A DNA stretch of 56,264 nucleotides, filler included, from Platydemus manokwari (taxonomy: Eukaryota): NCBI GenBank assembly GCA_037951405.1. It is 5 parts of 5 records of this genome, joined end to end, with 100 filler letters (N's around TTAATTAATTAA, not from the genome) between each part and the next. Parts side by side here need not be neighbours in the genome. Positions count along the whole stretch, not along the records: positions 1 to 12,881 come from JBBMOY011928050.1; 4 more parts are not named here. One strand, given 5' to 3'. A program made the position numbers and the translations under genes. The notes under the pieces were generated by a model, which was not told the origin of the DNA, searched no databases, and saw only the letters and a program-made list of their open reading frames with translations. Each line of letters opens with the position of its first letter. The stretch's first letter is position 1. Below, one piece after another: positions 1-56,264 of this stretch.

Positions 1-954
1 AAAAAAATTTTATATTAATTTATTCTTATTTTTAGTTAGTTTGGTTGGCTCAAAATGGCCTGGTTAGTTCCCCACAACTTCAAGACCAATCACTGGATCA
101 TATTGGAGTTTGAACTCGATGATGACAGCGTTTCTATTCGTAGGAACAATGATATTTGCCATACACAGGTAATTGGGGAGAAATGTAAGCGTAAATGACA
201 AATACTATTCATCAAGAGGACTCGTATTTATGCTAATCGATTCGGATTAATAATACAAACCTAGTCATTAATGAAAATTTTCGAATAAATTAAATAGTGT
301 GAAACGTCTGATTACCGGTTTTGCTCGGCGCTTTATACACCGCTTTCAACTAAATCTGCTCCTTTTAGACGCTTGAATCTAGTCTAAGTGAAAGATCCCC
401 TTTAATGTAAACTCGGGAATAGTACTTTTTGATCATGTTAAGATTGCTGCTTTGTAGTCATGCAGCTTCGATCTCACTGACCAAAATAATATACAACACA
501 TTTTTATTCCCAGATTAAATAATCACATTAAAACCCTATCATGCACCTCAACAATCAGATTAAAATGACTTTTATGATTCTAGGAGTCTGTAGAAGTGTT
601 TAACATTTATAATTATAGATTTGATAAACATATCTATTTCCTGAGAACATTTTCTGTCTTTTTAATTTTACAGTTTTGTTTTAATCTTTGTCCACTAATT
701 TGTAGAATTGTCTAAAATAAATCAAACAACACAATGAAGGAAATATATTATCGTAATAGAATTACATGTTGATAACATTTTCTGAAGAACCACTGATTAT
801 AAAAAATCAATTTTATTTCACATTTGATTATCATTTTATCACAAAATAGATTGCACACATCATGCAATTATAAATTAATGATTAAAACAAATTAATGAAC
901 TGTCATAGCAACTAGTATAAATATCGGTTGTGTTGAGCAAACAGTTAATGGGTA

Positions 955-1756
955 TTAATTATCATGATAACTGTCTAAATGTTTCTCATGTATCTCGATA
1001 AGATTTGTGATTTTGTCTAAATCATCTTCCTTTATCGTTCCGATGGAATTTTTAAATAAATTTCTGAAAGCCAACATCTTTTCGTCTTCGATTATTAAAC
1101 CAGAATAATTGCTCTTCGAAGAACTTTCATCCTCATCATAAAATGAATCGTTCGAGTAAGTATCTTCTTTATCCACAGACGTTTTACGATTTTCATTACC
1201 AACATTAGCTTCAGAAATTTTTCTCGTTGAAGATCGATTGATTTTCTTCACTAAATTTATCTCTTTATTCTGCTCAATTTCACCGTCTTCATTTAATATT
1301 TTATTGCTGTTAGAAATTTCTATTTTTTTCACCAATTTCTGGAAATCATCCATACTATCTTCTTTCATTTCGCATATTGAATTCCTAAAAAGACTGCGAA
1401 ATGATTGCGAAAAATCTAAATCGTCTTTATCATCATCTTCTGAACTATACTTCTCCTTAATTTCATCTCGTCGCATAGTACTTTTATATTCAGATACCAA
1501 GGTTTTCAATATTTCGATATTATCTTTGGAAATGTCGGCGATTGAAGCCCTAAACAATCTCTTAAATGATTCAGAAAAATCGGTTTCTTCCTCAAGGTCG
1601 GGTTTGACATCTAATTCGTTTTCAGCGAATCTTTCGATTTGACTTTCATGGTTTAAAATTAAATTTGGTTTTTCATCAACAATTTCTTTCTCAATGATTT
1701 TATTTTTGTTTTCTGAATCTTTATTTTCTTTAGGTTGATTAATTTCTGACGAAAAA
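955..1756 (-). CDS. Terminal exon of an uncharacterised acidic, low-complexity protein with three 29-aa internal repeats; start not resolved
   Basis: The frame of ORF 955..1557 stays open to about 1780 (FSSEINQPKENKDSENKNKIIEKEIVDEKPNLILNHESQIERFAENELDVKPDLEEETDFSESFKRL...). Acceptor CTAG ends at 1757 and a candidate GTAAAT donor sits at 1805. No in-frame ATG near the 5' end. Three ungapped repeats at the protein level argue for real coding sequence. Confidence 0.75.
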
Positions 1757-3161
1757 CTAGTGTAAGATGTTATATTCCAAATTTAAACTCGTGTTATTTA
1801 TTTACTATCCCTGAACGTCAAAATTATAATTACCAATCACAATTTTGAATGTTAAATCAATTTGTCAAATAACCATCACCTAAATCACACTTATAATGGC
1901 AAAATCAATAATAAAGCCACAGCCGAATCAGCACCCAAAATATAGAATAGAAACAAAAAAACGACCATAAAAATTGGTCATCAGAAAAATCACGTAAAAG
2001 AGTAAGTCAGATATTACACTTTTTATGGACGTGTTGTGTATGTTTACTGGTTGATTTAATTATTTCAATTCGTCGGAATAGTCTGCCCACTAGTTTGTCA
2101 ATAGATTCTCTTCTAACTCTTATGTCATTGGCTTATCTCAGTGTTTGTTATCTCTTATTGATGTGCGTCAATTGATAATCGAATTCTATTTATTTGAGTG
2201 GTTATTAGTACGTAAGTTTGTAGAGTCTGTGTGTATCGAACCTTTTGATGATATTTCGATAGGTATCTTGCTTTAGTTATGTTGCATACTCAACAAATGT
2301 ATATTCTATGTCAGAAAATATTCATGACGATGAATCGGTCGATCATTTTTATCTATTTTGTTTTAAACCCCAATAAAATAATCATTAAATTATGGAATTT
2401 GTAGAGCATATAATCAAATAAGACATAATAAATCATTCTATTGTTTTCCACATCATGAACCTCGGGCCAATGACAATCACACACACAGTTGCAATTTTAA
2501 TGTATATTCTTCCGATTCTCTTAATCTTTCTGTGTAAATAAATCAAATAACGACTTCTATAACTCAAATAATCTGCCATTTATTTTATATAATTAATAAT
2601 TCATGAATAAATAATATAATTATTATCAAATGAGTTTATGCAAATGAATGTTTTATCTGCATTCACCATTTTTATTGATTTAAGTGACAAATCCAGAAAC
2701 GAAAAGCTATACCAATGTAAATATGAGCTGCACACATGTGTGTATGTGTGTGTGTTTATACCAAATTACAGGGGTGTCTTTCTCAAATTATCTCACCCAG
2801 TCAATACCTTAAATGATTGATTGATATTAATAATAGCAAATGTGCTGTCTTGTAGACTGTGTTGTCTATAAACATGGATTGATAATTATAGTTTAAAAAT
2901 CAAATCTAGACACTGGAAGAGGGGATTAAATACCATGATTGAAAAATCAATAAATTGTAATTTCAACTGTCAGCTGTTGCTAGGGTAGAATCGATAAAAA
3001 TGAGACATTTAGCAGCGAATATCAGCGGAATATCATTACAACTATGAAAGTCGGTTATTTATATCTACGACAAGCAAGAAATTCCAAGGCAAATGGTCAA
3101 TAACACCGATAAAACACCGATATAACATTGATAAAATATCAAACCATCTATTGTCTCATGT

Positions 3162-4053
3162 TTAGACCATCAAAATATTCGGCATTCTGGCAATCAATGA
3201 ATTGATTCTCGCCACATCTATATCGGCAGCCCACAAATCCTTGATTCGCTCAATAATAATGGTTTTCTCATTTTTTCTTTGATCCCTGCACATTGTCAAT
3301 TCGTATCATTTATCGATCAATAAAACATACAATAAATCCATAACTGATGTCTGCGATCCGGGTAGAGCATCGACGGTCATTATGTAAATCATTTTTTTAA
3401 AGGGCGCATTTTCATGATCGAACAATCCTTGCAAATAAGTGCTAATAAGACTCGGCAATTTATTCAAAACTCCAATATCGACACAGAAATCTCTGTTTTG
3501 CATAGCATTTTCAATAAACAATTTAAGATCTTTCTTAATTGTTTCATCGGGCCTTTCAGGAGGGAGAAATTTTGAACAATTTTCACTTCGTAATAGATTA
3601 TGCGATTTCAATACCAGTGATAAATTTTGTTTAAATTGGTCAACATTATTCGTCAAAGATCCACTGGAACCAATCAATAAAACGGCCGGTTTTTCTATGT
3701 GTAAGTAATTTCTGAATGATGAGTTAGAGATAAAATAGAAACTCAACCTGTTACCCTGTCAGAAAATTGTTCAACGCAACATGTAAAATGTTTAAATAGA
3801 TTTTCTGATCTTCAAAAACATCATTTAAGGTAGTCTTGGTACGGAAAATCGGTACAAGATAATAATAATACATGTCTGATGGATGTTTTATTATTTCAAA
3901 ATGTTCAACTGGGGGAGGAGGCATTAGAATTGGAATTAAAGCCATTAGAAATATTAAAATAGCTGGAATAATTATCATTTTATAACCATATTTGCGCCTT
4001 TTTGGTTGATTCGATTTTTCTGGAGCGTATTTTGTTTCTTTTTCATTTTCCAT
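3162..4053 (-). CDS. Torsin-1A-interacting protein-like (LAP1/LULL1 family) type II membrane protein, 3 exons, about 267 aa
   Basis: Exons 4053-3755, 3711-3331 and 3285-3162 are joined in frame by GT-AG introns of 43 and 45 nt. Basic N-terminus (PKRRK), a TM segment (IIIPAILIFLMALIPIL), then PAVLLI, LFDHENAPFKKMIYIMTV (cf. LAP1 CDHENAAFKDVALVLTV) and C-terminal INSLIARM, where the Arg lines up with the LAP1/LULL1 arginine finger. Confidence 0.8.
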
Positions 4054-6429
4054 CAATGTTTTCTCTAAAATATTGATTGAGAATCACTTAAAATTAAATC
4101 ATTGATAAAACTATCTTTTAACGTATTGTTGATATAGAAAAGTATAACTTATAGAAATTAATAAAAATCAGGAAACATTATTTGATAATATTTTATCTTT
4201 AAGATTTAAAGAAGAACAGCAAATTATGTTTCCAAAACAAAGATTACAGTAATTAATTGAAACAATCAATTTTTATTAAAATAACAATAATGCATAAAAA
4301 TATATTTAAAATCATCATCTGTATTAATAAATAAGCACGTTTTTAAATAGCAATATTTTTCGCTGTCGTCGAATACATTAGATTTTTCTGATAAACTTTA
4401 GGTGTACTTGTCAATTAAATGCTTAAGTGTAATCAATTTTGTGTCTCACATTATGAATCTGTAGAACTTTGAAAGATAATTAATTCAAAAGAAGTCGATA
4501 TAAAAAACTGAATTTAATGTTTAAATAGACTTGGATTATTTTTTATATTATATATTTTCGAAAAATGTTTAATTTAATTAAACAAAAATTTTGTTTGAAA
4601 GCAAAAATTCTTTATTTTATTAAATCCAACGACATAACTTAAAGCACAAGAATCTATAAAATAAAAATTACCGTTACTAAACATACATAGAGTATGAAAA
4701 TTTATAAAGGCCAATAGCACAAAAGTCAATCGTACATAAACGACAGTACCTACATTTAGGTACATAATTTACAGAACAGAATTGACGATATTTGCACATC
4801 ATTATTTATAAATGTAAAGTTTTACCAACTTTTGTGATAATCGAAAAAACCCCATACGAAACCAATTTTCTTTTTTTTATCAATTATACTGTTGGGTTAT
4901 CAATCAACAATTTGAATATGAAAATTTGTATCAACTAAAATATTATACTCAAAGTATCAACAACAACAATAAATAAATCTTTACACAATTCACAAATAAA
5001 GTAACACAAGACGGGATCAGGACCCGAAAGTCAAAAACAAAATGAAGAATAATCAAAAAGACTGGATACTAAAATCACACATAAGCTAAACACTGAAGTT
5101 ACCGGCACACACTAAAAAATATTTGGTTAAAGAAATGAAAAATTCGAAATAAAATTTTGGTTTTGAGTAAATAAATGCAAAATCGAAATATGGAAGGTAT
5201 TATAGTGAAAGGTTGCCTGTTTATAGCAATCAAGAATCTTTAAGATCTCCGACTTTCGTTTCAGGTATATACTTAGGAACACTCCAATAAATTTAAATGA
5301 AACTTGGATCTGTATAAAATTAATTTGCCTTTTTGCATTCTTACTTGTAATATTTATTTTTCAATAATTAAACCTGTGAGAGAAACTCATACGAGTATGA
5401 AAATGATAGAAAACATAAAATAATAAAATAATTATAAAATGTTTTTCTTTAAAAATACACATATTTTTAATATAACATTTATTAAACAAAAATCCACTTA
5501 TTTTAACAATGAAAAATGAACAAACCAAGACGGGAAGGAGAAATTCAGACATGGTCTCGAAAATTTTGATCTAACTAAAAACAAAGCAGACTATATTGAA
5601 ACGCAACAAACAAGAAATAAACCCAATATTTTTTTATAAATAACTCTTTCTAGAATTGTAATTGGTCTGATTTAAAATAATTTTTGACCATCTTTTGGTT
5701 CAGTAATAATTTATGTGTTCTTTCAGCACTCAGGTGTACTAGGTGAGTTGTTATTAGTGCTTCTTATTCAAAATGATCGACATATTTATCCACTAGTACC
5801 ATGTACACTTTTCCGATTTCTTCTGCTTTATAGGCACGGAATAAAATTTTCAGCTTTGTCATTTGATAAGAAGACACAATTTTGACAATAGTGTTGATTT
5901 GAAGTGCACTTGGTTTATTTCAAACATTTGAACCGAGCTAAGCCTTGTTTTTCAAGAATTCTTTTGAATGTAATCTGCAAGAGTTCCAGAGGTTGCTTTG
6001 AGATCGAGCAGGAGGTCTTCATATATTATTCGATTTACTTTTTTGCTTAATATCCCCATCATCCCATTATCCGATCAAGTCTGTCTTACATGTAAAAAAT
6101 TTCCTTAATTTCTCCAGTGATGGATATATTTATGAGGTGTGACAAGTGAGTTAATAAATTTTTTATCTTGTAGTACTAAAATATTATTGCGATTATCGCT
6201 TTTTGCATTAATTGGCTTTGAAAGTACATCATGGAAGAAACTATCGGGCAACTATAAACATGGTTTGCTTTTGTAACTTGTATACGCGTGAAAAATGAAT
6301 GTGTGAATGTCACTATCGTGACTTCTAATCATAAAAGCTCACAGTAATTTCCATAATCAATGTCATGTTACCACGGAAGCCATATGGAGACCAAATAAGA
6401 GTAACTACGTAAAATTTTTTGTTAAATTA

Positions 6430-6900
6430 GAAAAATACTATGATGTAAAGACGTATAGATTTTCCAAAGAATTTGGCTTTAGAAAATTTACATAGAGAGT
6501 TTTTCAAGCGACCATTTCATAATTCATTTAACCTCTCTTTTATTTAATTATCTATTGTCTTAGAACAATTTTCTCTAACTTTACCTTTTCTGGATTTCTT
6601 TCTAGTTCTTTTTATGTCTCCAGTTTACACTGATTTTTATGGTTAATTTCTAATGATTTATTTTATTCATTGAATTTTTTAAGTTTTAAATAACATTGAT
6701 TTCCTTTAATCATTTATAATATTCTAATTTTCTTTGATATTTCATCTGCCAATTTTTTTTCTAATTTTTTTATTTTAATTTAATTATTTATTTTGCTACG
6801 GTGTTTTTGTGTATTATATTTTATTTTCTTAGATTTTAACAAGGCTGATTTTTTTATAGTTTATTTAAATATTCTAATGATAATTTAATTCTCAAATAAT
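6430..6900 (-). mobile_element. Possible very decayed Polinton PolB N-terminal fragment
   Basis: Broken Lys/Glu/Asn-rich frames with KWSLEK / TLYVNFLKPNSL..YV near 6530-6445, loosely like the W..xLxVNxxKxxPLxGxSYI block upstream of Polinton PolB. Many stops. Confidence 0.25.
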
Positions 6901-7825
6901 AAAGAAAGATACCAAATAACAAGCGAGATTAATTGATCTATATAATAAGCGAATATTTTTAACAAAATTGTTCAAAAATTAATAAATTTAACGTATCATG
7001 TTACTGATCCAGGTTTAGTATTTTCTAATTCTATTTACTCCACATAGTCTTCATCTATTCCGTGAATTTTTGTGTCAACTTCAGACTGTTGTCATCTCAC
7101 CACTTTTTCTCAATCTTCATTCTGACTTGTTCGGCATTAATTTAGGTACTCTGATTTATCCTGCAAAGTATTTAATATTAATGTAAGTGTGGAAATAGTT
7201 TTAATAAAAATGCATTGTTTGGAGAATTATGCTGATTTAACAAAGTCAAAATTTGATTATTAATTTTATATTTATTCTTATTACAAGTGCAATTGGACTC
7301 TATTATGAATTTATAATATTTGTTAAGAATTCAATAGAAATCATCTAGAATCTAATCCTTTGAAAGTAAAATATAAAAAATTAAGTGATCACTTTGGATT
7401 ATTTATATTATAATTAAAAATTTTAGTTAAGTGCTTATTTAAAAATATATAAATTACCGAAACTGTAAAGTATACTTAAGTTTTCTAGCAATAATAATAT
7501 TTTCGTTATTATAGCTTGTTTTATTTTAGAATCTAAAGTTTAGATATATATTATGGGTTCTACTGTTTTGTAATTATAATTTTAAATTAAAATATTTCAG
7601 TATTTTGCATTTTACAGTTTATTCATTAAAATATATAAAATGTTTAATTATTTAGTAAAACTTAAAAATTTATATAATAATGAAAACACTTTTTACTTTG
7701 GCATATCATATATCTTTAAATTAGTATTTATTTAGAATTGTTTCATTATATTGTTGAAATCATTTTAATCTAAGATATTATAACAGTAAACTTTTAAAAC
7801 ATCATTTATGTTACATTTATAATTC

Positions 7826-10800
7826 ATGGGTCAAAATGTTTCTCTTTGCTGTGGTGTCTTCAGAATTATTTTGTATAATGTAAATACATTTCATAACTTC
7901 ATATTTAAAAGTTTTCGTATAAAATGCATTTTTATCGAAGAAATGTTGTGATTATATTTTGTATTTTCAGATTTACAAACGTCTTTGCTGCATTCCGGAA
8001 ACGAAATATCTTCCAACTTGCAATATTACAATGATTGGAGTATCTAATGTTGGGAAATCTAGAATGCTTGCAGCCTTAAATAAAGAGAATCTCAAGACTG
8101 ATCCGACTATTGGTAAGTATAGATCTTTCTAAAATTATATTATAATCAGAAATTATTAATTCTAAAATTTTAATATCTTATATATTACTTACTATATTGT
8201 ATAATATCTTATATACCAGAAAAGAAATTGAATAATTGTTGAATATATTCTCTCCAAATATCATTATATTTGATAAAAATATCATCAAATTAATACAAAT
8301 ATTTTATTTTATTTTCAGGCTTCAATCTCAAAGCTGTGAAATTGAGCCATTGCATTCTAAACGTAAAAGAATTGGGCGGTAATCATGTTTCTATATTATT
8401 TTCAATTATCGATTTTTTTAATTTTTTCATCAATTTCGGTTAACTTTTTGGATTTAAAGGTTTTCATTGTGTGATGTTTTCATATTATTTGAAAATAATC
8501 CGAGCTTTTTAATCCCTAATAAATGGTTCGACCCCAACTCTGGGTAATTTCAATCGATTGACTCCTTTTCCTCACCACTACTGACAATATTTAGAGATAA
8601 CAGCATTTTTACAAACATAAATTCCGACGAATCTATTTTATATTCGTTTGTTATCATTAGGAAGAAACAATTTTACAGGTCTTCAACAATCAATGTGTTC
8701 ATCAGGAATCTTGATGTTTTGTTGTCATAGAGGGATGGTTTATATTGGAAATGTTAGTAGCGGCTACTTCACTTGCAATTGATGTTTCAACAAAAGAAGT
8801 CATGATTACGATTTTCTTAATATTTATTTCATAACAAATCAAACATTTTTCAAGCATATTTCTGGTGAGCTGTTTTTTTCAATCTTAATCAGATATAAAT
8901 ATTAAAATTACTTCATTTTAAACAACCAAATATAAATTTTAAAATATTTAATTTTAAAATATAAAATTTATTAAACTATTTTAAATAGTAATTAAAAAAT
9001 TTTTGTTTAAATTTTTATTCAAAGTTAATTAAAATTAATCCTCACAGTGTGTAAATCTTTATAAAATTGTAATGTTAATAAAACATAAATTATCGCGTAA
9101 AATGAAGATAAAAATGCTCTACAGACCGTCACAAACTTGTTATGTAATAATTATAATATAATGGCAGTTAATAATATGTGTGTCATGGCACTCTTCCATA
9201 TGGTCCAGGCCTCAAATCAAACATGATAAATACAAGAACATTATAATTAATTATACCGTTTAATGTCCATAATTATATATAGGGCGTTGAAACCATTTAA
9301 CGATAAGCCAAAGCTCACATCATTTATTAATTAGATATGGTTTTCGAATTTATTGCCGAGTTAAGTCATTTGAATTATTAAATGGTTTACAAGTTTGTAA
9401 GGAAATCAAGTTTTGCTGATTCAACTGAGTTTTCTCATATCTGATAGATTTCTGAATCCAAATTCCCTTGATTAGTAGCTATCTCTATTTTTCAGTGTAA
9501 GATTATATTTCCCATTATATCGGGCAATACTCCCCTATATTGAGTTGAACGCATCTGTTGTGATCTCTTCACAGTTCTATATCGACAAAGTCTTCATCGA
9601 AATAATATTAAAAACCTTGTAGAGTTTTTGAATTGCCAACTAATAGAATAATGGAGCAAATCAAGAGTCATTGGATTTTTTATTAAAAGTCTGAAAGGCA
9701 CTTATTGTAATGGGTGTAGAGCGTTACGAGGATGACAGATTAACAGGCGATAAATACACGAGTACATTTGATTAGCAAACTTTTCGAGAGTTATTTTTGG
9801 AATTAAAAGCATCTCTCTTCACTAATTCCATTCGTTACTATGGCAGCAAAATTCAAGAGCTATCTGATTATATAAAGGATATTTGTGCATCTCTTTTTGA
9901 ATTTTTAGATTTCAAACTTGTGCATCGAAATAATTCATAATCTACTTATGCGAAACGATTTGATGCCTGACAGCATTTAGGAGCAATTTCCTGGGAGATT
10001 AATTACGACGATTTCGAAGTAACTGGAAAATATAGCACCGTAAATTATTATTTAGAAGAATTTCATAATAATTTTTAAGAACTTTTACGGATAATTCCGT
10101 ATGGTTCAATATTTTTCGGTGGACAAGTTTTTAACATTTATAATCGATATGTTTTCAATAGCTCATGATTATGTTGAATTATGTTGTTCTTTCCTTAGGA
10201 TTTTTATAAATGTTTCATCGTTTTCGGTCTGAAATCAATCAATACAATAATTTCTTTCTCTGCAAAGTGCCTTTCCTCACCTTTTCATTTTTCTATTTTT
10301 CGTTATATTATTTCATTATATTTTCATAATTATCGTTATTAGGCAGCGATGATGTGCGAAAATTTTGGCCCAGATATTTCTCAAACACGGAATCATTGAT
10401 GATCATAATAAGATTATCTAATTCTCATAATATGTCAGAAGAATTCACCAATCAACATGAGAAATTATCTGAAATATTTGATCTACATAAACATCATGAT
10501 TTACCACTGTTGATCATTATAACTTCAGAATATCTCAATGAAACTCATGAGTCCATGTTGATGGTACTACAATAGTATTGATAAATTATGAATAAAATAA
10601 TATTCAGATCAATGATGTCATTGGTAAGTCCACAAAAGCTAATAGATATCTCCAATGCGTTGTTGGTGATGTAGTCAAAGATTGTGATAAAATTAAGGAG
10701 ATTTTAGACATGTTTTGTTTTAAATTTTTATTGAATTAAATGTATTTTTTAAATATATTTATTCTTAACATTTATCTTTCCACTAAAATTTTCATTAAAA

Positions 10801-13800
10801 ATCCGATAATCAATAATAAACGATAAAAGAGTTGCACAGTTTTAATGTGCTTTTGTATTAATTTTGTATCTTATTAATCAATAAATGTATTATTGAATTA
10901 ATTGAAAAATATTTTATTGATTTTTGGTCAATAATGTCTCTGTCATTCAGATATTGACATTGTATTCATATTTTTTAATTGGTACATCCGACTTTAACCA
11001 TCCCAGAAAATAATTTTTCAGCTGTGGGCGATATTGAAGTAAAATGCAAGCATGAGATTGTTTGGAGAAACAAAAAGCAAAAACCCAAGAGATTCAGAAG
11101 AATTAACGATGTGAAGATCAATGATATACTCCGATAGTGAAATAGAGGAGAACGAAAAGATGTCCATAACTGTTATTTCATATGAACAACGGAAAAAGAG
11201 GAATACGGAAACAGTATCGGCATGATACCGTACAACATTCGATAAATATGAACTAACAGAAAATGAAAAGATAAAGACAAAGAAATATTGGTAACTGCCA
11301 CTAAATCTTGTTCGTATATGATAAAATCTCGAAAGTCTGATGTTAGATAAATCCAAATCAAAAATATTTGAAAATTATTTCTTCTAAATTCTTGGGTTCG
11401 AAAGCTGTCATATCACCTCAGCATTCGGGTTGTAAGCATTAATTCTGAAGAAATTAGTTCCTTGATAACATTGTGCGATGTTGGAACCGTTGATCATTTC
11501 CTACAATTCTTGTTTGTGGACCATCACGAGGTCTTTGTCGTGGATTATATTCTTACTCGAAACATGTCATTAGGAAATGTAGAATTCGCTTTAGACACGT
11601 TTCTTATGTTTGTATTATTGTGAAGACTGAAGATGCTTTGCATGCGTTTATCTATTACAACTTAACACAAATCATTTTGGTAGTCAATCTTAATCCTGGT
11701 TCATATAATGAGGTGAACATTATCATTTATGAGTTGTTTTTTCCTACAGACCATAAGCCAATCAGTTTAACATTTTAAACAATATCCCTGTGAAATAAAT
11801 GACCTTCATCTGTATTTTCGAACAGCTTGATATGTTTAAAATCTAGACAGTTTGGCATTGCCGCCAATTATCCCTTGAATACTAGTACTAAAGGCTTCTT
11901 GATCTTGTTGGGAGACATGAGAAATAGACCGGTGAACTACAGGTACACAATGGTTTGAGACATGTGTCGTAGTTGCTGTTCTTACGACTCAGGTAGTTAG
12001 GACCTTTATAACAACGTGTGGGTATGTGCTTAAGTTTATTAGTACTGTAAGAATTTACCCCTAACATTATCGACCTGTAGAAGTTATGTAATATTGTACA
12101 GTCATTTGTTAATGATGACCGGAAACCAAGTCCTTTTACTCCGGTTTGATAGATTAGAGTAACTGAAGTAAAAAAACAATCCATAATAACGTTTCCAGAA
12201 TGTTCAGTGATTATGTTGCAGTCGGAAAATCTTGACGTTTATGATATGAACAAAGTGATTCTGTCACACATACCAGTGAGATCATAAATTTTGTTGTAGA
12301 TCACGATCCTATCCCGACCTAAGAAACGATTTAAAGTTTCCTGATAGTATTAAACTACAAGCAAAATTCAAGATCAAGTCAAAGGTGACGGTACAGAAGA
12401 TTTTTATGCAGGAGGTTTACATTAAAAGTGAACCTAACATAAAAGTGATTTGGTCAACTTGAAATTATACTTCAACTCGGACCAGACCCCACTGATGTTG
12501 TACTCTATGAAATTTTAATCAGTGTACTTGATCTTAAGCTTCGGCATATTACCATAGCAGGACTGATAGAAATCTCTAGTTCCAGGATTTTTGTCCAAAT
12601 CGATGAACTGTGCAATGCACTGAGATGATTAAACGGCACTGTTGAACCAAGTCGTTTTAAGAAATCCAAGCAAAAATGGTAACTGTTAATTACTTTGTTA
12701 AAGATTGATGGGTGTTAATATAATAGAGATAAAATCAGATTACAAATGCACAATTTGTAAAGATATTGATTAACGCTGTAAGATCAGAAGACTTTTCTAA
12801 CGCTATATGGTTACCCTAAATCTTCAACTTATCTGGACTCCAAACAGATAAGAGGTTGTTGTTGCTAGAAGGCTCGGGTAANNNNNNNNNNNNNNNNNNN
12901 NNNNNNNNNNNNNNNNNNNNNNNNNTTAATTAATTAANNNNNNNNNNNNNNNNNNNNNNNNNNNNNNNNNNNNNNNNNNNNCCCCTCCAAGCTTATTAGG
13001 TATCGCCCGTAAAATAGCGTAAGCAGATAAAAAATATCATTCAGGTTGAATATGAACAAGTAAAATTATTTAAGGAAAGTTACTCACGTTTAAATGAATA
13101 TTTGCTAAAATTTGCTAAATTAACACAATAATTTCTTTCTCTTGCTCAAGATGCAAATATAAAATTTGTAAAAATATTCTGATAGATGTTTTAATTAAAT
13201 TAAGTCAGAAAGTTTTAGAATCATTAACTTATTCACCTGGATTCCAAGCAAATAAAAGATTTTTGCAGCTAATAATCACCTGAACATAATAATCAAAATA
13301 AATTTGACTTATAAATATTAAATTATAATGCAATAATTGATAATTAAGACACAAGATAATAAAATATTTTAAATTAATTAGGATAATATTATAATATGTA
13401 GTAGATAATTCACAAATCTATTTTAAAAGTACATAACCTCAATAGAACAGTAAAGGGCTTGCCGCATAGGTTGCCGGAGAGGTCTCTAAAAAATAAAAAT
13501 GAAGAACTAAAAGCGAATTTTTTTAAAAGATTTTAAAAGATCATAAAATTAGTGGGAAAAGGTTAATTATAATGACAACAATTAAAAATATGCTAATATC
13601 TGTAAAATTTCAGAGAAATATCTGAAAAATACATTGGCTTCTTGTAGAAAGGATTATAGTTAAAATATAGAATTTACTTTTATTGAAAACAGAACGGATA
13701 ATAACTAAAACTTAAAGTTAAAATTCGATTAAAATTTTTTGTCGATTTATTGAGATACAATTTTTGTGTTAAGAGTGGATGATTTCACTTGCTTTGTTAC

Positions 13801-16800
13801 TAAAATGAGAACTAAAATGTGTGGAAACCTAAAAATAAATTAAATAATTTCTAAAAATAATAAAAAAATAATTTACAAAAAGAAGAAAAGAAAAGACTAT
13901 AAAAAGAAAAACATGATTAATAAAACACCCACTACGATTTTACATAAGCCCACAATTAGGAAAAACGAGAAATCTATCATAATCGATTATGTTAAAAAAG
14001 CGATCGATTATAATTAACAAAGAGTGAAATTATTTTTAAAGTCCTCTTTCTAAACAATAATTTTAATTTTCATTATTTTCATGAATTTAATCTATTCTAT
14101 AATGACCATTTTATCAAAAATTTTAAATAAAATGTTTTAGGCCTCGCCTTCAGTAATCAGCTAAAGTTATTAAATTTCTCTCATCTTACTTATATACTTA
14201 CCGGATTTCGTAGATCCCAACTATCCTAAATTAAAATTCGAGTAACATATCTCTTCAAAGAAGGGATTATTAAAATATAAGACAAAACAATACCCTTTAA
14301 TTTAAAAATCTAACTAAAGAGCCTGGTTATTTGATTACTGATAATTATTGTTTATTGGATTGTCTATTATTGGTAAATTGATATTTTGATGACTAATAAT
14401 TGTAATATTTTGATTTAATGATTATATATTTTCATTTATCCTTATTTGTTTATTTATATTTAAATTATTTTTTATTGTTGCCTCTACTGCGTCTTTGGAA
14501 TCAGGCACAAAATAAATAATGATATTAACCAAATCGTTCTGAAACTTGTACAACTAGTAAAACTAAACAATATTTTCAATTGTTTTTATCAAATTTAAAA
14601 TAAAGTTTTAAATTGTACAATAAATTTTTGTTATATTATTTTATTATTTTATAAATTATAATATTATTTCTCCATAATAGACATATATATCTTTTATAAA
14701 TTAAAATGTTTTATATTTATTTTGTACAGACCTTTTGAATTTACTGCTACTTACGTTTCTTTGGTATTTCATACAATACCCAATAATTGTGTGGCATTAC
14801 ATCAGGTAAATCTTCACTGTGAAATTGATTTGGTAAAATTTAAAGTTTAATCGTATTAAATAACAAATAATGTTTGGTTTGATATTATCTTTCAAATAAA
14901 AATTTTTAATTTTATTTATATTATTTTATTTGAATACGAGGTGAATGCTTCTTATTTATCTTATAAATACTGTTAACATTAATATGTATACGTGCCAGAG
15001 GAAGTTTCTGTTAAAATCCAAAAATGATAATAAATTTAAAATCATTTGTTGTTCTCTTCATATTGCTTGTATATTCTCATAGAATTAAGTTTCTGGTTTA
15101 TATAATGGTGTAATTAATTCTTACGTTGTCATGAAAACAGACTTATTTGCAAAAGTGATTTTAATTTTGAATTTTTAATTATTATTACATTTTTTACTGT
15201 TTATTGTGGTTATAAGTTTTATATTTTCCATTGATTTTATGAGTGCCAATTATATCCAGTAAATCAATGTTAAAGAAAATAATTGAATTGAATACATATT
15301 AATGCGATATCCGAAATCGTATACAACAAAATTTTAAATTCGGAAATGCAACACTGATTTCAATGGAAATATTTTATTTCGTATTAAAGAAATTCTCTAA
15401 ATTTCGAGATGTTAATTGCAAAGCCTTTCACTAAACCAGGCTTAGAGTTTAAATAACAATATTCTGCTAAAATAATTTAAATATTAAAATTTTATTGAGT
15501 TTTAAAATTCAATGCATGATTTATATACAATTTCAAATTATTTATTTTGTAAAAAATCGATCATCTCAAAATAAAGTGCTTATTTTATTTGAAAATGATT
15601 CCAACGCCTTTGTTAAATTAATGCTGGAGTCTTTGATTAGAAACAACTGAATAATAATTAGTGACTCCAAAAACAGGATATGAACTTTATTTCTATATAG
15701 GGTAATAATCAGTAAGATTTAGAAAATAACACGAATATAATCAAACTCAATTCGCAACTGATATTCATATTATTAAATACGACAATAAAATCGGACACCA
15801 AATAAAACAACCAAAACTTGGCTCCCAACTGGCAGTTTTTGCCAAGAATGAACGCTTTTCATATTGTCATTGCACATCATATTAAATTAATCCATTTAAA
15901 CAAATTGTTCTAGAACATTTTATCAATTTTTTGATTTAACTAAATTATTAATGAATTTTTCATAGAATATTTATTCAGAATTTTTAAATATTTTTTCAAA
16001 GTTTATTTTTTAAATACTACAGATATTGATGAAATATAATATTTATGAATATATGAAAATATGAAATTTTTTGATAAATATTGTTAATTATTAAAACATA
16101 AAATGTAATGAAATATTTATTTTATAGTTAGAAGGGGTACGATTTGAGCGATCAGCATCGGAAAATGTTGCTATTGAAGATGCGTTAAAAATGAGGACAA
16201 GACGGCAATCTGTAATATCAAAGCACTTTTTGACATTAAACAAATGGCTGATAAATCATTTTTTTCAATATTTTTAACTTATTATTTTTTATCAATTTTT
16301 TAACGTTATCTGAAACAGTTAGAATTTTGTCTATCATGATTTCGAAAATTTTGTTATTGAAAATAAAGTACAAATCATAAATGAATTAATAATTATAATG
16401 ATTAGTTGCAACAATATTTTTGAAAATATAGATGACACCAATTTCTTGAATTTTCACCTATCTAAAAGTAAAATATATATCTGGGAAAAACTCATCTTAA
16501 TTATATGAAATTATAAACAATCTCTATAATAAGCATGCTAATTTAATATAAAATCGACTAAAAAAAATAAATTAAGTAGAAAATTAATAAAATTTCAAAA
16601 TATAAATAAATGTCCTGATCCTTGTAAGTCGCTACTATTTTAAAAGCAAATATTGAACATAGATCAGATAGTCACTAGTCATAAAATTATATTAAACAAA
16701 TTATTATTTTCAATATAAATTTTGGATAATTTTTTTTGATTAATTAATTTTGTTTTACAATAACTATTAAAAATCAGAACAAAAAATTTAAATTTATTGA

Positions 16801-19800
16801 AGTAAATAAAAAATTATTAAATTCTGAAGAAAGTTGTAAAAAATTTACATGAATAAATCTTTATATTAGATTATATAAATCAAGAACTTTCAGAATCCAT
16901 CATCCAAAAATTTCAAGTTATCGAAAATCTATTTTACAAGGTCAAAAATTATCTGAAGATTTGTGAACTCTATACAGGAATGTTACCTCCTCTAGAAAAA
17001 AGTAAGATGTCAATAACTATTATTTCTAAATTTAATGAAATATAAACCCTTCAGAGTAAAAAGAATTTAAAAATTTTCGATGATTGTGTTGCAGAGAAAA
17101 ACCAAGAAATAATACCTGTTTATTATAAAAGAGGAAGACATGGCAAATGTAATAGTATTTACTTAACACAACGTTGGTATGAATAACCAAGAAAGAAAAT
17201 CAGGATGAATTCAAATTTTATTATTTTATTTAAATTAGATAAAATTGATAGATTAAATGTATTCTGCTTAATTTTCGAACACCATATAAAAAACAGATTT
17301 TAACTTTCTTTTAAATAAACAATTGAGAATATAAAAATGTTTATAGTTTATAAATTTGATAATAGTTCATTAAACAATATGAGAGATGTTCAAGAAATGA
17401 TTAATTCAAAAGAACGAATATATTAATGAGAAGGGTGATGGTATGAGAGATAATATCTTAGAAAATGTATTGATGACGTTAAAAAGAATTTTGAAAAAGA
17501 AATTGGTGAAATAGATAAAAAGATGAGGATTTCTACTTATATATCATGTGCGAGATTTGAAAAATTAAAAGATAACAAACAGTGCACTGATAAACTTGAT
17601 TTATTTTGTAAATCGATAATTACAATGATAAATGATAATAAAAAAATTAATGCAAAGGTAATAAAATTAATCTCAGAAAAACCTAAAATTTTGAAGTTTA
17701 TAGAATGAAAAACGGAAGCAGAATTAATTGTTATAAACCTGGAGATATGATTCGTCATTATAGTTCACCTTAAAATTTTGAGATATATCTTAAATAAAAT
17801 AATAAACTAAACAGCGTAAATTGGTTTTGTTTCTAGGAATATTATAATAGCAAAATTTAAAAATCGCACGAGTTTTATCAAATCTTTAAACAAATCTACT
17901 TTTTATCTTACTTCCCTCTCCCGTTGTTTTTGAGATCTTTTTTAGCCACTCAGTTCTTCGAAGTTTTGGATGACCTGGAAATCAAAAGGCACTTTATGTG
18001 AGCTTCAAAATTTCAAAATTATGTGAGAACATTCATAACGATCTCGTTCTTCTTTATCTTCGGTAGTTCTTTCTTCACTTCTTCTCCAACAGCGAATATT
18101 CTACAACCTGTTTTAGCATCGAATTTCCTTAAGTTTGTGGCTGGTTTTTCGTTTCTTTGATGATCTGGTTGTGGTGACTTGGTTTGTTTAGTCTTAACCT
18201 ATGCACATTAATTCTTCTACCAAACAATATTTGAAAAGTAGAATATAGAATTGATCTCTGATATTTTGAATTAATGATAAATTATATATGAGCCGTTTTT
18301 CTGATGCCAGCGTTCTTACCACCACGTCTCGGACCGTCCTGATCAACATTTCTGCTAAGCCATTTGCCTGGTGTTGGTATATGGGGGTAAATTCTTGATT
18401 TAGTCCAAAACGTAACACCAATTCTTTCATTTTCCTTCCTTTGAGGACTCTACTCAGATAAGTGAGCATTGATTTTGGAGCACCATATCTGTAAATCCAA
18501 ATTATTGTTGATAGATTTGAAAATACGGATATCGATTTGTCGAATAAGTGGCACCAAGCTTACTAGCTTGCTGAATCTATCCACAATAACCGACAGATAT
18601 TTCATTATAGTCATAAATTCTCCAAAGTGCGCAACATCAACGACGATCTGTCCTAGAGGTCCAAACTCTTCCTTTGGAATCATAATTTCTTTACTCCATC
18701 CAGTATATACCTACGTTTAGCACAAATATCACTATTCCGTACTTCGTGACATATTTGGCCAGAAGTAAATCTTTTGAATATAATCGACTAATTCCTTATT
18801 ATCGATATGTCACAACTCCTCATAAAAGTATCTCGTTAGTTTTTGTGAATGAACCTCTGGAAAAACAATTCGCTTCTTTCCATTCTCATTATACTCAATT
18901 GATATTTCTCATATTATATTTCTGAAATCATTTTCGAATGGAATCAATGAATCAATATTCTTGTTTCTTAGTTCGTCATTATTTACAATTGAATACCAGA
19001 CAACAATAATAAACCGAATTTTTGGTTTGCCTTCTATAGCACCTTGGTGCTGAGTTAAGCATTATGAACAAAATGTTTCGCCTATCCTTGAGAGTCCATC
19101 CACATTTCCATTATCTGATCCCTTCCGATATTGAAGTTCGAAATTGAACCCGGATAAGTTTGCAAACCATGTTTGAAACTGAGGACTAATCGGTTTGTTA
19201 GTTTTCTTCATGTATGTCAAAACTTTGTGATCAGTGTGAGTCACAAATTTATTGCCTTCTTCTTTGACGCAATAACATTTTTAACATATGTCATCCAGCT
19301 GGCTTAGAACACCACCAATCGCTCCGAAACTAACGCCCATATCTAAAATCATATCTTTCTTTGGATCCAGAAAGGCCAAAATTGGGGCTGCACGTAGTTG
19401 TTACTTAAGGTTTTTTCTCCTATTCTGTAGTTCACTCCAATTTCTTGTCACTTTCAGTCGTCATCTCGTATAACAGAGCTGTAATTAATGCGTAGTCTTT
19501 GATAAATTGTGTGTAATAATTGCTCAGTCATAGAAACGATCTTAAGTGGATTATGTAACCGGGGTTTATTGCTTCCATAATCTTTACCTTGACGTTATTA
19601 GTTTCTATAGCTTCTATACTAACCGTATGACAAAGGAAATTCAATTTTGTAGTGCTAAAAGCACATTTTCGGGATTGATTTTCAAACCTGATGATTTGAT
19701 TAACCTGCATACCTTGTCCAATTTCTCACTGGATTCCTCTACTGTTTTTCTATACACTAAAATATCGTCCAAATAAACTTTATAAACACCTTTTTAGATC

Positions 19801-22800
19801 AAATCCTTGAATATTGCATTCATTAGGCTCTGAAACTTTGCCAGTGCAATATATAGTCCAAATGGTACTCCTTTAAAATAGAACTGACAAGTTCTAGTGC
19901 TGAACAACATTTTCTACTTAGAATCTTCCTCAACTTTGACCTGATAATATGTTTGACCTAAATCTATAGAGGAGAAAACTGTCACTCCATACACTTCGTC
20001 CAATCACGTTTGGATATCAGGTGCCGGAAAAGAAAATTTCTCAGTTTATTGGCTTAATTTTCTGAAGTATAAACACATCCTGATTGTTCCATCTTTCTTT
20101 GGAACCACGACCGATGGAGAGTTCCAATGAAATATCATTCTTATCAGCAACATTCTTCAATGCCATTTCAATTCTGTCTTGTATTTCTTTCCTACGTCCT
20201 TGGTATCAATTGATTCTATCACTAAAGGAATATTCCACAAGTCTTAATCATATCAACTCCTGCGATAAATCTTGATGAATATTTTTTACTACGATGATCA
20301 CATTTACTAGAATACCGTTTTTCCAAACTATTGGAATCTTCATTTTCTCTAGACACGATTTTTGTGTATTAGAGAATACACCAGCCAATCGAACATCAGA
20401 GTTTTTAATATGCGATTCTCCTACGCGCCTCCAATTACTGTGATTGATGAACCAGAATCCTATAACATTTCAATATGTGTTGCGTTACAATCAATTCTAT
20501 TCCACTGTCTACCAACTGCTTTTTGATACATCTGTGAGTGCTTCATCTTCCTCTCGCGGTCTTCCTTTTTTAGTTATATTTTATCTCTAGTTAATATGTG
20601 CCCTATTGACTCAACATCACTGATGATTTAGGCACAGGAGGTTGATGCCAGTTTTTTCTCTTCCATGGAAAGTGAGCTAACATAATCACATGCTTCAATT
20701 TCGGTTTGAATATCAACTTCCTTTTCTTCATCATGAATGCTCAGTATTTTCCTCGGACTAGGCTTTCTGGATAAATGAAATTCTCTGAACGTATGCCTTT
20801 TTATTCCGCAGTGGACATTCAAACTTCCGGTGTTCAAGCTCACTACAGCAAAAGCAAGCTTCTGGTTTTAAATAATCACCACATGGTGAAGGTTTTCCTC
20901 TACAGTCGTTGTAGAATTTAGACGCAATAGCTTTCATTGATCTTGTTGGAGATTCCATGTGATTAACTGGTACACGATCACAAAAATCTCTTCCCTGCAC
21001 GATTAGGCTTGGTTTTTGTAAGAAGTCTATTTTTGGAAAATTTTCCTAGGATTACTTTCATATACCGACTGGGCATATGTCTTCTTGATGACGTTTACTG
21101 GCTTCCTCGGACTTCGCTTTTTTAAATTGACTCCTAACTGCCTTCTTCAATCGTCGGACATTGTAGAGTCGAGAGTGAAAGACTTTTTCAGTTTCTTGCT
21201 ATTTAGACATTATAGAATAAGTAGTATTGAAATTTCGTTAAGATTGTGTTTCTTGTATACCTCCTTCACAAGTTTCTTTACTTCTCATTTGCCCAGATTT
21301 TGACGTTACCATACACTGTCTTGGCATATGATAAAGTTTCTAAAAACCAATTATCATCTCTTAACAGCATACCAAATGCAAATAATAAATCCACTTGGTT
21401 AAATGCTGCAAAATCCTTCGTTGATTGGAACCATGTTCAGGGTCTTGAAATGATGCATTGAAGAACGAGGCATTTGGAATCAATAACTCTTGAGTTTTTT
21501 GCTGCAGATTAGTAAAGATTTTCTGTCTCTCTTCTTGTTTGGGTCTCGTTACAGCATTTATTTCGATGTGGTCGACAATAAAAAAAACCTTTAATTCCAT
21601 CACAAACATTAATTACAATTTGAAAAAGTATGTTGTTCAGAAAATTTAAGCAAATTGAATTTCCAATATTATCCTACTGGACTTAATTGCAATCCATTCT
21701 ATTAATATTTTTACCATTTAATTCATCTCTAAATTTTCCAGTTACTTTTTAATTTATTGTCTTATATAATGGATGATCTTTATTATAATCTGAGAAATCA
21801 AATTCATTCTTTAATTCTTCATCATTAGTTAAATCTTCTCAAATATCCTCTGTTTTGATATTTAATTTGTATGAATCGATGCCTATATATAATATTTCAA
21901 TATTTTCTTTATACATTAGTTTTAAAATATTATAAAATTCATACATTAATAATTTGTTTAACTCTAAAATGCAAAATCCTAAATAAATTGATTTATTTAA
22001 TTTCACTTGTTCCTTATGATAATGAATTGCAAATATTCCCTCATTAAATTTTGTAAATATTTTAACAGTTGGTTTGGTATATTGTTTTTTAGATTTAATA
22101 GGATCAGTAAATAATCTTATGTTTACTGGGAGTTTTCTAATATTTTCTATTGTTTTCCAAAAAATAAAAAAATTCATTAATTTCCATATATCTATTGCAA
22201 AATTACCTGTTCCTTTATTTCTTAGATCTGTATTTGATTAAATATATTCTTTCAACCATGATTTCTAATCAAACATTAATATTCGGTTTATTTCTTTTTT
22301 TCATGTCCATCTTTAAATAAAACTGAAGATTCCTATAATGAACAGCGCAATTAGTTTTATCTGTTTGATAACAAATTAATAATTTAGATACAGGTTTTTT
22401 TCTTTTTAAATTGTTCTTTTGTCTTTCATTTAACATTTCAAAATTTACTTTTTTCTGGATCTAATTGAAAATCTTTTGTTTTTTCTTTACATTTGTTTGT
22501 AAATTCTTAATCAACTTCTAAAATTGATTCTTGTTCTGAATCAGGTGGTAATTGTTTTAATATTGAAGTAAATTCTTTAAAGTTTATTTTATGTTTATCT
22601 TCTTGTTCTATTCAATAAAAATTTTAATAAGGTAATGCTTTACTCATTGCACATTCATACAAATTGTTTGCACTAATATATAATAAACAATTATTACCAA
22701 ATGTTTTGAGTCGTTTGCTTTGTTATTCATAATTTCTAATAATTTTTCAGCTACATATTTATTAATTATTTTTATAGTTTTCACATCCAGGATTTGCAAA

Positions 22801-24187
22801 TTTATTATTTACTTTGACATATTTTTTTCCCATTTCTAATGATATTCCATCTCTAATTCTTTGTTTCATCATTTCATACATGGTTTTATCTGTAAATAAT
22901 TCTAATTTAATGTTAGTTTCTATTAATCCAGATTCTCATATAAAATATAATGGGAAATCTTTTGGTTTCCTTGCTAATAAATTACAATCATCATTTGCAG
23001 CTCCTCTGTGATTGTTTTCTTTGAGATAATGATCATGATATCTAACTTTAATAATTAGTTTTATTGTTAGAATTGGATCCTTAATTGTCTCAGACCAGCT
23101 TAAATTACTAATATATGTTTGTTCGATGAATTCATTTTAACAATAATTACAGTTCTTTTAATTATTAAAGTTTATTTTGTCTTCCTCCACCACATTAATT
23201 TCAAATTTTGATTTTTGTTTTAATTGGAATCTATTTTCATTGTCCATTGGACAAATTTTTTCATACAACTTAATAATTTACTTTCACTTTCAATAAGATC
23301 TGGAATTATTTTTAAATAAAAACAAGAAGGTATTTGGTTGCATTTAAACTTAATTACTTTATCCTTAGATTTATTGACTTCTATATGAACACATTATGTA
23401 TCAGCTACCGTTGTAAATGGAATTGGTATTTGATAGTTTTTATAGTTTTTAAATTTTAAACTACTCTTGTTATATCCTTAGCATACTTACCGCACTCTGA
23501 TGATTAATAAAACTACTTTCTCTTACAAAGTATGAACAAAATTTATCACAAATATTCAATTTTTGATTTGGTCTTAATTCATAACTTAGCTCCCCACTCA
23601 TTAATCGATTGAAATTTTTAATGAGTGCATAATGAAGTACTNNNNNNNNNNNNNNNNNNNNNNNNNNNNNNNNNNNNNNNNNNNNTTAATTAATTAANNN
23701 NNNNNNNNNNNNNNNNNNNNNNNNNNNNNNNNNNNNNNNNNTTTTCCACCTGGTTTACAGGCTGGTTGAAGCAGATAGATTCACTAGGGCTGGAGCGCAC
23801 GTTTGCCACTTGCTTTACAGACGGTCTAAAGCAGATATATTCACTAGGGCTGGATCGCACGTTTGCCACTTGCTTTACAGACGGTCTAAGCAGATATATT
23901 CACTAGGGCTGGATCGCACGTTTGCCACTTGCTTTACAGACGGTCTAAAGCAGATATATTCACTGTGGCTGGATCGCACGTTTGCCACTTGCTTTACAGA
24001 CGATCTAAAGCAGATGTAATCACTGGGGCTGGACCGCATGTTTATCCCTTGCTTTGCGTCTTTTGCGTTGTTCCTCCATCTTCGTTCTTTGGCTATTCTC
24101 TTATGACAACATTCCTTTACGTATTGCCGCACTCCATGAGTAGCGATCGACAGCCAAGTTTTCCCATGTCTCGTGATCTATATAAAG

Positions 24188-24231
<44 letters not shown>

Positions 24232-25224
24232 CATAGTGATGAGAATAATAACAGGAAATAATAATTATAAGATTTATTACCATTTTCATCAAAATTTTAT
24301 ATCAGAATATGTAAAAAAAATTTCATTTTGTACTTTATCTGATGGTTCAGGTTTCAGTAGTTTTGATTAAAAAAATATTCCATTTTTTACGTTATTTAAA
24401 ATTTACAGATTACAGGTCATTAGTGTGATATAATGTTCGAAAATGTCGTGTTCAGATTAATTTAGGAAATATATTATCGTGATACAAACAAGAGATTAAT
24501 TAATTTATGATAAAAACATAATGCAGTGGTGGGTTTGAAAATTTGAAAATCAAATTTCACCGAACCTAATTAATGTTGGTCATATGAATATCGTATTTCA
24601 TTTCACATGAGCTTTGTTATTGACATGTACTGTTGATGATTTATATATTGAACAGGTTTATCGCATTTATAATCACATCACTCGACATGACTAGCAGTGT
24701 TTATGCTATTCTATCAATTAAAAGAACTTGGCTAATGGTTTTTCTCATTTTTTTTAAAATATTGTGTAACATATATTCTGTGATAGAAATATTCTCTACA
24801 TTAAGAATTGCAAACTTGCAGTGTTAGAATTTTGAAATTCATGAATTTTAATTCTATTGCATTACGAATATTAAAATATGATTATAACTGCATAGCGATA
24901 ACTAGTTATATTTTACTTGATTGTTTTTTATTTATAATTCTTACAATTCACAAACATACAATTGTTCTCATTATCATTGGTGAATATCGATTGTGAGAAA
25001 TAGACTTCCAAATCAATCTATAATTCATGAATCTATTTCGTTTATCCACAAACTAATTTTACCCAAATAAATTAATCATATTTCATTTTCAGAGCGATAT
25101 CCAATTATTGATTTCTTCAAATAGAAGCAATGTTCTGTGTTTTTTTGCTGAAACACAATCACCTATTTATGAAGAAAATTACAGAAACGTTTTCATTTTT
25201 CTATCTCATTTAAAAATAAAATAA
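7826..25224 (+). CDS. ARL15: ADP-ribosylation factor-like protein 15, 6 exons, about 203-205 aa
   Basis: Exons 7826-7879, 7971-8112, 8319-8378, 10343-(10550 or 10556), 10608-10623, 25093-25224. Translation MGQNVSLCC...YKRLCC...IGVSNVGKS...PTIGFNLKAV...ILNVKELGGSDDVRKFWPRYF...LPLLII. The RLCC motif and the NVKELGG form of G3 are ARL15 hallmarks. The first four exons are secure. The exon-4 donor and the last exon (SDIQLLISSNRSNVLCFFAETQSPIYEENYRNVFIFLSHLKIK*) are inferred across two assembly gaps. Confidence 0.85.
11040..12881. mobile_element. Degenerate, less AT-rich transposon-like sequence in the ARL15 intron; family not assignable
   Basis: Stop-interrupted coding-like frames on +, e.g. EQRKKRNTETVSA (gag-like) near 11195 and GLYSYSKHVIRKCRIR (integrase zinc-finger-like) near 11543. 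No intact catalytic motif. Confidence 0.3.
12882..12981. other. Artificial assembly gap linker N44-TTAATTAATTAA-N44
   Basis: Identical 100-nt structure occurs four times; the 12-mer puts stop codons in all six frames. Confidence 0.98.
16780..17400 (+). pseudogene. Polinton/Maverick packaging ATPase (A32/FtsK-HerA-like), decayed
   Basis: From 17058: KKNLKIFDDCVAEKNQEIIPVYYKRGRHGKCNSIYLTQRWYE*PRKKIRMNSNFIILFK. This contains Walker B (IFDD), RGRH, IYLTQ and IRxNSNFIILFK. One in-frame stop; the Walker A region upstream is degraded. Confidence 0.85.
17400..17765 (+). pseudogene. Decayed ORF of unknown function downstream of the ATPase, probably part of the same Polinton
   Basis: ORF 17523..17708 continues in frame past a TGA (..KILKFIE*KTEAELIVINLEI*). 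Same strand and composition as the ATPase remnant. Confidence 0.4.
17770..21675 (-). mobile_element. Ty3/Gypsy LTR retrotransposon, decayed (gag-PR-RT-RNaseH-IN)
   Basis: CCHC knuckle CFCCSELEHRKFEC (20856-20815). Protease ML*DSGSSITVI (about 20465-20435). RT HWNSPSVVVPKKDGTIRMCLYFRKL, VPFGL and YLDD (19775-19764). RNase H APILAFLDP..AIGGVLSQ and TDHKVL..YRKGSDNGNVDGLSR. Integrase IVDRFSK..HQANGLAE..IRTVRD. Purine tract GGGAGAGGGAAG near 17922-17911. Domain order is Ty3/Gypsy; many stops and frameshifts. Confidence 0.93.
21676..23641 (-). mobile_element. Polinton/Maverick (adintovirus-like) protein-primed family B DNA polymerase, decayed, with internal deletions
   Basis: HYALIKNFNRL (about 23635-23603); KNYQIPIPF; VRYHDH; motif A LLYISANNLYECAMSKALP (about 22686-22630); motif B WKLMN../GKTIENIRK (about 22186-22133); SIYLGFCILELNKLLMYEFY; motif C eroded to YIGIDS (21889-21872); C-terminal EFDFSDYNKDHPLY...KVTGKFRDELNG. 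Runs into the gap at 23642. Confidence 0.9.
23642..23741. other. Artificial assembly gap linker
   Basis: N44-TTAATTAATTAA-N44. Confidence 0.98.
23742..24057. repeat. 60-bp tandem repeat (minisatellite): 4 full and 2 partial copies, truncated by the gap
   Basis: Unit GCAGATATATTCACTAGGGCTGGATCGCACGTTTGCCACTTGCTTTACAGACGGTCTAAA at 23771-23830, 23831-23889 (1-nt deletion), 23890-23949 and 23950-24009. Diverged partial copies at 23742-23770 and 24010-24057. No spacers. Confidence 0.95.
24010..24182 (-). mobile_element. 3' fragment of an RTE-type non-LTR retrotransposon ORF (5'-truncated)
   Basis: IDHETWENLAVDRYSWSAAIRKGMLS*ENSQRTKMEEQRKRRKAR matches the WExLAxDRxxWRxxxxxG...E..R..RRK tail that precedes the C-terminal zinc finger of RTE-clade ORFs. 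Confidence 0.7.
24188..24231. repeat. (AAT)n microsatellite, about 14 units
   Basis: Direct reading: ATAATAATAATA... Confidence 0.97.
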
Positions 25225-27777
25225 AATTTCAAATAACTGAGAAGACGCGTGGGGATTAATTGCTCTGTTGTTTTGGATATTGTAATATTTACAGGATAAC
25301 TCGATTTGTCAGTCTTGAGAGCATAAATTTGACCTTGATTAACTTTTTATCGCAGTGAGACTTACCGTTGGGGAACTGTTATCATAAGCAATCAAACAAT
25401 CAGATTGATGTGACAATTATAGAGCTATATTTCATATTCGACAATAAAAGATTCTGTCTCAATTATTTAATAATATAATCTCCATGGATACATTGTTTTC
25501 TTATTGATAGACCTAGTATGACATGCGACTTCTAATTCCTCACATTATTTCAAACTAGCGGGTATTTCATTTAAATTTGATATCATATTCGTTACAAGAA
25601 CTTGCGGCTATATTTAATTTTCAATCGCAATGGAATAATAACTAATAATTACTAAAAAATAAATATTAATATAATTATATGATTATTAATATTGTTATTA
25701 TTATTTATGACATAAATAGAATTCATCATTAACATTAGTACTTAGGGTGTATTAATAGAAAATATTCTACAATGATAATCCAATCAATATTTCTAATTTT
25801 ATCGTCAAGTTAATCATAATCTTCACCACCGGTTAGCATATATATCCGCTGGTTATCCAAAAGTCAATTAAAATGATAACAAATAAAGTATTTCTATTAA
25901 TTGGTTCATATATTCAGCTCAACTATTTCTCTAATAGAGATCAGAATCATCAACCCTAATTCATAATTATATTTTTTTAAATTGTGAAGGATGCAATAAC
26001 ATAGGATATCTAATCTAGTTTCGATTAACAGAAATGTCTATCACTGAATCAACCGCTGTTATGCCACAGATTTTAAAATTTATTTTGCAATTATTTATTG
26101 ATTATTTTACGTTGTAATGAAAATGTTATAATTTAAAAACCGAAACTCGTTTATGAAGACTAGCATAAATCATTAATCGATTATTAACATTATTAGCTCA
26201 AAATCATTATCAACATTGGTTATCATCCGTGATTATTATATAAACTGACCTTTGGTCAGATTGAATAGAGATTATTGAGTCATCATATATGTTATTTCCA
26301 AAATGTATTTCATTTAGTCTATAAATCAACAATTCACAGTCGAATCAATCAATTTGTTTAATAACGAATTTCTGACATCAATATTTAATTGAATCATATC
26401 ACACTATTCGTGTATGAAAAAATTCAATAATAAAGATAAGCTAAACACGTTTCCAGCTGAATCTTGATTATAATAAACACAAGAGCCAGCCCATAAAAAT
26501 GGATTTTAAAATAAAACAAAACTATTATAAACTGATTTGTTGCGAAAAAATCTATTAATATGATCCTTTATAATTGTATCTCACTCTCATCATTTCAATA
26601 GAGCAAGTAAATAAATGCTTTTTCATTGTATTAATCCTTGTATATTATCTATGAAAATAAACTACTACAATAACCTTTACCATAGACTTAATTACAGATT
26701 TACGATATGATTTGAAACAACTATCAACAAACTTAATAGCATCATTAGAATTTATTTTGTAGCAACATATAAACACTGGCTCACTGCAGTTTCATTTGAT
26801 CAAGTCATAACAAGATCCACTAGCTTTGTAATTATAACAGTTGTTAAAATCTGTTCTATCAGCAATCAAATGATTAAAGCCAACAAATACTATCAACAAC
26901 CAGACAAATTCATATACTATTTATTGTTTTCCAAGATAAAGCTAACAAAGCAACACTACATATCAATGCAGCGTGGTGATACCACAGAAAAAAAATAGTT
27001 CATATATTACATTCAAGGTACTGACCATAGAAAATTCCGCACCAGGGGATAGGAGCAGTTTAGTTGCACTATAAATTCACGATAAGGCAGCCAATGTATA
27101 TGTTTAATTTCTCAACTTTCAATAACATATTGCCAAAAAATGAAGCGTACAAAGTTAAAACAAAAAAAACAGACTATCAGAACCACATCATAATAGTAGT
27201 AATATGTGAAAACAATAAAAACATATTATATAATCCTGATAACGTTCACATCAACAAAAAGCACAAAATAACACTGAAGAATAGAGAAATGTATTATACA
27301 ATAAGTCATTATTATTCCCATCACATGATATTCAATAAATCACCTTTATAAAGCACCACAATAACAAAAAGACAATTGATGAATTGACATGATTATAATC
27401 ACAGATACTGACAATTATCAAATCACAAGGCACAAAGATTCCTCACAAATATCGTCATGATGAATCCAAAGCAACGAAATAAGTAACAATAATAATAATG
27501 ATAATAAAACCCCAGAAAAAACCAAAAGCTTCAAAAAAATTATCATAGAAATCGATAAATGAATATAATATATGTGAAATATTTACAGAATTCAAAAAAT
27601 ACCTCGCCGAATTCCAAAAAATAAAATTCAGCAAAGGCTTAATTAGTTCAATTAGGACGATCTAAATTCACAGAAATGCAGCTCTAGTAACAAAAAGAAA
27701 TGCTCTCATCGTGCCATTGCACAGCGATGTTTGGTCGAGTCTATAGGGTGTTTAAAATATGTCGATATTGTCAATGA

Positions 27778-30700
27778 TTATTTGACAAGTTGAATATTTG
27801 CCACTCGAGATATAATAATATCTTCAATTTGTTTGGAACTATGACGAATCGAGCCATCTTTAATCATATTTGTTGAATTCATCACCGAACCCAAATGACC
27901 GATAGCACTACCACCACCACCACATATTTTCTTGTTGGATTTACTAAAGCTGAGTATTAGTTCTTCAAAATTCCGATCATCATTTTCTTCTCCCAATAAT
28001 ATCGATTGTCCTGAAATTTATGAGTACATCACCAATATTCTCATCAATAATATAATAACAAATGCATTATGCCTGTGCTAGCAAAAACTTGCCTACATGA
28101 AAAATGAAACAACAGAAACAACGAACAGATTGCACGATTTATCGACATAATATGAAAGACAAATATTTAATGTGGTATAATGATGTTGTAGGTAGACTCT
28201 TAACTCCAATGGTTATTAGTACTTATAATATAGATTGCAAGGCCACAACACTGTTTGGCGTTATCACATGAAATTCTCAAGTGATGACATGAATCGAATA
28301 TATGATACGATATGAAATATCATTTCTAAAATGACATTCTGTAATCAATAAGCTTTAAATGAAAATATAGACATGGAATTCGTAAATTTGTCAATATATC
28401 GATCTGATAACGTAATGACTGTCGAAAAAATTTTATCAGGAAAATTGAAAATCAATTAAAAATATCTCATAAACCATAATACGAGTTGTGATAAAATGAC
28501 AAATGTAAATAAATTGTCGATTTTGTTGTTTTCATAGACAACGGTAGAAACAATAGTAACCCATATACATGGCATAATAAATCTGTATTATTGAATGAAT
28601 GTGTGTGTCTTGTGTACGGGCATGTAACAACACCCGCAGTATATACATAGATATATTTGTATATGATGGTGTGTCATCATTGATTAGTGACTAGATCGAA
28701 GATTGTGAACTTATAACACGCGTGAGATATCTCTTATGAAACACGACAGTGATTGATAACAAATAAAAATGAAAATCAAATTGTTCATATAGCCAATAAG
28801 GAAATGTGAATGAGATATTAGACGTTCCCGGATAATTTAATGATTTGTGAAAAATTTATATATTAACTATTCAAAAGGTTTTTTAATGTTTTTTATAAAA
28901 AATATTGCTAATGGTCAAATCTTGAAATGGTTGTTAAATAAGGGGCCATTCCATGAACACTTTAAATACGATATCGATGCACATCAAGTCTGAAATGAGT
29001 GTCAAATATAGATTGTGCCAAAATGTCATTTCATGCCAACCCATATAATATCGATATATTCCATTAGCGCTGATTAATCGATTAATGCCACTTAATGCTA
29101 TAATATATAATATATCGATATTCACACCATAATATTTTCATCAATCATATTTATCAATCAACATGTGACAAAGCCTTACGCGGTATTACGTCAATGTCAG
29201 GCGCCCGATTAATAAGCTTATTATTAGGTTTATCACGAACATGTTGGCTGTTCATTAAAATTCGATCAGAATTGTTGACAACATTTCGTGAAGGTCCATA
29301 ACCCATCTAAATAAATAGAAACATCATCAATAATGATCAATTATCGATTTATATATCCCTACATAGTAAAGTGCAGAACTAGATATCAAACTGGATTGTG
29401 GTAAATTCATTGTTCTATAAGATGATGGCATGCTGCCACCGACGAGAATAAGGGCGAAACAAATCATAAACAACATCAATCCAGTTGATGTGGTGTTACC
29501 AGTGCCAGAGATTTTATTTATCATTTGATAATGACGAATCTGATTTTGGAGTGTTCTTTGTTGATTTTCCAGAGTTTCAATGCGACGCTTATTCTCAACA
29601 CGTTCCAATTCGAGAGCTTCAACTCTGTACCAGTTCCATCATATTAAGATATATTCTGTTGTAAATAATCACAAAATCACTTTTTTTCCAAAGCATCTAC
29701 ATATTCTTTCTTTTTACGGCGACTCTCTTGTGCACTGAGTTTATTTTTGATTTTTCTGCGAACCTTTTTCAAGTTCCTTTCTTCTTGTTTTGTTAGAGGA
29801 ACTCTTGTTGGAATGGGATAATTCTCTTGAAGAAGAGTTCTTTTCTCTTCATCGGTAAGGTATAGAGGTCCTGATTGAGGGATCTATTGACATGTTAATG
29901 ATAAATATATTTTTCATTTCAAATCAAATAGATATATAATTCAAAGACGAAAAAGTCGTTATTATATATTTCAGAGGTGGCCAACTTTTGTGTACGTAAG
30001 ATCGACTTTTCATTTGAATAACATCTCACGCCATCGACTAAAATTGGCTTCAAGATCAACTGGTTGGCCACCTTTATATATATAATGTGAATATATAATT
30101 ATTTTTTAAAGTTTTTCTATTGATTAGATATAAGACAACCAAGTGGAAATAAATTTTTAGACATACAAGCAGACACATAAATGCCAAATCAGATTTCTCA
30201 ACGAATAACTGTTTGTCATCATTAGAAAATTGATTTTCCTAATTGATATCATTATCGTGATTTGAGATGATTTTTTTTGAGGATGGGCCAAACCAATTTA
30301 AGTTGAGATTTTGAACAGCAACCATAGACAAATTTTAATAAGATTATGAATATGCAATTATTTACTTTCAACCAATCCAATATTACACAATTTCTATTGT
30401 GTAATCGAATTTATATTATAATAGCAGCAATGTTATATAATAATAATTCGTGATACATGAACATTTAACGAGTAATTATTATAGACCATTATAGTTGTAT
30501 GCATATCAAAGTAATAAACATCCATGAATTGTGTGCTTGTACAATTGCAATGTTAATGCTATCAATTAATTTGATAGACATTATAATGTACAAATAGGAA
30601 ATGACGAAAAAAAGGAAATCAAATCTTGATATCTATTATTAAAATCAGGGAACACAATAAGTGCACTTTTCATGCGGTCTATAAACGATATTATGATCAA

Positions 30701-32451
30701 AAAATAAATACAAAAAAATCAACTATTCATGCACAAATTATGTCTAGTCAGAAATAATTCTTGATTTCTATCAAGATCATGCATAAAACTGCACCAGCGT
30801 AGTAATTCCATAATTCAACCACTTTAAATACGCACAACGATTCACAGGCACACAATGTTTGAGAACCATTTGACTTCCTCTGACATAACTGAGAAAGATT
30901 TCTCGATAAAAATGTGAGATACATACACACACCCAGGCAGCCATTATGAAACCACAAATTATTTTCATTGAAGCAAACGTACGTCATGCTGAATAATCAG
31001 TAAAATCTAAAGATCAATCGCTGATTGGTTAATTAGACGGGCAGAAAATCGTAGAGTAACAATGTTGATCTCCCACGAATGAAGCGTAGGTGTAGTATAA
31101 CAAACAAGCACGATAACATGTTATTGGCACCAAATATCGATCTGACACCAATTTTTTGAAATGCCATTTAATTAAGAGAATTCTTACCAAACATATGAAC
31201 ATTGATGTAATGCAACGGTTAATAATCGATAATAAAGTTCGATATAATTACACAAAAGGTTAATAATCGATAAACCAGATGTACACACGCCAATCTGACA
31301 CAACTCAAGCAGTTAATTTTTTTTAATTGATATTTCGATTTGCATTTTAATAACAAGCTATTTAATTTGCTGGGTCATCCCAAATAATCGCAGCCATGTT
31401 TGAAAATTGAGGAAATTTATCGAATAAAAATTATAAATAATTCTTACCGGGGTTTGAAAGAGTGTCCCTGGGGTTGTGGCATGTTGGGAATTGGAGCTAC
31501 TGAATACATTGTGATGATTGATATACGATCCGACTCGAGGTTTATAGTCAGAATAAAGATCGACCTCATGGTCGTAATAGTCGCCCGTGAGCAACTCACA
31601 ATCTTGATCTGGAATTGGGCTGTACGAGTTTTGATTTGACGTGATGAAATTTGAATTTCTGGATGAATTTGTATCGAAAAGTTTCTCTTGGGAATATTTC
31701 GAGATGTTCACACTTTTAATACTTCCGGAAACAATGTAAGGTGTTGTGGATGCAGGACGAACTTTGACAATTTGTCGTTGATTTGATGAATTGTTAATAA
31801 TGATTGGTTCCCTAGCTTCAAACTTAGAATCTCTGGACAGTTTGTAAATCGTTCTCGGATGTTGTGAGAGGTTTTCTTTTTTGATAATTTCAACTTTTGG
31901 AGCTTTCGATGGGTGGTCTGTTGGTTCTTCGTATAATGCAAATGATTTTTCACTTGAAGAATCAATGGTCTGAAAATCTCTTTTCCTAACTTTTCGTGTA
32001 ATAGGACTGTTGTGGTGGCTACTATTTGGACTACAATCATCTGTTAAATAGGAACTTGATACGGAGTTGGTATGTGTTGGTTCTAACTTAATGGGATTTT
32101 TAGATGTCGAATCAAAAAGATCATTATATTCTAAAGATTAACTTAACAAAATTATTCCAGAATTAAGCATACCCAATAAATTATAATCAAAATCTAAAAG
32201 CTTATCCTTGCTTTTATCATGAAGGTCAAATGAACTACCTGGTAGATCATCATAAATGAGTGTGTCCAAATATATATCATTTGAAGTCAAAGATAAATCA
32301 TCATTATTCCAAAGAAGTTTATCAGAAAGTAGTGTATCCTAAAAAAATAATTAGATATGTTTGTACTAAATTTAATTCTAACATTATGTATGTCATTTGG
32401 TTCATTATCAAACATCGAATCAATTTCATTATTTAAGTAGTTGCAAGACAT
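27778..32451 (-). CDS. CREB3-like (OASIS/BBF2H7, CREB3L1/L2 type) membrane-tethered bZIP transcription factor, 7 exons, about 580 aa
   Basis: Exons 32451-32383, 32338-32173, 32130-31448, 29883-29681, 29624-29363, 29306-29180 and 28010-27778 are all GT-AG and phase-consistent. Acidic N-terminus; [64 protein letters not shown] is the ATB plus basic region; then a zipper and TM segment [17 protein letters not shown]. The C-terminal end is less certain. Confidence 0.92.
29972..30076. mobile_element. hAT-like MITE (about 105 bp) in CREB3L intron 3
   Basis: Terminal inverted repeats CAGAGGTGGCCAAC ... GTTGGCCACCTTTA (12 of 14 match), internal (G/C)ATCGACT motifs, inserted in an (AT)n-like tract. 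Target-site duplication imperfect. Confidence 0.7.
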
Positions 32452-32948
32452 CAGGATAAAATGTGAGTGTCTCCTGGCAATTTAAATTAAGATATTATTC
32501 AATATGAAAAGTTGATGTATTTTAACAAAACAATTTAATTAATAATAATTTATTTTTGTGTAAATTTTCAAGTTTTAAAATTTAATTTTAAATTAGTATT
32601 TAATTTAATAATATTTAATTTTCATTATAAATTAATTATCAATATTAATAAATTTCTTTAGCATTGCATTATAATTTTTTAAATAAAAATCAACTATCTC
32701 AAAGGTGTTACCACAATTTAAAATTTAGGCACAGAAAATTCATTAAATAATTTTTAAACAGGAACAAATGATTATAATAAAAAATACTTAAGGACAATTA
32801 ATACAAACTTCCAAATAGCAAAATTAAAATTGGCTTAAAATTATGAATACATAACTATTATAAACCAAAAATTAGGGAAATGAACAAAATAGATATAATA
32901 AACCAAGATAAATAAAAAAAATAATATAATTGCTCTTCTTAGTAACTT

Positions 32949-33048
32949 NNNNNNNNNNNNNNNNNNNNNNNNNNNNNNNNNNNNNNNNNNNNTTAATTAA
33001 TTAANNNNNNNNNNNNNNNNNNNNNNNNNNNNNNNNNNNNNNNNNNNN
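32949..33048. other. Artificial assembly gap linker
   Basis: N44-TTAATTAATTAA-N44. Confidence 0.98.
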
Positions 33049-33319
33049 GAGAAGCTATTTTAGATCATCAAAAATTATCTGAAATTTTATCCAAGAATTT
33101 CAAGATAATACGGACTTAATTTAATATTTAATGAGTCAAAAAATATTTAATTTTTGATAATTTTATAAATTCACCGAAAATATCATCTAATAAAATTGAG
33201 TTTTCATAATATTATAGGTACAAACAAATGAATACAAAGTATCACCCAAATTAGAACACATAAAAAATCAAGAAAACACCAGCATCATTTAGAAAGAAAA
33301 CGGTTTTAAAATTAATTGA

Positions 33320-33480
33320 ATAGATAAAAGTAATTAGAAACCGAATTTAATGGTAATTTTTTTGATGATATATGACAAAGAAGCGATTTTTTACAAAAAT
33401 TGAATTTGAAGCTAATACACGAAGTTATCAGTTATTTATAACATATTAGTTCACATAGTAATTATTTTCTAAAATCTATT
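33320..33480 (+). mobile_element. Possible second decayed Polinton packaging ATPase fragment
   Basis: KPNLMVIF/FDD (Walker B-like, frameshifted), followed by SVIY and SHSNYF remnants at roughly the expected spacing. Confidence 0.3.
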
Positions 33481-34524
33481 TGTAAAATAAATGCATTAGG
33501 CGCAGCTGTGTTCTGCACAATTTAGCTATTCATCATGTACGAAGCGATCGGCATGTACTAAATGTTTGTACAATTATTAAAAAAATAGAATGATATAGAT
33601 TCCTTAATTAATATGTTTAACCAACAATAATGACATTAGTATTTTTCAAATTCCTTGCTGATAATTCAGTCCAGCAAACCTTGGACAAATATTAAACAAG
33701 ATCAACCACTTGAAATTTGATCAAACCATATGAATCCAACATTATTAATTTTAATCTTAAACTTTAATTAATTTAACAAATCAAAGAAATTTAATATTTT
33801 ATAATGGAAAATATTTAAAATTTTGTGAAGAAATAAAAATCACGAAAAGATCAAATCATATAAAATACATAAATTTCCAAAAAATCTTTAAATTATGCGA
33901 TTATTGAAGCGTGGATGTTGAATACAGAAATTTGTTTAATTATTTATTATTAATAATTAATTATCATTTTAATTTCATTAATAATAATTATAATTTACAT
34001 ATCACTCGATTGTTCATTAACTCATTTCAATTACACATTATCAATATTAATTAAATAGATATGAGCAATCATTTCTGAAACTAATTGGTCTGCTTTGACT
34101 CAATTGATTGGTTAAAAAGTAATTAAACTATCAATTCAGATTATTATATATGCCGACAAAAATTTTAAAAAATATTGACGTAAATCAAGATCAGTGATAG
34201 CAAATCATGTTTGATGAAACTAACATTAATTGCATTGATTTTGTAACTCAATTTTCATTAAAATTTCAAAATTTATTCCTATATTCAAAATTTAAACCAG
34301 TTTCAGAATTATTGATTTTCTAACGCCATTTATAGTGTCAGTGAATTATGAATGTGTTCAAAGCATCAACAAATGAGTGAAATTGTGTATTATAAATAAA
34401 TTATTAAACAATAACCAATATTATTAGCAATACTTAAACAAAACCTCATCTATATTATCAAGTTACAAATATTACAACATACCAATTTGTAAATCAGTTC
34501 CAACGTTAGCAATCTTTTAATTAA

Positions 34525-35230
34525 TTAAAGACCTGCGTTCTCTTTGAAAATTTCAAATAAATAATCAAATACTTCTCTGAATTGATCCGATTTTGTCCCT
34601 CTAAAGAAAAATTCACCGTGCGATTGGTCAACTTCCTTTATTCCACCCAAATAATCCAATTTTGCCAATCTCGACGACATCATTTTAGCATCATCGTTTA
34701 ATGGATCTTTTGAAGCTGTAATGAAATAAATCGGTCACGATTGAAGATTGACGTTATCCAAATGTGGTAAGGGAGAAAACAAAGGATCCAACATCAATTC
34801 TGATAATCAATTGACGAATTTATTTGGTGTAAATGTACTTTAAATGTTCCTTTTGGAAGATGGTCGCAATCTCTGAAATAAACTGATGTTAATTTATCGT
34901 CATTAAGTTTTTTACTTTTCTGTTAAATATTGTTTCCAATCAACATCACTTTCTTAACAACATTAGCCTTGTAATATACTATATTAGAGCACAGACTATC
35001 AAAGACACATTTGAATCAAGTGATGCCCAAATAAAATTACGACAATAAATGATGTAAAATTATGGGCTTAATTTCTCTTTGCAATAATCATTATATACAA
35101 TCTTTGTAATTATTCTTAATATCTTGATCACGACTCCAATAATATTCATTGTATTTCATATTTCTATTTATCTCTAAATAACAATTTATAGAAATAATAT
35201 GGCAATAATCAACACATGAAGGCCATTTTA
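34525..35230 (-). pseudogene. Unprocessed pseudogene paralogue of the AADAC/NCEH1-like gene, internally deleted
   Basis: Last exon: PNKFVN*LSELMLDPLFSPLPHLDNVNLQS*PIYFITASKDPLNDDAKMMSSRLAKLDYLGGIKEVDQSHGEFFF...FREVFDYLFEIFKENAGL*, with two TGA stops and a frameshift. The last intron is retained and preceded by DVDWKQYLTE. Exon-2 remnant LS*FYLGIT*FKCVFDSLCSNI matches FSKLYLGITSYHRGLENSFSDI of the intact gene. Confidence 0.88.
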
Positions 35231-37144
35231 AAATGTTTTTGTTAAAATATGGTTAAAACAAAGCAAAAATTATATTAAATAAATATTTTCAAATCATTGA
35301 AAACCACTATTCATCTAAGTAGTTGATATTCTTAAGATAACATAAATAGTTATACAGTTATGACTCAATTATTTCTGAAAATTGAACTCGAACATGATGA
35401 ATTTATTTTTATAAAATTAGTTTGGATTTGAAGATGTTATGAATGAGGAAATCAATTACTAAATTGTATCGGAAATATTGAAAAATTTCATGGTTAACTT
35501 TTTATCTGAGATAAAAGTAAAATAAATTTTATTCATATGGGTTTTCGTAATTGATAACAGTATTAATGAACCATTTCAAATGCTTTAACATGAGTATTAG
35601 ATGTTAATGAAATTATATAATCAATTACACAGTCATCTACAAAATATGTAATAGCTGAATTTTGCGAAACACGTTGGCAAATGTCACATGATTTTGTAGT
35701 GGGCATTTGTTGAATAATATTTACATTGGTGAAATCCAAAAATTGAAGTAAAATACTTGATTTTAATATTTCCAGTTATTATTAGTTTATTTTTTGAAAA
35801 GACCAAATGCTAGAGATCATACCTTTCTTTATTAAACTCTTAATTATAAACCTTTTAATTTCGAAAAACCCTTTATCCTTTAAATTCAAACATAATATAG
35901 AACATAACCTGATTAAATAATAAAAGTAAAAATAATAATTTCATTGACCTCGGCATTTATGCCGGGAATAGTCCCGAAAATAATCTTATAAACGGATGAA
36001 AAGGAATTGAACTCAAAATCTCAATTTTAAACTGACAGTTGCATAATTTTTTGACAAAATAGAAGTTTTGTATATGGATACAGACCGTTGCATATTAAAT
36101 ATCAAATCAGACATTATGTTGCGGAATTCTTGTGTCTCATTCGAGTGAACAATTTCAAAAAAAACATTTTATTGTTGCAATTTTGATATATGTGTATAGT
36201 GTAACGATCACGTAATAATGTTATGTTACAATTTTTATTTGTTTAAAGTTGAAAACTATTTATGTTTCTGCATACATGAATAATTGTATCAATTTATTCT
36301 TATCGGTTTTCTATAAAAGAATTTCCGGGAAATTAATTAATATAATGAAATAGGAATAATTATTAATTATGAACACGGTTTCGAAAAATATAGAGAGAAA
36401 TATTTATAATATTTATAATAAACTAAAGATTTAATAATATAAAATGTGTTTTAAAATTTGGCTTGATAAAGAGTTAATAGTCAACAATTTCCAATGATAA
36501 TTCGTGGGTAGGAATTTTATCTCTGGAATTTGAAATGAAATCCCAATGGAATGCATTATAATGTATTCAAATAAATCGGAATGAAGAAATGAATTTGTGT
36601 AAACGTTATAAATAGAGGTTCAAAACATCAGAACCTGCCCCTTAATTAAAATCATGAAACCATTAGCTTTTTCAACAGACTTATTTCCCTTGAAGACGCC
36701 ATTCATTGATGACATTGATTTTGTAATTTGAGACTTATTTTTATTTAAATAACTGATTTGTATTATAGCCATCGTATATCGAGTTTATACTCAACGCTTT
36801 TGATAGGTAAAGTTTTTTGTTCCAATAGAAGGAGTTTATGAACCTAGTTCTTGTCCAGAAAATCAATAAGGTTATTTCATATAATAGCTAATTGTATTGT
36901 AATATCAGTGTCATTTTTATATTTGGTGTTTAGTTGTAATAGTTGTTATATTAACAAATATTTTGTAAATCAAGCTCGTCTGCACATTTATCGAAGCAGA
37001 ATAGCTATAGAGTTGAAATATAAATTGAGACTGATAGTTTTAAACTCACCGAGGTCATTGTTGCCACACATATTATCCTCATATTATATAGTGGACTAGG
37101 TGAAGTAAGGACAAATAAAAGGTTTTAATTGTTTCCACCTTGGG

Positions 37145-37430
37145 CTTTATTAGTACACATAGAGACTGATCAAGACAACAGCGATCTTACAAGAATTAAA
37201 AGTCTGATAGGATAAAATAATACAAGCCATTACAAGTCCCAAACACAACAATAAAAACATGAATTTGATTTTTCAGTGTACAATAAAAATAATTACTTAT
37301 ACAACACAATCAATAAAAAGGTAGTAGGAACATTTAAAAATGGACAAAATGGATGGATAATTACAGACTTAATAGCCATAAGATCAAAATGTTATTGTTA
37401 TAATATAAAAGATTATCAGAGACAGAACAA
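37145..37430 (+). mobile_element. Second Polinton/Maverick PolB C-terminal fragment
   Basis: LLVHIETDQ (eroded YxDTDS) at about 37147-37173, then KHEFDFSVYNKNNYLYNTINKKVVGTFKNGQNGWIITDLIAIRSKCYCY, homologous to the block at about 21810-21680. Confidence 0.75.
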
Positions 37431-40059
37431 TATTCACAAAAATACTGTTATTAAGAATATAGATATTTATTTGCGAGGCTGGAATACAAGACGTTTTGGA
37501 TTTGTTCATTCTTCTTCACTTAAGCCTAAATAATAATCGCTTGAAATATTATTTACCCAGTTCACTCATTCTATTATAATCGGCCAGAATATATATATAT
37601 TACTGTTTCTTAAATTCTCCCTAGCTATCTACGGCTTCATGAAGACACGGGAACTACATGACCATGATGTCAATATAAACCTTCAGTAAACCATGCATAT
37701 ATAAATATAAATTTCTCAATCACTCAGAATTACATTTTTAACCAGACACGTACGTTTCAAACATGGGTCAACGAACCATTTTTGTGTTGAAAATATCGAT
37801 TTTAAATATTATAGATTTGATGTAAATATAAACACCTTGTCCTTAAATTTCTTTACACTTTAAAATTGTTAAAATTTATTTTGTTACCTTTTTAAAGTTG
37901 TTCAATAAGTCATTTCAATAATTTGGGTCTAGAGTTTCTATTGTACTTCTTCTAACTTTCCGGCTTCTACAACCTTCTTCACAAGGTTTGATGAATGAAA
38001 AATATCCCAAATACTGATGAAGATAATTGAAGAAATTTCCGCTGAGATGAAGGCTGTCCCAATAATCGACTGAAATAGAATAACTGTTCGGGAACTGAGC
38101 GATGATGAAATTCTGTTGCAAATATTTAAGAAATGGGGATTCGAATTTTGAGCAGAATTTGCTGTGCATTTCTTGAATTTTGGGCTGGGTTTATATACCC
38201 AGATTTTTGTGGAAGTGGTTACTGATTTTGTGTAATTATATTTTTAAGCCAAGGTGATTATGAATTTTCCAAAGTAATTCAATGTCATTAATACTTTCGC
38301 CTTAGCAATATATTAAATCACCATTGTGACGCGAATTAAATATTTAAAATATCATGGAAACCCAAATTTTAAATTTCCCGAACTAATTTCATTATAAATG
38401 TGGATTGGAATTTGGGTTGATTGTACCCAACAATAATGTCGACAAGTATTCTAATTTAAATCTCGAAATGAAACTTCAAAATTTCATGCCAAATAAATAA
38501 ATGCTCAGATAAATAATAGTTAACAAATTAAGTTTTCTTAGATAAAAAATTCAGGTTTGCATTACAAACGAAGTTTGGTAAAGCTTTAGCTCATTATAAA
38601 AATGATCTATTACGTAATCAAATGTTGTAAAATAAATATATGATACATATGAATAACACTTTGTTAATCGATCATAAAATTAATTGGTAAATTAATCAAT
38701 AAATTAATTAAAATTTCTTGAATATATTTTGCTGCTGTGAGGATTTATAATGAATTGAAAAATAAAATGAAAGCTTTATAAAATATTAATTTATTTTAAT
38801 GATTGCAATTAAAAAATAATTTGATGTCGTGACTTCAGTTTGTGTTCTGTGTGCTTTGTAAAACAGTAGCGAGTTACAGCAGCTATTGGTGAAGTTCATT
38901 TTACAAAATATTTATGACTATCGATCAATCTTGAACTTTGAGCAGTATTGCTATCAAGTTCGACCAATTAGTATTGGATATTCGATGTTTATTAAATTGT
39001 GACATGACTAATAAAAAGATGAGGCTTGGCGATTCGTGGGAATAATTGACACCGCGTTCACCGGAAATTATTTCGGTGTGAGATTGATCGAGAAAGTGAC
39101 TCTGGCAATTATTATAGCCGTGTGTTCATTTCAGTAGTTTGTGTTTCTATTTTTAGAACCATCAGAGAACGAGAATCACTTTGTGTCTACAAATAACAGA
39201 TATGTTAGTGTTAAGCCCATTAAAATCTGCGTGCTCATTGTAATAGCTATCTATTGATATTGATTTCATGAATAAAATGAGATAGATCAACGCATCACTT
39301 TACCGGTTCCTTTTTGCTCGTTTAATTAAATTGATTGGTGGTTTTCAGATTTTATTCAGTATAAAATATTAACATCTCTCGGTATTTAATTTATTTATAA
39401 TCATTAAATTTTATTGATTTTACTAGAATCCTATATTTTACAATATTGCAAAAGGTAGACATTATTGAATTCCCATTATATATTATTGTGTCACTTTGTA
39501 GTTAATACTAGCCAAATTATTTTGTCAAGGATCACAAGTAATTGATCATTGCTATTCAGATTACTGCTCGTATCACTTCAATCGATATGAGAAACCACAG
39601 CATTTGTCAGTCTCGAATAATACCTGAAATTCGATTACTGGTGTATTTAAAATAATGACAACTTAATTATGGGTTTCTGCTCATATCAAAACTCTCTCGA
39701 AACCCTCTTTAGTGTGAAAGTAATTCATTCTTCTATATTTCCAAATTTGTAGAATAGATTTAATTTAAAATATTTAATGCCGTTAAAATCAGTACTGAAA
39801 ACAAGCCTTAATCAATTTTTCACTTTAATTCAATAATTTGTGCCATTGTTTTACAAAATGATAAAAATCTGAAAATACTCATCTAAATTATCGATAACTC
39901 GTGTTCTCACATAAAATAATTTATCCTTTAATCTTCACTTTTAATATAAAATTCAGTTTAATATTTTGTCGAAAAATGTTGTTTAGTTAATTCAGAATTT
40001 GGCTTAATGATTTATTCTGTGATTTGTTTGAATGCTTCAATATTAAGTGATATTTTAAA

Positions 40060-41629
40060 ATGGGTATTGTGAAAAAAGTTTTGATTTGGAGTGTCTTGCT
40101 ATTACTGATCTCAATTGTTATTTCCAAATATATAAATATTTATCAAGAAAGTGAGCAATTATCAGCAATCAATATTATTTTCAATATCATTTCGTCATTG
40201 GTTAAAATTATTGGTTTTAATTTGATTTTGATTTATATTTCTTCAGGATAATTTTTCAAAATTATATCTCGGGATTACCAGTTATCACCGTGGATTGGAG
40301 AATAGTTTTTCCGATATCATGTACTACATGGTTAATAGTTCAGGGTTACATGTAATGTGGATATTAAAATGTATTTTTATGAGAATTTCTATCAGATTGA
40401 AACACAGCAATTTGATGGAGTAGAGGTTTATCTTTTCGATCCCATCAATCATGAACCAAATAGGTCCGCCATTATTCATATACACGCAAGCGCTTGGATT
40501 CGACACAGTCCAAGTTATTGATTGAATTCTCAATATTTTTTTTGATAGGATGCGATTTTTTTTATTTTTAAGAAACTTTTTCCATTTATCTGGCTGAACT
40601 TGCTCGTCGATTGAATATATTGATCGTATCTGTAAAGTGAGACAAAACTCCATCACAGATTTTTAGATTAACTGTTCATTGCAGTTATCGCAAAGCTCCT
40701 GAACATCCATTTCCAGCTGGTGTTTCTGATTCGTTAATTGCAACAAGATATTTCATGGAAAATGCTGAAAAATTTGATGTGGATCCGAATCGAATAGCTT
40801 TAATGGGTAGAATGAAAGAATAATGAAAATTATAATTTTATCGATTTTGTTGAAATCAGGCGATAGTGCTGGTGGACATATGGCTGTTGCTATTGGATAT
40901 CATCTGGCATCATTACGAAGGATTGACAAGGTCACACGTGTTCCAAAAATACTCGTACCACTGATTGCCACTCTTCAAATGGCGGATTTTACTCCACCGT
41001 CATTGCGTGCCGAAGTTAAAAAGTAAAAAAAAAATGTTCATTTATCGATTTAATTAGCATTGCAATCAGGCCATTGTTTTGTGAAATAATTTGTAAATAC
41101 ACTTTTGGCGAATTATCGAGTGATGAACTTGATGATTGTGTAAATACGGTATCAAGTAACAATCATTTGAGTGAGGAAGTCATTGAGAGGGTGAGAGACA
41201 ATGTTGATTGGAAACAATATCTGACAGGAAGGTGATAATTCGATGGATGATTAGTTTATATTTGATCGCATATCTATTAATGGCAGTGAATACGACGATG
41301 TTCCCAACAGCACATTCCAATTTATCCAAAGCAATAAGTTCACCAAACGATTTTCAGAATTGGTTTTAGATCCTTTGTTTTCGCCTTTATCAGCTTTGAA
41401 CAACACCGATCTCCAATTGTTACCGCCCGTTTATTTGATGGTAGCTTCAAAAGATCCATTGAGAGATGATGCTAGATTATTAGGGGCACGATTGACTCGA
41501 ATTGGTCGTTTGGGTGGACTCAGGGAATTCGACCAATCACATGCAGAGTTTTATTTTGTCGGTTTTAAAAAATTTGAAGAGGTTTATCATTATTTATCTG
41601 AAATATTCAAAGGTGGTGTGATATTTTAA
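40060..41629 (+). CDS. Arylacetamide deacetylase / neutral cholesterol ester hydrolase-like (HSL/GDXG family alpha/beta hydrolase), 8 exons, about 409 aa
   Basis: Exons 40060-40200, 40247-40351, 40396-40513, 40573-40636, 40685-40806, 40860-41022, 41058-41231 and 41287-41629 are in phase (1230 nt). N-terminal signal anchor; VSVNYRKAPEHPFPAG; VDPNRIALMGDSAGG (catalytic Ser); DPLRDD (Asp); QSHAEF (His). Confidence 0.92.
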
Positions 41630-43760
41630 ACATTCACTCCGATATCTTTTGTTCATCAGTATTGATTTATTATCTAATGATTTTTTAATTGATTTTTTAA
41701 AATTATTGATTTAAAAATGACTGGTTTGAAAAAATTGAAAAGAAAATATGCTTGCAAATTCACAAACACACACGCACACACACTACATCGAAAATATCGA
41801 TCTCATTTTCTATGATAAAATGTTGAATTGATGTCAATTTAATGTGAAACGGAAATAAAATGCTGTTTAGTTAGTGAAATCAATTTGTTTAAAGTGACCT
41901 CCTGAAATTCTGATTAATAAAGTCGAAAAAATTACCACGGTGATATCTCTTAGAAATTGATTGAAAAAATAGGGGTAAAAGTGAAGCAATCGTTTTATCG
42001 ATCGAATTGATGTTGATCAATACAAATTATTAAATATTTTTAACAACAATTGTTAGTTGAACGATTTTATGTGGCTTAGTCTCCGATATTGTATCGTTAC
42101 CAACTATATTAATCTTTTTAATAATTTAATCGATAAATTTCAGGACAAATTGATATTATTATAGGACAAATATTCATGATGTATTGGTGGGAATTATTGG
42201 AAGGCCTTTTGTAATAATGTGAATTTAGAAATTTAAACCATTTCCCGTCAATAAAGATTTATTAATGATCACAAATATAAACCAAAATCAAGGATTTGCA
42301 AAACAACTTTTAAAAAGTTAAGGAACAATCCAATGATAAATTAATGAATTTGCGAAAATGAGATAGAAAATTAACTTAAAGAAATATCAGAATTTAAAAA
42401 TATTTTCATACATTATAGCGATATATAATCAACTAAAAGTTATGTTGATAGAACAAAATAACATACTACTCACAAAAAATGTTTTGCTGTAAGAATATTG
42501 ATTTCACCTAATAATCACCTTATGAAGTACTTTACATATTAAAGTACTTTATTCCAATAAATAATTTATTAGTTAGTTTATGAAATACAAGAAGGGTAAT
42601 AATAAAGATATTAAAGTACTAAATTTATTTTTAAATAAAGCATTATTGGTTACTTTTTACGAAACACTTGGTGATTTGAGTGAGATCGTTTATGTTTACA
42701 CCATGTGGTAACGAATTAATGAGATTACGATTTCTGGAATTTATTTCCTCTTACTGCAAGAAGCCAATAGTGATTTGAAATATTATAAATCATTTCTATC
42801 TATCACAAACCTATCAGATCGCTGATGAATAAACTCATTTATTTTCAATTACTGTTCTAATTTTCTGAAACCATCTGCTCTTTACTATTCTCACTTGAAT
42901 AATTATTTTAGCTACCAAGATGTGCATCAATACTATTTCATTTTGCTATACGATTATGACTTCTTTGCAATAACGGCATCTTATATGATACCGCCTATTC
43001 TTACCATAAAGCACCAACCATTTTCATAGTTTATTGATTCTGGAATTGAGTCAGTACTGCTAGTTAAGATTCCCAAAGTTATTTTACAGGAATTTAATAA
43101 TTACAATATAAGGTACCCTAACTAATAGTTCTACTAACCGAAAGTGGTCCAATAACATGTATAGTTAACTGAGATGCCCTCTCAAACTCTTTGACGTTTC
43201 AGAATAAGTTCGAAATATTTCGTTCCAACAATTATAATCTTTCATTTTAATAAGCAAAACTAGAAAAAAAATCAAGAATCGGGATGTAGATTTCACAAAA
43301 GGTTTTATGTGACATTAATCCGCTCAAGCAAATATTGACTTTGGGTCTCGATATCGATGCTACCCGGTATAAATTTCTAGTGTGGGGATTTTGAAGTTTC
43401 TTTAAATAATTATAATCGTTTTAACCCAAATAAATGATTGAAATCTTTTTGAATATTTAGGTTAGATATATTTTGTAGGTTGACTTTCTTATATTCGTTC
43501 TCAAATCATATTTGATAAATTTTTATCAACTAACAAATAAAATGAAGTCACATCACGGATTACCATTTCAAACCCTTACATTATAATAAAAAGTTGAATT
43601 GCATGAGGTGTAAAGAAATTGGTCGTGATAAGTGGAACAATATGGTAATTATTAGGTTGTTGGGAAAATAATGGCCGTTTTTTCATTGCATATTTAAACT
43701 GTTAATATTTAACTAAAATCATTAGCAATTATTGATGTATTATATGTCATTTTAAAGCGC

Positions 43761-43860
43761 NNNNNNNNNNNNNNNNNNNNNNNNNNNNNNNNNNNNNNNN
43801 NNNNTTAATTAATTAANNNNNNNNNNNNNNNNNNNNNNNNNNNNNNNNNNNNNNNNNNNN
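43761..43860. other. Artificial assembly gap linker
   Basis: N44-TTAATTAATTAA-N44. Confidence 0.98.
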
Positions 43861-44936
43861 AACCTGATCAATATATCAGATGGACTGTGAAATCTTAAAA
43901 TTTATTTATTAATATACGTACATAACCATTAATGAGGATATTTTTATGATAAATTGGAATCTATATATCGCAATACAGATTTGTGTACCAATGCTTAATA
44001 TCTTCATGCCAAACTGCCCAATCATCTCTGGCCGATAATAAAAATAATTCATATTTATTCTACTTCTATTTAATTTAGAAATTTCTTTTATTACTATGCA
44101 GATATGTCACGAAATTTGTCCTTGGAAATTGCGAGATAAGGGTAATAAATAGAAACCTTGGAATAAATTATAATATTTAATGATTAATATTTATTTCCAT
44201 ACAAATCGAACATAACGTGAATAATTTTTTGTACTATCTCAGATTTGAAAATATATAACTAATTATTCGTAAAACTACCATACATTAATAATTTCTACAC
44301 TTTTAGTTTTAAGAAAAATCCTTGTAAATTATTCATTATCGGGTCCAATTATTCGATTAAATTAATTTAATTATTATCTATGATATCTGAGTTAATTTTG
44401 TGTGCAGTACTCGAACAAATATTATTCAAATAGTTGGTCATCATCATATAAAACAATTTTATTCCTTTTTCAAAATACATATTTACTGTTTTATTATTAA
44501 AATAATGTTATTTTAATTTATTCCAAAAGAATTTATGAATTACATTCTAAAAATAACTCAAAACAAATTTATGAATATTTGGTCCAGTCACCATTTTTTT
44601 TTATTTATATTTATGTTACTTTGTACTCTTAAGATTGAAAAAAAATCAAGTCAAATGACATAAAATATTCTCTCCTATTTGACAATTTCTTAATTTTTGC
44701 AGTTGTTATGGGCTGAATGAGACACAAAATTATTGTTTTTGTTGAGTTTAAACATAGCAAAACACACTTAGTCTCAATTTCAAAATTAAGAAATATGGAT
44801 TGAAATACTTCTATTTTAGAACAAAAAAATACGATAATCTCTCTCGATTTCAATTTTATTTCTCTTTATTGAGTAATTATTTATTCAATTACTACTGTAC
44901 AAAAATTAAATTTATTATTTATTTAACCCGTAACAG

Positions 44937-47900
44937 ATATCGGAAAATTCCGAACTTGACGAAAAACCTAAAGAAATCAAGACAGAATCTGTAGATAATG
45001 AATGCTTCCGTTTAAATAATTATTCAAAAGACAATACATATCAAGTCATAGTTGACCAGATTGATAAAAATCCTTTATATCTGGACAATAATGAGAATGA
45101 AAACATTGAGTTGATTGATCTCCAGAGTCCATTGATTGTTCATGGAATTCAACACAGTCTACCTGCAATACAACTCGATCCTTTTTTCTTTCCACTTAAA
45201 TTAGACAACCAATTTCTTCGCAGATTGCATAGGCCTAGACTAACCGAGTAAATTTCCAGCTGTTTTGTTCTATTTTTAATAATAATTATTATTATTTCAT
45301 ATTCTCAGCATCAAAAGGCCAATTGCTCATTTATTTCAAACACCCCAATCAATTAGTAATTTAACAGATATTATGAAAGTCGAATCTGATGGTCGACAAC
45401 AAATTTCCAAACTTACCGGCAGTGGTGATGTGTTCTTCATGCGATCTATAATGGATCTGAGCTCCAGCATAGATCATATGATTTTAGCCGAATATTCCGA
45501 AGAATATCCCCCATTGATGATGCAGGCACGTCGCAATATTATTTATTTATTTATTAAATCTATTTTCGATTCCACAGACTGGTATGGCATCTCGAATTGT
45601 TAATTATATGCTTGGCCATCCTAACCAACCAATAATTATGCCTCAATTGCAATATGGGGAATTGTGTGTGACACAACATATTCCATTTCTCGGGCAATTA
45701 TCTCCCAATCAGATATTTCAAGCTCTTGAAAATAATATGTTTCGAGCTCCTATTTATCCTCACAAATTGAAACCCACAGATTTTCTTGTCATTGTTAAAT
45801 CGAACAAGTTGTCTATTCGACGAATCGATGATATTTTCCTCGTTGGCCAGCAGTTACCGTTAATGGAAGTGCCAGCTCCAAATTCAAAGAAAGCAAACAC
45901 TTTTCTTAAAGATTTTCTTCAGGTGACAATATTTTTTGATTTGTTTTGGTTGAAAATTATTGATGAATTTTTATAAAATAATATTGTTGGATCCCTTAAA
46001 TAATTAACTAATTTCTGACTCCGAATAGAAGGCTAATGTTGCATATCGATCGTGTACTGTTCAGTACAACTTACACCAAAAACTTGTCTTTCAACTGGCA
46101 GTTGGCCATCTTTACATCGATATTTATATTCGAGATCTGTGTGTAATTTTTTGTGTCATGTTTTATCACATTTTGATTCGATCTTTGTTTTTCCATGTCC
46201 AAATGGGTTTTTAAGTTTTTGCATGAATGGGATTGGTTAATCCCTCTGTGTTATTGTGTAGCCATACCCCCTTTTCCAATTATCTTTTACCATCTAACTT
46301 TACTGTGATTGGTTGGTTGCTATTCCTGTAGGGATGCAATTGTTTAAAGTGCTTAAACATGGGTTCCAAGGTGCAAATCCATTTTTCTTTTTGCAGAATT
46401 TCATCTCACTCAACAATATTATATCTTATTTTCAAACTTTAATTCATAATAATCAATAGATTTTAGAACGTTTTTAATGGAACATTTGGTTATTATTAAT
46501 AATTTGAGGTTTTTGTGTATAGTTATCTCTTCAATAGGGTTATGTTCGATGAGGGGCTTGTGTTTTCCCAATTGGGAATTTTAATAATTTAAAATGCATT
46601 TAAGTTAAGCCTTTCAGTGTCGATGGATCATATAGATATATCGGATAATATATATTTTTCGAATTATTTTGAAATTTATTGGAATTTGTTTGCGTTGCGA
46701 GAATTGTGAAATTATGCGAAAATTATAGATAACATAGATGTGTATAACTGAATAAATTTGTAAGATATTACCAAGATGAGCTGTTGTTATTTCATGAAAT
46801 ATGGATTGATTTATTCCCAGAAAACTTATTTAAACACTTTCAAATTATGGCCATTCTATTCTTTAATTGATCCCTGGTTTTATTTTGACAAATAGTTTGC
46901 TTTTATAGATTCAAATAATCCGAATGTTTCTCCAAAGCCAGTCCGATCCAAAGCGAATAAGACACGATGAAATCAAGAACATCTTTTCTGAACAATCGGA
47001 TTCAGCATTAAAAAAGCGTTTGAAAACATTTGCCGAGTATAAGAAAGCCGGTAAGATATTTTAAAAATTTAAAATTCAATATGGAATTGTGCCTATAGAC
47101 AGTGGTAACGGCACTGGGTATTGGGTATTGAAACCGGAATTTCAGTTGCCCACGGAAGATGAATTGATTGAATGTATCTCACCAGAAGAATGTTGTGCAT
47201 ACTATTCTATGATGTGGGGATTGTTAAGGTTGGAAGATGCTGGCTACAATAGTAAGAGTCTTACCCAAGCTGACCCTGATCAGCAAGATGACGATGAGGA
47301 AAAAGAAAACAATGTATTGTTTTGAATTGAAAACTTGGATGTTATTGTTATAAATGTGATTTAGTTGAAAATAGAAGATGAAGTTAAGGCAGCAGCATGG
47401 CATACGACAAAGACATTTCTTGATGCCCAAAAAGGAAAATGTTATCTTGAATTAATAGGGGTGACAGAACCAACTGGCTGTGGAGAAGGATTCTCGTATT
47501 CGCGAGTTAGTGCTAAAGCTTCTCTCTTCAAAGAAACATTGAAGAATAAATTCAATAAGCCAACTAACACTTCTGGAACGAATGTTCCTGGTGTTGGTAA
47601 GAGAATGGTTACTGGGACAGATGCTGATTTGAGAAAACTTACTCTCAAAAAAGCTTATGCCTTATTGAAAGAGTGTGGTGTTTCGGAGCAGGAAATAAAA
47701 AAACTAAAAAGATGGGATATCATTGATCTGGTTAGACAGATGTCAACACAAAAAGCAAAGCAGGGTGAAGAAGAAGGAATGACGAAATTTGCGCGATCAT
47801 CCAGATTAACTGTAGCAGATCAAGTATATAAATGGAGTTTGCCATTGAATATTGATAATTTTAACATATTCAACTCAGGAAGAAAGATACAAGAGTGAAT

Positions 47901-50900
47901 GCCAGCGAATATTTAATTTGCAAAATCAAGTTTTAGCCAATGAGGATGAACTGACTTCCGATGATGGAGCTAGTGATGATGATGATGACAATTGTGATGA
48001 TCTCAGGAAATCTATTTATTCAGCATTGGATAATAGGATGGGAATGAATGACGAGGAAGTTGAATTGATGAAAATAAAGAAATCTTTAGAGGTAGAATTA
48101 TTTAAAAATTGTTTTATTTCATTTGAATTTTCTATACATTTTTGTTTTTTAGAAAATACGAATCTGTAAATTATGATCATTAATGTTGTAATAAATTTAT
48201 AAAATTAATATATAATATTTTATATTTGATATTTATCAATGATAATTTTATCTGGCTTCGGTCGTGAATTTTGCATTTATATGTATGCCAATTTTACACT
48301 CATCTATTCTCATCTCATTAACAATTGTGGTTTGTTTGAAGTTCTTTTTATTTTCTCATAATAAGTTTTAATAAATATTGCGATTTATTTACTTTATCAG
48401 AAATTAATCAACTTTTCGATCTATTTATGATGAGATTAACTTTTCCTTTAAATCACACTATAGGGTGTGTGAGATCTCATTTTTGTGATCTTTACACCAA
48501 TTCTAATATTCTAGCGGCCCCTTGGAAATGGATATTCTGCTATTATAAGGGTACATTTCCCGCATTTTGTATTGAGATTAAACATGTACATTACTTAATA
48601 ATATTACATTGATCCAAATGAAAATTAATCTTCCGTACATTTTAAGTAAGTTTTCAGTTAAAAGTTGATAAAAGTCAGTAGATAAAAATTGGTGTTTTAA
48701 TAATTTTAATAATTTCTTTTGTTGTGCACCAAAACAATTCTTTCCACTTATGTTTAGAATTAAGGTTTTATCTTTTAATAATTCAATAAGTATAACACGG
48801 AGAGGCACTTGGATATTTTTGTAACTATTTTTTATCTATTTCACATATATTTATTTTTGAGTGATTTTCTCTTTATAATTTTAGCAATTCGTCCAATGAC
48901 GGACTTTGTTGCCATGATTTTCCCTAATTCGATATAACTAATTGAAGACATTATAAACTTAGCTAACGTTTCACAGTGTTTCATATTAAAATTATAGTTT
49001 TCGCTTAATTATTTTATAAAATATTTTTCACATTACGAAGGAAACATATCAAAACGAATTTTTTTTCACGGAGAAATACTCACATATTAAACCCCTAAAA
49101 TAATTAATATGAAAAATATATGTATAAATTAAAATGGTAAGTAAATGGTCTGCCTGGGGTATATCCAGTAATGTTTGTAAAATTATATACAATCGAATTC
49201 CACTGATATCAATGGATAAGATGATGATATTAAAATGAATTAAAAACTAATTAACAACCGCATCTAGGTTCACCTACAACCAAAAGTTATTAGTCAAACT
49301 AAAACTTTTTAATTAATCTTTAGGAATTTTTATAAATTGAAAGCAGGTTTGTTGTAAATTAAGTATTATGTTTTGTTTATTAAATGAGCCAACCAAATAT
49401 AACTACACTTGCTAAGGTGCTATTAAGCATTCAAGAAAACGAAATTTTTAAATGTTTTAGTGACGTTAAGTGGATATATAAGCGAAATTAGTGACTACTA
49501 GCGCATAGAAGATTGTGAACGAATTTTCAATTAGATTAATATGAAACATGCTCTTATATTTCTCGATAAATTTCAAATCTCTTAAGCAACGGATATAAAT
49601 CCTGGCTTACATTATTGGCCATTATTATTACTCTTGTGAATTATCAAAATAAATATTTTTATATTTTTGAAATGCCTTCCAGAAAGTTTCGATTATTTCA
49701 ATTTCGAAATTTTTGTTGCAAAATTTTATTCAAATGACTATTAATCCTGGATTTTTCTATGATTCCAGAAGCGACCAGATATATCAGAAACGAATAGCAT
49801 GGTCGATGGTGCTGATTTTAGCAATAGTAAAAGCTATACGTGTTTAGCAAGTTCTGAAGCAGCTCGTTCCATTTTAAAATTTAAGGCTCCGGTTCCAAAA
49901 GCCATGCCCAAAGCTCTTTGTATTCGACGTGTCTTGGATAATGGGGATGGAACGAAAACTAATCATTGTCAAACGATTCCTTGGTCTTATATTGTAAAAA
50001 TTTATTTCAAAATGAATCAAGAACACAATGCAGAATACTTACGTGATTTCTGTGGCCTAAACCAGTCCAGGGAAGAAGAAAAGAAAGCTCGCAAAAAACA
50101 GCAAGATAAACTTCGTCGTCTCAAAAGGCAGCAAAAGCAAAAAATGCAGAACAATTTAAATACGGGTGTGACATTAAATTCAAGTAACCCAATGAAAAAA
50201 AAATATCGTCCGAAAATCCCATCCAATGTTCAATTGGAAAACAAAATACACACATCAGAATCTTTGGCAAACATCAATTGTGGTGCTTGTGGAAAGAAGG
50301 GTAAGTATTATCAATCAATTAATTTACTTTTCATATAAATGCAGTTATTAACGTTACAGATATGTATTGATTGTTTTTACTTTATATTTCACCATGTATT
50401 ACATAGATGTTGTTATTAAAGTATAACGTTTCATACATAGGATATAATTCCTTAAATGTAATTTTATATTCATCAACTATCACCATATTCAACATTGGTA
50501 CTTTGCTTGAAATATTTTGATAAATCATAAACGACAATGAATGTGTCAGTTTTTCATTAAACAAAATGTTTGTATTAATAATCTTATCAATATGCACCAT
50601 AGACGTTTTGTACTCTAAATAACCTAGAATTTAGACGTCTAACTTTTAATCATCATTCAATTTAACCATAGAACAAACAGTACAATTAATTTTTCTTATA
50701 TATTTCTAATAAATATTATTTGATAAAATAATTAATTAAATAAAGATACGAAATTATTATTTCTGTTTAATTCTGGTCAGGGAAACAGAAATTAAAATGC
50801 CCTATTTTCATGGTAAGAAATCCGCAGTTGTTACCTGGATCTCAGCGTCTGTGCCCATGATAATACATTAAGATCTGTATCGATTATTTGAGTGCCTTTT

Positions 50901-53900
50901 AATATTCAAGTTTGTATTCCTTTAATGAACCCTGTTCTGCCAAATAAAACCAAACTATATTCTTTGCGCTTCTTGAGTGCTGTTAAATATAACAATTATG
51001 TCAAATATTGAAATTCCTGTAATAAATACTTTAAGAATAGAGTTCTCGTGAACAAAAAACAGAAGATTTTTCATTTTCGCGAATCCTTATACAGAAACGT
51101 AACATCATATGGGCTAAAACATACCGCTATGATACTGGCCACGAGCTTGGTTTAAATGATTTGTGTTCGAACTTCTGTTCATACAAAAGGGAATGAAAAA
51201 TCTTTTGATATTTATATTTTTGATTTCAACTTATCTTCACTGTGATTTATAATTTGAAAGCAATTTCTAAAATTTTAAATAATTAATTAAATAATTTTAT
51301 TCAATTGTATTTATTTTAAATATAATTTTTTAATTTGTATTTATTTGTTCTACAATTACATTATAAGAAGACCAAAAACTAGACCTGTAAATTCTGTCCT
51401 ATTTTAATGTTCTTGATTAATAGTGAACAATGTGTAATGTTGAGAGGAATAAATTATGGTCGACTGACTATATAACGAGTATATTGGTCAGATAGATTAT
51501 TTTATTATATTTAATCATTATTTCTGTCTACTATCATGGTAATATTATTATTAAAAGTGATTATATTAATTGCTATAAATAACTATCATAAATATCATTG
51601 TATAAAGAAATATAATTTATTAAATAATTATATTATCATTATATTGAATATAGTGTAATATTGACAAATATTAATTATTCCTATTGCTCTATTGAGATCT
51701 GATTCGATTATTGAATTTAATGTGTAGAATTTTTGAAATTATATTTTTGAGTTCATATCTTTTGATACTATTTCTATACATTGAGAACACAATCATTTTA
51801 AAATTGTGTTTTTAGTTTTGATTTGATTTTCGTTATTTTAACAATGGTTTTCACTGGTTCATACACATTAAATCTTATCATTTGAAACGGATATTCAATT
51901 TCTGATGAGCAACAATAACTTTGAATTATCTGTATAAATGTTTTCTTTTATTTATTAATGAGGGGAGTCTATTGTAGAATGATGTCTTTTCCTTGAATGA
52001 GTAAGACGGAATATTTTAAAAGCATATAATAATAGAACAGTGATATAATTGTTTTTCATCTTGAATAAATTATTTTCTAAAGATTTATTAAAAGAAAATT
52101 CGTCACAAGGCAAAGTATTGATGTTTTTAATATTCATTAAAGGGCATATGCGCACAAATAAAGAATGTCCACTTTATGGAAAACAAGTGAAGAAGGTATT
52201 TCCCAAACGATCATATCATCGTCCTAATACATCAAAAAATAAAACCATTTTCCAATTACTAAATTCAAATAAGTTAACCAAATCATCAAACAAAAGTGTT
52301 CCATCTAATTCCCATTCATCTGTCGATCTGAATCAATCGAGACAAGTTCTTTCCAATGAATTCGAATATGGTGGTGCAATGGCTCCAGAGATTCAGGAAG
52401 AATATCATGAAAGTATTCAAGTAATATTCATACCGCCATAAATACCAATGTAACATGGTTGTGATTAGGATCAAATAATGAATTCCATTGAACCCGCTAT
52501 ACCATCAAATGATGAAGATGATTCCGTTGCCTTAAAACTCGTTATTCCGAAACAGCTCATTCAACAATATTCAGCACCTTCTACTCAGCTTTCAACTGAA
52601 AGCAAAAATCGTAATATAAAAAATAGAAAACCCAGCAAGGGTAAGGGTTCTCATTTGTTTTATTGATCACAATTATTGCACAATAAAGATGACATAGGAA
52701 ATCAACTTAAACGACAACAATCATCCGCATCTGGCAAACGGTTGGTTAATAAATCAACCACATCGAAAGTGTTCTCCAATAATTTCTTGGCGGTTGCTAA
52801 ACAAAATGAATACATTTTGGAGCAGAAAATGAAAGGTAACAGAAGACGAATCGATCCCAGAGTTGCTCTCAATCACCAATTTGAAGAAATCTATAAAGTT
52901 TAGCTCTTAGTTTTTAATAAATTGTGAACATCGTTTCCAGGGTTTGATGCAAGTGGCAGGGTACCGGTGTTTCTTACATCCAGTTCGAAAACGGGAATGT
53001 CCAAATTATTATTCAGTTATCGATAATCCAATGGATCTATCTACTGTAAAGATGCGCATCAATGACAACTTTTACGAAACCAGAGAAAGTTTTCTCCAAG
53101 ATATTAAATTGATCTACGACAATTGTATAACTTTCAATGGTAACATAACTTTTGTAGTTATATAACTAGCTCGATTGTATATATAATTATATATAACATA
53201 TAAATATTATGTAAAATATAAATAATACTTTTCCATATTATATATAAAATGGAAAAATAAGTTATATAATTATTATATACGATATTTCTCCAGATAAATG
53301 CTGTGAATATTATTCGATTGGCTAATTTTTTATGACATTGATCATTATATTATTTCTTTCAATATTTAATGCTTATCATGACAAATCAGTTAAAGTGGTG
53401 AATTATTTTGATCAGGACCATTGAAACTGCACTCATAATTCTTTCAATACTATTTTTGTATCATTTTATTTTTAAAAAGCGAAAAGGAGTATTTTTTTTT
53501 AAAAGACTCGATGAAAAAACTAGTTAGGTAAATATCAGAACTGGTTCCAGAGATTTTTTATTTCAATTCTCATAATTGGTGTTGTAATATTCTGAATGAG
53601 AGGTTTGATCTTTATTGAAAATATCATTTGTCTGTGAGAATTTGTAATTTTCAGTGTTAACTCGATTGATTTTGTTATCTGATATCTTAATTTCTAAATC
53701 CATGAGAGTGGATATATGTATTATCAATAATTATCACCACGTTGTACTTGAACACCTAAATTTAGATTTTATAACTCAATTAAAGATGTTTCCAAACTAT
53801 GATTACTGATTTTATAATTTCATTTTACATGAATCTCAACTGGTTATTCATTCTATCGATATATTTGAAGATAAACGAGTCAATTTCAAAGTCAAGTTTT

Positions 53901-55190
53901 AAGAAGGACAAATTTAAAATAAGATTATCCCTTATAATGTTTATTTTTGCCGTGGTTTCCAATCAGTGATTATTGGCATTGTCATGGAAACATAAAATAA
54001 TTGTTTGATATTTTTGTGTTAATTCATAATAGATTTCGTCAGTTTATGTGATAGATAAGAGAAACTTGCCAGATATATTTTATAATATTGTGTTATGTTA
54101 GAATTATCGATTTTTTTAAAAGTTCAATCTTATCCCTGATTTTTATAATCTTATTTCAAATTCTACTAATATTTTAATCCATTCCTTTCATAATTTCTAT
54201 TTCCTAAAAATTAATAATAAAAATAAAATTTTATTAGGAGACAAAAGTGAATACTCCAATATTGCTAAACAGCTCATGTCTTATGTTATGGAACAGTTTT
54301 GTGCTAAAGAACGAAAACTGATGCGATTGGAACGATTAGTTAATCCTTTGATGGATGAAGATGATATGGTGGGTATGCGTTATATCCTTGAGCAAACTGT
54401 GATTTCCATGGAAGAAGTCGAACATGCCCGACCATTTCATTTACCTGTTGACAAAAAGAAATATCCTGATTATACCGAAAAGATTTCCAAACCAATGGAT
54501 CTGCTAACGTTGCGGAGTAATATCAAAGCAGATAAATATCGTTCCAGAGATGACTTTTTAGAAGATGCTAATCTAATATTGACTAACTGCGTAGCTTACA
54601 ACGGCGAAAATAGTGTCTTAACTCAAATCGCTAGAAAAATGATTGATGTTGCTCATCAAAAATTCGAAGAAAACGAAGCTACTCTTATTTCATTGGAAAC
54701 AAATCTTAAAGTTCAATATGAAGATGCATCTGACAGTCAAATGGCAGCATCGAGTTGTATGACTGATCATTTGTCTCATATTGGGGATGATCACATATCA
54801 ATTCCACTTGAACATGAAGACGTGTCATTTGACAATGAATCTTGCAATCAACCGCCATCAAAGATTCGTCGATTATCCGAGTCATGGGAAGAAGACAAGG
54901 GTGGTTCTATGTCTACTGGTGCATCAGTCGATGCCAATAGAGAGCGAATAATGGCTGATTTGCATTTGACGGACAGTGAAGATGATGATATTAATGTGTT
55001 AGACAATTCGAATTTCCGAAGAAATGACAATAATAATTTTTCTGAATCCGATGGTGGTGGATCACAGAATAATCCCAATAACAGATCTATTGATATCCAT
55101 TACCAATCGAATTCATCAGATCATCAGGAACTCGCTTATAATCTCCCATCAGATAAATTCAATCAATATTATGACGAAGTAATTTTTTGA
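44937..55190 (+). CDS. TAF1: TFIID subunit 1, 13 visible exons, about 1414 aa, 5'-incomplete
   Basis: Exons 44937-45247, 45309-45525, 45578-45922, 46909-47050, 47099-47313, 47365-47823, 47879-48091, 49769-50300, 52143-52420, 52469-52640, 52689-52897, 52941-53139 and 54238-55190 are phase-consistent. Motifs: IQHSLPAIQL..FFP..RRLHRP, EYSEEYPPLMMQ|TGMA, ALENNMFRAPIY, PTGCGEGFSY, VTGTDADLRKL, zinc knuckle CGACGKKGHMRTNKEC, RRRIDP and two tandem bromodomains. Confidence 0.96.
46030..46620 (-). mobile_element. Decayed R4/Dong/NeSL-like non-LTR retrotransposon fragment in a TAF1 intron
   Basis: KQLHPYRNSNQPITVKLDGKR*L (cf. HPxxxxxRLYLxRxxGGRGL), then FGHGK...GQLPVERQVFGVSCTEQYTI (cf. LHG...GxLxxETEGFxxAxQEQxI), in the expected order after the RT domain. 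Confidence 0.4.
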
Positions 55191-56264
55191 TATTTTTGAT
55201 TATGAATATAAATCAATGGAATGCCGTCATAAAAATATATATAATCAATTATTTTTTATATGGATTGGAAAGTTGATTGCGCAATTCTTTTCAATGCAGT
55301 TATCTATTTCATTTGTCACATATTCGACACATTTTGTTATGTTTGAAGTTTGTTTAATATAATAAAGAACAAAAAAAAAGGAATATCCTGTACCGGTATT
55401 GATAAAATCTCGTTATGTTAACACATGTATAAAACACCAGTCTCATTAATCATTTATATTTCTATGAGTTTACAATATTTACAAAATTGATTTTATGGAT
55501 CCCAAACGTGTAATTTTGACAATTAATAATATGCCATTGTTTAAATGTCTTTAAAAAGAAGTTAAAATGTTTTCCCAATGTTCCATTGTTTGTCATAAAT
55601 CTGAACCTCTTTAATAAAAGCTTTTCACAATGTTTTCACAATATTCCCCCGATTGTTTGATTAATTTAATAGGGCACGAGGATCTTCTTGGAGTTGATCA
55701 TTAAAAATCTTGATAATTATAATCTGGTCCAAAATATATTGATTTTCATTTATTCAGAATTCCGAACATTATTCAGAATCGCAACAAAGTCCGACAAATG
55801 TGAAATTCTACATCAGCGATGATGATTAGGCACTTATTTTTTATTCTGATCAGATTTGTAAATAAAATATCTCTTCGTTTGCTATTAAGCTCAAGATAAG
55901 AAAATTTCTTGATGGATATTGTATGATTTTGTCAGATTGTTATCATCTGACTGCATTTATTATTCTTTATTTGAAAGTTGGTTTGTTTACTTGTATTGAG
56001 TGCTACATTTCCATGTGTATAAGTGTATAATATATGCAATAAGGTGCGAGGGCTTATAATAAGTTGAGCACTATTTTGTATAGATATATATCGGTCTACT
56101 ATTTGTACATTTCTATTGTGATGATGATTTTAACCAATATCGGAGATTATTCTCACTGGTAAAAATTATATTCAATAAATGATTTTTATACATTGGATTT
56201 TGTTGTTTAGTATATGACATTTTACGGTTTTTAATATTTTGTTATTGACCAAAATCGTTACATG

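What the first reader, a model, noticed from the sequence alone, without database searches (positions are those of the whole stretch)
997..1581. Orphan protein with three copies of an unrecognised 29-aa FxxLF[RK]xSI module
Seen: three ungapped repeats separated by acidic, disordered-looking linkers: DFSESFKRLFRASIADISKDNIEILKTLV (1581-1495), DFSQSFRSLFRNSICEMKEDSMDDFQKLV (1416-1330) and EKMLAFRNLFKNSIGTIKEDDLDKITNLI (1083-997). The invariant pattern is F-[KR]-x-L-F-[RK]-x-S-I-x5-D-x7-L-[VI], and each copy follows an Asp/Glu run. The copies differ at many positions yet keep the pattern and spacing, which suggests selection. I do not recognise the domain. Inference: a multivalent docking module of two short amphipathic helices (FxxLF-type) with a possible phospho-switch Ser.
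Basis: partly seen in the sequence, partly recalled or inferred. Interest (0 to 1): 0.7.

Follow-up and report, generated by a model that had tools for sequence, protein, structure and literature searches.

The report
Three helical-hairpin repeats, unplaced protein tail
The three repeats are real and lie in the C-terminal tail of a larger, single-copy, mostly disordered protein of an AT-rich eukaryote; no known family matches it, but its function, its expression and its claimed orphan status are all untested.

Summary
Observation confirmed. On the minus strand, window 958-1773 is one open frame of 272 codons holding exactly three ungapped copies of a ~35-aa unit (F-[KR]-x-L-F-[RK]-x-S-I-x5-D-x7-L-[VI]). 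Their similarity exceeds shuffled controls. The copies share only 45-59% of their bases, and 5 of 7 invariant residues use different codons, so this is an old internal duplication kept at protein level.

It is not a 200-aa stand-alone protein. Another contig of the same genome (C1236676) overlaps window 1758-1682 exactly and carries 328 more codons that run in frame into this ORF, giving a last exon of about 570 codons. In the window itself a dispersed repeat element abuts position 1758.

The gene is single-copy and the module occurs nowhere else in the genome. Pfam, PDB sequences, the ESM Atlas, a word search and a full HMMER pass over 1.84 billion proteins gave nothing. A control search with the neighbouring gene was also blank, so the libraries probably cover this lineage poorly and 'orphan' is weak.

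Each copy is predicted, at low confidence, as an amphipathic helix-turn-helix after an acidic stretch. Multivalent docking is plausible but untested. No RNA data were found. Interest is modest.

The parts
958..1758 (-). Coding 3' part of the terminal exon (267 codons) that forms one frame with the 328-codon open frame of contig C1236676. It holds all three repeats.
   Evidence: Open frame. Exact 77-nt overlap and in-frame continuation. Chance of 272 open codons at this base composition is about 4e-11.
955..957 (-). Stop codon TAA
1486..1590 (-). Repeat copy 1 (35 aa, EETDFSESFKRLFRASIADISKDNIEILKTLVSEY).
   Evidence: 68.6 bits. Predicted helices at residues 65-79 and 83-99.
1321..1425 (-). Repeat copy 2 (35 aa).
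   Evidence: 71.6 bits. Predicted helices at residues 121-133 and 138-155.
988..1092 (-). Repeat copy 3 (35 aa).
   Evidence: 69.4 bits. Predicted helices at residues 230-243 and 249-271.
1682..1758 (-). The 77 nt identical to the last 77 nt of contig C1236676 (3346-3422). This is an assembly-graph fork where two different upstream sequences meet.
   Evidence: In run X1 the 139-nt unitig 1620-1758 has about twice the depth of its neighbours.
1759..2308 (-). Dispersed repeat element of unknown class that directly abuts the coding sequence. Its terminus reads ...TTACACTAG. It may extend to about 2512.
   Evidence: More than 40 copies at 64-82% identity plus one at 94%. Copy C375200 diverges from the window within a few bases of the 1758/1759 junction. 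A run X1 joint lies at 2512.
812..817 (-). AATAAA, 138 nt downstream of the stop: a possible poly(A) signal. This is weak evidence, because the hexamer is common in AT-rich DNA.

Best explanation
Window 958-1758 (minus strand) is the C-terminal part of the last exon of a single-copy protein-coding gene in an AT-rich (~28% GC), 911-Mb eukaryotic genome. No relatives were found. The coding-competent form of the exon is contig C1236676 (2437-3422) continued by window 1681-958, about 570 codons.

The product is rich in Ser, Glu, Lys, Asn and Asp and is probably largely disordered. It has a Ser/Arg-rich N-terminal stretch, a central all-helical region and an acidic tail.

The tail carries three anciently duplicated copies of a ~35-aa unit. 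Each unit is an acidic lead-in, a strongly amphipathic basic helix (F-x-x-L-F core), a turn around the invariant Ser-Ile, and a second amphipathic helix ending L-[VI].

Most likely mechanism (inferred, not shown): the three units are equivalent molecular-recognition helices that fold on binding. They would give the protein three sites for one partner surface, or for each other. The acidic linkers would act as flexible spacers.

Shown: the repeats, protein-level conservation, single-copy status and lack of a known family. Inferred: disorder, the helix-turn-helix shape (low-confidence model), binding function and any regulation through the Ser.
For: - The repeats are real and exceed shuffled controls.
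- The copies share only 45-59% of their nucleotides. Synonymous sites are saturated for copy 3 against the others. Five of 7 invariant residues use different codons. This is the pattern of selection on the peptide.
- The long open frame is very unlikely by chance at this composition (4e-11 for 272 codons, 2e-22 for 570).
- The frame continues across the contig overlap.
- The gene and the module are single-copy in the genome, so they are not transposon-borne.
- The AlphaFold2 single-sequence model puts a helix-turn-helix on each copy and little regular structure in the long spacer between copies 2 and 3.
- The highest hydrophobic moments of the tail (0.8-0.9) fall on helix 1 of copies 1 and 2.
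- Ser, Glu, Lys, Asn and Asp make up 54% of the residues.
- No known family matches: Pfam, PDB sequences, the Atlas, word searches and full HMMER over 1.84 billion representatives.
Against: - No expression evidence: the only run holding the sequence is DNA-like.
- No orthologue is available, so between-species conservation is untested.
- Structure confidence is low (pLDDT 38.9), so the hairpin shape is only a secondary-structure call.
- In the window's own contig the exon is cut at 1758 by a repeat element, with a stop 5 codons upstream. At least one assembled form is therefore not an intact gene.
- A minor allele in run X1 changes the invariant F (F129I) and skips 46 nt in the linker.
- Nothing bears directly on binding, valency or phosphorylation.
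Confidence: 0.5

Rival explanations
1. Structural repeat rather than docking sites. The three hairpins pack against each other or against the central helical region into a helical bundle or a short HEAT/ARM-like solenoid, and the invariant Ser is a helix cap.
For: - The units are helix-turn-helix of about 30-35 aa, the size class of HEAT/ARM hairpins.
- A profile of the units gave marginal matches to a 14-aa stretch of the Stu2 TOG1 domain (QLFRNSVGDISRDD, E 0.016) and to designed armadillo repeats (E 0.26-1.7).
- Copies 1 and 2 read S-x-x-[DE], a capping-box pattern (seen directly in the sequence).
Against: - The copies are separated by 20-80 aa of acidic or polar spacer that is not predicted to form a compact fold, unlike contiguous solenoid repeats.
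- AlphaFold2 predicts no tertiary packing (pTM 0.17).
- Pfam HEAT, ARM and TOG models do not match even at E 10.
- The PDB matches are at chance level for a 3-sequence profile.
Confidence: 0.22
2. Acidic activation-domain-like motifs in a nuclear protein. These would be amphipathic aromatic helices in an acidic context (F-S-[EQ]-S-F-[KR]-x-L, the same i, i+4, i+7 spacing as the p53 F19/W23/L26 helix) that contact a coactivator-type groove.
For: - Copies 1 and 2 have F-x-x-x-F-x-x-L preceded by acidic runs.
- The upstream part is Ser/Arg-rich and has basic clusters (RKRSK) compatible with nuclear localisation.
- The comparison with p53 rests on my own knowledge, not on a tool.
Against: - Copy 3 has Lys at the position of the first Phe, so the triad is not conserved.
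- Helix 1 is net basic, unlike typical acidic activators.
- No DNA-binding or other nuclear domain was found.
- The idea rests on pattern resemblance alone.
Confidence: 0.1
3. The window's copy is non-functional: a repeat-element-disrupted or rearranged allele, a partial duplicate, or an assembly chimera. Under this reading the ORF seen here is a relic even if an intact gene exists or once existed.
For: - In the window a dispersed repeat ends exactly at 1759 and a stop lies 5 codons upstream of the junction.
- No sequence of C1236676 other than the 77-nt overlap occurs anywhere in the 12.9-kb window.
- A complete, unrelated gene ends only 1.4 kb upstream.
- Run X1 shows forks at 1758 and 1620, with the 139-nt node at about twice the depth.
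Against: - Downstream of 1758 the genome holds only one assembled copy, so the intact form (C1236676 plus this sequence) must use these same bases.
- The frame is intact to a TAA stop, with no frameshift or internal stop in 267 codons.
- The repeats show protein-level conservation.
Confidence: 0.15
4. Chance similarity within low-complexity, AT-rich sequence, with no real repeat or gene.
For: The composition is biased (S/E/K/N/D-rich). One of 500 shuffles reached a diagonal score of 85.
Against: - Two independent diagonals exceed the shuffles, and the second best (66) exceeds the maximum of the second-best shuffles (54).
- The conserved residues are aromatic or aliphatic, not the abundant polar ones.
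- Each HMM domain scores about 70 bits.
- The ORF probability is about 1e-11.
Confidence: 0.02

Closest known systems
FxxLF nuclear-receptor interaction motif (androgen receptor N-terminus and AR coregulators, binding the AF-2 groove; PMC12428597)
   Same: All three copies contain a literal F-x-x-L-F core on a predicted amphipathic helix.
   Different: The conserved unit here is much longer (~35 aa, two helices, with invariant S-I, D and L-[VI]). It is repeated three times and sits in a protein with no other nuclear-receptor cofactor feature. Binding to any receptor was not tested. The FxxLF core alone is too short to be diagnostic.
Repeated molecular-recognition helices in disordered proteins (for example the p53 TAD F19/W23/L26 helix, or the repeated amphipathic subdomains of calpastatin); from my own knowledge
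   Same: These also have short amphipathic helices embedded in acidic, disordered sequence, present in several diverged copies, with conservation limited to the hydrophobic face.
   Different: There is no detectable sequence relationship. Copy 3 lacks the first aromatic position of the p53-like triad. The partner is unknown.
HEAT/ARM/TOG helical-hairpin repeats
   Same: The units are helix-turn-helix of about 30-40 aa. There is a marginal 14-aa match to Stu2 TOG1 and to designed ARM repeats.
   Different: The units are separated by long polar spacers instead of stacking contiguously. No Pfam HEAT, ARM or TOG match appears at E 10. No packing is predicted.
EF-hand
   Same: Helix-loop-helix of about 30 aa with an 'F-x-x-F/L-F' entering helix and acidic residues after it.
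   Different: There is no D-x-[DNS]-x-[DNS]-G calcium loop, and no Pfam EF-hand match even at E 10.

Membership tests
AR-type FxxLF interaction motif | F-x-x-L-F core on an amphipathic helix | tested here: met
   The cores are FKRLF, FRSLF and FRNLF. Helices are predicted at those positions, and the hydrophobic moment reaches 0.8-0.9 on helix 1 of copies 1 and 2.
AR-type FxxLF interaction motif | Binds the AF-2 coactivator groove of a steroid or nuclear receptor | not testable with these tools
   This needs a binding assay. I did not check whether the organism has a suitable receptor.
EF-hand (Pfam EF-hand clan) | 12-residue Ca-binding loop (D-x-D/N-x-D/N-G...E) between the two helices, with a profile match | tested here: not met
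   The loops read SIADISKD, SICEMKED and SIGTIKED. There is no Pfam match at E <= 10 or E <= 1.
HEAT/ARM/TOG repeats | Contiguous stacked helical hairpins recognised by family profiles | tested here: not met
   No Pfam match. PDB profile matches are marginal and partial (E 0.016 over 14 aa). The units are separated by 20-80 aa spacers.
p53-TAD-like (MDM2-groove) helix | Hydrophobic triad at i, i+4, i+7 (F-x-x-x-W/F-x-x-L) conserved in the motif | tested here: inconclusive
   The triad is present in copies 1 and 2 (F66/F70/L73 and F121/F125/L128). Copy 3 has K at position i.
Transposon- or virus-derived protein domain | Multi-copy in the genome, or a match to a TE or viral family | tested here: not met
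   Both halves of the exon are single-copy. The HMM of the unit finds no other locus. No Pfam match. The adjacent repeat element (1759-2308) is a separate, non-coding neighbour.

The most novel reading that the evidence does not exclude
The ~35-aa unit is a new, lineage-restricted helical-hairpin domain. It would act as a triple docking platform whose affinity is switched by phosphorylation of the invariant Ser in the [RK]-x-S-I context. That would make it a previously undescribed multivalent scaffold, possibly nuclear, in this animal lineage.
Probability: 0.12. Interest if true: 0.45.

Novelty: new variant of a known kind. Interest (0 to 1): 0.28.

Why it matters
If the gene is expressed and conserved in relatives, it would add an uncharacterised repeat unit to the catalogue of short helical recognition modules. 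It would also give a handle on a protein with no detectable relatives in a poorly annotated animal genome.

As it stands, it is one more taxon-restricted, low-complexity protein with internal repeats, and these are common in eukaryotes.

The more practical result concerns annotation. The gene is split between two contigs, and the window's contig places a repeat element in the middle of the exon. Automatic annotation of this assembly would therefore truncate or miss the gene.

Tried and rejected
Searches that found nothing:
- Pfam on the 272-aa tail, on the 328-aa upstream part and on each repeat alone: nothing above noise. The best was IFT52_central at E 0.041, below its cut-off.
- Word-index search of 5.8 billion proteins with both parts: none.
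- Full HMMER search of 1.84 billion representatives with the tail: zero hits at E <= 0.001.
- ESM Atlas feature search on both parts: no usable hit.
- PDB sequence search with both parts and with the repeat profile: only chance-level matches.

Structure:
- AlphaFold2 on single sequences of the tail and of the central region gave pLDDT 38.9 and 46.4. I ran no fold search, because models this poor give meaningless matches.

Control for library coverage:
- A word search with the neighbouring membrane-protein exon was also blank. Absence of relatives therefore cannot be read as true orphan status.

Other attempts:
- Chaining contigs upstream of C1236676 failed, because that contig starts in a repeat with more than 1000 candidate copies.
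- I searched the assembly for the X1 joint 1620 / 8 nt / 2512 as a same-strand pattern and found nothing. The local graph stays unresolved.
- Rfam found nothing in the window.
- A fourth, decayed copy between copies 2 and 3 is suggested by the spacing (55 and 111 residues), but the HMM did not detect one.

The joined product of the two contig parts was not searched or folded. Only its length and composition were computed inside a script.

Full report
**1. What is in the sequence**

The piece is contig C1928050 of a 911-Mb assembly in about 2 million contigs. It is about 28% G+C, and the gene structures seen here have small GT-AG introns, so it is eukaryotic.

On the minus strand, window 1773-958 is an open frame of 272 codons ending in TAA at 957-955.

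**2. Is it more than chance?**

Ungapped BLOSUM62 self-diagonals score 77, 66 and 47. In 500 shuffles the best diagonal averaged 40.8 +/- 6.4, and the second best never exceeded 54. An HMM of the units scores about 70 bits on each copy and finds no fourth copy.

At this base composition, a 272-codon open frame has probability about 4e-11.

At DNA level the copies are only 45-59% identical. Synonymous sites are saturated between copy 3 and the others. Five of the seven invariant residues are encoded by different codons, for example Leu by TTG, CTT and TTA. The similarity is therefore maintained at the protein level after an old duplication.

**3. The ORF is not a whole protein**

There is no start codon at the head of the frame.

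- A protein search of the organism's own genome found a second contig, C1236676, whose last 77 nt equal window 1758-1682 exactly.
- Upstream of the overlap that contig carries an open frame of 328 codons (L003:2437-3420) that continues in the same frame into the window's ORF.
- The exon is thus about 570 codons long (length and composition only, computed).
- It is preceded in C1236676 by a roughly 35-nt GT-AG intron, a small Ser-rich exon and probably more exons.
- C1236676 positions 1150-2300 are single-copy. Its first ~100 nt belong to a repeat with more than 1000 candidate copies at 94-98% identity. The 5' end of the gene therefore could not be reached.

I searched the two contig parts separately, by reference. 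The joined product was not searched or folded.

**4. What the window has upstream of 1758**

- Window 1785-2308 belongs to a dispersed repeat with more than 40 copies at 64-82% identity.
- A 94%-identical copy (C375200) shares the terminus ...TTACAC[A/T]AG and then diverges within a few bases of the 1758/1759 junction. So a repeat-element end abuts the interior of the exon.
- A stop lies 5 codons upstream of the junction.
- No other C1236676 sequence occurs in the window.
- A complete, unrelated gene ends at 3162, only 1.4 kb upstream.

The one public run that holds the sequence is X1, kept as Logan contigs and DNA-like. It shows a 139-nt unitig (1620-1758) at depth 48, against about 21-25 for its neighbours. 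There are forks at both ends of that unitig and a joint linking 2512 to 1620 through 8 extra letters. That joint, written as a same-strand pattern, is not in the assembly.

The local structure is therefore unresolved. It could be a heterozygous repeat insertion, a partial duplication of the 139-nt segment, or a chimeric contig. The in-frame continuity makes C1236676 plus window 1758-955 the coding-competent form.

**5. What kind of protein**

- Both halves are single-copy in the genome, and the 35-aa unit occurs in no other locus. It is not transposon cargo.
- Ser, Glu, Lys, Asn and Asp make up 54% of the residues.
- The upstream part has Ser/Arg-rich stretches, a basic cluster (RKRSK) and a central region predicted as all-helical at low confidence (pLDDT 46).
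- For the tail, AlphaFold2 without an alignment gives pLDDT 38.9 and no tertiary packing. It does place a helix, a short break and a second helix on each copy: 65-79/83-99, 121-133/138-155 and 230-243/249-271.
- The largest hydrophobic moments in the tail (0.8-0.9) fall on helix 1 of copies 1 and 2.
- The 15 residues before the copies carry net charge -6, -4 and -2.

**6. Relatives and known families**

Nothing was found in any of the following:

- Pfam
- PDB sequences
- the ESM Atlas
- the word-index search
- a full HMMER pass over 1.84 billion cluster representatives

The repeat profile gave one marginal 14-aa match to Stu2 TOG1 (E 0.016) and weaker ones to designed armadillo repeats. I treat these as chance-level leads.

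A control word search with the neighbouring membrane-protein exon was also blank. The libraries probably contain few or no proteins of this lineage. 'No relatives found' is therefore not the same as 'orphan'.

**7. Most likely mechanism**

I read the units as three equivalent molecular-recognition helices in a disordered acidic tail. They would give the protein three sites for one partner surface, or for self-association.

This is an inference from anatomy: amphipathic helices, conservation limited to the hydrophobic face plus Ser-Ile, Asp and Leu-[Val/Ile], and variable polar spacers.

The literal F-x-x-L-F core recalls the androgen-receptor motif that binds the AF-2 groove (PMC12428597). The conserved unit here is far larger, however, and no receptor link was tested.

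The invariant Ser lies in an [RK]-x-S-hydrophobic context compatible with basophilic kinases. It also sits at the helix 1 / turn boundary, with S-x-x-[DE] in two copies, so a capping role explains it equally well.

Rivals are a packed helical-repeat domain, activation-domain-like helices, and a non-functional or disrupted copy.

**8. Polymorphism**

Run X1 carries a minor contig (depth 5.7, against 10.5 for the window-like form). It changes the invariant Phe of copy 2 to Ile (1389 A>T on the plus strand, TTT to ATT) and skips 46 nt of the acidic linker between 1428 and 1475. Whether other letters replace the skipped ones is not known. This is a single contig and should not be over-read.

**9. 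Verdict**

This is a real, protein-level-conserved triple repeat in the tail of a larger, single-copy, unannotated gene that matches no known family. Expression, orthologues and function are untested, and the gene is broken across contigs by a repeat element in this assembly. The biological interest is modest.

Noticed in passing
window 3162-4053 (-): A separate gene upstream on the same strand. It has an ATG at 4053, a short basic N-terminus, one predicted membrane-spanning segment (IIIPAILIFLMALIPILM), and a ~48-nt intron near 3750. A further possible intron, placed by eye, lies near 3300, and the stop is at 3162. It has no Pfam, PDB or word-search match. A 56%-identical paralogue with one in-frame TGA lies on contig C1339093.
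   Followed up: partly
window 10354-10575 (+): An open frame resembling part of an Arf/Arl small GTPase (Pfam Arf, E 1e-3, below its cut-off). By eye, the place where the NKxD guanine-specificity motif is expected reads TSEY, so it may be a divergent or decayed Arf-like exon.
   Followed up: partly
window 1620-1758 and 2512: In run X1 this 139-nt segment has about twice the depth of its flanks and forks at both ends. One contig joins 2512 to 1620 through the letters AGAAAATC. This suggests a local duplication or an insertion with a long duplicated flank, but the joint is not found in the assembly.
   Followed up: partly
window 1359-1475: A minor allele in run X1 (depth 5.7 against 10.5). It has 1389 A>T, which changes the invariant Phe of repeat 2 to Ile, and it skips 46 nt in the acidic linker.
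   Followed up: partly
L003 (contig C1236676) 1-100: The contig starts in a very abundant repeat (over 1000 candidate copies, 94-98% identical), which explains the assembly break. A (TA)n/(TG)n microsatellite follows at about 175-235.
   Followed up: no
L003 about 2402-2436: A very short (~35 nt) GT-AG intron separates a small Ser-rich exon from the large last exon. The window's membrane-protein gene also has an intron of ~48 nt, so the genome uses tiny introns.
   Followed up: no
window 1238-1642 (+): A 134-aa antisense open frame overlaps the repeats. It is Ser/Leu/Phe-rich, as expected for the complement of a GAA/AAA-rich coding strand, and I take it to be an artefact of composition.
   Followed up: no
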